A DNA stretch of 44,369 bases from a virus (IMGVR_UViG_3300028563_000009); one strand, 5' to 3'. Positions 1 to 44,369 are shown, counted from the stretch's first letter. The notes: generated from the letters alone by a model not told the origin. Translations and numbers: made by a program.

Positions 1-59
1 TGGGTAGGTTCTGGAGGGGGAGCGGCTTGCCCTAAACTCGAAGTTAAATCTTCTGGCAT
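1..59 (-). CDS. Partial CDS (N-terminus only, runs off the window), probably an ejection/internal virion protein
   Basis: ATG at 59-57 overlaps the TAA of the upstream gene (TAATG); open frame MPEDLTSSLGQAAPPPEPT to the window edge. Confidence 0.5.
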   Translation of the reverse strand, partial: MPEDLTSSLGQAAPPPEPT

Positions 60-721
60 TATTCTTTTCCTGTCTTAAGGTAGCTTCCTATTTTGTCTAC
101 CGCTTTTCTCAACTGAGGGTTGCTTTTATAGTGACGCGCCCAATCGTCGTTCTTGTCTGGGAATAACCTACCTCGGACATAAGCTTCTGACCGGCTATTC
201 TCGAACCACTGATCGAAGGAACGTTTATCCCCAGAAGACTTGTATTCTCTGTAGTCCATCTTTATTTGGTCAGGAGTTCTAGCCTTCTTAACGTCTTGTT
301 TAAGACGATAGTAAATCGGGTCCACTGGTTTTCCGGTGTCTGGATTTACGCTTCCGGCTATGTGAATCAAATCTCCGGCAATACCATCTCTAGCTTCCTC
401 CCTACTCTGGAAGGGTTTGTAAACCTCCATAGTCACTTTACCGGGATGAGGGTTTTCACTCTCCCAGCTAGGGTAGGTTTCTAGGCCGTTGTCCTCTTCG
501 CCCTTAGGCGGAGTGGCATCGTACACCAAAGCATTTTTAGTATGGGGGGCTAACGCGGGGTAGGTAGTGGCTACGTCCTGAAGGACTCCATCGTAGCCGC
601 TAAGAGAACTAGAAGTTTTAGGAAAACTCGTATCTACTTTAGATGCTTGAGGAGGGGCTAAGGATGCAAAAAAGTTGGGGTGCGGGTCTTGAAACGTAAG
701 ACTATCGGTTAACCCAGCCAT
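59..721 (-). CDS. Hypothetical protein, probably internal virion/ejection protein
   Basis: 220-aa ORF coupled to its neighbours, located in the ejection-protein region downstream of tail genes. Confidence 0.6.
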   Translation of the reverse strand: MAGLTDSLTFQDPHPNFFASLAPPQASKVDTSFPKTSSSLSGYDGVLQDVATTYPALAPHTKNALVYDATPPKGEEDNGLETYPSWESENPHPGKVTMEVYKPFQSREEARDGIAGDLIHIAGSVNPDTGKPVDPIYYRLKQDVKKARTPDQIKMDYREYKSSGDKRSFDQWFENSRSEAYVRGRLFPDKNDDWARHYKSNPQLRKAVDKIGSYLKTGKE

Positions 722-722
722 G

Positions 723-1112
723 TTAATCCTTATTGAAGTAGGAGAGCGGGGTATTCAAGTCTATGTCTTTGTCTATAGATTTACGGAGAAAGAAGACTAC
801 GCTCATTTGTTCTTGTTCTTGGGAGAGTCCCAATACGGCTAAGAGATTCTTTAGTCGGTCTGAAGGCTGGAGGCCGGTGTTAGAGCTTCCTTTAAGCTTC
901 AGTTCCAAATCCCACACGGCACTTCTGTACCCGCCTTGGAAGCTTTCAAACTGCCTAATACCTTTTTCGTTTACGTTGTGCTTACCCGGCTTCGAAAACG
1001 ACTTCAAAAGGAGAGGGTTTCTCAGTTTGTAGGCGTCCGATTCGGGGCTTGAGTAGTCGTGCAGACTGGCTACTGCGTTGACTATGGCTTCGATCTTGTC
1101 TATTCTATTCAT
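723..1112 (-). CDS. Lysozyme-like/muramidase-like small virion protein (divergent)
   Basis: Motif SDAYKLRNPLLL...GIRQFESFQGGY resembles the S.A.RNNNPGN...F..F.S...G motif of phage lysozyme-fold virion proteins. Confidence 0.4.
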   Translation of the reverse strand: MNRIDKIEAIVNAVASLHDYSSPESDAYKLRNPLLLKSFSKPGKHNVNEKGIRQFESFQGGYRSAVWDLELKLKGSSNTGLQPSDRLKNLLAVLGLSQEQEQMSVVFFLRKSIDKDIDLNTPLSYFNKD

Positions 1113-1933
1113 TATGCTTGTCCATTAGAAGGGGAATTCCAACCGGAACCCCCGAATAATCCTGAACTATATCCAGCAGGGGAAGAAGACCCCCCGAATA
1201 AATCAGGAGTAAAAGTATCACCGACTGCCGGTCCAAAACTAGAGCTATCGAGTTGCTGGGCAGAAGAACCCATAGTTCTCGATAACCCACCGGTTAACCC
1301 GCTCACCACACTACCGGCTCCGGGGAGGAAAGCGTTGAGAGCCGATCCCGCTAAGCTTCCTACCAGTCCTCCGACTTGGCCCCACGGCGAGGCCGCTTGG
1401 TTAGTCTTCTGGATGGTAGTAGCACTTCCGAAGGCGTTCTCCCCGGCGTTGTTGGCTTGGCCAGCTACCCCGGAAGGATTCTCCAAACTAGCTGCCGAGG
1501 TTAACCCAGACACGGCTTCGTTGTAATTGGCCGCGCCTTGCTTATACCCAGCCTCTTGTATGCCTAGAAGCGAGTTGCTTTCGTTCTGGGCCGCTTTCTC
1601 GGCAAGGTCGGCCTGTACCCCTAGCTGGGAGCCTGTCGGTAGGTTGGCACCCCCTCCAGACGCTGCCGCTGCTTCTCCTACGGCTGCTCGGGCGTTCTGA
1701 TACTGTTGGGCATTACCGGAAGTAGCTAATGTATTTAAGGCAGTGGTTTCCGGGGTCGAGAACCCGTATTGGCTCGGACCTCCCTGAAGAGTGTTGTTAA
1801 GGCTCTTGGTCAGTCCATTGATAATGTTTTGCTGCCCAGCAAAGGAAGTGCCAAAGTCGCTTTGCAGAGTTGACATGAAGTTCTGCTGTTGACCGGCAAT
1901 CTGGTTCTGTGCGCCTGTTGCTCCTTTACCCAT
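1112..1933 (-). CDS. DNA ejection/pilot protein-like
   Basis: 273 aa, Gly/Ala/Gln/Ser-rich, MGKG start, hydrophobic Gly-rich segment (WGQVGGLVGSLAGSALNAF); typical of podovirus ejection proteins at this position. Confidence 0.6.
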   Translation of the reverse strand: MGKGATGAQNQIAGQQQNFMSTLQSDFGTSFAGQQNIINGLTKSLNNTLQGGPSQYGFSTPETTALNTLATSGNAQQYQNARAAVGEAAAASGGGANLPTGSQLGVQADLAEKAAQNESNSLLGIQEAGYKQGAANYNEAVSGLTSAASLENPSGVAGQANNAGENAFGSATTIQKTNQAASPWGQVGGLVGSLAGSALNAFLPGAGSVVSGLTGGLSRTMGSSAQQLDSSSFGPAVGDTFTPDLFGGSSSPAGYSSGLFGGSGWNSPSNGQA

Positions 1934-2337
1934 TATTCTAAGTCCTCTAATCTCAGCCGGTATACGGGATAGTCCACTTTCTCGAAAATCCGTTCAGCTA
2001 TTTTGTTTGTCTCGGGATGGTCTCCGATGAAGTAAATCTCGCCGCAGTCTTTTAAGTATCCAATTACAATTGCCTGCTTAACTAGCTCACGCATAGCTCC
2101 GGCGATCTCAATATCAGTTGCCTCGGGGTTCATAACTAAACTATCTAAAACTTGGGATGAGGCAAAAGAGAGGGTTTGGACAGGCATAAATCCTATGATC
2201 TTGTCCTTCTTAAAAGCGCAGAGAGTATATGTATTAGCGTATGTAATCACAGTAGGGTCAAAACTCGGGTGTTTGGAGTACCAATCGGTGAATAACTCGG
2301 AGTCTTCCGGCCTAGCCGGTCTAACGAATATTGTCAT
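1933..2337 (-). CDS. GNAT-fold-like protein (internal virion protein A position)
   Basis: Likely start MTIFVRPARPED (typical GNAT N-terminus); lies between tail tubular and ejection genes as in T7/P22-like phages. Confidence 0.45.
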   Translation of the reverse strand: MTIFVRPARPEDSELFTDWYSKHPSFDPTVITYANTYTLCAFKKDKIIGFMPVQTLSFASSQVLDSLVMNPEATDIEIAGAMRELVKQAIVIGYLKDCGEIYFIGDHPETNKIAERIFEKVDYPVYRLRLEDLE

Positions 2338-2602
2338 TTTTGTGTAACGCAATGGCCAGAAGGGTTTGGTTAATGTCTTGTCGTAACCCCTTCACTTCTT
2401 TGTTTAGGTCCTCGATACCAGATTGGATATGAGGAAGGTGGTTAGTTGCTAACAAATCTATTGTTTCCCCGGCGTCTTTAACCTTGTCGAAGAACTTCGA
2501 AATTCGCCACGACCCTTTAACAGCTAGGACTATTAAGGAAATCCAGCCTGCTACATGGATATGATCGCTTATAAAACTAAGGGCTTGTAATATATCGTTC
2601 AT
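2321..2602 (-). CDS. Small membrane protein with coiled coil (holin-like)
   Basis: 93 aa, hydrophobic segment VAGWISLIVLAV followed by heptad-like C-terminus; GGAG RBS; ends in TAG. Confidence 0.5.
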   Translation of the reverse strand: MNDILQALSFISDHIHVAGWISLIVLAVKGSWRISKFFDKVKDAGETIDLLATNHLPHIQSGIEDLNKEVKGLRQDINQTLLAIALHKNDNIR

Positions 2603-2609
2603 GGTCTCC

Positions 2610-2975
2610 TTAAGGCAGAATCGGTTGTAGTGTTCCTAAATCAATTGTGTCAGAGTAAACCAACGAAAATATCTGGGGGAATTGCCAAACTTCTATACCA
2701 GAACTGTTGTACGCCCGGACTGTGTAGTATGAATTTTGCGGGGATAAAACATCGTTTGTCCACAACTGGAATACCCCAGCAACGTTCCCAGTTGTGTCTA
2801 AGTAGCATCTAACTGTAACCCCTGCCGTAACTTGCGTGCCAGTAGGTCCACCGAGAGTGCTAATGTTTGAGTCGTGATTCAGCATCCAAGTAAGATACCC
2901 GGACGCTAACGCATTACCAGAAGGGTCTTGAAAATGACCACCAATAAGAGTCGCTTTGTTGTATGAGTTAGGCAT
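2610..2975 (-). CDS. Stand-alone tail-fibre anchor/adaptor-like domain protein
   Basis: Probable start MPNSYNK at 2975; GHFQDPSG...LDTTG...LWTNDVLSPQNSYYTV resembles N-terminal attachment domains of phage fibres. Confidence 0.5.
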   Translation of the reverse strand: MPNSYNKATLIGGHFQDPSGNALASGYLTWMLNHDSNISTLGGPTGTQVTAGVTVRCYLDTTGNVAGVFQLWTNDVLSPQNSYYTVRAYNSSGIEVWQFPQIFSLVYSDTIDLGTLQPILP

Positions 2976-3189
2976 GTTTAATAAAGACCCTATACTGGGG
3001 TATCGCCCCGTGCATTTCAAATTGACTTAGGTTGTCTGGGCTAACGGCCCCGATGGGTGGAACGGGACTTCTTAGAAAAACTGATCTTCCGCTTCTAGGT
3101 TGTATTGGTTCCACCGATGGGGTTTGCAGCACAGGTTTAAGATGGGTAGTATCTACGTTCGAGAATAAAGATTGTTCTATAGTTGGCAT
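2968..3189 (-). CDS. Hypothetical protein
   Basis: 73-aa ORF, TAATG-coupled to the upstream gene and overlapping the downstream start. Confidence 0.6.
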   Translation of the reverse strand: MPTIEQSLFSNVDTTHLKPVLQTPSVEPIQPRSGRSVFLRSPVPPIGAVSPDNLSQFEMHGAIPQYRVFIKHA

Positions 3190-6100
3190 TATTCCTCAAG
3201 GAGGTAGCTTCCTACCACAGTTAGGGTGTCTAGTTCGTCTGCGGAATCTGTAGCCTCAAACTGGCCTTGAATCTGCATGTGACGACATAACACACTTTGT
3301 TTTGTTTGACTTAAATAGAATCTTTGATTGTATAGTGTCTCGCTCGGCACTAACTGAGGAGGATCGTTAGTAGAGAAGGTCAGAGGATAGAAAGGACCAC
3401 CGACTTCTCCAATGCGAATTCCTAAAGAGATTGCTCTACTGTTGGGAACGCGCAGGCAATCCGTAGTGATAAACTCAGGAGCACCGACTTGGCCGGGGAA
3501 GGCCATGACAATACTACCGAGGATAAAGCTAGCGGTGTACGCGCTTCCGTTATCGACGTACGAATCGTAATTCCGGTAAAGGAGAGGACCATATACTCCG
3601 GGAGGTGGGGCTAACAGAAGTTGGATGTTTCCGGGAGTCGTCTCTATGGATTGGACTGCTCCACATCCTCCGACTATGTTTGCCTTAAGGCTCCACGTTA
3701 GCGACCCAACCTCAGGCGCGGGAGTGGGGCACATTCTGTACCATCCGGTAGACCCGTCAGCAACAAACAAGCATTGATCGCTGCTTCCGGACACATGCCA
3801 AGTTAGGTAACTACTTGCGGGGTTCATCTGTTGGATAAGGTCCGCGACAGGAAGACCGATTACGGAAAGACCAGAGTGGACGTTTAACTCCACAACCTGC
3901 TTATCCGTAGTCATGAAGTAGATAAGCGACCCATTGACCGTTAGAGCGTTATAACTTAACAGCCCTAGCTTCTGCATAAACGGCTGCGAAGTGAACGGAT
4001 CATTTACTGTCCCCTCGCCGGATATGAGGTACACGTCAGAAACAGTATGGACCACTAGCCCGATATTCAACGGGACCATCCTAACAACTCTCGAAGGAAA
4101 CTCAGCAAAGTTAGAAGGACTGAATCCGTTGTACCCATTACCGATGGGAGTATCCGGTCCGCTCGACCAAGAAACAGTGTTCTTCTTCGCCACAAAAATT
4201 CGTCTGTTCTGATAGGCTGGGATAATAGAGCCTTTAGAAGGAGGGGTATTTTGTAGAGCCAGAGGAGCTTGGAGGAGGATATTTAACTGGGAATCCAGAT
4301 TGTTATCCGTAAACCCTTGAGTTAAGTACTGACTCACTGGGATAGTGTACTCAGTGTTTCCATTCCCAGAAGCGGGGGGAGGGATCAAGAAGTACGTTGC
4401 CCCTCCATCGTCGGTACGGAAGATAGCGACGTAATCGACTTGAGGATCAATATACTGAGGAAGCCCCCCAGATATGAATACCCCACTTGCTTCAAAGAAG
4501 TTTCCAGTTTTCGGAGTAACCAGACTAGCGTTACTTACCGTATCATCCAGAGTGTTGACCAACGCAACGGCGTAGCTCCATCCACCTTGAGTGGTAGTGA
4601 GAGTTCCAGAAGGAGTGTTCCCTATGGTACCGTTATTCATCCAGACTAAGTTCGGAAGATCGGCGGTAAGACCATACAGAGTTGTTGAGAAGGTAGGCTC
4701 CGCCGTCCCACTAACTCCTGCTTCGTAGGGTATTTCCTCATTAGAATTTTGATCTATGATGAAAGTAGATGTGGTTTGGTTTACAGCGGCATTCCAGCCG
4801 AAGGTAGAAACCGGCCCCAAGTTCCACCAAGTGTAGTTTCCTGACGCCTCAGTTACTTTCGGGTAGTTCGGGGACAAGGCTTGTAGGTCAGCTATGGAGG
4901 CTCCCCATGCTGGCCAAGTAGGAGCCGTTCCTGAACTCACGGCGATGCCCTGTGGAATGATATTGTAATTGGTCGAGCTTCCGGGAGGAGAGTAGACCAT
5001 GTAGAAGCTGAAGGTAGCGGCGGGAAGGGCAGGAGAAACTGTAGGCGCAGTATACCCGCTAGTACTATGATACCACACTCCGTAGTGGATTTCAGCCGGA
5101 TATACCCCAGCCGAAGGGAAACTTATTTGGACAGTATCCTGCACAATGCTGTTTCCTTGTGGTTGGTACTGAGCACTCATGATCGGATACCCCTTGATAG
5201 GGGTTCCCGTTGAGAAGTTATATGTGTTGGGGTTATTGCTGTTGTTCCAGTTCATCGGCCCACTAATGACGCTGGGCGTTAAGGTAGGTCCGCTCTGGGC
5301 ATTTCCTGTGTCAATCGCTGGGCCATAGTTAGCGTGGCTAACAAGGGCGGTAAACTGACTTCCTGAAATGCTGGTAACTGTTACTGTGACCCCATTCAGC
5401 CAAGTAGCATTGACCAACCCGCCGAAGGTCAGTTCAACTCCCACGGTTAAGAGGGATGTTAGAACTTCTCCGCAAGTGACGGTGAGAGTCCCACTTTGCT
5501 GCTGTATCTTCGAGATAGGTATACTCAAGCTGCCAGACCCTATACCCCAGAACATAGCTACCTGATGACCAATCGTGAACGTGTATGTTCCTGCCGCAGG
5601 GATGACCAACGAAGGAAGCATAGCAATGCTCAAGTTTTGGGAGGCAGGGAATAGAGTAGTTAGAGAGTTGGGAACCGTTCCATCGCCCCCGATGACCGCC
5701 GTTTGTACGGAGTTCGATCCTCCTTGGGCTGACAGGAATAGGCTGTTTACGGTGCCAGAGAAACTAGCCGTAGATGTAGGCTGAGTGCCATTAGGAGACA
5801 TAGGGGCATTCCCGATACCACTAGGAATTTCACCAGCCGCTCCTACATCGGAGTTCTGTTGACTGTTGCATTGCCAGCAATATACTGGGAAGTTGGACCC
5901 GGCTGTCTGGATTCCAGACGCGGACTGAAGACGGAAGACGCAAGTGACTGCGCTTACTGTTTCCTCAATAACGTGTCCTGCTGTGTATGTTTGCCCCGAA
6001 GCCCAGTTGAAAGTGGTATCTCCGTCGTTAGAAAGGCATATCCATTGGGCTGTACCGTCTGTGGTAACTTGTCCCGGAGTTGTGCTCCATGAAGGCGCAG

Positions 6101-8546
6101 CCCCAGCCGACACTCCTGAAGTCAGAAGCTGTTGGAGATACTTATTACCGCCGACAGTAACGATGATGAACTGCCAACGGTTGTAGTATGTGTTACTCGC
6201 CCAAGAACCTACCGCGCCATTGACAACGACATTCGGGGCAATGTTACCCCCGGCAATCCCCCAGTTATAAACTAGCCCATTATCTACAGCCGCGCCTCTG
6301 TTTATCCACAGAGCCGACCCGTCGATGGTTGTGGCCCCAATGGTTGTAGGCCAACTAATCGCATCCGAGTAGTTGGAGATAGGGTTTCCGCCTGAGTACA
6401 CAGTAGGAGTTTCGAAATCTGCGGTTGTAGGATAGAAGCTGTTGTTAGCTACTAAGTTGATTACCGCCCCAACTCCTGAACCAGAAGTCGAAGTAGGAAT
6501 GTTTTGTTCTGTGATATACCCAGTTCCGGGAGTGGCTAAAGTAATGCTTGCTACTCCGCCCGTCGCCCCGGTTAGAGACGCTACAGAAAATTCTGCGGTT
6601 CCTGCGGTGCTGGCTTCGACAGGATATAGGCGATCTCCAACGGCGTATCCAGTTCCGGGAGTAACTAAAACTCCGGAGGTGATGACCGATCCAGAAACGC
6701 CGGTAATGTGTATTGTGGCTCCGCTTCCGCTTCCGGAAGTTGTAGTCGGGACTGTGCCTGTGCTGTATGGCAAGAACCCGGCATTACTGACAGTAAGAGC
6801 ATTGATGGTTGTGCCCGTCACTCCTGTGACAGTGTACACAGCCCCCGCGCCCGTTGCTTGAACAGGAGAAATGCTATCGCCAAGGACGTACCCAGTACCA
6901 CCCGCTCCGAGAGAGAAGGTAGCAATTTGTCCGCTACTTACTGACAGGATGTTGAAGGTTGCCCCAGTACCGGCACCAGAAGTGGTAGTCGCTAATCCAG
7001 AGGCAACAGTGTATCCAGTAAAGGAAGGACCGCCGTTGTCTAAGTTAAGGGTGGCGGGAACGCCGTAGATCGAAGCCACGGTGAACGAGGCCCCTGTTGC
7101 TCTAGACTGCACAGGTAGGGCAGGGTATAGCGTGTCTCCGGGCGCGTAGCCGTTTCCACCGGCCACGATGGTGCCGCTAGCCAGAGGACCGCCTGCGTAC
7201 GAGGAGGGGGCATTACAAGTGAATTGTGTTCCGTCACTGGTGATGTTTAAGGACAACCCAACTCCCAATGAGGCAGAGGTGGGGACATTCTGAGCAGCGA
7301 CGTATCCAGTTCCGGGGATATGTGCGGCTACGGCTGTCACTACGCCAGTGCATAGCGCGACAGAGGTAACAGACCCGACAGAGACACTACTGACGGTAAA
7401 GTATCCGCCCGAGGCGTTGAATTGTTGAGGGAATATAAAATCCCCGATAGCATACCCAGTACCACCAACGGCGATAGTAGCCGAGACTAAACTACCACCA
7501 GACGTAGTAAGGTTTAGCTGGCATCCAGTTCCGCCTTCTAGCGTGGTTGTGTCCACTCCGGAAGCGGAGGTATACCCAACTCCTGTTGCGGCTCCCACGC
7601 TTACAACTTGTACCTGCCCACCAATGCTTCCTGAAGGAGAGTTCTGAGCTACGTTGACAAACTCGCCAGCCGTGTATCCTTGACCTCCGAAATATACAGA
7701 AGCAGTGTTTATCCCCCCGGCGATATTTTGGATCGTGAGAGTAACAGAGGAGTCGCTTAAAACAGTAGCGACGGCAGAGCTACCCGAGAAGTACAACTGA
7801 AGACCGGAAGATAAGACTTGGCCAGCGGTAGGAAGGGGATTGCCATTTACGTCGTTAGGACGGGTAGTGAAAACAAAAGTAGAATCGAGAATGTAGAAGC
7901 TAGACAACTGAACGATTGTTCCAATAAGTTGTTCAGCATTGCCGTTCGTGTCGATGATGAAAGAGTTTAGTTCGAAAGGCGTGAAGTTGTAAGGGTTGAG
8001 AGCCGCCGTAGTGTCGGGGGAATTCGCAATATCAATCAATACCTGAGAATAAGGTATTCTTTTCTGAAGAGTATTGATCCACTTCTTCTCGCTTTGACCA
8101 TCGCCCCAGTAAAGAATGTTGCCCACGCTTTGCATGAACGACTGCCCAGCGTACGCAGATTTATTCCAGATCGCTATTTGCCCGTTGTTCGAGGCGTTGT
8201 ACAGCGTAGTCTGGGTATCAACCATCGTCTTGATCTCTTCGGTATCGGCATTGAATAACCGATACTCATAGAAACCATTTACGTTAACCCAATTGTTAGT
8301 ATTCCAAACAGAGTTACCCGGCCTACGGATAACCGTAAGTCGCTGGGATATCTCAAGATTTTGTCCACCAAGAAAAGCATCCCCTCTAGGACCGTAGAAC
8401 TTTTCCTCTAACCGAGTAGACGCAGCATCGCGGATGGCTGATCTGTTAGACCATAACCCGCTACTCCATCTGGCCCCTTGGTAAAGAGGGGCCTTTCTGG
8501 TCGGACGTGGCGGCTGTGCGCCACTGATTTGAAATGGATTAGGCAT
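3189..8546 (-). CDS. Tail tubular B / P22 gp10-like stabilisation protein with a large internal repeat and carbohydrate-binding insertion
   Basis: 1785 aa; the N-terminal ~190 aa and C-terminal ~450 aa (RRIFVAKKNTVSWS, VELN, DCLR-type beta-propeller segments) flank GGTGY repeats and W..T.Y/DGT..W motifs; follows the adaptor gene. Confidence 0.6.
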   Translation of the reverse strand: MPNPFQISGAQPPRPTRKAPLYQGARWSSGLWSNRSAIRDAASTRLEEKFYGPRGDAFLGGQNLEISQRLTVIRRPGNSVWNTNNWVNVNGFYEYRLFNADTEEIKTMVDTQTTLYNASNNGQIAIWNKSAYAGQSFMQSVGNILYWGDGQSEKKWINTLQKRIPYSQVLIDIANSPDTTAALNPYNFTPFELNSFIIDTNGNAEQLIGTIVQLSSFYILDSTFVFTTRPNDVNGNPLPTAGQVLSSGLQLYFSGSSAVATVLSDSSVTLTIQNIAGGINTASVYFGGQGYTAGEFVNVAQNSPSGSIGGQVQVVSVGAATGVGYTSASGVDTTTLEGGTGCQLNLTTSGGSLVSATIAVGGTGYAIGDFIFPQQFNASGGYFTVSSVSVGSVTSVALCTGVVTAVAAHIPGTGYVAAQNVPTSASLGVGLSLNITSDGTQFTCNAPSSYAGGPLASGTIVAGGNGYAPGDTLYPALPVQSRATGASFTVASIYGVPATLNLDNGGPSFTGYTVASGLATTTSGAGTGATFNILSVSSGQIATFSLGAGGTGYVLGDSISPVQATGAGAVYTVTGVTGTTINALTVSNAGFLPYSTGTVPTTTSGSGSGATIHITGVSGSVITSGVLVTPGTGYAVGDRLYPVEASTAGTAEFSVASLTGATGGVASITLATPGTGYITEQNIPTSTSGSGVGAVINLVANNSFYPTTADFETPTVYSGGNPISNYSDAISWPTTIGATTIDGSALWINRGAAVDNGLVYNWGIAGGNIAPNVVVNGAVGSWASNTYYNRWQFIIVTVGGNKYLQQLLTSGVSAGAAPSWSTTPGQVTTDGTAQWICLSNDGDTTFNWASGQTYTAGHVIEETVSAVTCVFRLQSASGIQTAGSNFPVYCWQCNSQQNSDVGAAGEIPSGIGNAPMSPNGTQPTSTASFSGTVNSLFLSAQGGSNSVQTAVIGGDGTVPNSLTTLFPASQNLSIAMLPSLVIPAAGTYTFTIGHQVAMFWGIGSGSLSIPISKIQQQSGTLTVTCGEVLTSLLTVGVELTFGGLVNATWLNGVTVTVTSISGSQFTALVSHANYGPAIDTGNAQSGPTLTPSVISGPMNWNNSNNPNTYNFSTGTPIKGYPIMSAQYQPQGNSIVQDTVQISFPSAGVYPAEIHYGVWYHSTSGYTAPTVSPALPAATFSFYMVYSPPGSSTNYNIIPQGIAVSSGTAPTWPAWGASIADLQALSPNYPKVTEASGNYTWWNLGPVSTFGWNAAVNQTTSTFIIDQNSNEEIPYEAGVSGTAEPTFSTTLYGLTADLPNLVWMNNGTIGNTPSGTLTTTQGGWSYAVALVNTLDDTVSNASLVTPKTGNFFEASGVFISGGLPQYIDPQVDYVAIFRTDDGGATYFLIPPPASGNGNTEYTIPVSQYLTQGFTDNNLDSQLNILLQAPLALQNTPPSKGSIIPAYQNRRIFVAKKNTVSWSSGPDTPIGNGYNGFSPSNFAEFPSRVVRMVPLNIGLVVHTVSDVYLISGEGTVNDPFTSQPFMQKLGLLSYNALTVNGSLIYFMTTDKQVVELNVHSGLSVIGLPVADLIQQMNPASSYLTWHVSGSSDQCLFVADGSTGWYRMCPTPAPEVGSLTWSLKANIVGGCGAVQSIETTPGNIQLLLAPPPGVYGPLLYRNYDSYVDNGSAYTASFILGSIVMAFPGQVGAPEFITTDCLRVPNSRAISLGIRIGEVGGPFYPLTFSTNDPPQLVPSETLYNQRFYLSQTKQSVLCRHMQIQGQFEATDSADELDTLTVVGSYLLEE

Positions 8547-9655
8547 TAGTACCCGTAGTAGTACCCATAGTTAAACGGACTTGCAGGACCGACTGGGTAG
8601 AAGGGTCCAAGTACAGAGTCTCCAGACATTCCTGTATCCGGGAAGAAGCTCCAAGCTTGTTCTTCTCTTTCACCAGCTAAGATGGCTTGTTGAATTTGTT
8701 CATGCCACATCTGGTTCTGCATTACTGCGCGAGGAGAGTTGGCGTGTTGAAGGCACTTGGCCACGAAACCTTCTCTGAATAAATAGGCTAAGTCGTCCGG
8801 GACAGGGGAGATTGTTTGCTGAAGCGTGCGGAACTTCGGTGCTCTACGTTGATAGGCTATCCACATCAACCACACAAACCCACCGATGGAGGGGAGAGGA
8901 TTGAATCGCAGCGCGTATCCGTTCGGATTGGCCACTGTCCAAGTTAGAGTTCCGTCTGCCACGGTAATTCCCGGAGGGCTATTCGGAGGAAGCATTGGAG
9001 CGGTTGACCCAGAAGTTCCAAAGTTTGCTCCCGTATTGTTGTACGGATTGGGGAGCGGTAAAGGAATATTGGTTCCTTGGAAGCCTAAGACGTTGGGGGT
9101 CAAATTCATGATAGACGTGTCTAAGAACAGCATGTTGCCGTTCGCATCTACTATTTGCTGGATAGGGGTGGATGTTGCCCCAGAGGTCCCGTACCCGCAC
9201 GAGTACTGTGTGTTAGCTGCCCAAGTTCCAAACATGCACTGGTTGTTGGGAATGAAACAGACAGAGGCGGAGTTACCCTGATAAGGAGTAAGCCCCATAT
9301 CTCGGTTTATCTCCATTAAGAACAACGGCTTAGGACACAGGTTATTTGTGTTAGTGTTGTTGTTAATGTCGATTCTGAATCCGGAAGTAAGCCATCCTAT
9401 ATCAGTTAAGTTGGTGATGTAGTCTTGTTGTAAAGCGTTAGTGAGGAACAGCGGAACATAGCTGGCATTCCATCTCCAGTTTAAGTTCTGCGCCAAAATC
9501 TTCTGCAAAACATCGTTTGCAAAAGTCAAGGCAGGCTCGTAGCTGTATCCTCCCGCAGGAAGTATTGGATTACACTCGGCAAAACTACGAGTGTAATTTA
9601 CTACTTCCTCAAGGGTGATTGTGCTTATTGGTTGGAGATTTGGAATTGCTGGCAT
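8546..9655 (-). CDS. Head-tail adaptor / tail tubular A-like protein (paralog of 24559-25293)
   Basis: 369 aa; shares WRWN, DY...D.GWL, YQ..AP.F and P.PD...Y....G..AK motifs with the 244-aa protein. Confidence 0.55.
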   Translation of the reverse strand: MPAIPNLQPISTITLEEVVNYTRSFAECNPILPAGGYSYEPALTFANDVLQKILAQNLNWRWNASYVPLFLTNALQQDYITNLTDIGWLTSGFRIDINNNTNTNNLCPKPLFLMEINRDMGLTPYQGNSASVCFIPNNQCMFGTWAANTQYSCGYGTSGATSTPIQQIVDANGNMLFLDTSIMNLTPNVLGFQGTNIPLPLPNPYNNTGANFGTSGSTAPMLPPNSPPGITVADGTLTWTVANPNGYALRFNPLPSIGGFVWLMWIAYQRRAPKFRTLQQTISPVPDDLAYLFREGFVAKCLQHANSPRAVMQNQMWHEQIQQAILAGEREEQAWSFFPDTGMSGDSVLGPFYPVGPASPFNYGYYYGY

Positions 9656-10137
9656 TAGTTTACAATCGCTGTGATGGTAGGAGTTGTTGTTGTGTTCTTA
9701 GCAAGGGTTGGTAGAGGCGCGGGTATCGCAACCGGCTTGTCCTCGGCATTAGCTTGCTGTCCATTGATCGTAGGAGCAGTAGGATTGGCAAGCACCGCAT
9801 AAGGACCTACCGCGTTCGAAGGGGGACTAACCGCTCCGCCAGCGTCAATGTACTGCATAATCTCGCAGACGGTTTGACCGGAAGAAGTGGGGTCGATAAA
9901 AGTAGTCGAGACCTGTGCGGTAGCGTTTATTCGAACGTAAGTCGTCCCGCTTGTGGATGGGCACGAGGTAGCCCCAGCCGTAAGAACCGCCTTGCTGGCA
10001 ACCCATGTGCTCCCCGATGGAGCCGACGAATTTACCGTAAGAGTCACGGTGTGTGTTGTAGGGGGAATTTGGCTATGAGCGGCACACCCAGTAAAAAGTG
10101 AAACAACCACGATAGCTAGAAAAAGTTTGGAACGCAT
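9655..10137 (-). CDS. Secreted or lipoprotein FnIII-like protein
   Basis: Probable start MRSKLFLAIVVVSLFTGC (signal peptide, lipobox-like FTGC) at a TAATG overlap; HTVTL...TTFID...GQT.C....D..G.VS.PSN is an FnIII-type pattern. Confidence 0.55.
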   Translation of the reverse strand: MRSKLFLAIVVVSLFTGCAAHSQIPPTTHTVTLTVNSSAPSGSTWVASKAVLTAGATSCPSTSGTTYVRINATAQVSTTFIDPTSSGQTVCEIMQYIDAGGAVSPPSNAVGPYAVLANPTAPTINGQQANAEDKPVAIPAPLPTLAKNTTTTPTITAIVN

Positions 10138-13100
10138 TATTGAGGTCCTCCGGTGAGTTGAGCTAATCCGGTGAGGGATAAGCTTCCTGAAATTGATGGG
10201 GAAGTTGGGGTGGGAATTGTACCACTCACTAACGGGTGAGGGTAAACATAAGGTTGGTATATCGCAGTCCAAGTGTTAGTGCTAGAGCAAACGTAAAGCT
10301 CGCCATTACCGCTGTTGGCATCTGTGGCAAAGTAGGCCACGCCGTAGCTTCCTGTAGGGCTTGTCGCGTATGTGCCTCCCGCGCCTGCCGTGCAAGTGGC
10401 TGGGCGATTGGCTAAGGTTCCGTACCCGGTTCCTGCCGCGCCTGTGAACCCACCAGAGCAAGTGCTGTTGAGCGACCCGCAATCGTAGTAGTAGTCTCTG
10501 TTATTAGAAGTATCTGTAGAGCCTACTTCCGCAAACGTTCCCGCTTGAGGGGTACCACTATTCATGAAGAAGTACATAGGTTCTAAGTACTGGTGAGACC
10601 AAGCCGCAGTTCCAGTTATGGAATTAAGACGGTTGGGGAATGCTTGCCCGTTCAGAGCTTGAACATCCTGACCACGACCAATACCATCGAGGCACGGCCA
10701 TCCCGTAGAAGCATTGTTATTACCATCCCATGAAGAGTCAGAACCACCGTGAACCGTTCCGCAGTACCCCCAACCATTCGGAGGGGCGGTTTCCGGAGAC
10801 TCGCAAGAGTTTCTGTCTGTACATAAGTTGGTGTATCTGTAGAATCCAGATATCAGGTTATTACCCCAGACCAATCCGGTTGCGTTCTTAGAACCAAACA
10901 CGGCGTCTAAAGGACCGATTCCAGAGGTAGGGCCTGTGATATAGTTGTGGTATACCTCGTAAAGTCGGCATCCGCGATCAGGCCCTGCGGCAGATTTAGT
11001 GCCGTGGGTCTGGGTGTAGCTTCCTTGTATGGTATTATTCCTAATGCCAATGGCACCCGCTCCGCCGCAATCGTCGGTGTATCCTCCGATAAAGGTGTTT
11101 GATTCCACATAAAATGTAGAAGAACTACCCCACGCGGTAGGGTGAGAGAAGGTTCCGTCTCCGTTTCCAATGGTGTCGTTATAGGCACCAAAGACGGAAA
11201 TTCCGAAAGAGAAGGTTTGTTGAGTTGGGAAACCTCCAGAGTTAGGAGCTAACTCGAAGAAGTTATGATCCGCCACGCCTACTATAGCTCCAAAGGTTTT
11301 GAAGCAAACCGAGGAGTTTGAGTTGGGGGAGTACGGAGCCATATTGCAGTGATTGTGGTCGTACCGAACTTGAGACGATCCGCTGTAGATTTCAATAAAG
11401 CCGTTGTACTTGGAGTACGTTCCGCCCACAGCCCCACCCGCCATAGTCAGTCCAGTAACTCGAAGGACTGCGCTAGCTTGGGTGTTAGCGTTGATAACTA
11501 TGAGCGAGGTGTTGCTCTGGTAGGTATCGCTGATTACAGAAGAGTCTGTTACCGAAGCGCACGTAGCCCCGGCGTTTCCCGGAGTTCCAGAACAATTAAC
11601 CACCGTCTGACCTTGGATTGTTAAGTTGGTCAAATTGCTAGGCACTGTGTAAGTGAAGCCAGTTGTCCAGTTAACATTTCCCACGGGAAGATTGACCGTC
11701 GCTGTGGTGCAGCTTGATACAGAGTTCAGCGCAGCCAGAACATCGGATGGGTTAAGGGTAGCGGCCAATGGGGTGCAGCCTCCGCCTCCTCCACCAGCGG
11801 TAAAGGTAGCTGTGACCGTGCAAGCAGAGGCAGGCATGGTTCCGGAGTAAGTGGTTGTGCCCGACCCTCCGCATCCCGTTACGCTGGATAGCGTGGACCC
11901 TCCAGTAGGAGTGACCGTGCAGGAGTAAGAAGCCGCTGCCGCATAGTTACCAGCGCAGCCCGATATGGTACCTGACCCAGTTCCTGTCGTTGTGGTGGAC
12001 AAAGTATAGGTAGTTATCCCGCTACTCAACACATTTTTGATCGACGTATACGCAGCTTTTGCGTTATAATTGGCGTCGTAAATCTGAGGAGCGCCAACCC
12101 CGTATGGACTAGGGGCATCGATGAAGGCCCATTTATCCCCTATTCCCCACACATAGAAAGCACTACAAGTTGAGGGATTAGCGAGACACGCGCTTAGTAA
12201 GTATGAGTAGGTGTTTGCTTGCGTCGTTAAATCTGCCGGAACTGTAGAGGTATAGGAATTCGGGACGGTGTTGTTTGCGCCGTTAGTATGGATGCCTAAC
12301 TGAACCTGAGAAAAGTAAACAGTTACCCCAAGAGCTTGATAAGCACTTATAGTCGAAGCTATAGCTGAAGAGGACGGTACGTTCGAGGGTATGACTTGAT
12401 ATTGCCACTGTCCTTCCAGACCCACACAATCAACTAACCCTCGGCTCTTGAGATAAGCAACTAGCCAGTATTGGTACCCACTAGCCCCGCTGCCCTCCCA
12501 TCCCCAGTCATCGTAGCAAAGCTGGGCCGTGGGGTCGGTTGCCCGAGCCTGTGTGTAGGCCACAGTGACGTACTCAGGAAAATAGGTTAAACCAGAAACA
12601 TTTCGAGCATAAGCGTTCGAAGACGTGTCCGGGCCTAAGATAGAACAATACGGCCCAGTGCCATATCCGGGATTGTAAGTGTTATTTGGGCACTGGTGAC
12701 TAGACTCACTGACGAGGGCAATCTGCTTCATGCGCCCCGGATAGTTGGTGTGCATGTGAGTCATGAACTGTGCGACGTAGTTCTGGAGAGCCGTCGTGAG
12801 TGCGCCGGAGCTTAACCCAGAAACCCAAGAAGGCGTTCCTCCCCCGTAGCTCGCATTATCCCAGACAGGCGCAGTTGCTGTCACGGTCTGGGAATTCGCA
12901 GCCGCATAGTTCATGACTAGATCGGCCTGAGAAAAGTCATAGCTTCCGTTCGATGGCTCCATCGCGTTCTGCTTCATGACGTTACCGGGTTCAATAGAGT
13001 TGCATTGAGCCGCGACAAGGCTGTTAAAAGTAGAATCGTTGTTGAATATGGACGGGTCTGTGTCTCCGCAACCAAACGTAAACCCACGGGCCGTTGCTAG

Positions 13101-13169
13101 GGACTTAAGCGTTTGGGAGTGAGATAACAGGGGCAGGAGTAAAAACAGTACGAGAATTTTGGCTTTCAT
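10137..13169 (-). CDS. Signal-peptide protein with GH10 xylanase-like domain, InlB-B-like repeat and pectin-lyase-like beta-helix domain
   Basis: Start MKAKILVLFLLLPLLSHSQ at a TAATG overlap; GH10 landmarks EPGNVMK, YDFSQAD, LVSE, DPTAQLCYDD, DCVGLEG, VWGIGD, YDANYNAKAAY. Confidence 0.8.
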   Translation of the reverse strand: MKAKILVLFLLLPLLSHSQTLKSLATARGFTFGCGDTDPSIFNNDSTFNSLVAAQCNSIEPGNVMKQNAMEPSNGSYDFSQADLVMNYAAANSQTVTATAPVWDNASYGGGTPSWVSGLSSGALTTALQNYVAQFMTHMHTNYPGRMKQIALVSESSHQCPNNTYNPGYGTGPYCSILGPDTSSNAYARNVSGLTYFPEYVTVAYTQARATDPTAQLCYDDWGWEGSGASGYQYWLVAYLKSRGLVDCVGLEGQWQYQVIPSNVPSSSAIASTISAYQALGVTVYFSQVQLGIHTNGANNTVPNSYTSTVPADLTTQANTYSYLLSACLANPSTCSAFYVWGIGDKWAFIDAPSPYGVGAPQIYDANYNAKAAYTSIKNVLSSGITTYTLSTTTTGTGSGTISGCAGNYAAAASYSCTVTPTGGSTLSSVTGCGGSGTTTYSGTMPASACTVTATFTAGGGGGGCTPLAATLNPSDVLAALNSVSSCTTATVNLPVGNVNWTTGFTYTVPSNLTNLTIQGQTVVNCSGTPGNAGATCASVTDSSVISDTYQSNTSLIVINANTQASAVLRVTGLTMAGGAVGGTYSKYNGFIEIYSGSSQVRYDHNHCNMAPYSPNSNSSVCFKTFGAIVGVADHNFFELAPNSGGFPTQQTFSFGISVFGAYNDTIGNGDGTFSHPTAWGSSSTFYVESNTFIGGYTDDCGGAGAIGIRNNTIQGSYTQTHGTKSAAGPDRGCRLYEVYHNYITGPTSGIGPLDAVFGSKNATGLVWGNNLISGFYRYTNLCTDRNSCESPETAPPNGWGYCGTVHGGSDSSWDGNNNASTGWPCLDGIGRGQDVQALNGQAFPNRLNSITGTAAWSHQYLEPMYFFMNSGTPQAGTFAEVGSTDTSNNRDYYYDCGSLNSTCSGGFTGAAGTGYGTLANRPATCTAGAGGTYATSPTGSYGVAYFATDANSGNGELYVCSSTNTWTAIYQPYVYPHPLVSGTIPTPTSPSISGSLSLTGLAQLTGGPQ

Positions 13170-15457
13170 TATTTTCCCCATACCGTGTAGGAGCTTCCGT
13201 CGCACACCACAGCAGCGAATAAAGCACCGCCACCTGTGTAAGCCGAACCCCATGTCTGGGTAGTAGAGTCAGACACAGTAGCTATTCTTCCCGTGTTGCT
13301 AGCGCAAGGGTACGCACTAGAGAGAACAGAGAAGGTAGTTGGAGGCATCCCTACGGTAGTAGGCCCAGTCCCAGAGAGCGTAATTGCTGTCGGTGTTATG
13401 ATACCCGGACTCTTGACGTACGCGGTAGTGGCCAACTTGGTAGTGTTATCGTTAACCGCTTGCGTGGTAGCAGAAGTCCCGTTCGGGAGAGTAGGAGTCC
13501 CACTTAAATTAGCGGCATTGCCTGCGATATTTCCAGAGATAGAAGAACCGGGGATAGTCGCAGAAGCAGTGGCAGCACTGGACCCATTTCCGAATATATA
13601 CCCAGTAAGAGAAGCTGCGCCTAAGCCTCCTTGAGGAGCACTGAGAGGCGTAGATAATCCAGATAAAGAGGAGATATCCGAGTTCGCTCCGGAGTGAGCA
13701 GGAGTATACCCGAGGCTGGCTTGTTTTGCGTTTAGCTGAGTTTGGATGCTAGAGGTAGCATCTAGATACCCCATGATGGTAGGAGTTACCCCATCTATGG
13801 TTAACCCAGCGATAACGGTAGTAGTCGAGCTAGCGGCTATGGAGGTAGAACCTATCGTGATTGGGAATCCGCTTCCGGTCACGGTGATGACGCCACCAGA
13901 GCATGTGGTTCCGCTTCCGCACTCTAGAACTCCGAATCCGGAAGACGTACCGTAAGGAGCTTCAACGATTATGTTAGCTCCAGAAATTTTAGGGAGCAGC
14001 GCGAGGTAGTTAGCATCGGCTACTGGAGACGTGGCATTGAGGTTAGCGGACCCTAAGGTTCCTCCCCCGTTTACCCCTAAGCTTGTTCCGCCTCCTGCGG
14101 TTCCGCAAGTCGGGCAAGATATGGTTACACCCAAAGTAGACGGCGTAACAACGATAGGAGAAGCTTGGCCAATGTTTGCCCCTAGATATGTCCCGAGATC
14201 GAAGATGGTAGGGGCTGTTGCTGATCCGGTTGAAGTGTTCCATCCGTGAACAAAAGCATGTCCATTAGTTGTAGGACTTGCTAAGAACAAGGTTGTGTTA
14301 ACCGCTGACTGGTACGGCAAAGAGCCTAACGCTCCCCCCGCAATGGCAGCAGCGTATCCCGTTGTGTTTTGGTTTAGAGTGGGAACATAGTTAGAGGGGA
14401 TGGTATTGGTGTTGCTGTAGCTAGTACACCAGCTAGAACTTCCCGAGTAGCAGGGGATACCAGCAGCGGCTGGCCAAGTCATGCCTGCCGAAGCAGAGCT
14501 TCCTACTAACCCAGCCGAGTTAATAGTCAAAAAGTTTGTTCCGGAACCCGGAGTTGCGCTCGAATGTATGAATAAGTCTGCCCCTCCTAACGCAATAGGA
14601 CCAGTATTGGAATCGATAGAAATCCCAATGCTTCCGGCGTCAGACAGACTGATACCGTGTTGGGCATCTATAGAGATCGAATCTGAAGAACCATTTGCGC
14701 TTAACTCGACCGGCCCCCCAGTGGAATTTAGTTGCACCCCCTCTACGCTTACATCATCCACCGTAAAACCAGCAGCAGAGTCAACCTGAACTGACCCCTT
14801 AGCTTGCATGAAAATACCAGTCCCCGCATCGAGGGTTATGGTACCTCCCGATCCTCCTGTAGGGCAGTTAACAAACAAAGTGGGGTCGGTGCATAGTATG
14901 ATTCCGTCTTCACCCGCCGAGTCGATAATAACTTTTCCGCTCCCTGTGTTGGTAGCGTTTAGCGTGATATTCTGGTCTGTAGTTGTGGTTGTATTTGCTG
15001 AGGTGGCCCCTTCATCGACAAAGCCAGTAACGCATTGGGTTCCATTCCAGTAAACAAAGTACCCGGCAGATGGAGACGATGGGGTACATCCCGACGAACT
15101 TCCGCCTCCCGAAGACCCCACATACACTTCATAGAAACTGCACTGATTGTAAGGGGCGCATACCTTCTCCACCACTCTTGTTCCAGATTGGATGTAGTAC
15201 TGGTAGACACCGTTTCCAGCAGCCGTAATCGGCTGGGTAAGCGTCGAGGTTAAAGTGGGATCGGTATAGATAGGCTGAGGAGCGTTACACGCTAGCTGAC
15301 TGTTATATACGCAGACGTAAACTTTTGCGTTAGGGATTACCGACGCAAAGTTGCTGCCCGAACCTTTGGGAATCAGGGCAGTATTCCACCGCTCCGCTGA
15401 CTGGGAGAAGCCCATGACAGGGAACAGTAAAAGAAATAGAAGTGTTTTTAAATTCAT
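13169..15457 (-). CDS. Signal-peptide-bearing tail-fibre-like protein
   Basis: Start MNLKTLLFLLLFPVMGFSQ; N-terminal ~115 aa paralogous to the upstream gene; fibre-type segments (YLDATSSIQTQLNAKQ, NSDISSLSGL, GGLGA, DNTTKLATTAYV). Confidence 0.65.
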   Translation of the reverse strand: MNLKTLLFLLLFPVMGFSQSAERWNTALIPKGSGSNFASVIPNAKVYVCVYNSQLACNAPQPIYTDPTLTSTLTQPITAAGNGVYQYYIQSGTRVVEKVCAPYNQCSFYEVYVGSSGGGSSSGCTPSSPSAGYFVYWNGTQCVTGFVDEGATSANTTTTTDQNITLNATNTGSGKVIIDSAGEDGIILCTDPTLFVNCPTGGSGGTITLDAGTGIFMQAKGSVQVDSAAGFTVDDVSVEGVQLNSTGGPVELSANGSSDSISIDAQHGISLSDAGSIGISIDSNTGPIALGGADLFIHSSATPGSGTNFLTINSAGLVGSSASAGMTWPAAAGIPCYSGSSSWCTSYSNTNTIPSNYVPTLNQNTTGYAAAIAGGALGSLPYQSAVNTTLFLASPTTNGHAFVHGWNTSTGSATAPTIFDLGTYLGANIGQASPIVVTPSTLGVTISCPTCGTAGGGTSLGVNGGGTLGSANLNATSPVADANYLALLPKISGANIIVEAPYGTSSGFGVLECGSGTTCSGGVITVTGSGFPITIGSTSIAASSTTTVIAGLTIDGVTPTIMGYLDATSSIQTQLNAKQASLGYTPAHSGANSDISSLSGLSTPLSAPQGGLGAASLTGYIFGNGSSAATASATIPGSSISGNIAGNAANLSGTPTLPNGTSATTQAVNDNTTKLATTAYVKSPGIITPTAITLSGTGPTTVGMPPTTFSVLSSAYPCASNTGRIATVSDSTTQTWGSAYTGGGALFAAVVCDGSSYTVWGK

Positions 15458-17019
15458 TATTGAACTCTCAACCCGGTATCGGTGGTCGTGCCGCAACTTC
15501 CGGAAACGATAGTCAAGGCCCCCGCTGGGAGCGATCCGCTAGTGGCGCAACGGTACACAGTATTCGTGCCCCCGTTGATTTCAACATCCCCATAAATGAC
15601 GGCTTGGGTAATAGAGTTGTTTCCGATTACTGTCTGATTGGATACTGTGTTGTAGGCTTGATACCCAAGAGCAATCGTGTTCGTTAGTTGCGAAGTTGTA
15701 TTTGGCCCCGAGTAATCGCCAACCCAAGTATTATGAGAGCCTGTGGTATTCGAGTTTCCAATGGAGTTGAAGGCGGTGTACCCGTTCGCTCCGGACATGG
15801 TGCCTATCGCCACGTTATTAGTTCCGGTCGTGTTACCAGCCAAGGCGTCCTGCCCGATTGCGATATCGTTGCTACCGGCATTCCCGGCAACACCCTCGCA
15901 ATTAGCCCCGTTGTAATACCCTCCAAGAGCTAACGTTCCGAGCGCGATTACCTCTGAGCCTGTATTGCAGATTAAAGGTCTGTGTCCTATTCCGATTACG
16001 TCCGAAACGGTTCCCATTGCCCCAGCAGCCCCGTCTCCAATACCAATTACGTCTGTGTAGTCAGAAGAGAAGGTGGGATCGCTTTCAGACCCGGAGCCAT
16101 TTCCAATTCCTACGACGTTATTGAACACGCCTGTTCCGTGATTAGAAGCAGCACCAACTCCTATTCCGACTACGATTGTTAGCGTCCCTGTAGAGTTCAC
16201 AGAGGAGGAGGAGCCATTTCCTATACCAACTACATCTGAAGAAGTCGAGACAAGATTCGCCCCGGCTCCGTTTCCAATTGCAACCACATCATCGACATTG
16301 CTTCCGATGTGCGACCCCGAGCCGTTTCCAATTGCGATAATATCGGAGCTTTGACCCCCAATTGTGTTAGCCGATCCATCCCCGATTCCTATAATGTCGA
16401 AAGTAGAAGCGGAGAATTGTATCGCCGAACTGTCCCCGATACCAACTATGTCAACTCCATTTGTTATATGAGACCCTGATTGGTCGCCGACACCTACAAT
16501 TTCTTCGGAGAAGGACGACTCCCCTACCGTGCTGACATAAGAAACCGTTTCAAATCCGAAACCACTTAGGAGGCTGAGGTTGCTGCCTGTTAAATGACTG
16601 AGGGCATCTGTTCCGCATCGCGTTGAGGTTACGTCTCCGGGGAGAGGACCGCACAGGCTACTCCCGGTACCACCGGCAGAAGACCCAACGTATATGTCGT
16701 AGAAACTACATTGGTTATACGGAGCGCAAACTTTCTCAACTAAGTGGGTGCCTGCCTGCACGTAGTAAAAATAGGTGCCTGCGGCATTAGCTTGGAGCGG
16801 TTGATCTATTTGCTGGGTTAACGCCGTGTCGGCATATATAACTAAGTTGGGAGAATCGCAAGACAACTGATCGTTCCACGTACACACCGACACCTGCGCG
16901 TTAGGGATGACCACGGAGAAGTTACTCCCCGAGGTAGGCTGAATGGCCACATTCCATCTCTGTGCTGTTTGGGAAAAACCTAGCACTGGGAACAAAAGAA
17001 ATAGAAGTAACTTATTCAT
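15457..17019 (-). CDS. Signal-peptide-bearing fibre/adhesin with YadA-head-like repeats
   Basis: Start MNKLLLFLLFPVLGFSQ; about 15-aa periodic [IV][AG]IG.G[AS] repeats and NNVAIG/NTIALG motifs. Confidence 0.65.
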   Translation of the reverse strand: MNKLLLFLLFPVLGFSQTAQRWNVAIQPTSGSNFSVVIPNAQVSVCTWNDQLSCDSPNLVIYADTALTQQIDQPLQANAAGTYFYYVQAGTHLVEKVCAPYNQCSFYDIYVGSSAGGTGSSLCGPLPGDVTSTRCGTDALSHLTGSNLSLLSGFGFETVSYVSTVGESSFSEEIVGVGDQSGSHITNGVDIVGIGDSSAIQFSASTFDIIGIGDGSANTIGGQSSDIIAIGNGSGSHIGSNVDDVVAIGNGAGANLVSTSSDVVGIGNGSSSSVNSTGTLTIVVGIGVGAASNHGTGVFNNVVGIGNGSGSESDPTFSSDYTDVIGIGDGAAGAMGTVSDVIGIGHRPLICNTGSEVIALGTLALGGYYNGANCEGVAGNAGSNDIAIGQDALAGNTTGTNNVAIGTMSGANGYTAFNSIGNSNTTGSHNTWVGDYSGPNTTSQLTNTIALGYQAYNTVSNQTVIGNNSITQAVIYGDVEINGGTNTVYRCATSGSLPAGALTIVSGSCGTTTDTGLRVQ

Positions 17020-17311
17020 TCTTTTTACCTTTGAAGATGTTAAGAACATCCGTGATACTGGTGGACCCTCTGTTTACCCCATAAGGCGCAGTAAAGAAAA
17101 ATACTAACGCTCCTATAACGTAGGGAAGGTTGGATAGCCAGATCGCTAGCTGCGCGTTGTCCGTAATCCTAACCAGATGGTCGGCCACAAGGACAAGAAC
17201 TCCCGAGCATACCAAAGCTAGAAAGCTGGTTAGCAGTCGGCTGCTCGAAGGAGTCCCATCATCGGAGTACGCCTGTCTAAGAAACGTCAGTAGTTTTGCT
17301 AAAAAATTCAT
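17012..17311 (-). CDS. Holin-like membrane protein
   Basis: 99 aa, two hydrophobic helices, basic C-terminus (KGKKNE), SSSRL motif seen in small phage membrane proteins. Confidence 0.55.
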   Translation of the reverse strand: MNFLAKLLTFLRQAYSDDGTPSSSRLLTSFLALVCSGVLVLVADHLVRITDNAQLAIWLSNLPYVIGALVFFFTAPYGVNRGSTSITDVLNIFKGKKNE

Positions 17312-17320
17312 GAACCACCC

Positions 17321-17794
17321 TTACAGAGGGCGTTTCACCAACGCCAACTGTAAATCAAGTACAGTGTTTAAGTAGTGTTTTACCCAAAAGCTTTGCGTTT
17401 CCGCACTTCTTCCTGCGGCTTCCGGATCAGTTTGATACCCGTATGTGAAGTCAAAGTCACACTTAATAGGGGGTAAGGCGTTCTGCTCTCTCCATCCCTT
17501 GTTGAAATAAAGGAAGGATTGTTCGCAAAAAGGAGGCCACTCCGCTAGCGGGTCTTGTATGCTTCTGGGAGAAGTCCAGTAAGCGACTATGACGTTGAGC
17601 TTACCGGCGTCTTGGAGAACCCGCCACGCTTCTTCCATAACTGGAATTCTGAGTTTCCCCGGAATGTATTCCAGTTTGTGTAGGCAGTTGATTTCCTTCA
17701 CAGACTTGTCTGCATAAGGCCACTTGCCGGTTAAATCAAATTTGACTGTATTAAGATCGAGTAAATCGATGACTTCGACTTTATTCTTTTTCAT
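17321..17794 (-). CDS. Class I SAM-methyltransferase-like protein (type 11-like, degenerate motif I)
   Basis: DL..KWPYADKSVKEI..LH.LEY and MEEAWRVLQDAG motifs; lacks the N-terminal GxG loop. Confidence 0.6.
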   Translation of the reverse strand: MKKNKVEVIDLLDLNTVKFDLTGKWPYADKSVKEINCLHKLEYIPGKLRIPVMEEAWRVLQDAGKLNVIVAYWTSPRSIQDPLAEWPPFCEQSFLYFNKGWREQNALPPIKCDFDFTYGYQTDPEAAGRSAETQSFWVKHYLNTVLDLQLALVKRPL

Positions 17795-17816
17795 ATCCTC
17801 TGAGCCTTTCGCGCTC

Positions 17817-18530
17817 TTACCAAACCATTCCTGTAGAAATGTCTAAATGCCCCACCTTAACTCTGGTGTCGCAAGCTACCTTATACCCATACTTAGCGGC
17901 TTCATTAAAGAACCACAAGTCTTGGGTAAAAGCTTTCCCCGTTTCTTGGATAGTTCTAAACCAAGGTCGGGGCATGTCCTTGAGTTTTGTTTTGAAGGAG
18001 TCTATCCTCCATAAGTTAAAGCCCATCCCTAACCCGTTGCAGTGTTGTATCGTGTCTATACGGGGGACTTGGGGTACAAAGTTTCTTGGCATAACCGAAG
18101 GATCGCCATAAATCATTGGCTGGCCTTCTGCGCCTTTAGTCCAGTACAACCCGGCCACGGCGTCGAACCCTTCGATGCTTTCGTATAACCGCATCAGTCC
18201 GTCTTGAGGGGGGAGATTATCTTCCTCTACGGTAAGGATGTATTTCCATTTACTAAGTTCGGGATGGTCGAGGACTGTCTCAAAAGCTTTTTGATACCCT
18301 ACCCCTACTTCGTCGTTCTCGATAAATAACGGACCGAAGAAGGGTTGGTTCATCGGCTTCATCAAGCCCATCCAAGACGAAACCACTTTGGGTTTAAGAC
18401 TCCCGCGAGTTATAGTAATCCATACCGTAGACAAATCTTTGTAAGTCTGGCCACGGTGTAGTCTATCGATTGATTGAGTCAGGTTAGTGTTGTGATACCC
18501 AAAATCTGACTCGTTGTTTTTGCTTTTCAT
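17817..18530 (-). CDS. Glycosyltransferase family 2-like (GT-A fold)
   Basis: Probable start MKSKNN after AGGAG; YILTVEEDN (DxD-like), GLGMGFNL, TQDLWF and KVGH motifs. Confidence 0.75.
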   Translation of the reverse strand: MKSKNNESDFGYHNTNLTQSIDRLHRGQTYKDLSTVWITITRGSLKPKVVSSWMGLMKPMNQPFFGPLFIENDEVGVGYQKAFETVLDHPELSKWKYILTVEEDNLPPQDGLMRLYESIEGFDAVAGLYWTKGAEGQPMIYGDPSVMPRNFVPQVPRIDTIQHCNGLGMGFNLWRIDSFKTKLKDMPRPWFRTIQETGKAFTQDLWFFNEAAKYGYKVACDTRVKVGHLDISTGMVW

Positions 18531-18550
18531 TGTGCTCCTAAGACGCATAT

Positions 18551-19225
18551 TTATTTAGCTATCATGTAAGTTCGACCACCGGATAAGAAACACACAAGAA
18601 TTGTGGCTTGTTCGGCGCTAGCGAGGGTTGTGCTTTTTGCTTCGTATGTTCCGGGGTATGGGGCGATAGATACTTGGGCTAATCCGATTGGGTTGGGGTC
18701 CGAGGTATCCCCAAAGTTTTGTGGGTTTGTCCACCCCCGAAGAGGACCTATAGTGGCGTTCGTCGCGTTATCCGTCGCGCCAATTGAAAATAACAAGCCG
18801 TTATGCGCTCCAGTTATCAACGGACCACTATCAAGGGTAGTGGCTCCCGTTGTGTTGGACGTTGCGCCTGCTCCTCCGTCTAGGGTAGTAGTGGAATTAG
18901 CAGCCTCGTATAACACGGCTCTTAGCCCACCACTAGGAGTGACCGCGTTAACGTAAAAGGTAACAACACAATTTCCAGTCGCCGAAGCAATGGTTGCTAG
19001 CACGGTGATAGTATCGGAGTCCGTCGCTAAATTCACGGTGCTTTTTGTTGCCCAATTATTGCCTTGGGAGTCTGTACACGTTAGCGTGCCTCCTGCTCCT
19101 CCGCCTGAGAACATGCCACAAATAAGCAAGTTTCCGGCAGTCACTCCGGTCATGGTAATTGGGTTTAAATTACCCGGAGTGGGGACACCGCTAGTGTAGG
19201 ATTGAACAATATAAGGAAGTGCCAT
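18551..19225 (-). CDS. Beta-rich putative virion structural protein
   Basis: Start MALPYIVQS at a TAATG overlap; GVTAGNLLI...TCTDSQGNNW pattern of phage fibre-associated domains. Confidence 0.5.
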   Translation of the reverse strand: MALPYIVQSYTSGVPTPGNLNPITMTGVTAGNLLICGMFSGGGAGGTLTCTDSQGNNWATKSTVNLATDSDTITVLATIASATGNCVVTFYVNAVTPSGGLRAVLYEAANSTTTLDGGAGATSNTTGATTLDSGPLITGAHNGLLFSIGATDNATNATIGPLRGWTNPQNFGDTSDPNPIGLAQVSIAPYPGTYEAKSTTLASAEQATILVCFLSGGRTYMIAK

Positions 19226-22200
19226 TACGATCCAATCAGTGCCATCCACGGCTGAGCCGCTTGCGCGGAGCCGGTAAAGGTAATGGCTGTAGTTGACAGG
19301 GCGATAGATATTGGAACGGCCCCTGTGCTGAAAATTCCAGCGAGGAAGTAAGGGGGAACCGCCGCATTCACGCCTGTGGTCGATCCGGTGCCAATAAAGA
19401 CAAATCCGGGGACTGTAGGAGACAAGGGGTTAACTTGGCCGGTGTTGATGTTACTGATACCTGCCACCGATCCAGATGTTCCGATAAATGACCCAGCCGA
19501 GAGACCTCCGCTTCCTAACACAGAAACTCCTGCCGTTCCCGCTGAAGACAGGACAGTAGCAGCCGTGGGTAGCGTAGACCAGTGAACTCCCTGTGATCCC
19601 GACAGAGAAGCAGCCGTAGTCTGTGTAGTGCTGGCGAATCCGGCAGCGGTAGCAGAGGACTGCGAAACATATCTGAATTGCAACGTTCCAGCATTGCTGA
19701 ACACCGATGCGAGGGTAGGGGCTACGGTAAAGGCAGTAATGGCTGTTGAAGTAGAAGCAGTATGCGCCGACACTCCCGCTAACCCGCCTGAGGAAAGAGC
19801 ACTCGCCCCAACAGGAGAAGCAGTAAACGCGGTGAGGGATGTTGTCTGGATTAAGCTGTTTTGCGCCCCATAAATTCCAACCGTCCAAGTGCTTGTCACC
19901 TGAGCAAAGTTGAAGATGTGGCCGACGACATACTCTCCCGCTGCTAGCAACGTAGAAGCGAATGTAAGGGGATGAACCTGAGGCAGCGACCAACCACCTT
20001 GGAACTGGGACAGAGAGGTAGAAGCTCCAACTGTAGAGGTTCCCGTTGTCCACGCTGAGGTTCCTGAGGTGCTTAGCACCGACGCTAGCGAGGTAGAATT
20101 TCCAAACGAATATACGACGAAAGAACGAGTAAGAGTTCCCGCGCCTTGGTTTGTGGCAGGGAAGGTCAGGCCCAAAGCCACATCAACTTCGCTGAGGTTC
20201 ATTCCTGAGGGGAGTTTGAGTCTCTGTAGAAACAGAGAACTTCCTAGCCCGGTAACGGTTCCCGAGGAAGAGGCTACTAAACCTCCCGCCAAAGCGAGGG
20301 AGTAGTTTTGAAGAACACTGATTCTTCCGATCCCTGCGTTGATGGTGATAGTGCTAAGGTTCGAACTCAAACTCACGTTGCTTCCAGCGACCAAAGACAT
20401 GCTAGAAGAACTTCCGTTAAGTGTGAATCCTCCGCCGCCTCCGCCTGCCGCTGCGCTGATGGTGATATTTGGGCTAGTGGATAGCTGGCTAAGAGTGATG
20501 TTCGGACCGGCGACAAGACCGAAGGCCGTTGAAGACGCGGTATTTACGGTTCCGGAAGTAGTTCCGCCAGCAATCGAGGCGATAGAATACAATACCGATT
20601 GGTTGCTTGCCGAGATAGTAATCGTGGAAGCAGCCTGCCCAATACCGATGTTAGCACCAGCAGAGATAGATAGGCTACCGCTCGATCCATTAAGCGAAGT
20701 AACCACGGAAGGAGTAGTGGCAGAAATTGTGAGGCTCTGTGCCCCTCCCCCAATGCTGATGATACCCGCACCGGAAACGTTTAGAAGACCTGAAAACGTT
20801 CCCGAAGAACTTATGGTAGTGTTACCCAAGGCCGTCAAGCTATGAGAGAATGTCTGCACCGAGGCTGAAATCGTGATAGTAGACGCAGCCTGCCCAATGC
20901 CGATTCCGGCACCAGCCGAAATAGACATAGACCCGTTAGACCCGTTCAACGAAGTTACCACATTCGTCGCGGCGGGAGCGGGTACTGAAATGGTCACACT
21001 TCCATTGCCAACTCCAACCGACGCGATACCCGCGCCAGAAAAGTTTAGGAGATTGGTGAATGTTCCAGAAGAACTTGAGGTTGTATTACCAAGGGCTGTT
21101 AAAGAAACCGAAGCGGTCTGAACAGAGGCCGAAATGGTTATGGTAGAAGCGGCATTGCCTATTCCAATTCCAGCACCGGCAGAGATAGACAAACTACCGT
21201 TCGACCCATTGAGGGACGTAACAACGTTCGTAGCAGCAGGAGCCGGAACAGAAAGAGTTATGGTTCCGCCGCTGGCATTGGTTGTTCCAGACATGGATAA
21301 GATGCCTGCAACACTCATTACCAAGCTATTGCCGGAGAACGCTGTCGCGCTGTTGGCCGCTAGCGTTGTTGTGTTTCCGCTGAAACTGATTCCGGTAAAG
21401 TTAGAAGTTCCGGAGTACGATACGCTGATGCTGCTTGCGCCGGAGTTAAACGCGATCCCGGCCCCTGCTACTAAGGATGCGCTGCTAGATGTTCCATTCA
21501 GGCTGAAGTTGGTGGCTGTCGGAGGGGCTGGTACTGATAAAGTAATCGTACCTCCGCTGGCATTCGTGGTGGCGGATAACGATAGAATGCCTGCCGCGCT
21601 AAGTATTACACTGTTGCCCGTGATAGCTGTCGCGCTGTTGCCTACCGCCGTGGTGGTATTACCACTGAGGCTAATTCCAGTAAAGTTGGAGGTACCGGAA
21701 TAGGATATGGTGATGGTAGAAGCAGCTTGCCCGATACCAATACCAGCCCCTGCGGAGATCGACGCGCTAGAGGATGTACCATTGAGGGTGAACCCGGCCC
21801 CTCCTGCGGGGGTAGGACCGATGATCGTGATGGTAGGGTTGGTGGATAGCTGGCTTAACGTGATGTTATTTCCAGCAACGAACCCAAAGGCTGTAGACGA
21901 AGCGGTGTTGGCTGTTCCGGAAGTAGTTCCTCCCGCGATGCTAGAGATCGATACTAACGTGGAGTAGCTAGACGCCGAGATAGTAATGGTGCTAGCGGCT
22001 TGCCCTATGCCGATATTCGCCCCTGCGGAGATCGACAAGCTCCCGTTCGACCCGTTCAAGGACGTGACTACGTTGGTAGCAGCCGGAGCAGGCACGGAGA
22101 TTGTGACACTGCCATTGCCCACACCTACCGAAGCTATACCAGCCCCGGAGAAATTCAATAACCCGGCAAACGTCCCGAATGAACTGCTAGTGGTATTACC

Positions 22201-23790
22201 AAGAGCAGTCAATGACTGAGATATAGTCTGGACAGACGCTGAGATCGTGATAGTGGACGCAGCTTGCCCAATACCAATTCCCGCTCCCGCAGAAATTGAT
22301 AAGCTTCCGTTTGACCCGTTCAGGCTAGTTACAACTGATGGGGTTGTAGCGGAGATCGTTAAGCTTTGCGCCCCACCACCCACACTGATGATACCCGCGC
22401 CCGAGATGTTAAGCAATCCGGAAAACGTTCCAGATGAACTTACTGTTGTGTTTCCTAACGCGGTGATGCTGTGTGAGTAAGTCTGCACTGAAGCAGAGAC
22501 GGTGATAGTTGACGCAGCCTGACCTATGCCGATGCCAGCCCCGGCAGAAATACTCAAAGTTCCACTTGACCCGTTTACACTAGAAACGTGGTTTGTAATG
22601 GAGTAAGAGACTACCGATCCGGTAGTAACAGCCAGACCTCCGCCTGCGCTGAAAGAAGGACCGGAAATAACTAAAGCATTGCTGCCACTAGACAAAGTAC
22701 TATTTGTACCAATGCCTGTGTTTTGAGAAATCGTTATTTGGTTTCCGGCGACTATCACCAACGGTCCGCTAAAAGTAGCTGCGGTTCCTGTTGTTGACCC
22801 GTTTAACGCCGTTGTCATGGAGGCAAATGCTAAGTAACTCAGAGTATTAGTCTGGTTGCTAGCAGAAATGGTAATCGTGCTATTAGCTTGTCCGATTCCA
22901 ATCCCGGCCCCGGCAGAGATAGATAGGCTCCCATTGGAACCATTTAGACTTGTAACTACATTGGTAGCAGCGGGTGCTGGAACCGAGATAGTAACACTAC
23001 CGTTCCCAACTCCAACAGAGGCGATTCCGGCTCCGGAAAAATTCAGTACATTCGAGAAAGTTCCGGATGAACTGCTGGTGGTGTTTCCTAACGCAGTTAA
23101 GGAGATCGATGAGGTCTGCACGGATGCGGAGATCGTGATGGTGCTTGCCGCGTTGCCGATCCCAATGCCTGCCCCTGCTGAGATCGAAAGGCTTCCATTT
23201 GATCCATTGAGAGACGTGACCACATTGGTCGCAGCCGGGGCCGGAACAGAAATGGTAACGGTTCCATTACCCACACCGACTGACGCAATTCCGGCTCCAG
23301 AGAAGTTCAGGAGAGTGTTGAAACTTCCTGAAGAACTTGAAGTAGTATTTCCTAACGCAGTCAGGCTATGAGTTTGAATAGATTGAGAAGCAGAGATTGT
23401 TAGGCTTTGTGCTCCCCCACCAACGCTGACAATTCCGGCTCCGGAGACGTTGAGCAGTCCAGAGAAGGTTCCCGAAGAACTTAGGGTAGTGTTGCCTAAC
23501 GCTGTGATACTTTGCAAGAACGTCTGTACAGACGCAGAAATCGTGATGGTGCTGGCGGCTTGGCCAATACCGATCCCCGCGCCTGCGGAGATTGAAGCAC
23601 TAGAAGAAGTTCCGTTTAGGGTGAATCCCCCGGCAGGAGGACCGATAATCTGAATACTACTAGCCCCAGTAGAGATAGTAATATTGCTCCCCGAAAGAAC
23701 AATAGTCCCCGTAGACGTAGCGAAGTTGCTGCCTTGGATGGCATTGGCATTAGCTACGTCTGTAAACGGAGGATATGGGTTATTCGCCAT
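19225..23790 (-). CDS. Long repeat-rich tail fibre/filament protein
   Basis: 1521 aa, about 12 copies of LNGS.GSLSISAGAGIGIGQAASTITISAS; almost no charged residues. Confidence 0.7.
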   Translation of the reverse strand: MANNPYPPFTDVANANAIQGSNFATSTGTIVLSGSNITISTGASSIQIIGPPAGGFTLNGTSSSASISAGAGIGIGQAASTITISASVQTFLQSITALGNTTLSSSGTFSGLLNVSGAGIVSVGGGAQSLTISASQSIQTHSLTALGNTTSSSSGSFNTLLNFSGAGIASVGVGNGTVTISVPAPAATNVVTSLNGSNGSLSISAGAGIGIGNAASTITISASVQTSSISLTALGNTTSSSSGTFSNVLNFSGAGIASVGVGNGSVTISVPAPAATNVVTSLNGSNGSLSISAGAGIGIGQANSTITISASNQTNTLSYLAFASMTTALNGSTTGTAATFSGPLVIVAGNQITISQNTGIGTNSTLSSGSNALVISGPSFSAGGGLAVTTGSVVSYSITNHVSSVNGSSGTLSISAGAGIGIGQAASTITVSASVQTYSHSITALGNTTVSSSGTFSGLLNISGAGIISVGGGAQSLTISATTPSVVTSLNGSNGSLSISAGAGIGIGQAASTITISASVQTISQSLTALGNTTSSSFGTFAGLLNFSGAGIASVGVGNGSVTISVPAPAATNVVTSLNGSNGSLSISAGANIGIGQAASTITISASSYSTLVSISSIAGGTTSGTANTASSTAFGFVAGNNITLSQLSTNPTITIIGPTPAGGAGFTLNGTSSSASISAGAGIGIGQAASTITISYSGTSNFTGISLSGNTTTAVGNSATAITGNSVILSAAGILSLSATTNASGGTITLSVPAPPTATNFSLNGTSSSASLVAGAGIAFNSGASSISVSYSGTSNFTGISFSGNTTTLAANSATAFSGNSLVMSVAGILSMSGTTNASGGTITLSVPAPAATNVVTSLNGSNGSLSISAGAGIGIGNAASTITISASVQTASVSLTALGNTTSSSSGTFTNLLNFSGAGIASVGVGNGSVTISVPAPAATNVVTSLNGSNGSMSISAGAGIGIGQAASTITISASVQTFSHSLTALGNTTISSSGTFSGLLNVSGAGIISIGGGAQSLTISATTPSVVTSLNGSSGSLSISAGANIGIGQAASTITISASNQSVLYSIASIAGGTTSGTVNTASSTAFGLVAGPNITLSQLSTSPNITISAAAGGGGGGFTLNGSSSSMSLVAGSNVSLSSNLSTITINAGIGRISVLQNYSLALAGGLVASSSGTVTGLGSSLFLQRLKLPSGMNLSEVDVALGLTFPATNQGAGTLTRSFVVYSFGNSTSLASVLSTSGTSAWTTGTSTVGASTSLSQFQGGWSLPQVHPLTFASTLLAAGEYVVGHIFNFAQVTSTWTVGIYGAQNSLIQTTSLTAFTASPVGASALSSGGLAGVSAHTASTSTAITAFTVAPTLASVFSNAGTLQFRYVSQSSATAAGFASTTQTTAASLSGSQGVHWSTLPTAATVLSSAGTAGVSVLGSGGLSAGSFIGTSGSVAGISNINTGQVNPLSPTVPGFVFIGTGSTTGVNAAVPPYFLAGIFSTGAVPISIALSTTAITFTGSAQAAQPWMALIGS
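20330..23640 (-). repeat. Intragenic degenerate tandem repeat array (about 85-100 aa modules)
   Basis: Repeated ISAGAGIGIG.AASTITISAS / SLTALGNTT.SSSGTF / NFSGAGIASVG units with divergent synonymous codons. Confidence 0.85.
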
Positions 23791-24119
23791 TAACTATTTT
23801 CTTGCCCGAAAAGCTGGAATGAGCACGTTCCATTGAGTGCCAAAACCTTGATAACATCTGTACTCGCTACAGTCAGCCCAACCGTCACAGGGAGAAAAGT
23901 CCCCGGAGGAAGATTTACTAAGTAGGCTAACAGTTGGGAGTTAGTGTCTCCCGCCCCTGCTATACATATTCTTACGGTAAAAGAATCTGCTGCGGACGGA
24001 CTGGTGTTGCATATATTGATTGTTGATATAACTGCCGAAGTTGTCCCGCATGTGTACAAAGTGGTTTCTGTGTTAGCGGCTGGGTAGACTTGGCCTAGTA
24101 CTCTTATGATCGCTGCCAT
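23790..24119 (-). CDS. Conserved small phage structural protein
   Basis: VLGQ.YP...ETTLYT...S.VISTI.ICN...GLT...TDVI...SF..FG.E pattern, recognised from other phage tail modules. Confidence 0.55.
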   Translation of the reverse strand: MAAIIRVLGQVYPAANTETTLYTCGTTSAVISTINICNTSPSAADSFTVRICIAGAGDTNSQLLAYLVNLPPGTFLPVTVGLTVASTDVIKVLALNGTCSFQLFGQENS

Positions 24120-24559
24120 TATGCCCCCATAAGGAGGAAAGCTTGCGTAAAGTCGAGGCCAGCAGTAGCTCCAGTGTTAGTGATAGTCTGGTCGGGCCAA
24201 GCTCCTGTAATGGAGATTCCGCTACCAGCTATCAAACTCGGAGACGAAGTTCCCGTTCCCCCGTGCGCTACGGAAATAGGAATCCCCAGATTGAGAGTAA
24301 CCGCCCCGCTTGTGCCCCCACCAGACAAACCAACCCCAGCAATAACTGCTGTGATATTCCCGAGGATTCCTCCTCCGGTTATGTCAAAGTAGGCGTTATC
24401 GTTCGCATCGAACTGGACGACTAGCCCCGGAAAAATTCTGGTAAGATCGTAGGCCGATAGTCTCCGGATGCTGGCCGCACCTTTACCATTGGAGGGTCCC
24501 GCCACAAACACGTTGGGAGGAATCTGAGCAGCTAAAAGATTTTCTTGTATCGTAGCCAT
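24119..24559 (-). CDS. Short fibre-like protein
   Basis: ITAVIAGVGLSGGGTSGAVTL, VAHGGTG and C-terminal FLLMGA motifs typical of fibre fragments. Confidence 0.55.
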   Translation of the reverse strand: MATIQENLLAAQIPPNVFVAGPSNGKGAASIRRLSAYDLTRIFPGLVVQFDANDNAYFDITGGGILGNITAVIAGVGLSGGGTSGAVTLNLGIPISVAHGGTGTSSPSLIAGSGISITGAWPDQTITNTGATAGLDFTQAFLLMGA

Positions 24560-25293
24560 TACTGCCCTGACCTTCCTTGACGACCTAGCGATCCTGTCTG
24601 ACCTACGCTCTGGTTCTCGCGTAAGTAGTTAAGATGGGGTCCTAAGAATATGTTTCTGTCTGTCTCAGACAATCCCTCGTTAGCTGCCACAACCTGCTTC
24701 AGAAACTCCATGTGAGCAAAGGCAAACCTTTCGTCGCCCTTGTATTCGTAAGTCTTAGCTAAATATCCTTGGTTGTAGATGTAGGAGTAATAGTCGGGGA
24801 TAGGTGCCCAAGTATCAGTTACCGCCCCAAAGGAAGGAGCAGATTTCTGGTAAATCATGTTCAGAGTGTAAGCCTTATCCGGAACCATCATCAATCGGAA
24901 GGTAATGTTTCCGTTGTTATCGTCGCCAACAGGGGAGATAAAGGCCGGTTGTCCTAGCATAGTTTCCCCAATTAGAGCTTGCTGGACGGTAAGTTCTTTC
25001 GAGATAAGGGGGTTATTCCCGCTGGTATCGGGAGGAAAAACTACAGTTGCTTTTTCTAACCAACCGAAGTCTGGTATACTAACTGTATAGTCGGCTACCC
25101 CCGGCTGGCACACAATAGGCTTAGCGAATGCTCTATTCCATCTCCAAGAGAAAGGAGGAGCCAACAGGAATTGGCGCACCCAATCCCCGATTGAATACGC
25201 CAATGCCCCGCTGTTCACGTAGAGCAGAGGGGCATTATAGATAAACCTACTGGTCAAGTCTATTGTAGTTTTTAACTGGATGTTGGAAGACAT
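24559..25293 (-). CDS. Head-tail adaptor/closure-like protein
   Basis: 244 aa; WRWN, GVADY, FRLMMVPDKAYTL.MIYQK and PIPD.Y motifs typical of podovirus adaptor proteins; AGG RBS. Confidence 0.6.
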   Translation of the reverse strand: MSSNIQLKTTIDLTSRFIYNAPLLYVNSGALAYSIGDWVRQFLLAPPFSWRWNRAFAKPIVCQPGVADYTVSIPDFGWLEKATVVFPPDTSGNNPLISKELTVQQALIGETMLGQPAFISPVGDDNNGNITFRLMMVPDKAYTLNMIYQKSAPSFGAVTDTWAPIPDYYSYIYNQGYLAKTYEYKGDERFAFAHMEFLKQVVAANEGLSETDRNIFLGPHLNYLRENQSVGQTGSLGRQGRSGQ

Positions 25294-25342
25294 TTCTAAT
25301 TCCTTAGAGTTAGAGTTGTACCAATCCGGCCTAGTAACTCGG

Positions 25343-25801
25343 TTATAGGTTTTTTGCTGGGTTGTTCGAGGGAGTTAGACTGTCTGTAAAGACTGTGCAA
25401 GTTTCTGTGGATTTATACCAATTGCGCCAAAGTTCGTCGTTGATATTGCCGCCATAAGGCCACTGCGTATGAAACACTGCCGGAGTGGTTGACGCCGTAC
25501 TCATCATCGGCATATTCGCGGATTGATTGACCCAATCCCCCTTGAAGTATTTCGCGTGATCTGGATTTCTTGAGGATACCTTAAGCTGGCAATACTGGCA
25601 TATTCCTATGAGTTCGCCGTCTGGAAGCATTAACCCGCAAAAGGAAAAATCGTCGGGATAGTTTTTTCGATATCCTAATCCTAATTGGTTCCGAAGGTGA
25701 GAGCATTTCTCTTGCCTCTCCACCCCCGCTAGAAGATGTTTATACGTGCTCTTCTGGAATTCTAACTTCTGAAGTTTCTCACGAAGTTCATTAGCCGTCA
25801 T
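25343..25801 (-). CDS. Hypothetical Zn-binding protein (CxH...CxxC), paralog of upstream gene
   Basis: CSH...LPDGELIGICQYCQLKVSSRNPDH. Confidence 0.6.
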   Translation of the reverse strand: MTANELREKLQKLEFQKSTYKHLLAGVERQEKCSHLRNQLGLGYRKNYPDDFSFCGLMLPDGELIGICQYCQLKVSSRNPDHAKYFKGDWVNQSANMPMMSTASTTPAVFHTQWPYGGNINDELWRNWYKSTETCTVFTDSLTPSNNPAKNL

Positions 25802-26367
25802 TACAGATAATCCTCGTCATCGTCTTGAGGACTAAGCTCGACGTGCTTGGCACGGGCTTCGAGAACTCTTTTACGTTCGTCGTCCCCAAGTCTGGCTAAC
25901 TGCGCCTTGATGGGGTCGTTCAGATTGAACTGCCCAGCTTCCGCTAGGGTTCCTCCTGCTTTCTTGAAGAACCGAGTATGATCCGGGTTCGCCGAAGAAA
26001 TGACCATCTGGCAGTAAGTACACACCCCGATAGTTTCGCCGGTGGGGAGCTTGAGCATGTTGAATGCTCCTTCTCCTAACCGTTTCCTACCGGTCTGGCC
26101 AATCTCATGATCGCAAAACTTTTGCTGACGCTTGCGATTTTTCAGCTTGAAAATTTCGATATTGCGTTGATCTCCGCGAAGCTTCTCGTTGAAAGCTTTT
26201 TGCTCCGGAGTCTTGTAGTTCGGTGATAGCTTTTCAAACGCCTCAGCAATACTCTTAGCATTGTTGTTCTGGAGCATCGTGATAAGGTTTAACAGGTCAG
26301 CCCCCGACACCGTGACGGGCGCGTCCAAATCTGGTGTTACTGGTGTTGCTTCTTTTTCTTTTGCCAT
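25801..26367 (-). CDS. Hypothetical Zn-binding protein (CxH...CxxC)
   Basis: CDH...LPTGETIGVCTYCQMVISSANPDH. Confidence 0.6.
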   Translation of the reverse strand: MAKEKEATPVTPDLDAPVTVSGADLLNLITMLQNNNAKSIAEAFEKLSPNYKTPEQKAFNEKLRGDQRNIEIFKLKNRKRQQKFCDHEIGQTGRKRLGEGAFNMLKLPTGETIGVCTYCQMVISSANPDHTRFFKKAGGTLAEAGQFNLNDPIKAQLARLGDDERKRVLEARAKHVELSPQDDDEDYL

Positions 26368-26388
26368 ACAGAAACGGAAATACTCCCG

Positions 26389-27051
26389 TTATCCTCTCTT
26401 TATGTTTCGCCAATTGTAAAGGGTTTTAGCCCAAATATTTTCATCGCAATGCCCGAATTCCTTGGCGCACTGTGCTTCGGTGATATACCCATCGATGACT
26501 AACTTCATCAAAATCCCGCGATACCCTCGCGCGGACTCATCAATAGGAACTCCGTTCCGATCATACTTGTAGGAACTAAATTCCTGAATCTTTCCCGTTG
26601 GGATAAATCCAAGGTATCGAACTCCTTGAGTATCGACGCATCTGGCGTCTTGAATATACAGGGAGAACTCGTCTAGGAAGTAAGCGTCTCCGACTATGAG
26701 CTTTCCGCCTAATAAACGCCTTAGCTTGTCTAAAAAGTCTGTATGCCAAAGCCACCTACCAACCGAGTCTCTTTCAAGATAATCAAGTTCATCTGGTCTA
26801 CGCTGTGCTTCTACCGCCGCAGAACTTTCGTTCATTTCTTTGTATCGGTAAAGATTCTCTTCTACGGACAATCTCGGCGTATTGAGACATTGGTTACACA
26901 AATGTGTATGCCCGTCTCGGCTGCTCGAATCTTTTTTAAACTTACTGTAGATATACGCTCTATGACAGCGACTGCATTCTTTCCCCAATAATGAGGAGGA
27001 GAATGCTAAGTCGCGGTCAAGAATGTTTTCTTCTGCTTGTGGGTTGTGCAT
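26389..27051 (-). CDS. Hypothetical protein with N-terminal CxxC...CxxC zinc ribbon
   Basis: ECSRCH...FKKDSSSRDGHTHLCNQC; 220-aa ORF with GAGG RBS. Confidence 0.6.
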   Translation of the reverse strand: MHNPQAEENILDRDLAFSSSLLGKECSRCHRAYIYSKFKKDSSSRDGHTHLCNQCLNTPRLSVEENLYRYKEMNESSAAVEAQRRPDELDYLERDSVGRWLWHTDFLDKLRRLLGGKLIVGDAYFLDEFSLYIQDARCVDTQGVRYLGFIPTGKIQEFSSYKYDRNGVPIDESARGYRGILMKLVIDGYITEAQCAKEFGHCDENIWAKTLYNWRNIKRG

Positions 27052-27079
27052 TAAGTCCTCTAGGCACTTAAGAAATACG

Positions 27080-27754
27080 TTAGACTTGCTCTGCGCTGAA
27101 CTCAGCGATGTTGATGGTTCCGCCTCCGGCGTTCCCGAAAGTTCCGGAAAGGACGAATGTCAGGTTGGACGCCTGAGTCACAGAAGCTGCGTTCGTGAGA
27201 ACGTGCTGCGTAGTGAGGGCGTTTCCGCACTGGCCAGTGTAGTATCCACCGAGCACCTGAGAGGTCGAGTCCCACTGGATGAAGGTCTCCAACACAAAGT
27301 TAAAGCTTGTGCTAGGAGAACCACCGGCTGTCATCGCGGCAATCTTGGTATCACTAGCGGTAGTGGTGGATGTACCTTGGTACAGACCAATAGCCACAGT
27401 GTTACCCGCACCAGCATTCAGAGTCGCATACCCAGTCACGCGAATGCGGAAGGGACGGCCTGCGTCAAACGTAGTCTTGCTGAAGAACGGAGGAGCAGTC
27501 TGCACTTGGTCCTTACGCCCGTAAGACGATTGAGACAAAGCAGAGTTTAGGTTGAACTCGATAGGACTTGCCGAACCAACCAAGTTAGTACCCGCGCCCA
27601 CGGGGACAGTAAGAATAGCCGCAACAGTAGTGCCTGCGGTATCAGTCCCCACGACGAAGACCGTCTCAGTTGTGGAAGTTAGTGTAAGAGCGTTGATCTG
27701 GTTACGGGCTGTGCCGGGTCCAGTCAAGGCAACAATTGTGTCTGAATTAGCCAT
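27080..27754 (-). CDS. Putative capsid decoration/minor structural protein (paralog of 41079-41681)
   Basis: Beta-rich, Thr/Ala/Gly-rich; GRPFRIRV and NFVLE...WDSTS shared with the 200-aa protein; strong AGGAG RBS. Confidence 0.55.
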   Translation of the reverse strand: MANSDTIVALTGPGTARNQINALTLTSTTETVFVVGTDTAGTTVAAILTVPVGAGTNLVGSASPIEFNLNSALSQSSYGRKDQVQTAPPFFSKTTFDAGRPFRIRVTGYATLNAGAGNTVAIGLYQGTSTTTASDTKIAAMTAGGSPSTSFNFVLETFIQWDSTSQVLGGYYTGQCGNALTTQHVLTNAASVTQASNLTFVLSGTFGNAGGGTINIAEFSAEQV

Positions 27755-27771
27755 TGAAAATGAATCTCCTG

Positions 27772-28371
27772 TTACGAAACGCTTGCATCATTATGATTTT
27801 TAAGCGGTTTAAAAACTCGGTCAGCGGTGATTTCGCCGTCGCCAAACCCCACGATAACTATGCCACCCGGCTTAACTACTAAACTCTTGTGGTTGCCAAA
27901 AAGCTGAGTACCAACTTCATGAATGACACTTGAGTGCGCTATAATAAACCCCGGTCCTACCCTAGTAGCGTGTTCGAAACATTCCGCTAACACAGGCAAA
28001 ATCCTCTCTCTGAATTCGTTTAGGCTTTCGCCTTCTGGAACTCTTTCGTCAGGACGTTCTACATAGGAATCGACTTCTTTTTGGTTCTCTTCATTCTTAG
28101 GTTGGCCAGAAAATTTCCCTAAATTCCAAGCGCGAAGCTGGTCTGTAGGTTGTACTTCTACCCCTTCTGATAATATCTTGGACGTTTGTATAGCCCGTTT
28201 CTTATCAGAAGAAACTATGAAAGAAGGAGTAACATCGCCCAAAAACTTTTTAGCTTCTTCGGCGTCGTGGATACCATCCTCTACAAGAGGGATATCCGCT
28301 TCCCCGCGAAACAAGCCTTTTTCGTTATAGGCCGTTCTTCCGTGACGAATGAGATAAAGGACAGGAATCAT
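27772..28371 (-). CDS. Histidine phosphatase superfamily (phosphoglycerate-mutase-like) protein
   Basis: LYLIRHGRT, SSD..RAIQT, PEGESL.EF.ER and IAHSSVI catalytic motifs all intact. Confidence 0.9.
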   Translation of the reverse strand: MIPVLYLIRHGRTAYNEKGLFRGEADIPLVEDGIHDAEEAKKFLGDVTPSFIVSSDKKRAIQTSKILSEGVEVQPTDQLRAWNLGKFSGQPKNEENQKEVDSYVERPDERVPEGESLNEFRERILPVLAECFEHATRVGPGFIIAHSSVIHEVGTQLFGNHKSLVVKPGGIVIVGFGDGEITADRVFKPLKNHNDASVS

Positions 28372-28372
28372 T

Positions 28373-28756
28373 TTAACCAGCTATGATAAATTCTACTGGG
28401 GTTCCGGCTTGGTTGGATATCAAACTCAAAGCACTGATCCCGTTAGTCGTGATAACTTCCGAAAAAATTATCAAGGCTCCGGGGTCCAGAGTTATGACAT
28501 TCGCCGAACTTCCCCCCACAGGAGTCCAAGTAACTGTTATAGTAGTCCCTGCATTTGCAGAAAGATTTTTGACATACAAGAACTCAATCGGAGTTATCGG
28601 CAGAGGAACCGTATAAGCTCCTGTGCCGACAATCACCGATTGTCCGTATGTGAACAACTCGCCGGTATACGCATTATTTACGGGTTTAGATAAAGCCACA
28701 GAGTTCGTGAGATTGTCTGTTACCTTAATCGTTCCGGTAATTGATGCTGTTATCAT
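28373..28756 (-). CDS. Small beta-sandwich putative virion protein
   Basis: 127 aa, first gene after the capsid gene; FLYVKN pattern; AAGGA RBS. Confidence 0.5.
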   Translation of the reverse strand: MITASITGTIKVTDNLTNSVALSKPVNNAYTGELFTYGQSVIVGTGAYTVPLPITPIEFLYVKNLSANAGTTITVTWTPVGGSSANVITLDPGALIIFSEVITTNGISALSLISNQAGTPVEFIIAG

Positions 28757-28773
28757 CTTGATCCTTATAAAAT

Positions 28774-28952
28774 GGCTAGTAGGAATGTATTGTTGGGAGG
28801 GTCTAAGGAGTCCTTGGCCCGTGGAGAAATTTCTTTATTAAGAACGACGATCTGTCTATTCTCTTTTCGGAAACTTCCCACGAGGAAACCAAACTTATTG
28901 CCTTCTCCCGGCCAAGGGTTCGGGCATTCAGGCTCCGTTCAAACTACTAGCC
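28774..28952 (-). ncRNA. Candidate structured ncRNA (long hairpin with central bubble)
   Basis: Nested inverted repeats GGCTAGTAG/CTACTAGCC (9 bp), CCTTGGCC/GGCCAAGG (8 bp) and GGAGAA/TTCTCC (6 bp) in a 226-nt intergenic gap. Confidence 0.55.
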
Positions 28953-28982
28953 TTTTAGTGAAGCAAGGGCGAGGCCCTAAAC

Positions 28983-29972
28983 TTACGAGCTTGAAGTGTT
29001 GCTGAGGATTTTGCGAAGACGCATCACAGTTCCCGGAGGAGGAGTGATAGTGAACTTCACGTTGTAGGAAATCCATCCACCGATCAGTCTTGCCGGATCG
29101 GAAACAGAACCACCTTCAGGGGCCATCTGGATGTTCAGTGAGTAGTTCTTTCTGTTCTTATCCGTTGGGTTGGGACCAAGGAAGATACTCAGTAGAGCAT
29201 CGTCGCCGAAGATGTACGTTGGGTAGTACAGGTTTCCGCCGATGGTTGTAGGGGTTGCAGTTGTGGTTTCCTTGAACTTAATTCCAGCAAATTCAAAGGG
29301 GGCATCGCGGTCAACGGCACCAAACAGCTTCTTCGCTGTCTCAGGGCTGCGCTTCATAATGTCAGTTAAGCCATTGAAGCTTGCGTCGTTGTACACGTCA
29401 TGCGTAACAAGGGGGTTGATAATACCGGCCCAGCTATCGCCTTCGAAGTACCGAACGTTCACGCTCGAAAGCTGTTGAGCGATGGTACGAAGGTTGGACG
29501 CAGTTAGGTAAGTACCTGCCGCTAGAGTCTGAAGCACAGTTGAGTCAATACCTGTGGTAGAATCCGCAGCGGTGATAACTAGCTGGTTAAGGGTCAGAGC
29601 TAACCGGTAGTTCATTTCCTCAGCCAAGCTAGACAGAAGACCCTTGTCATCAAGGGCAGTCTCCATCAGCAAGTCAGAACTGTTGGTGTAGTCAGCGTAC
29701 TGACCAATCACAGCCTGAATCTTGACTGCGCTCTCGGGCACAGGCGAACCAACAAAACCTTCTGTCGATTGCTGCACGTTTGAGCCTAGCAAGTTGTAGG
29801 AGAAGAACTGAATAGTGTTACCGCTGTGCATAGGTAGCGGCCACTGCTTCGTGCAACCGAGGAAAGGAGTCGATTGCTTCAAGTTGGGGATAGCTTTACG
29901 CTCGTAGTAAATTGCTAGAGCGTTAGGAAAGTTGCCGGATGCAACCGTGTTTACTGCTGGTGAATAGGCCAT
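28983..29972 (-). CDS. Major capsid protein (N4-gp56 family-like, HK97 fold)
   Basis: 329 aa; PLPMHSGNTIQF, IGQYADY...SDL, I..P...D, Y.TYIFG and GWIS motifs; follows the scaffold gene. Confidence 0.85.
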   Translation of the reverse strand: MAYSPAVNTVASGNFPNALAIYYERKAIPNLKQSTPFLGCTKQWPLPMHSGNTIQFFSYNLLGSNVQQSTEGFVGSPVPESAVKIQAVIGQYADYTNSSDLLMETALDDKGLLSSLAEEMNYRLALTLNQLVITAADSTTGIDSTVLQTLAAGTYLTASNLRTIAQQLSSVNVRYFEGDSWAGIINPLVTHDVYNDASFNGLTDIMKRSPETAKKLFGAVDRDAPFEFAGIKFKETTTATPTTIGGNLYYPTYIFGDDALLSIFLGPNPTDKNRKNYSLNIQMAPEGGSVSDPARLIGGWISYNVKFTITPPPGTVMRLRKILSNTSSS

Positions 29973-29990
29973 TATGGTGCCTTTAAAAAG

Positions 29991-31163
29991 TTATTGCCGA
30001 CCCTGTTGCTGCGCTCTGAGTTGAGCCATAGCAATTGCCTTTAAATCGCTTAAAGGAATACTTTGCAGGTCTACGTCTGTCAGCGGCTTTTCTTCGGGTG
30101 CTGCCACAGGTGATCCACCTTTAGCAGATAGTCCTATTAAGCCCACTGGCTGTCCGGGTGTCGCAACAATGGGTTGCGTGGCAGGCACGGATGGGCCTTT
30201 TACGGCCACTGGTTCAGGTTGCGGTTCTGGAACGGTGCGACGAGACTCTGAGCGTTCGAACAATTCGTTCTCGATCAGTTCTTCTTTCGCCGTTTCAAGG
30301 TTTTCTACAGTCCACTTACCACGTTTATAAATCTCGTAGATAGCATCATCTACAATCGGCTGGGCAGTGGATTTTGTAATCTTCTTATTAAGATAACTCT
30401 TAGCCATCCTGCCAACTAGCAAACGCATATTGATTTGATTAACTTCCGAATCGGAAGTCGTCACGTATTCTAGGTAGTCAGGATTGGTGGAACAAAAATC
30501 ATTGTTTACTTCATCAATGTTACCCTTAACAGTCTGGGCATCTAGTATCTTCTTAGCTTCGGGAGCAGACTTTAAAGCTTCGGCAAATTCGTCTGGATCG
30601 AGTCCAAATCTTTTCTTCACCCAAGTGTCGATAGCGTCTGCGGGATTTTCCGCTAATTGGTTTTTGATTTCGTAAACGTCATCCGCCGAAAGTGCTGCCA
30701 CTTTGGCGATATTGCGGGAGGGAGACGGAGTAATAGTTGCCTCTTCCCCGCCGCCTAAAAACTTTTCTTTCTTTAATCTATGGATGGTTCTATTAGACTC
30801 GACCTTTGCATCAGCTACAGCATAAATCAATTCGTCTTTATTCGGCCCGTAGAAATTCTCAGGGGCAATCTTGGGGTCGCCAGTACTCAGTGTTAACCGC
30901 CAACCACGGCTGGTCTTTTCTAGAGTCATCGTCCCGCCATTCTTGACGGGTCTAGTCTCTGGTCCTTTGTCTTCCTCTACCGCCACAACGGGGGTAGGAA
31001 CAGGAACTGGGTCTGGTGTTGGGTCCGGAACCGGAACTTGAAAATCCGCAGGCTTAGCTAGCTCTGTTGGAATCTCTTGGAAGAATTCGTTGCTATCGTT
31101 ACCAGTGGCTAAAGAAACGCCTGAAGCCCACTCGTTGAAAATCTCATTATCTTGATTCGGCAT
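29991..31163 (-). CDS. Capsid scaffolding/assembly protein
   Basis: 390 aa, acidic, Pro-rich termini, located between portal and capsid genes. Confidence 0.6.
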   Translation of the reverse strand: MPNQDNEIFNEWASGVSLATGNDSNEFFQEIPTELAKPADFQVPVPDPTPDPVPVPTPVVAVEEDKGPETRPVKNGGTMTLEKTSRGWRLTLSTGDPKIAPENFYGPNKDELIYAVADAKVESNRTIHRLKKEKFLGGGEEATITPSPSRNIAKVAALSADDVYEIKNQLAENPADAIDTWVKKRFGLDPDEFAEALKSAPEAKKILDAQTVKGNIDEVNNDFCSTNPDYLEYVTTSDSEVNQINMRLLVGRMAKSYLNKKITKSTAQPIVDDAIYEIYKRGKWTVENLETAKEELIENELFERSESRRTVPEPQPEPVAVKGPSVPATQPIVATPGQPVGLIGLSAKGGSPVAAPEEKPLTDVDLQSIPLSDLKAIAMAQLRAQQQGRQ

Positions 31164-31185
31164 TTGTCCTCTACCGCTCTAAATA

Positions 31186-31542
31186 CTAGAGCCAGTCTTC
31201 GTCTTTTGTTTCGGTCTTCGAGGCGTGTAGCTCGGCTAAAGTGATAGTAGCCTGTTCGCCTTCTTTGATGGCCGAAATTACCGCGCGGCGTACGTTAAGA
31301 TAAGCATTCTTAACTGAGTACCACACAGCGTGGGCAGCTAAGATAGCTTTGTCGTTGCCCGGTTGTTGTGCCCCTAGTTGCTCTAAAGCGTCCGACTCAA
31401 TGCTCTCGAAGGAGTTTTCTATGATCTCCCAGCCTTCCGTGTTAATGGTTAGCTGGAGAGCATTGGCGGCGTTTATTGCGTCTATAAGGTGTTTCTCTAA
31501 TTGTTCTGGATCAGTTAAATCCACGAGTTCTTCGGGAGCCAT
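31186..31542 (-). CDS. Hypothetical helical protein (portal-adjacent)
   Basis: 118 aa, EGWEII motif, TAATG-coupled to portal; ends in TAG. Confidence 0.6.
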   Translation of the reverse strand: MAPEELVDLTDPEQLEKHLIDAINAANALQLTINTEGWEIIENSFESIESDALEQLGAQQPGNDKAILAAHAVWYSVKNAYLNVRRAVISAIKEGEQATITLAELHASKTETKDEDWL

Positions 31543-33632
31543 TAACCTACGTCCTCAGCGCCAAACCCTTGTCCCGGAGGACCCGGAAGGCCGGTAAGAG
31601 CTTCTGGAGTCGCTGTAGTTTCGAAGCTTCTGCGGAGAACTTCGTTAGCGGCTCTAGCCATATTGTTTTGTTCAGCCAACTCTTGTTGGTGTCTGAACTT
31701 AGCTTCTTGCTGAGCGTTATCATTCTGCATCTTGGATTGAGCCAAGGCCGCAGGCTGATTTTGCTGAGCTTGTTGCTTCTCTTGGGGAGACATATCTATG
31801 ATGACGCTATAGAATGTACGCCATCCAGAAGCCTCGAACATCATCTTAAGAACCTGAATGGTGTCAACCTTTTTACCTTCCGCAGCTAAGCTTTGGACGA
31901 TAAACTGGTTCTGTAAGAATTGAGTCATCAGGGGGAGTGACTGAGCCATCGCTCTGCGCTCACTCAGCTTACTTCCGGCCTGAACATCGAATACTAATCG
32001 TGCGTGACGAATCTCATCAATGTCCCCGCCCGTTGAGAAGTAAGTATTCTGTAACTCTTCGTTTAGAATCTTTTGAACAATTCCAGCAGGAAGGAGTCTG
32101 CGATTCATTTCATCCGCTCTGTATAGGAACGGAATGAATACTTGGTTGGCAAACTTTTCTAGGAACTCAGAAATCTGAACTCCCTGCCCTCCCGTGATAG
32201 CGTTAGCTCCCGCTGCTGTTCTGGCAAGGTTGCTATGTCCAGTACTACCAGCAATACCTTGTGATGTAATTTCTCCAGCACCTGAGTTTTGTTCGACTCT
32301 AGCTTGAGACAAAGCTAGATGTTGACCAGCTTCCGGAACGGGGGGAGTTCTCTCTAACGGTTTAAAATCATCGGCTTCATCTACTTCGAACACTCTTCCC
32401 GGATGGATACGAATGCTCTGGGTCGGTATGCTCTTACCACGCTTACGGGTATAGACTCCCGCAAGTGCGATGGCGGTTGAATCAAGCCAAGTGTTAAGAA
32501 TTCCTTGTTGAAGTCTTTGCTCTGAACCAATTGTTCGAGCAAGTCCAAGACCGTAGAAGGCACCCGGCACGTCCCACCAGTTGACGGAAAAGAAAGGGAT
32601 TTCTCCGTATGGATTGGGGCCGTTGCAGATAACTTTCTTACGCTGAACGACGATGATAACTTTTTCTTTATCCCAGCGTTCTAGAATCTCTAGAGGTTTC
32701 TGGAAAGGGTCGTCGGTAGCTTGGGTCCATCTGGGGTTAGCCCTCATGTCCCAAACAGCATTGACGCCGGTCTGTTCGTCCAGAGCCGGAATAGCCTCCT
32801 CTGCGGGGGCCATAAACCAACTCATGACTTCTTCTCGGCTAGGGATATTGTATCCGGGGCGGTCCCTCAGCTTCTCGAGGTCATTGAACGTCATGTACAT
32901 TCTGTGTATGACGAACTTTGCTTCGCGGATATCTGGGGTGCGAAGGGTCGAGTCAATAAGAATGTCTTTGATGCTGGTGATGTTCTCGAATCGTGGCTGC
33001 TCCACGTTGATCGTTTCTGTTCTCTCTTCGAGAGGGGAATCGGGATCGTGGAAAACAGTATCAGGAGTTCCGGGAACTTGAGAAGGAATTACAGTCTTTT
33101 TATCTTCTCTCGCGTAGTAAGTCTTCTCGAAAGAGAAGCTATCCCATCCCCATTTCCAGATGTTAGTACCGTACAGGCAAGCGTTGATTATGCCTCTACG
33201 AACCTCTTCCTTGAAGTTGATCTCCTTTAGCTGATACGAAATGATATTGGAGATAGCTTCTACGGTAGCATATTTCGTACCGGGGCGAGGCTGGAAGATG
33301 AAGGGCGGATCGTCATAAAACAATCCATTTAGAATCTGCGGCGTAAGGGAGTTAACTGCTTTGGCAACAACGTATAGAGGAATATTAGCTCTCTCTAACT
33401 GCGTGCCTTCCCAATACTTAGGAACTGTGGTAGACTGGTATACAATAGAAGCAGCATTCCATCCTGCTATCCATTGCTTAGCTGCCTTAGCTGTTTCAGC
33501 CGTGGCAGTATCTCGCACCACGAGCGTGAGGGCTGGGTCTTCTGCCCACTTCCCCGTCCGGAGAACCTGTGCTATAATCTCCTCAGTTAAGATAGGAGTA
33601 TTGTCGTTCCCCGGATTTTCTATTTGTGCCAT
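31542..33632 (-). CDS. Portal protein (P22-like)
   Basis: 696 aa; YGTNIWKWGW, PYGEIPF...W..VPGAFYGLG, TA.GAN motif, Gln-rich C-terminal barrel. Confidence 0.85.
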   Translation of the reverse strand: MAQIENPGNDNTPILTEEIIAQVLRTGKWAEDPALTLVVRDTATAETAKAAKQWIAGWNAASIVYQSTTVPKYWEGTQLERANIPLYVVAKAVNSLTPQILNGLFYDDPPFIFQPRPGTKYATVEAISNIISYQLKEINFKEEVRRGIINACLYGTNIWKWGWDSFSFEKTYYAREDKKTVIPSQVPGTPDTVFHDPDSPLEERTETINVEQPRFENITSIKDILIDSTLRTPDIREAKFVIHRMYMTFNDLEKLRDRPGYNIPSREEVMSWFMAPAEEAIPALDEQTGVNAVWDMRANPRWTQATDDPFQKPLEILERWDKEKVIIVVQRKKVICNGPNPYGEIPFFSVNWWDVPGAFYGLGLARTIGSEQRLQQGILNTWLDSTAIALAGVYTRKRGKSIPTQSIRIHPGRVFEVDEADDFKPLERTPPVPEAGQHLALSQARVEQNSGAGEITSQGIAGSTGHSNLARTAAGANAITGGQGVQISEFLEKFANQVFIPFLYRADEMNRRLLPAGIVQKILNEELQNTYFSTGGDIDEIRHARLVFDVQAGSKLSERRAMAQSLPLMTQFLQNQFIVQSLAAEGKKVDTIQVLKMMFEASGWRTFYSVIIDMSPQEKQQAQQNQPAALAQSKMQNDNAQQEAKFRHQQELAEQNNMARAANEVLRRSFETTATPEALTGLPGPPGQGFGAEDVG

Positions 33633-33640
33633 ATTTTATT

Positions 33641-33718
33641 TGGTTGCTAGGATGGGATTTGAACCCATGTCTCAAACTTATGATGATTGCGAGTTAAACC
33701 GGACTTCTCTACCCAGCT
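33641..33718 (-). tRNA. tRNA with CAT anticodon (Met, fMet or Ile2 unresolved)
   Basis: Cloverleaf, T-loop TTCAAAT, encoded CCA; A1:A72 mismatch but no GGG/CCC anticodon stem. Confidence 0.75.
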
Positions 33719-34155
33719 ATACACTTTTTGAGGTACTCTACCGCAGATAAGAACAGAGCCGGGTTTTCCCTGAGTAAGCCGAGGCTTGTGTTACAATTGC
33801 TGCATAACAAACCACGTACTTTACCTGTATCGTGATCGTGGTCTACGTGTAAATTCTTAGAACTTTTTGTGCGACAGATTGCACAGAGATTATCCTGTTG
33901 TTGAAGAAGATCGTCGTACTCTTTTTCGGATATACCATAGTTTCTTCTAAGGTCCATACGACGATATTTAGTTCTTCTATTCTTCTTCTGTTTTTCTAGG
34001 ATACTTTTTCTGTTTTCGTAATAGTGCTTTCTTTGTCTTTCGTTCTTGCAAAGGCTACACCACGGATGAAAACCATCCTTGGACTTTTTGTGAAAAGAGA
34101 AGTTTCCATGATGGGCTTCTTTCTCTTTTGAGCATAGCCTACAAATCTTTAACAT
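33709..34155 (-). CDS. Endonuclease VII-family (His-Me) free-standing homing endonuclease
   Basis: CAIC...LHVDHDHDTGKVRGLLCSNCNTSLG; probable start MLKICRLC just after tRNA-Ser; N-terminal Zn ribbon. Confidence 0.85.
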   Translation of the reverse strand: MLKICRLCSKEKEAHHGNFSFHKKSKDGFHPWCSLCKNERQRKHYYENRKSILEKQKKNRRTKYRRMDLRRNYGISEKEYDDLLQQQDNLCAICRTKSSKNLHVDHDHDTGKVRGLLCSNCNTSLGLLRENPALFLSAVEYLKKCIAG

Positions 34156-34157
34156 AA

Positions 34158-34247
34158 TGGCGGAAGATGGAAGGTTCGAACTCCGATCCGGTGAAGGTAT
34201 CCTCTGGTTTTCAAGACCAGTTGCCAGCCACTCCAGCAGCATCTTCC
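34158..34247 (-). tRNA. tRNA-Ser(TGA)
   Basis: CTGGT-CTTGAAA-ACCAG anticodon arm, long variable arm, G73, CCA. Confidence 0.9.
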
Positions 34248-34257
34248 GTTTTAAAAT

Positions 34258-34344
34258 TGGCGGAAGATAAGGGATTCGAACCCCTGACACCTTTCGGTGT
34301 TACTGCTTAGCAAACAGTTGCCTTGACCACTCGGCCAATCTTCC
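34258..34344 (-). tRNA. tRNA-Ser(GCT)
   Basis: ACTGT-TTGCTAA-GCAGT, long variable arm with GAAA loop, G73, CCA. Confidence 0.92.
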
Positions 34345-34386
34345 GGTGTTGGTACTTGACGAACTGTGACTAGATCGATTCATAAT

Positions 34387-34475
34387 TGGTGGGGCCGGAT
34401 GGATTCGAACCACCGGACTTCTAAGAAGGACTGTTTTACGGACAGTTAGTTTTAACCAGACTCACTCACGACCCC
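34387..34475 (-). tRNA. tRNA-Tyr(GTA)
   Basis: ACTGT-CCGTAAA-ACAGT, long variable arm, A73, CCA. Confidence 0.88.
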
Positions 34476-34476
34476 G

Positions 34477-34551
34477 TGGTGCGTCCGGTTGGGATTGAAC
34501 CAACGACACTTGGTTTTTCAGGCCAATGCTCTACCGCTGAGCTACGGACAC
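34477..34551 (-). tRNA. tRNA-Phe(GAA)
   Basis: TTGGC-CTGAAAA-ACCAA, canonical D and T arms, CCA. Confidence 0.92.
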
Positions 34552-34605
34552 ACGATTACCCTCGTAGGGATATCGAAATCGGAATGTAAATCGTTGGTTC
34601 ATAAA

Positions 34606-34680
34606 TGGACTACCGAGTGGGATTCGAACCCACGGATAATAGTTTTGCAGACTATCGTGTTGCCGCTTCACCACCGGCAG
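34606..34680 (-). tRNA. tRNA-Cys(GCA)
   Basis: ATAGT-CTGCAAA-ACTAT, U73, CCA. Confidence 0.9.
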
Positions 34681-34681
34681 A

Positions 34682-34755
34682 TGGAGCGGGGTAGGAGATT
34701 CGAACTCCTGTAATCAGCTTGGAAGGCTGTAGTTCTACCCCTAAACTAACCCCGC
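34682..34755 (-). tRNA. tRNA-Gly(TCC)
   Basis: CAGC-CTTCCAA-GCTG, GCG start, U73, CCA. Confidence 0.92.
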
Positions 34756-34756
34756 A

Positions 34757-34832
34757 TGGAGCTAGCGAAAGGACTTGAACCCTCAACCGGTGGTTTACAA
34801 AACCACTGCTCTACCAATTGAGCTACGCTAGC
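34757..34832 (-). tRNA. tRNA-Thr(TGT)
   Basis: GTGGT-TTTGTAA-ACCAC, canonical arms, CCA. Confidence 0.92.
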
Positions 34833-34894
34833 TTTCCGAAGGCAACCGTCTAGATACTTCAAAGATCGGTACTAGGCGTGAGCCACCTTCTTTA

Positions 34895-35221
34895 TTAACT
34901 TCTTCCGCCCTTCCAACAACTGTTTTGGCCAGATGTTAGATCGACGCTATTGCCGTTCCCCTGCTTAGAACCGGCATCGGCGCTAGACTGAGAAGCCTTG
35001 TCGTCGGTGGAACCGCCCCAAACACTAGGACCAGCAATACCTTTACCTTGGCCAGAGTTATTGAAAATCTGATCCTCGGAAAGTTTTAGAATACTGTTCG
35101 TGGCTCCGCGCGTCTGCGCGTTGTCCGAACTAGGAGCGGAGTAATCGCGGGGATGTAGAAGGTCTTCGGGTGCCTTGAGAAGGCTTCCGGAGTTTGCGCC
35201 ACTGTTGTTATTGTCAGCCAT
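34895..35221 (-). CDS. Hypothetical low-complexity (disordered) protein
   Basis: Probable start MADNNNSG after GAGG; 108 aa, rich in Ser/Gly/Asn. Confidence 0.55.
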   Translation of the reverse strand: MADNNNSGANSGSLLKAPEDLLHPRDYSAPSSDNAQTRGATNSILKLSEDQIFNNSGQGKGIAGPSVWGGSTDDKASQSSADAGSKQGNGNSVDLTSGQNSCWKGGRS

Positions 35222-35912
35222 TAGTAACCTCTTGTTCCTTTTCTTGTCGTTCTCTTTCCCTTTTGTAAGGTAGAGCATCTTCAGACAAGGTGTAGAATTT
35301 ATCTTTCTTTTCGTCGTAGTGGGGACAAATGATCGCCCCGTGTGCTTTAATTTTGAAACCAGCTTTCCGAACAGACTGACAAAAGTACACGTCTTCGCTG
35401 ACTGTAGTTAGATTAGGGGTTCCGTCTATATCTCTATATTCTTGGAGTTCCCTAAAATAAGGTTTTTCTAGATGCTGAAAAACATCTGTGTCTATCATTA
35501 AACAACCCGCGCCACAGGCATCAACATCAAAGATATCGTTAACACGCCAATCCCAGTAAGGCCCCTGTATCCCATCCTTGAATAAAACAGGAGCATTGTA
35601 TTCCTGTTTAGTGGTGTAGATGCCAGTCGCTACCATTGTGTCTGGGTTGTTGTTCAGTACCCATCCCAGAGCCATCAGAGTCTGTTTGGGTACGATCACG
35701 TCGTCATCTAGAAAGAATAGATACTTGGCCTTAGTTTCAATAACCGTGTCTACAATTCTATTTCTAGCATTTACGATTGTGTCTTTCTTAACCATCACGA
35801 TACTTTGCTGAGTGTTAAGAGGAACATCTAAAAGCTTTAACGATAATGCCCATTCCGGGCAGAGAAGCCTACCGCCAAACGGTAGACCCATTGCAATTCC
35901 TACTTGTGCCAT
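35214..35912 (-). CDS. Glycosyltransferase family 2-like (GT-A fold)
   Basis: ARNRIV, YLFFLDDD (DxD), CGAGCLMI, SEDVYFC and CPH motifs. Confidence 0.8.
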   Translation of the reverse strand: MAQVGIAMGLPFGGRLLCPEWALSLKLLDVPLNTQQSIVMVKKDTIVNARNRIVDTVIETKAKYLFFLDDDVIVPKQTLMALGWVLNNNPDTMVATGIYTTKQEYNAPVLFKDGIQGPYWDWRVNDIFDVDACGAGCLMIDTDVFQHLEKPYFRELQEYRDIDGTPNLTTVSEDVYFCQSVRKAGFKIKAHGAIICPHYDEKKDKFYTLSEDALPYKRERERQEKEQEVTNG

Positions 35913-35936
35913 AATCAACCTTCGTCTGATTACTAC

Positions 35937-37907
35937 TTATCCTATTATACCAGTTCCCAGAATATTGTCAAGCCCATCGGACTCAACATACGGCTGGTAG
36001 TTCGTAAATGATTCTTCGACTAGAACTTCGGAGGGGTACTCGTCCTCCATATATACCGGTCTGTATGGGGAATCCCATCCCTCGGTAAATACCATTTCCC
36101 ATGAGGCTCTATCTACATAATTTCTTCGGCGTGCCGTCAGTTCGTCTTCTATTCTTTTCTTCTCTATCTCTGTAGGAGGCAGTAAAGGAAGGAAGTCGGT
36201 CTGATAGCTTAAGCAGTCGGGAATATCATTTTTGGAGTTCTTCGTAATCGGCCTGATGATCTGGTCGATGAATCTTTCCAACTCTTTCAATCCTAGCTCA
36301 AACTTTATTCTACCATAAAGCACTAAAGGATACAAGGAGCTAATACGGTTTTTCTTAGCGTCTTTGCTGGTATCGACCTTCCGCCAGTAAATGTGGCGTA
36401 CTAGGTTCTTGACATAAGTGTCGTCTGTCTTATCCGCCTCGGCCCATATCGTAGGCTCGATCATTCGAATTCCTACCGCATCTTCGATGCTGAGGATATC
36501 CGGATGGTACTTACACGCGAACTGCACAATACCTTGGGCAATAGCCACAGGGGTAGGGTAGTTAGTGCAAACAATGTCAATAACATATCCAACTCCTTTG
36601 GGGTCCCACAAACAAGCTGTACCTACGCAGAAGTCGTTATCTTTCTTTCCTTTACCGCCGTTCAAGTCCCATGTCTGGGTCACTCTTCCGTACGGTGGAA
36701 TGTCCATCCAGTTCACAGTGTTCTTGAGAATCAACTCTCGGGTGAACATCTGCTGGGTGGGAGGGATAACGTTCTGACGCATCTGGGTTTCAAATGCTTC
36801 AGGTTCTTCTTCATAAGCCACCAGTAAAGTGTCGTACGTCAGAACCTTAGGCATCAGGAGGATTACTCCTTCTGGGCCTGCTTTTCTGAACCAAGACTGC
36901 CGGGGCAGGTTGTACTTTACCAGTTCCATCTCGGCTTCGGTCTTGATGGTCATGGCCGCGCCGATTAAAATTTCTATGCCTTTACCGGGGTTGGCGATTT
37001 TCTTCTCGCCGATATTGAATTCAACACTTGTGAATTCCCCTAGCTCGGACTTTGCGATGATATCCCCGTAAAGGTCTAAGTCGTGATACCTCGTACCGAG
37101 TAGGTTGGTATACCCGAAAGTTCTTAAAACCTTACGAGTGATACCATATCTTTTACGAACTTCTACGCACTGAGTCTCAGAAGAGTTTCTAGTTTCCACC
37201 ACGTCATCGCCGTGGAAAACATCAAAGTGGAATCCGCTAACAGAAGAGGTAACGCCTCTTGACATGATAGTGGCTTCTCTTCTCTTAATCTGAAGCTTAG
37301 AGAATGCCGGGGTAGTGTACTCGCCGGTAGCCGGTAGTTCCTTTTCTAGAAGGCAGTGCTCCGGCCAAAACAGATTCATCAGCGATAACTGGGCTTCTTT
37401 GATAACGAAGAAGCCTCGAAGTTCGTCCACGATAGCTGAGGCTAAATCGTCGGCGGCACTGAGAACTAAAATTCTTATCTTGTATGTACGGTCCAGTAAC
37501 ACCCACTGGATCACGTCAAAGATTCCCCAAGAACTCTTGAGACTTCCACGAGGGTAGAGGATGAGTCTTGTCTTTATCCTCGACTGCTGGGCTATGCTCT
37601 TGGTAGGGTCTTTCTTCACGAACATATCAATGATATGCTGGTGGCTCTCTAAGGTCATTAGATTCTCAGAGATAGGGGTATCCGGACCACCGAAGGGGTT
37701 AGAATCCCATAAGAACAGGTTAAGAAAATACAGACTTCTAACCGTTCTGTCTCTAACAACATCCCAAACAGGATGGGCTTGGAGGGCGTTATTCCCCTCG
37801 GACCTTTCCTCTTTAAGCATCTGCCAGAGTTCCCTGTTATCGTTTAGAAACTTATACAGATCGTCGTCGGAGACTTCATCCCAGTTTTCGATCTCATTGA
37901 TATCCAT
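35937..37907 (-). CDS. terL: Terminase large subunit
   Basis: Walker A-like PRGSLKS, SVSGFHFDVFHGDD (Walker B), GTRYH.LDLY, nuclease TWD...D and NDIPDCL motifs. Confidence 0.9.
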   Translation of the reverse strand: MDINEIENWDEVSDDDLYKFLNDNRELWQMLKEERSEGNNALQAHPVWDVVRDRTVRSLYFLNLFLWDSNPFGGPDTPISENLMTLESHQHIIDMFVKKDPTKSIAQQSRIKTRLILYPRGSLKSSWGIFDVIQWVLLDRTYKIRILVLSAADDLASAIVDELRGFFVIKEAQLSLMNLFWPEHCLLEKELPATGEYTTPAFSKLQIKRREATIMSRGVTSSVSGFHFDVFHGDDVVETRNSSETQCVEVRKRYGITRKVLRTFGYTNLLGTRYHDLDLYGDIIAKSELGEFTSVEFNIGEKKIANPGKGIEILIGAAMTIKTEAEMELVKYNLPRQSWFRKAGPEGVILLMPKVLTYDTLLVAYEEEPEAFETQMRQNVIPPTQQMFTRELILKNTVNWMDIPPYGRVTQTWDLNGGKGKKDNDFCVGTACLWDPKGVGYVIDIVCTNYPTPVAIAQGIVQFACKYHPDILSIEDAVGIRMIEPTIWAEADKTDDTYVKNLVRHIYWRKVDTSKDAKKNRISSLYPLVLYGRIKFELGLKELERFIDQIIRPITKNSKNDIPDCLSYQTDFLPLLPPTEIEKKRIEDELTARRRNYVDRASWEMVFTEGWDSPYRPVYMEDEYPSEVLVEESFTNYQPYVESDGLDNILGTGIIG

Positions 37908-38008
37908 TACTTAGATAGTTTCTTAAGCCCCGCAACCACCTTTTCAGGGGTGCCTTTGATCTTAACTTTCATCTGCGCTTTCGCAGGCTTACTTGGTTTT
38001 GCTGCCAC
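37907..38008 (-). CDS. Small basic protein (33 aa, not in ORF track)
   Basis: GTG start after AAGGTG; MAAKPSKPAKAQMKVKIKGTPEKVVAGLKKLSK; TAA overlaps the terL ATG. Confidence 0.5.
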   Translation of the reverse strand: MAAKPSKPAKAQMKVKIKGTPEKVVAGLKKLSK

Positions 38009-38138
38009 TTTTCACCTTCTTAGGAAGTTTCTTTCCCTTAGACGCCGAGTTCCACTCATCAACATTAACGCCTTGCTTCTCTAGCTTGGCTTTGTTAGCG
38101 TTGAAATATCCTTCTTGCGCTTTACTTTTGTACGGCAT
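37989..38138 (-). CDS. Small basic conserved phage protein (49 aa, not in ORF track)
   Basis: MPYKSKAQEGYFNANKAKLEKQGVNVDEWNSASKGKKLPKKV matches the MP.KS..Q...F...VDEW...SKG.KLP pattern seen upstream of terminases. Confidence 0.7.
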   Translation of the reverse strand: MPYKSKAQEGYFNANKAKLEKQGVNVDEWNSASKGKKLPKKVKSGSKTK

Positions 38139-38443
38139 TACATTCCTTGTGGGGGTGCTGCTGGCCCTGCGGGACCCGCTCCTGCGCCTGCATCGGCTCC
38201 GGGTAGTTGCCCACCGAATTGCCCCTGCATGTGCTGTAGAAGGCCATCACTGTCGCCTACGCCGTGGATAGAATCGGGAGTGGGTGCATCGCCTTCTCCC
38301 CCGCCCTGATCGAACGAGTGACGGATTACGTGACTGCCATCATCCCCATGCTCGATATGGGTGTGACGAATCTTTTTCTTCGGAGACTTCTTCTTGCTGG
38401 AAGACTTTCTTCCTTTGCCGAGAGATTTTTCTGGGGATGCCAT
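38138..38443 (-). CDS. Hypothetical protein (basic N-terminus, His-rich)
   Basis: 101 aa, TAATG-coupled on both sides. Confidence 0.65.
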   Translation of the reverse strand: MASPEKSLGKGRKSSSKKKSPKKKIRHTHIEHGDDGSHVIRHSFDQGGGEGDAPTPDSIHGVGDSDGLLQHMQGQFGGQLPGADAGAGAGPAGPAAPPQGM

Positions 38444-38694
38444 TAGCTTAAAGTTCCTCCGGTAAATGTTATATTGGTTGAACCCGGCTGATCGTATGTC
38501 CCAGTGGTAATATACCCCGAGGTAGTGATGCTAGGATAAGGATAATACGTGTAAGTGATCCAAGGAGTGTAAGGAACGAACTGAGGATTGCTGCGGCCAC
38601 AATGCTTGCAATATCCGCAACAGGGGCAGACCCCCTCATCGTTGGGTATACCCTTGTTGTAGTTCTCTTCGGGGTTAGGTATGGTAGTAGTCAT
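38443..38694 (-). CDS. Hypothetical Cys-rich protein
   Basis: Probable start MTTTIPNP; CPCCGYCKHC motif. Confidence 0.55.
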   Translation of the reverse strand: MTTTIPNPEENYNKGIPNDEGVCPCCGYCKHCGRSNPQFVPYTPWITYTYYPYPSITTSGYITTGTYDQPGSTNITFTGGTLS

Positions 38695-39041
38695 TAACTT
38701 GCGTTCGCTCCGCTTCCGGAAGTCCAGAGATACAGCTTTGTTCCTGTCGCTGTCAGTCCTGTAACTGCGAAATCTTGCCAAGTAAGTACGGCTTGGCCCG
38801 TTGGATTGTCATTTATAATCAAAGAGTTAGCTGCTGCCGCGTTAGCAACTACAAGGGGTATGTAGAGAGGCTTGCTGTTCGCCGGGAGGGTAATCGTCAC
38901 CGTGCCAGCCGAAGCGGCAGAGCCACCAACCACCAAAGCTAATTTAAGAATTCTGACTCCGGAAGTAACGCTAGCCCCGGTACGATAGCTAGCAATATCT
39001 GTGTCTAGAATCATTGGTTGAGTTGAATAACTATTTGCCAT
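38694..39041 (-). CDS. Small beta-rich putative virion protein
   Basis: 115 aa, MANSYSTQP start, coupled to neighbours. Confidence 0.6.
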   Translation of the reverse strand: MANSYSTQPMILDTDIASYRTGASVTSGVRILKLALVVGGSAASAGTVTITLPANSKPLYIPLVVANAAAANSLIINDNPTGQAVLTWQDFAVTGLTATGTKLYLWTSGSGANAS

Positions 39042-39753
39042 TTATCGCCTTAAAAGCCTCGACGCCCCAATAGAAGGGTTCTGCCATCGGCCCAACGTCC
39101 TTGAGGACGGTATATGTTCTTTTTAACCAACAAACACGCCCTACGCAGGGGGCTGGAAAGAAAAACTCGTGGGATTTAATTCGAATATCACCGCTGATGC
39201 CGTCAATATTGCCTGTGATATTGTACAAATTCTTGGTCGTACCGACGAAATATTCGGAATTTAGGTAGGCGTTGAGGCTTAAAGTGGTCGTTTTAAGCAT
39301 CCCAAACTCGTCCACAGCACTCGATTCGACCGGTTTCAGGCCCCCCACAACATCATTTGTGGTGTCCAAAACGTCCGAAAAATGCTTCAGATCAGACGAA
39401 AAATCGGTCAAAACGGCGTCTGAGTGGACATATAGCGCCTGTTCTTGCCCGAAAAATACCGCTTGATTCCTGTTGAAGCTCTTAGTAGCTATCTCGATTT
39501 GCCCGAAAGTTCCTCTGACCGTTCCTAAGGTTTGGTTCACATCGGCTAGCGTCCCACAAGGTCTACCGGTATTACACTCGCGGTTGATATTATCTGACGT
39601 GGTGTTGATATCCGCGTGTGTATCTCGTAGAAACGACAATAATTCCGGCTCGATTCTCCGGAATTCCAATACTCCCAGCCATGAAATAACGATCCAAGAC
39701 CCTATCAAACTAGCTAAGAGAACTCCAATTGTAACTACCAACCACTTAGGCAT
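39031..39753 (-). CDS. Membrane-anchored coiled-coil protein (spanin-like)
   Basis: N-terminal TM helix, long heptad region, two Cys pairs; ends in TAG. Confidence 0.45.
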   Translation of the reverse strand: MPKWLVVTIGVLLASLIGSWIVISWLGVLEFRRIEPELLSFLRDTHADINTTSDNINRECNTGRPCGTLADVNQTLGTVRGTFGQIEIATKSFNRNQAVFFGQEQALYVHSDAVLTDFSSDLKHFSDVLDTTNDVVGGLKPVESSAVDEFGMLKTTTLSLNAYLNSEYFVGTTKNLYNITGNIDGISGDIRIKSHEFFFPAPCVGRVCWLKRTYTVLKDVGPMAEPFYWGVEAFKAINGK

Positions 39754-40102
39754 TCTTAATACCAACCAACGCAGCCGCTTGTTTCACCAACTGGGGGTTG
39801 TTTTTTAACGCTGCCTCTACCTCTTGAAGGAGAACCGGGTCAACGGGAACTAGACTTGCTGCGGCTGAGGCCCCGCCTGCTGCATTAACTATCGCGGCAA
39901 ACTCACCTAAGGCGGCAAACGCTAATCGTTCTATCGTCGCCGCCTCAGGCCCGTATATTGGCACGAGAGACGTGATGGACTCTATGGTGGAGGCTTCCGG
40001 CTGTACTTTCGCACTAAATAGAGCGACGGCTCTCGCCGCCACAACTAAGTCATGGAACCCAGAGGCAAATACATGCCCAACGGATTTCCACGTAATACCC
40101 AT
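39746..40102 (-). CDS. Hypothetical amphipathic Ala-rich protein
   Basis: 118-aa coupled ORF. Confidence 0.6.
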   Translation of the reverse strand: MGITWKSVGHVFASGFHDLVVAARAVALFSAKVQPEASTIESITSLVPIYGPEAATIERLAFAALGEFAAIVNAAGGASAAASLVPVDPVLLQEVEAALKNNPQLVKQAAALVGIKNA

Positions 40103-40494
40103 TACTTCACTACGCTTAAAACTGCTTCGAGTTCACCAGTCACTGCTTTAACCAGCGCCGTAATTTTCGTAACCGTCGCTTCGTCCTTGATGTGTCCGGC
40201 TTCTAGAAGACCAGCTAAGTTAGCATTCACTGAGGTCAAAACGTTGGTGATGGTTGTTTTAACATCGGTCCCGCCCTGAGCCTGCACAAGAAGCTGGGAG
40301 ACCACGCCGAGATCGGTTTGGACCTCGCTGACCACTTTCTGAATGCTAGCGGCATCCTCTGCGTTAGTAGCAGCAAGGACTAGCGCCTCAAGCGAAGGGG
40401 CAGTAAGAGCAATAGCTGCACTCGCGGTTTGGGTCCACGAAGTGTTAGCGAAATACTTTTTGAAGAACGATTCCACAGAAGTTAGGAAGGACAT
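40102..40494 (-). CDS. Hypothetical amphipathic Ala-rich protein
   Basis: 130-aa ORF with GAGG RBS. Confidence 0.6.
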   Translation of the reverse strand: MSFLTSVESFFKKYFANTSWTQTASAAIALTAPSLEALVLAATNAEDAASIQKVVSEVQTDLGVVSQLLVQAQGGTDVKTTITNVLTSVNANLAGLLEAGHIKDEATVTKITALVKAVTGELEAVLSVVK

Positions 40495-40496
40495 TT

Positions 40497-40712
40497 TTAC
40501 CTCAAGAGGGCCGTGCCCCCGATAATTTTTAGTTTTGCTTCTGGAAATTCAATCCAGCATTTAGGGTTTTCTTTGTTATCGGCAGATAGATCATAGTGAG
40601 TAAACCCAATGGCCTCGAATACTATCTGCTCAAATCTTTTTTGTTCTGTTCCGGGGCCTTCGTCTATCGCCCAAATCGGAGGATTGAAGTCCTCGATGTA
40701 TACTCGATACAT
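40497..40712 (-). CDS. Hypothetical protein
   Basis: Probable start MYRVYIEDF overlapping an upstream TGA; 71 aa. Confidence 0.55.
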   Translation of the reverse strand: MYRVYIEDFNPPIWAIDEGPGTEQKRFEQIVFEAIGFTHYDLSADNKENPKCWIEFPEAKLKIIGGTALLR

Positions 40713-40851
40713 CAGGGTACCTTCGTAATACCCGCATGAACTTCTGCGTGGCAATTGGCGCACAAGAGAACACATTTCTGTACTTCTTCTTTAATCTTGT
40801 TTTTTAGGTATTCTTTTCTATCGGAATATGCTCGTTTTTCTTTCAAAAATC
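40712..40851 (-). pseudogene. HNH endonuclease remnant
   Basis: C-terminal EEVQKCVLLCANCHAEVH motif only; the CxxC and FHH core is missing; abuts the tRNA-Asn CCA. Confidence 0.65.
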
Positions 40852-40927
40852 TGGCTCCCCCGGATAGATTCGAACTATCACCTTTCAAATTAACAGTTTG
40901 ACGCACTGCCAGTTATGCTACAGGGAA
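40852..40927 (-). tRNA. tRNA-Asn(GTT)
   Basis: TCAAA-CTGTTAA-TTTGA, G73, CCA. Confidence 0.9.
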
Positions 40928-40930
40928 GTG

Positions 40931-41004
40931 TGGCTCTGGCAGAGAGAATTGAACTCCCATTCGCTGCTTCAAAGGCAGTTGTCTTACCGTTAAACGATGC
41001 CAGA
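40931..41004 (-). tRNA. tRNA-Gln(TTG)
   Basis: CTGC-CTTTGAA-GCAG, U1-A72, G73, CCA. Confidence 0.9.
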
Positions 41005-41022
41005 AATATTATTCTGGCTTTG

Positions 41023-41051
41023 ATTATAGTCCGTCATTTTAAAGTCCGCAA
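41023..41051 (-). promoter_or_regulatory. Sigma70-type promoter for tRNA-Gln/Asn
   Basis: TTGCGG, 17-nt spacer, TATAAT; predicted +1 about 12 nt before tRNA-Gln. Confidence 0.7.
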
Positions 41052-41073
41052 GGAGGGGTTTCCCCCTCCCCGC
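41048..41073 (-). terminator. Strong GC hairpin after the decoration-protein gene (terminator or stability element)
   Basis: GCGGGGAGGGG-GAAA-CCCCTCCTTGC directly after tandem TAA TAA; no good U-tract. Confidence 0.45.
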
Positions 41074-41078
41074 CGTTA

Positions 41079-41681
41079 TTACACGTTTTCGAACAGGAAT
41101 TCCTTGACCGTCACAGTGTTCGCTGCGTTCGAAGTACCGAAGGTGAACGCGGGAATGAACTGTAGGTTGGTCACTGACAAGCTGGCAACCTTAGTAGTTG
41201 CTGCCGCACCAGTATAGGTGTTGTTAACATCTGAGAAGAACCAGCCGTTCAACTGGCTAGAAGTGCTATCCCAGAGGAAGTTCGCTTCGAGAACAAAGTT
41301 CACAGTAGACGCTGTGGTGATGGTGTACGAAGCAGAGATCGCCACAAGAGTGTCGCTAGTTGTGGTCGAGCTAGAACCATTGAACAGCGAGACTTGGAAG
41401 GTGGACGAAGCTGAAACAGTCGTAAAGCCAACCACGCGAACGCGGAACTGACGACCATCCACGCTGTCGTTCACATAAGTGGGCGAAGCCGCAGAGGGGT
41501 TTGAAGACTGGTAATTCTTCGCTGGGTCGATATAAAGACCGGCACCCGCAGCAAAGATGGGAGAAGGGAGTCCCTGATACAACGCGGTAGCTGCTGGAAC
41601 AGCAAGAGTAGTCGCCGCAGTGGTACCAATTACCTGCGCGGGAAGTGAAACATAACCATTGGAACTATTGACATTAGCCAT
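41079..41681 (-). CDS. Putative capsid decoration/minor structural protein (paralog of 27080-27754)
   Basis: 200 aa; GRQFRVRV, NFVLE...WDSTS; AAGGA RBS. Confidence 0.6.
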   Translation of the reverse strand: MANVNSSNGYVSLPAQVIGTTAATTLAVPAATALYQGLPSPIFAAGAGLYIDPAKNYQSSNPSAASPTYVNDSVDGRQFRVRVVGFTTVSASSTFQVSLFNGSSSTTTSDTLVAISASYTITTASTVNFVLEANFLWDSTSSQLNGWFFSDVNNTYTGAAATTKVASLSVTNLQFIPAFTFGTSNAANTVTVKEFLFENV

Positions 41682-41799
41682 TTTAAATCCTTTTTTTTTT
41701 TATTTTGGGGGCTTAATCAGGCCGGAAGGGGAGCAGAGGAACACAGTCCCCTGCCCAGTTATGTACATACCCGCTAGCGTTGCACTAGCATTACGAAGA

Positions 41800-41913
41800 T
41801 GAGCCTTGCGGCGGGACTCGACCCCACAACCTTCTCCACTAGGGTCTTCATTTGGGCCATGACTCCAAAGAGAGGACTTGCTGAAGCTGCTCTGCCAATT
41901 GAGCTAAGCAAGG
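41800..41913 (-). ncRNA. Aberrant tRNA-like element with expanded anticodon region
   Basis: Acceptor CCTTGC/GCAAGG, perfect D arm GCTC-AATTGGCA-GAGC, T arm GTGGG-GTCGAGT-CCCGC, about 38 extra nt centrally, 3' end CTCA rather than NCCA. Confidence 0.6.
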
Positions 41914-41923
41914 ATAAAATTTA

Positions 41924-42055
41924 CCCGATTTGTACTCCCTCGGAGCCGGGGCGGAAGGGTTAGAACCCCTCAAAGTATACCAGACAACATGCGACACAAT
42001 AGCTGCCTTTCGGCATTCTTTATGTAAGAGGAAATTGTATCTATCAGTACTGGTA
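41924..42055 (-). ncRNA. Candidate structured RNA in tRNA spacer
   Basis: TACCAG/CTGGTA, GATACAAT/ATTGTGTC, TGCC-GAAA-GGCA, a T-loop-like GGTTCTAACC hairpin and CCCG/CGGG. Confidence 0.4.
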
Positions 42056-42059
42056 ATCT

Positions 42060-42135
42060 TGGCAAACCGAGTAGGATTTGAACCCACACCGTAACGTTTT
42101 GGAGACGTACATCATAGCCATTAGACCATCGGAAT
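42060..42135 (-). tRNA. tRNA-Trp(CCA)
   Basis: ACGT-CTCCAAA-ACGT, G73, CCA; two U:U mismatches in the acceptor stem. Confidence 0.8.
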
Positions 42136-42138
42136 GTT

Positions 42139-42378
42139 AGTGGCTTCTGGTTACCCAGCCCGATTTTACGGAAGACCTTGTGATCTAGCTTTCGTCACCA
42201 CTTAAACTTACCCAGTTTCTCTCGCGGGACTGGGAACCCTAGTGAACGGCAGTAGCGACTGCGCGGAGCCTGACGAACTAAACTTAGTGGCCTATGAACG
42301 CTCTTTGCTTTAAGCTACACCCGTCCACTTAAGGGCGGGAGAAGAGGCGCAAATCTCTTTATCCTTCATGGAACCACT
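42139..42378. ncRNA. Candidate 240-nt multibranch ncRNA between tRNAs
   Basis: Closing stem AGTGG/CCACT plus at least six internal hairpins; fills the spacer exactly; no ORF. Confidence 0.55.
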
Positions 42379-42386
42379 TACAAACT

Positions 42387-42458
42387 TGGCTGGGGCGGCA
42401 GGAATTGAACCTACGCCTTAGGTCTTTAGGACCTACGAACTATTTATTCTACGCCCCA
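42387..42458 (-). tRNA. Atypical tRNA, Gln/Trp-type acceptor, loop CCTAAAG (TAA by position, CTA in a 5-nt loop)
   Basis: TGGGGCG/CGCCCCA-G-CCA, TAGGT/ACCTA stem, good T arm, shrunken D loop without GG. Confidence 0.6.
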
Positions 42459-42459
42459 A

Positions 42460-42534
42460 TGGAGCGCGGAGTGGGACTCGAACCCACGACAAGCCGGAGT
42501 AGAATCGGCTGCTCTACCACTGAGCTACCCGCGC
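42460..42534 (-). tRNA. Amber suppressor tRNA (anticodon CTA)
   Basis: GCGCGGG-TA-GCTC-AGTGGTA-GAGC-A-GCCGA-TTCTACT-CCGGC-TTGTC-GTGGG-TTCGAGT-CCCAC-TCCGCGC-T-CCA; U33 followed by CUA. Confidence 0.85.
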
Positions 42535-42538
42535 AAAC

Positions 42539-42871
42539 TTATTGCGAACTTTCTGGAGTCCTCCAGAGCGGGTAATGTCTTAACAACTCTCTTTGTTCTT
42601 CTCTAAGTGGAAGGGTAACAACCCCGCCAATCTTAAAGTCAAAGTCATTGTCTTCGAAAGCAACGTGTGGTATCTCGTTATCTTTCAGATACTTAATTAC
42701 ATCTTGGAGTCCCTGACTATCGGGTACTCCTATCAAGACTATATAAGGGGGTTCCCCCTCATGTGCATACTCAGCCGACATATCAAATGTCGCATGGTTA
42801 GTCTGGATGATCTGCTGGGCAAGACTTATATCTTGCCGTACGAAAATATAGAAATACTTAATCTACGTCAT
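42539..42871 (-). CDS. PTH2-like peptidyl-tRNA hydrolase, 110 aa with in-frame TAG at codon 3
   Basis: AAGGA RBS, then ATG ACG TAG ATT AAG in frame with YIFVRQD...QIIQTNHA (PTH2 VRxD...Q..HA motif) and YIVLIGVPD...AFEDND; the ORF track starts at an internal Met (42781). Confidence 0.75.
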
Positions 42872-42879
42872 TTTTCCTT

Positions 42880-42954
42880 TGGTGGATCGGGAGAGATTCG
42901 AACTCTCAACTTCCGGGTGCAAGCCGGGTGTTTTCCCATTAGAACTACCAACCC
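42880..42954 (-). tRNA. tRNA-Ala(TGC)
   Basis: CCGG-CTTGCAC-CCGG, G3:U70, A73, CCA. Confidence 0.92.
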
Positions 42955-42960
42955 TAAGTT

Positions 42961-43036
42961 TGGTCGGGGCGGTAGGACTTGAACCTACATGATGACTCGA
43001 CTCCAGATCGAGAGGCTTACTTTAGCCCACACCCCG
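42961..43036 (-). tRNA. tRNA-Pro(TGG)
   Basis: CTCGA-TCTGGAG-TCGAG, C1-G72, A73, CCA; unusual C33. Confidence 0.8.
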
Positions 43037-43112
43037 TTGGGGCACAGGCCCCCGTCTACGCTTTCGGCGCGGCGGGTGCTGGACGGTCGATGTTTTTGTA
43101 AGTCATAATACC

Positions 43113-43121
43113 ATTATACCA
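43113..43121 (-). promoter_or_regulatory. Extended -10 promoter of the tRNA operon
   Basis: TG-G-TATAAT with no evident -35; predicted +1 at about 43106. Confidence 0.65.
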
Positions 43122-43125
43122 CACT

Positions 43126-43329
43126 TTACGGGCGGCGGGGGTTTTCAGGCCAAACTATTTTAATTTGGGTCTTAGTAGCCACTTCCTCTATCCGAAGTGA
43201 TAGCTTGTCTTGGTTCAGGTCGTACATTGCGAGGGCTTCGTCAAAAAAATCAAAGTACCTCTCCTGTAACGGAACTTGGCATCCCGCCCAGCATACAATG
43301 TATTTTACTTTGATAAACGTTTCTCTCAC
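43126..43329 (-). CDS. Hypothetical protein
   Basis: 67 aa, GTG start overlapping the upstream TGA. Confidence 0.5.
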   Translation of the reverse strand: MRETFIKVKYIVCWAGCQVPLQERYFDFFDEALAMYDLNQDKLSLRIEEVATKTQIKIVWPENPRRP

Positions 43330-43502
43330 TTGTTGGTCTGTTTTTGTTTCTTAAAAGAAGGCCACGGTTTGTGGCTAATGGCTCCCGATTGGTCTTCGCC
43401 AGAGGAGGCGGGGCCGTCAGTGGTGTCTTTGTAGGCTTCCCCAAAGATATCTCGGAGTAGTTTCTCGTCGGCAGTTATCTCTTCTTCTTTGTCATAGCTC
43501 AT
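43326..43502 (-). CDS. Hypothetical acidic/basic protein (58 aa, not in ORF track)
   Basis: MSYDKEEEITADEKLLRDIFGEAY...; ATGA overlap with the upstream stop and GTGA overlap downstream. Confidence 0.55.
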   Translation of the reverse strand: MSYDKEEEITADEKLLRDIFGEAYKDTTDGPASSGEDQSGAISHKPWPSFKKQKQTNK

Positions 43503-43903
43503 ATCAGTAAATCCAATGCTCCCATCGCCGCTACCCTACGAATCTGCTTCTTGAACTTAGCTCCGTGTCCGGGGTAAGGGCTGATGTAAATGTGTATTGC
43601 CTCGTGGATGATGGTCTGTTTGGTCAGAATAGAATGGAACACAGCGGTTCCTCGGTCAAGAATGATACTCTGTACCCCGTTCTCATCTATACCTACTATA
43701 CCATATTCCCCGGCATCCAGCCAGTTCTCGTCCTCTTCTGCTGCGCCCTGAGATAACGAGGTGATCTTCAGAAGGGGGGCGGTGAGTACCCGCGTCGGCG
43801 CTAACTCTCCGTAGAAATAAAGCTTGTTAACCCTGTCAAAATACCTTTGGTATCTTAGGTTTGGACGGCATCCCTTAATCGTTCTGTTCTGAATCTTTAC
43901 CAT
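43499..43903 (-). CDS. SprT-like zinc metalloprotease
   Basis: YFDRVNKLYF.GEL N-terminal motif; TIIHEAIH...GHGAKFK (HExxH plus third His). Confidence 0.8.
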   Translation of the reverse strand: MVKIQNRTIKGCRPNLRYQRYFDRVNKLYFYGELAPTRVLTAPLLKITSLSQGAAEEDENWLDAGEYGIVGIDENGVQSIILDRGTAVFHSILTKQTIIHEAIHIYISPYPGHGAKFKKQIRRVAAMGALDLLI

Positions 43904-44093
43904 CCAATTTACGGAATCCTATAAGTGTTTCGAGCATTCTAATTCTGACTTCGAAGTCGCTGATTATGTTGTACAGGCTGCGGGAAGACTCCGCCGTCAT
44001 ATTGTCCGACGTTACAATCGCGTAATAAATGCAACTGTCACAGTGTACAAATCCCGGCTTAGCCTCCCGTTCTGGGTGGGCTAAACACTTCAT
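43875..44093 (-). CDS. Hypothetical protein with Cys/His motif
   Basis: 72 aa, CLAH...HCDSC, coupled to neighbours. Confidence 0.5.
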   Translation of the reverse strand: MKCLAHPEREAKPGFVHCDSCIYYAIVTSDNMTAESSRSLYNIISDFEVRIRMLETLIGFRKLDGKDSEQND

Positions 44094-44347
44094 GGCTTAA
44101 CGATACCCACAACTTGCTGTCCGTTGTCCCTGATCTGGATCGAATCATCCCATCCGTGGGCCTTACGAATCTTGTCTAAAGTCTTGGCAAAAGAGGACTT
44201 ACGGTTCTTGTTAATCACTTTCAGTTGCTTCTTAATCGCCGCTTCCTGCTCTTTAGCCAACTGCAAACGAATCTCTAGCTGCTCCTGTGGGGTCAAAGGA
44301 ACTTGAATCTCCGTCGGCTTAGGAGGCTCTGCTTTGGGAGCTTCCAC
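44090..44347 (-). CDS. Hypothetical coiled-coil protein (start may lie outside the window)
   Basis: 85+ aa ORF whose frame appears open toward the window edge. Confidence 0.5.
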   Translation of the reverse strand: MEAPKAEPPKPTEIQVPLTPQEQLEIRLQLAKEQEAAIKKQLKVINKNRKSSFAKTLDKIRKAHGWDDSIQIRDNGQQVVGIVKP

Positions 44348-44369
44348 CGGCTTAGAGGGTTCCTCGGGT

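Follow-up and report, generated by a model that had tools for sequence, protein, structure and literature searches.

The window, by which we mean the whole 44,369-nt stretch of DNA analysed here (IMGVR_UViG_3300028563_000009), is part of the genome of an uncultured soil phage of ~115 kb (ENA contig of 114,911 nt) with a GC content of 49%. All its genes are on the minus strand, among them those encoding the large terminase, the portal, the major head protein and a tail-module protein with a GH10 domain. The nearest cultured relative by terminase, a phage of Tunturiibacter (Acidobacteria), shares 25% identity, and the relatives found in IMG/VR share 49-81% terminase identity; a megablast search with a 4.4-kb region against GenBank phages gave no matches. 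According to ARAGORN the window has 14 tRNA genes, each on the minus strand, and Rfam adds a fifteenth. One of them has the anticodon CUA, and is referred to as tRNA(CUA). The features around it are the following:

42387-42458, minus strand: second atypical tRNA (Rfam match at 42390-42458, 51.2 bits; missed by ARAGORN)
42460-42534, minus strand: tRNA with anticodon CUA, of the amber suppressor type (ARAGORN, Rfam)
42539-42871, minus strand: Pth2-like gene of 110 codons (translation)
42875-42879, minus strand: Shine-Dalgarno sequence AAGGA (sequence)
42880-42954, minus strand: tRNA-Ala(UGC), upstream member of the array (ARAGORN, Rfam)
42961-43036, minus strand: tRNA-Pro(UGG), upstream member of the array (ARAGORN, Rfam)
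43056-43121, minus strand: candidate operon head (sequence, moderate evidence)

The order tRNA-Pro, tRNA-Ala, gene and tRNA(CUA) is also found in the related sequences L004 and L081.

The CUA tRNA and its anticodon loop

The feature at 42460-42534 is a genuine tRNA. ARAGORN calls exactly these 75 nt on the minus strand with the anticodon cta, and Rfam gives them 55.5 bits with RF00005, whose gathering score is 29. The acceptor stem GCGCGGG/UCCGCGC pairs as G1-C72, C2-G71, G3-C70, C4-G69, G5-C68, G6-C67 and G7.U66, the discriminator is U73 and the CCA is encoded in the gene. The D arm (GCUC-AGUGGUA-GAGC) contains GG in its loop, the variable region is UUGUC (5 nt) and the T arm is GUGGG-UUCGAGU-CCCAC. 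In the anticodon stem GCCG(A)/(C)CGGC, A31:C39 is unpaired, and the loop reads UUCUACU (U32 U33 C34 U35 A36 C37 U38). The minimum-free-energy fold obtained with RNAfold has a stem from A26-U44 to G30-C40 and a loop of 9 nt. CUA occupies positions 34-36 directly after U33, as in an amber suppressor; the canonical 7-nt loop with A37 and a paired 31:39 is absent (C37, U38, A31:C39). The first-pass annotation, made from the sequence alone, had described the CTA anticodon, U33, the pyrimidines at 37 and 38, the A31:C39 mismatch and a Gly-like acceptor (G1-C72, C2-G71, G3-C70, U73) in the same way, and all of these are present. It had also likened the core to that of tRNA-His, and the best local match in E. 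coli is tRNA-His indeed, with 82.8% over positions 8-63.

The label "Pyl" given by ARAGORN was rejected as due to the anticodon only. A tRNA-Pyl has a short D loop without GG, a 3-nt variable loop and a 6-bp anticodon stem, with pyl genes alongside; here the D loop is canonical, the variable region has 5 nt and the T loop is UUCGAGU. BLAST against phage tRNAs returned mostly tRNA-Lys with 77-80% identity, taken as generic similarity of the D and T arms and not as a sign of origin. A host donor tRNA was not found in 185,579 species genomes scanned with the 5' half of tRNA(CUA), where only two Saccharibacteria tRNA-Ile(UAU) genes matched. In IMG/VR, an exact-pattern scan with the anticodon arm gave no matches, and the pattern combining the 5' half of the tRNA with CUA matched only L004.

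The unusual loop is not an assembly error, since a 1201-nt stretch around tRNA(CUA) is 100% identical in three other assemblies (L091, L092 and L093) and the tRNA is also identical in a fourth (L081), where the neighbouring gene differs by one residue. We compared it with a set of 208 distinct phage tRNAs, including 18 CUA tRNAs. A pyrimidine at position 37 is rare in this set (8/208) and occurs in a single CUA tRNA, that of the window, the other 17 having A37. Mismatches at 31:39 are commoner among the CUA tRNAs (5/18) than overall (18/208), and A31:C39 together with U32 recurs in unrelated CUA tRNAs of L026 and L032. A37, along with A36 and A38, is required for the isopentenyl modification that stabilises the reading of codons starting with U. 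Lacking A37 for this modification, and with an effectively 9-nt loop, the tRNA of the window should decode less efficiently, and the low efficiency proposed in the first-pass annotation is plausible in view of C37, U38 and A31:C39. Since it combines a pyrimidine at 37 with an unpaired 31:39, this natural variant is informative on the tuning of suppression by the anticodon loop.

The second atypical tRNA starts 1 nt after tRNA(CUA). It has a 5-nt D loop, an encoded CCA, a fold z-score of -3.95 and the complete E. coli-type set of Gln acceptor and core elements (U1-A72, G2-C71, G3-C70, G73, G10). Its anticodon loop is CCUAAAG, with C33 and with CUA shifted by one. This tRNA is present only in the window's own lineage, and its arm had no matches in the exact-pattern scan of IMG/VR.

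The codon-3 TAG and stop-codon usage in the phage

Upstream of tRNA(CUA), and ending with its TAA (42541-42539) 4 nt before it, lies the Pth2-like gene. It begins with ATG (42871-42869) and ACG, followed by an in-frame TAG (42865-42863), by ATT (42862-42860) and by the rest of a 107-codon open frame that reaches the terminal TAA. The Shine-Dalgarno AAGGA starts at the base after the CCA of tRNA-Ala, and AAA then separates it from ATG ACG TAG ATT (3-nt spacing). The first canonical start after the TAG is the ATG at 42781 (codon 27), which is already beyond the invariant FVRxD...Q..NHAT block. The most conserved block of the family, (Y)xFVRQD...QQI(I/V)Q(T/S)NHAT, falls between the TAG and this ATG, so the conserved N-terminus is untranslatable without readthrough of the TAG. 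The in-frame TAG of this gene was not among the points of the first-pass annotation. Decoding of a quadruplet (UAGA) by the enlarged loop was considered and rejected: a +1 shift at the TAG meets a TAA after 11 codons. Triplet reading of the TAG keeps the Pth2 domain in frame in every homologue.

According to the structural model, the product has a Pth2-like fold. The AlphaFold model (13 homologues, pLDDT 77.7) has the strand-helix pattern of Pth2, and Foldseek places only Pth2 entries among its ten best PDB matches (2zv3, 3erj, 1xty, human Bit1 1q7s and others; TM 0.62-0.68, probability 1.0). At the sequence level, 6 of 13 members match PF01981 below its threshold, the best being the L004 copy with 19.6 bits against a gathering score of 23; the copy in the window has no PF01981 match in Pfam, and no meaningful hit came from searching PDB sequences with a profile of the Pth2-like alignment. 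The fold and the N-terminal strand-helix motif VRxD...Q..HA are shared with archaeal and eukaryotic Pth2 (PF01981; 1xty, 3erj, 2zv3, 1q7s). The protein differs from them in its identity of only ~17%, in staying below the Pfam threshold and in being without the glycine-lysine segment of canonical Pth2. Pth2 genes have been noted across jumbo phages (PMC7824862). In some relatives, a tmRNA gene adjoins the Pth2-like gene.

At the other end of the array, the candidate operon head would comprise an extended -10 element, TGGTATAAT, at 43121-43113 and, seven bases on, the start of a 16-codon ORF (ATG at 43106, stop TAG at 43058-43056), after which come a GGGGC/GCCCC hairpin and tRNA-Pro. An analogue is found before tRNA-Pro in L082, with an extended -10, a 17-codon ORF also terminated by TAG and encoding a different peptide, and a hairpin. 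The fold of the leader region is no better than that of shuffled sequences (z -0.9). Judging from these two sequences, the 16-codon ORF may provide the operon head with a second sensor of UAG. Just past the window end there is a 108-codon gene with a GGQ motif (mini release-factor), which contains no in-frame TAG.

The 48 curated genes of the window end in TAA (41), TAG (4) or TGA (3). The four TAG stops are at 2321, 31186, 33709 and 39031, exactly those counted in the first-pass annotation, which had also seen that most genes end in TAA; the one at 33709 closes a true endonuclease VII gene (PF02945, E 9.5e-26), inserted between two tRNAs. In the 13,738 codons of these genes, TAG occurs in frame just once, as codon 3 of the Pth2-like gene, and never in the other 47. 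The long ORFs, of 1785, 1521 and 1038 codons, hold no in-frame TAG, as had been noticed before. When TAG was treated as a sense codon, the gain in ORF coverage did not exceed that of the TGA-as-sense control, neither in the window nor in the 10 kb beyond. The abundance of in-frame TAGs that is expected under genetic code 15, especially in late genes, was not found in the 54 of ~115 kb examined, and within these 54 kb the phage is not recoded. These results support the earlier proposal of a targeted suppression rather than a code change, and give it a target, the codon-3 TAG of the adjacent Pth2-like gene. On the other hand, the genome-wide avoidance of TAG implied by that proposal does not extend beyond the late genes: the 28 early genes of the next 10 kb end in TAA (15), TAG (7) or TGA (6).

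Other possible targets in the window were rejected. The four TAG terminators are each backed by another in-frame stop 2-13 codons on, and their readthrough would add only these 2-13 codons, with no recognisable domain. The TAG at 2638 was discarded as a gate since the gene at 2321-2602 has its own Shine-Dalgarno and ATG after it, and the TAGs at 15541 and 10075 are inside other genes, in another frame.

Phages using code 15 (crAss-like, Lak, Jade and Agate) carry suppressor tRNAs and "code change modules" (Borges et al., bioRxiv 10.1101/2021.08.26.457843). As in these phages, for which a timing or regulatory role has been proposed, a phage tRNA(CUA) would override a stop codon of the host, and particular genes would depend on the tRNA. 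In contrast to them, here there is a single TAG at the start of one small gene (plus perhaps the leader peptide), the structural and lysis genes use the standard code, TAG still terminates, the GC content is 49% and not low, and the tRNA is not of the Gln type. TAG could be a sense codon in genes outside the DNA examined, since ~60 kb of genome lie beyond the 54 of ~115 kb read and CUA tRNAs are typical of TAG-recoded phages (bioRxiv 10.1101/2021.08.26.457843). We find this hardly credible, as known recoding concentrates in structural and lysis genes, which in the window have no in-frame TAG, and TAG is the ordinary terminator of 7 of the 28 adjacent early genes. In addition, the cultured phages that carry the same module, presented below, are annotated and propagated as standard-code phages.

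Recurrence of the TAG and its link to CUA tRNAs

In 28 distinct close homologues of the Pth2-like gene from IMG/VR, which are related sequences and do not count as independent events, the nearest upstream in-frame stop is TAG in 25, TGA in 2 and TAA in 1, at most 21 codons from the conserved strand. The leaders before the TAG are short and ATG-initiated, mostly of two codons (MT, MH, ML). They vary in length and sequence, whereas the TAG is constant, and the base following it is a purine in 24 of the 25. A CUA tRNA is found less than 10 kb away from 21 of the 25 TAG-gated homologues, versus none of the 3 with TGA or TAA; it is usually 0.3-3.7 kb downstream, and several gated homologues have two or three.

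The relatives of the window repeat the arrangement closely. In L004, tRNA-Pro and tRNA-Ala are followed by the leader MSNEH, TAG ATT, the same gene and a tRNA(CUA) 2 nt after its stop. In L081-L084 (ENA and Logan assemblies), there is a leader MT or MR, the TAG, the gene and the orthologous tRNA directly behind. Within this clade, the gene and the CUA tRNA are both present in the window, L004 and L082-L084, and the relatives without the gene are also without the CUA tRNA (L003 at the syntenic site, G004, which is 98% complete, and three partial contigs).

The same layout of an ATG leader and a TAG occurs in cultured phages, namely Acinetobacter phage ME3, Salmonella phage Arash, Serratia phage BF and Ralstonia phage RsoM2USA. 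A CUA tRNA is within 1.5 kb in ME3 and in Arash, where it is annotated as tRNA-Phe; in BF and RsoM2USA, as in the L034 and L035 contigs, it is elsewhere in the tRNA array. The gene is missed or shortened by annotation, with no CDS in BF and RsoM2USA and a 50-residue fragment in Arash. The sequences AGGAG or AAGGA are found 5-10 nt before the leader ATG and not before the codon that follows the TAG (e.g. L004, L026, L029, L033, Arash, BF and RsoM2USA). After the TAG, the ORF of BF is devoid of ATG, GTG and TTG, and in Arash, RsoM2USA, L026, L029, L032 and L034 a canonical start is not reached until at least 32 codons in.

A different explanation would be that ATG-x-TAG is a true mini-ORF, similar to a minigene, with the protein made by termination and reinitiation at the next codon, and tRNA(CUA) having another role, such as disturbing host termination. 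A start codon is in fact found right after the TAG in L083, L084, L110 and L112 (ATG) and in L120 (GTG), and four codons later in RaK2 (ATG); in the window, L004, L020, ME3 and RsoM2USA the TAG is followed by ATT or ATC, and the ATT of the window might serve as a weak start. In phage lambda, bar biology connects two-codon minigenes functionally with peptidyl-tRNA hydrolase. The complete 121-kb contig G001 has the leader and the TAG without a CUA tRNA: there, as in L031/L106, only an odd tRNA comes right after the gated gene, and a search for a hidden CUA tRNA in the tRNA array of G001 (19.5 kb) found none. Nevertheless, we consider reinitiation quite doubtful. Many homologues have a non-start codon after the TAG (AAC, AAT, AAG, GGG, CTG, GAT, GAA or GTT), and the ORF of BF is without any canonical start. 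Moreover, any stop codon would serve for reinitiation, yet TAG is used in 25 of the 28 related homologues, and neither the co-occurrence with CUA tRNAs nor the joint presence and absence in the window clade would be explained.

The CUA tRNAs linked to the gated gene across phages have unrelated acceptor stems and different discriminators (U73, A73 or G73), and by these sequences they are not one family. Their unrelated acceptors, and the "mosaic" look noticed in the first-pass annotation, can be explained because any amino acid would suffice in a variable leader.

Among the true orthologues of the tRNA (the window, L082, L083, L084 and L004), acceptor pairs 1-5 and the anticodon CUA are common to all five. 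In the window, L082, L084 and L004, the tRNA sits directly after the same Pth2-like gene, and across these four, compensatory changes are found in 7 of the 21 pairs, a fold that omits L083, which has an insertion in the variable region. We read this pattern as the signature of a working tRNA under selection. The anticodon loop is the canonical CUCUAAA, with 31:39 paired, in L004, L083 and L084, and the window differs from them at five of nine positions around the anticodon. L082, the nearest relative of the window, has a loop of 8 nt, AUUCUAAC.

These five differences from a canonical loop and the rarity of a pyrimidine at 37 (8/208) could mean that the tRNA of the window is a decaying copy of a once canonical suppressor, disabled by C37, U38 and A31:C39, in which case the gated gene would be silent. 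We believe that this is very unlikely. Its acceptor, D and T arms remain intact, with compensatory differences from the orthologues; CUA and U33 have not been lost, and the sequence is fixed in five assemblies. The Pth2-like gene of the window retains every family-invariant residue, which argues that the tRNA, the only expression route of the gene, still works. Furthermore, the 8-nt loop of L082 and the A31:C39 with U32 of the unrelated L026 and L032 tRNAs make the widened loops look like a recurring variant and not like decay.

A proposed single-gene gate and the possible charging of the tRNA

We suggest, as the probable explanation, that the conserved function of tRNA(CUA) is amber suppression at codon 3 of the neighbouring Pth2-like gene, where it would let ribosomes through the UAG and form a gate for a single gene, without a code change. 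Ribosomes would initiate at the leader ATG, with its own Shine-Dalgarno, read ACG and reach the UAG, where RF1 would terminate after two residues unless tRNA(CUA), being expressed and charged as we infer, inserts an amino acid. Insertion would lead to the full 110-residue Pth2-like protein. The output of the enzyme would thus be gated by the activity of the suppressor tRNA and scaled to it, with the rest of the genome in the standard code. Against this reading, the tRNA of the window could be weak or inactive, given its 31:39 mismatch and its pyrimidine at 37, which none of the other 17 CUA tRNAs has. Nor does the reading account for the G001 and L031/L106 lineage, whose gate is kept with no recognisable CUA tRNA, or for the ungated homologue of XacN1, a phage with two CUA tRNAs. 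An efficient suppressor would also be costly to the phage itself, since TAG ends 7 of its 28 early genes in the adjacent region. As for the purpose of the gate, we can only propose with low certainty that it makes a translation-rescue enzyme follow the amount of stop-codon readthrough, or that it times the production of this enzyme.

A comparable arrangement is known in prfB, the gene of RF2, where autoregulation works through an in-frame UGA; ribosomes pass it by a +1 frameshift, and the system responds to its own product. In both cases an early in-frame stop lies in the gene of a translation factor, whose expression depends (or, for the phage, would depend) on the efficiency of stop decoding. 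The difference is that in the phage the stop would be read in frame, by a dedicated tRNA.

Concerning the inserted residue, the identity elements of bacterial tRNA-Gly are U73, G1-C72, C2-G71, G3-C70, C35 and C36 (Giege and Eriani 2023, PMC9976931). All four acceptor determinants (U73, G1-C72, C2-G71 and G3-C70) are present in tRNA(CUA), and among the 14 ARAGORN tRNAs of the window this set is common only to it and to the phage's own tRNA-Gly(UCC). Of the anticodon determinants, neither C35 nor C36 is there: the tRNA has U35 and A36, with U35 in favour of GlnRS or LysRS. Where the Gln acceptor set would be U1-A72, G2-C71, G3-C70, G73 and G10, tRNA(CUA) has G1-C72, C2-G71 and U73. The first-pass suggestion of Gly rather than Gln therefore holds for the acceptor and not for the anticodon; glycine would be a fair guess, and Gln or Lys are plausible alternatives through U35. 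The residue is probably not under selection, because the TAG sits in a variable leader. Amber suppressors derived from E. coli tRNA-Gly have been made in the laboratory, and U73 mattered for their suppression in vivo (McClain et al. 1991, as cited in PMC9976931). These share with tRNA(CUA) the Gly acceptor determinants G1-C72, C2-G71, G3-C70 and U73 and the anticodon CUA. In contrast to these suppressors, engineered from a host tRNA-Gly, the tRNA of the window is natural and phage-borne, with a core resembling other isoacceptors and without A37 and A38.

The Gly-like acceptor leads to one more alternative, in which tRNA(CUA) would be a decoy or sensor in a phage-host conflict, facing a tRNA-targeting nuclease or a TacT-type acetyltransferase, and the Pth2-like enzyme would be the countermeasure. 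Peptidyl-tRNA hydrolase reverses N-acetyl-aminoacyl-tRNA, in agreement with such a function. TacT is reported to be directed to tRNA-Gly by U73 together with G71 (PMC9976931), precisely the two nucleotides found in tRNA(CUA), and a role in rescue following the cleavage of tRNAs has been discussed for jumbo-phage Pth2 (PMC7824862). We regard this possibility as highly improbable: CUA tRNAs elsewhere have A73 or G73 and unrelated acceptors, so that a Gly-specific role would not be general, and the in-frame TAG would be left unexplained.

The single-gene gate could also be part of something larger. The cassette might be a self-referential circuit with two UAG sensors (the leader peptide and the codon-3 TAG), in which the Pth2-like enzyme gives feedback on the products of suppression and readthrough is held at a set level, the widened loops (9 nt, and 8 nt in L082) being tuned for low gain and the standing suppressors being raw material for TAG recoding. 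For this, the enzyme would act on peptidyl- or aminoacyl-tRNA(CUA), or on ribosomes that have gone past stops. We consider this extended version unlikely.

Full-text literature searches did not return a description of an in-frame TAG in a Pth2-like gene, nor of its pairing with a CUA tRNA. A close case is Xanthomonas phage XacN1, whose authors read through 18 amber stops and reported "no potential genes targeted" (PMC5852040). Both are standard-code phages rich in tRNA genes, with CUA tRNAs and a peptidyl-tRNA hydrolase gene, XacN1 having two CUA tRNAs (PMC5852040). In our case, unlike in XacN1, a target was found through a TAG at the start of a gene and not at its end. The homologue in XacN1 belongs to a fused ORF of 279 codons that no stop interrupts, and it is ungated.

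Suppressor tRNAs have been described in standard-code phages without a known target, as in XacN1 (PMC5852040), and the conserved start-proximal UAG supplies one that can be tested. The presence of the module in cultured phages of Acinetobacter, Salmonella, Serratia and Ralstonia makes it directly testable. If our reading is right, the cassette would show, in minimal and natural form, how a private change in the genetic code can gate expression. It would also bear on the origin of stop-codon recoding, by giving phages a reason to keep a suppressor before any recoding; and were the circuit true, the standing suppressor cassettes of standard-code phages would be the raw material for genome-wide recoding of TAG.

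The tRNA behind the suppressor and the flanking tRNA genes

Features on the window's minus strand:
42387-42458, minus strand, atypical tRNA, 1 nt 3' of the suppressor tRNA(CUA) (Rfam 51.2 bits)
42136-42386, minus strand, 250-nt spacer from the atypical tRNA to tRNA-Trp
33712-34155, minus strand, endonuclease VII family gene (PF02945, E 9.5e-26)

The atypical tRNA carries a Gln-type acceptor and core set (U1-A72, G2-C71, G3-C70, G73, G10) and a D loop of 5 nt without GG. Its anticodon loop reads CCUAAAG with C33; the nominal anticodon is UAA, or CUA if shifted by one, and in the minimum-free-energy fold the stem has 6 bp and the loop 5 nt. This tRNA is not called by ARAGORN and was found in the window phage's own lineage only. 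The spacer holds a ~60-nt block (GTCAGGCTCCGCGCAGTCGCTAC...GAGAGAAACTGG) that recurs directly 3' of tRNA-Ala in L003, a relative of the window phage; a comparison of the block with Rfam, at E up to 1, gave no match.

The endonuclease VII gene is inserted between tRNA-Ser(UGA) and tRNA-Met, and its TAG stop overlaps the tRNA-Met 5' end; the same site in L003 measures just 93 nt. In another relative, L002, a group I intron (8012-8244; Rfam RF00028, 50.5 bits) is located downstream of the terminase gene.

Unusual suppressor orthologues and four-base anticodons

Suppressor orthologues of unusual structure and tRNAs with 8-nt anticodon loops:
L083 659-759, suppressor tRNA orthologue with a ~28-nt insertion
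L082 1330-1405, suppressor tRNA orthologue with the 8-nt anticodon loop AUUCUAAC
L026 3525-3600, tRNA with an 8-nt anticodon loop, four-base anticodon gcaa (ARAGORN)
L029 5305-5384, tRNA with an 8-nt anticodon loop, four-base anticodon ctag (ARAGORN)

In L083 the inserted bases lie in the variable region and fold into a hairpin. The L082 anticodon is read by ARAGORN as 'tcta', and its discriminator is A73 in place of U73. The 8-nt-loop tRNAs of L026 and L029 adjoin CUA tRNAs; the contigs, 455 kb and 223 kb in length, belong to huge phages.

The Pth2-like gene in other phages

Features near the TAG-gated Pth2-like gene:
L020 5986-6426 and L031 2992-3645, TAG-gated Pth2-like ORF with the following tRNA
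L031 1473-1885, L034 1256-1649 and L035 1322-1641, phage tmRNA genes

In the L020/L031 lineage the gated ORF has no stop codon ahead of the following tRNA, whose odd loop (GCAGUCU, with C33) is reported by ARAGORN as 'Thr agt'. No CUA tRNA was found by ARAGORN in the 19.5-kb stretch of the lineage's complete 121-kb contig that holds all of its Rfam tRNA matches. In L031, L034 and L035 the tmRNA gene is upstream, at a distance of 1.3-1.7 kb from the gated gene. In L034 and L035 the Pth2-like protein has an alanine-rich C-terminal tail (...QEAA, ...YAAA), similar to tmRNA tag ends.

In more distant homologues (25-38% identity; L125, L126, L129, L132, L137 and L140-L142), 140-180 open codons precede the Pth2-like domain, a count that covers only the stretch from the nearest upstream in-frame stop, and a CUA tRNA is found 0.2-3 kb upstream, not downstream. 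Among cultured phages, the CUA tRNA of Salmonella phage Arash (L037 2801-2875) is mislabelled tRNA-Phe in GenBank and its Pth2-like gene appears there as a 50-residue fragment, while no CDS is annotated across this gene in Serratia phage BF or Ralstonia phage RsoM2USA.

The early-gene region beyond the window end

Feature on L091, a contig identical around the suppressor tRNA that runs beyond the window end:
about 9070-9396, plus strand, GGQ gene of 108 codons with a GGKGGQHRN motif, just past the window end

This gene, which precedes the tRNA operon by about 1 kb, is broken up by gene callers, and no in-frame TAG occurs in its 108 codons. The motif is that of a mini release-factor or ArfB-like GGQ domain. 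In the early-gene region adjoining the window (L091 1-10000), 7 of 28 stops are TAG, versus 4 of 48 in the window with its late genes, which indicates that TAA dominance is a property of the late module and not of the whole genome.
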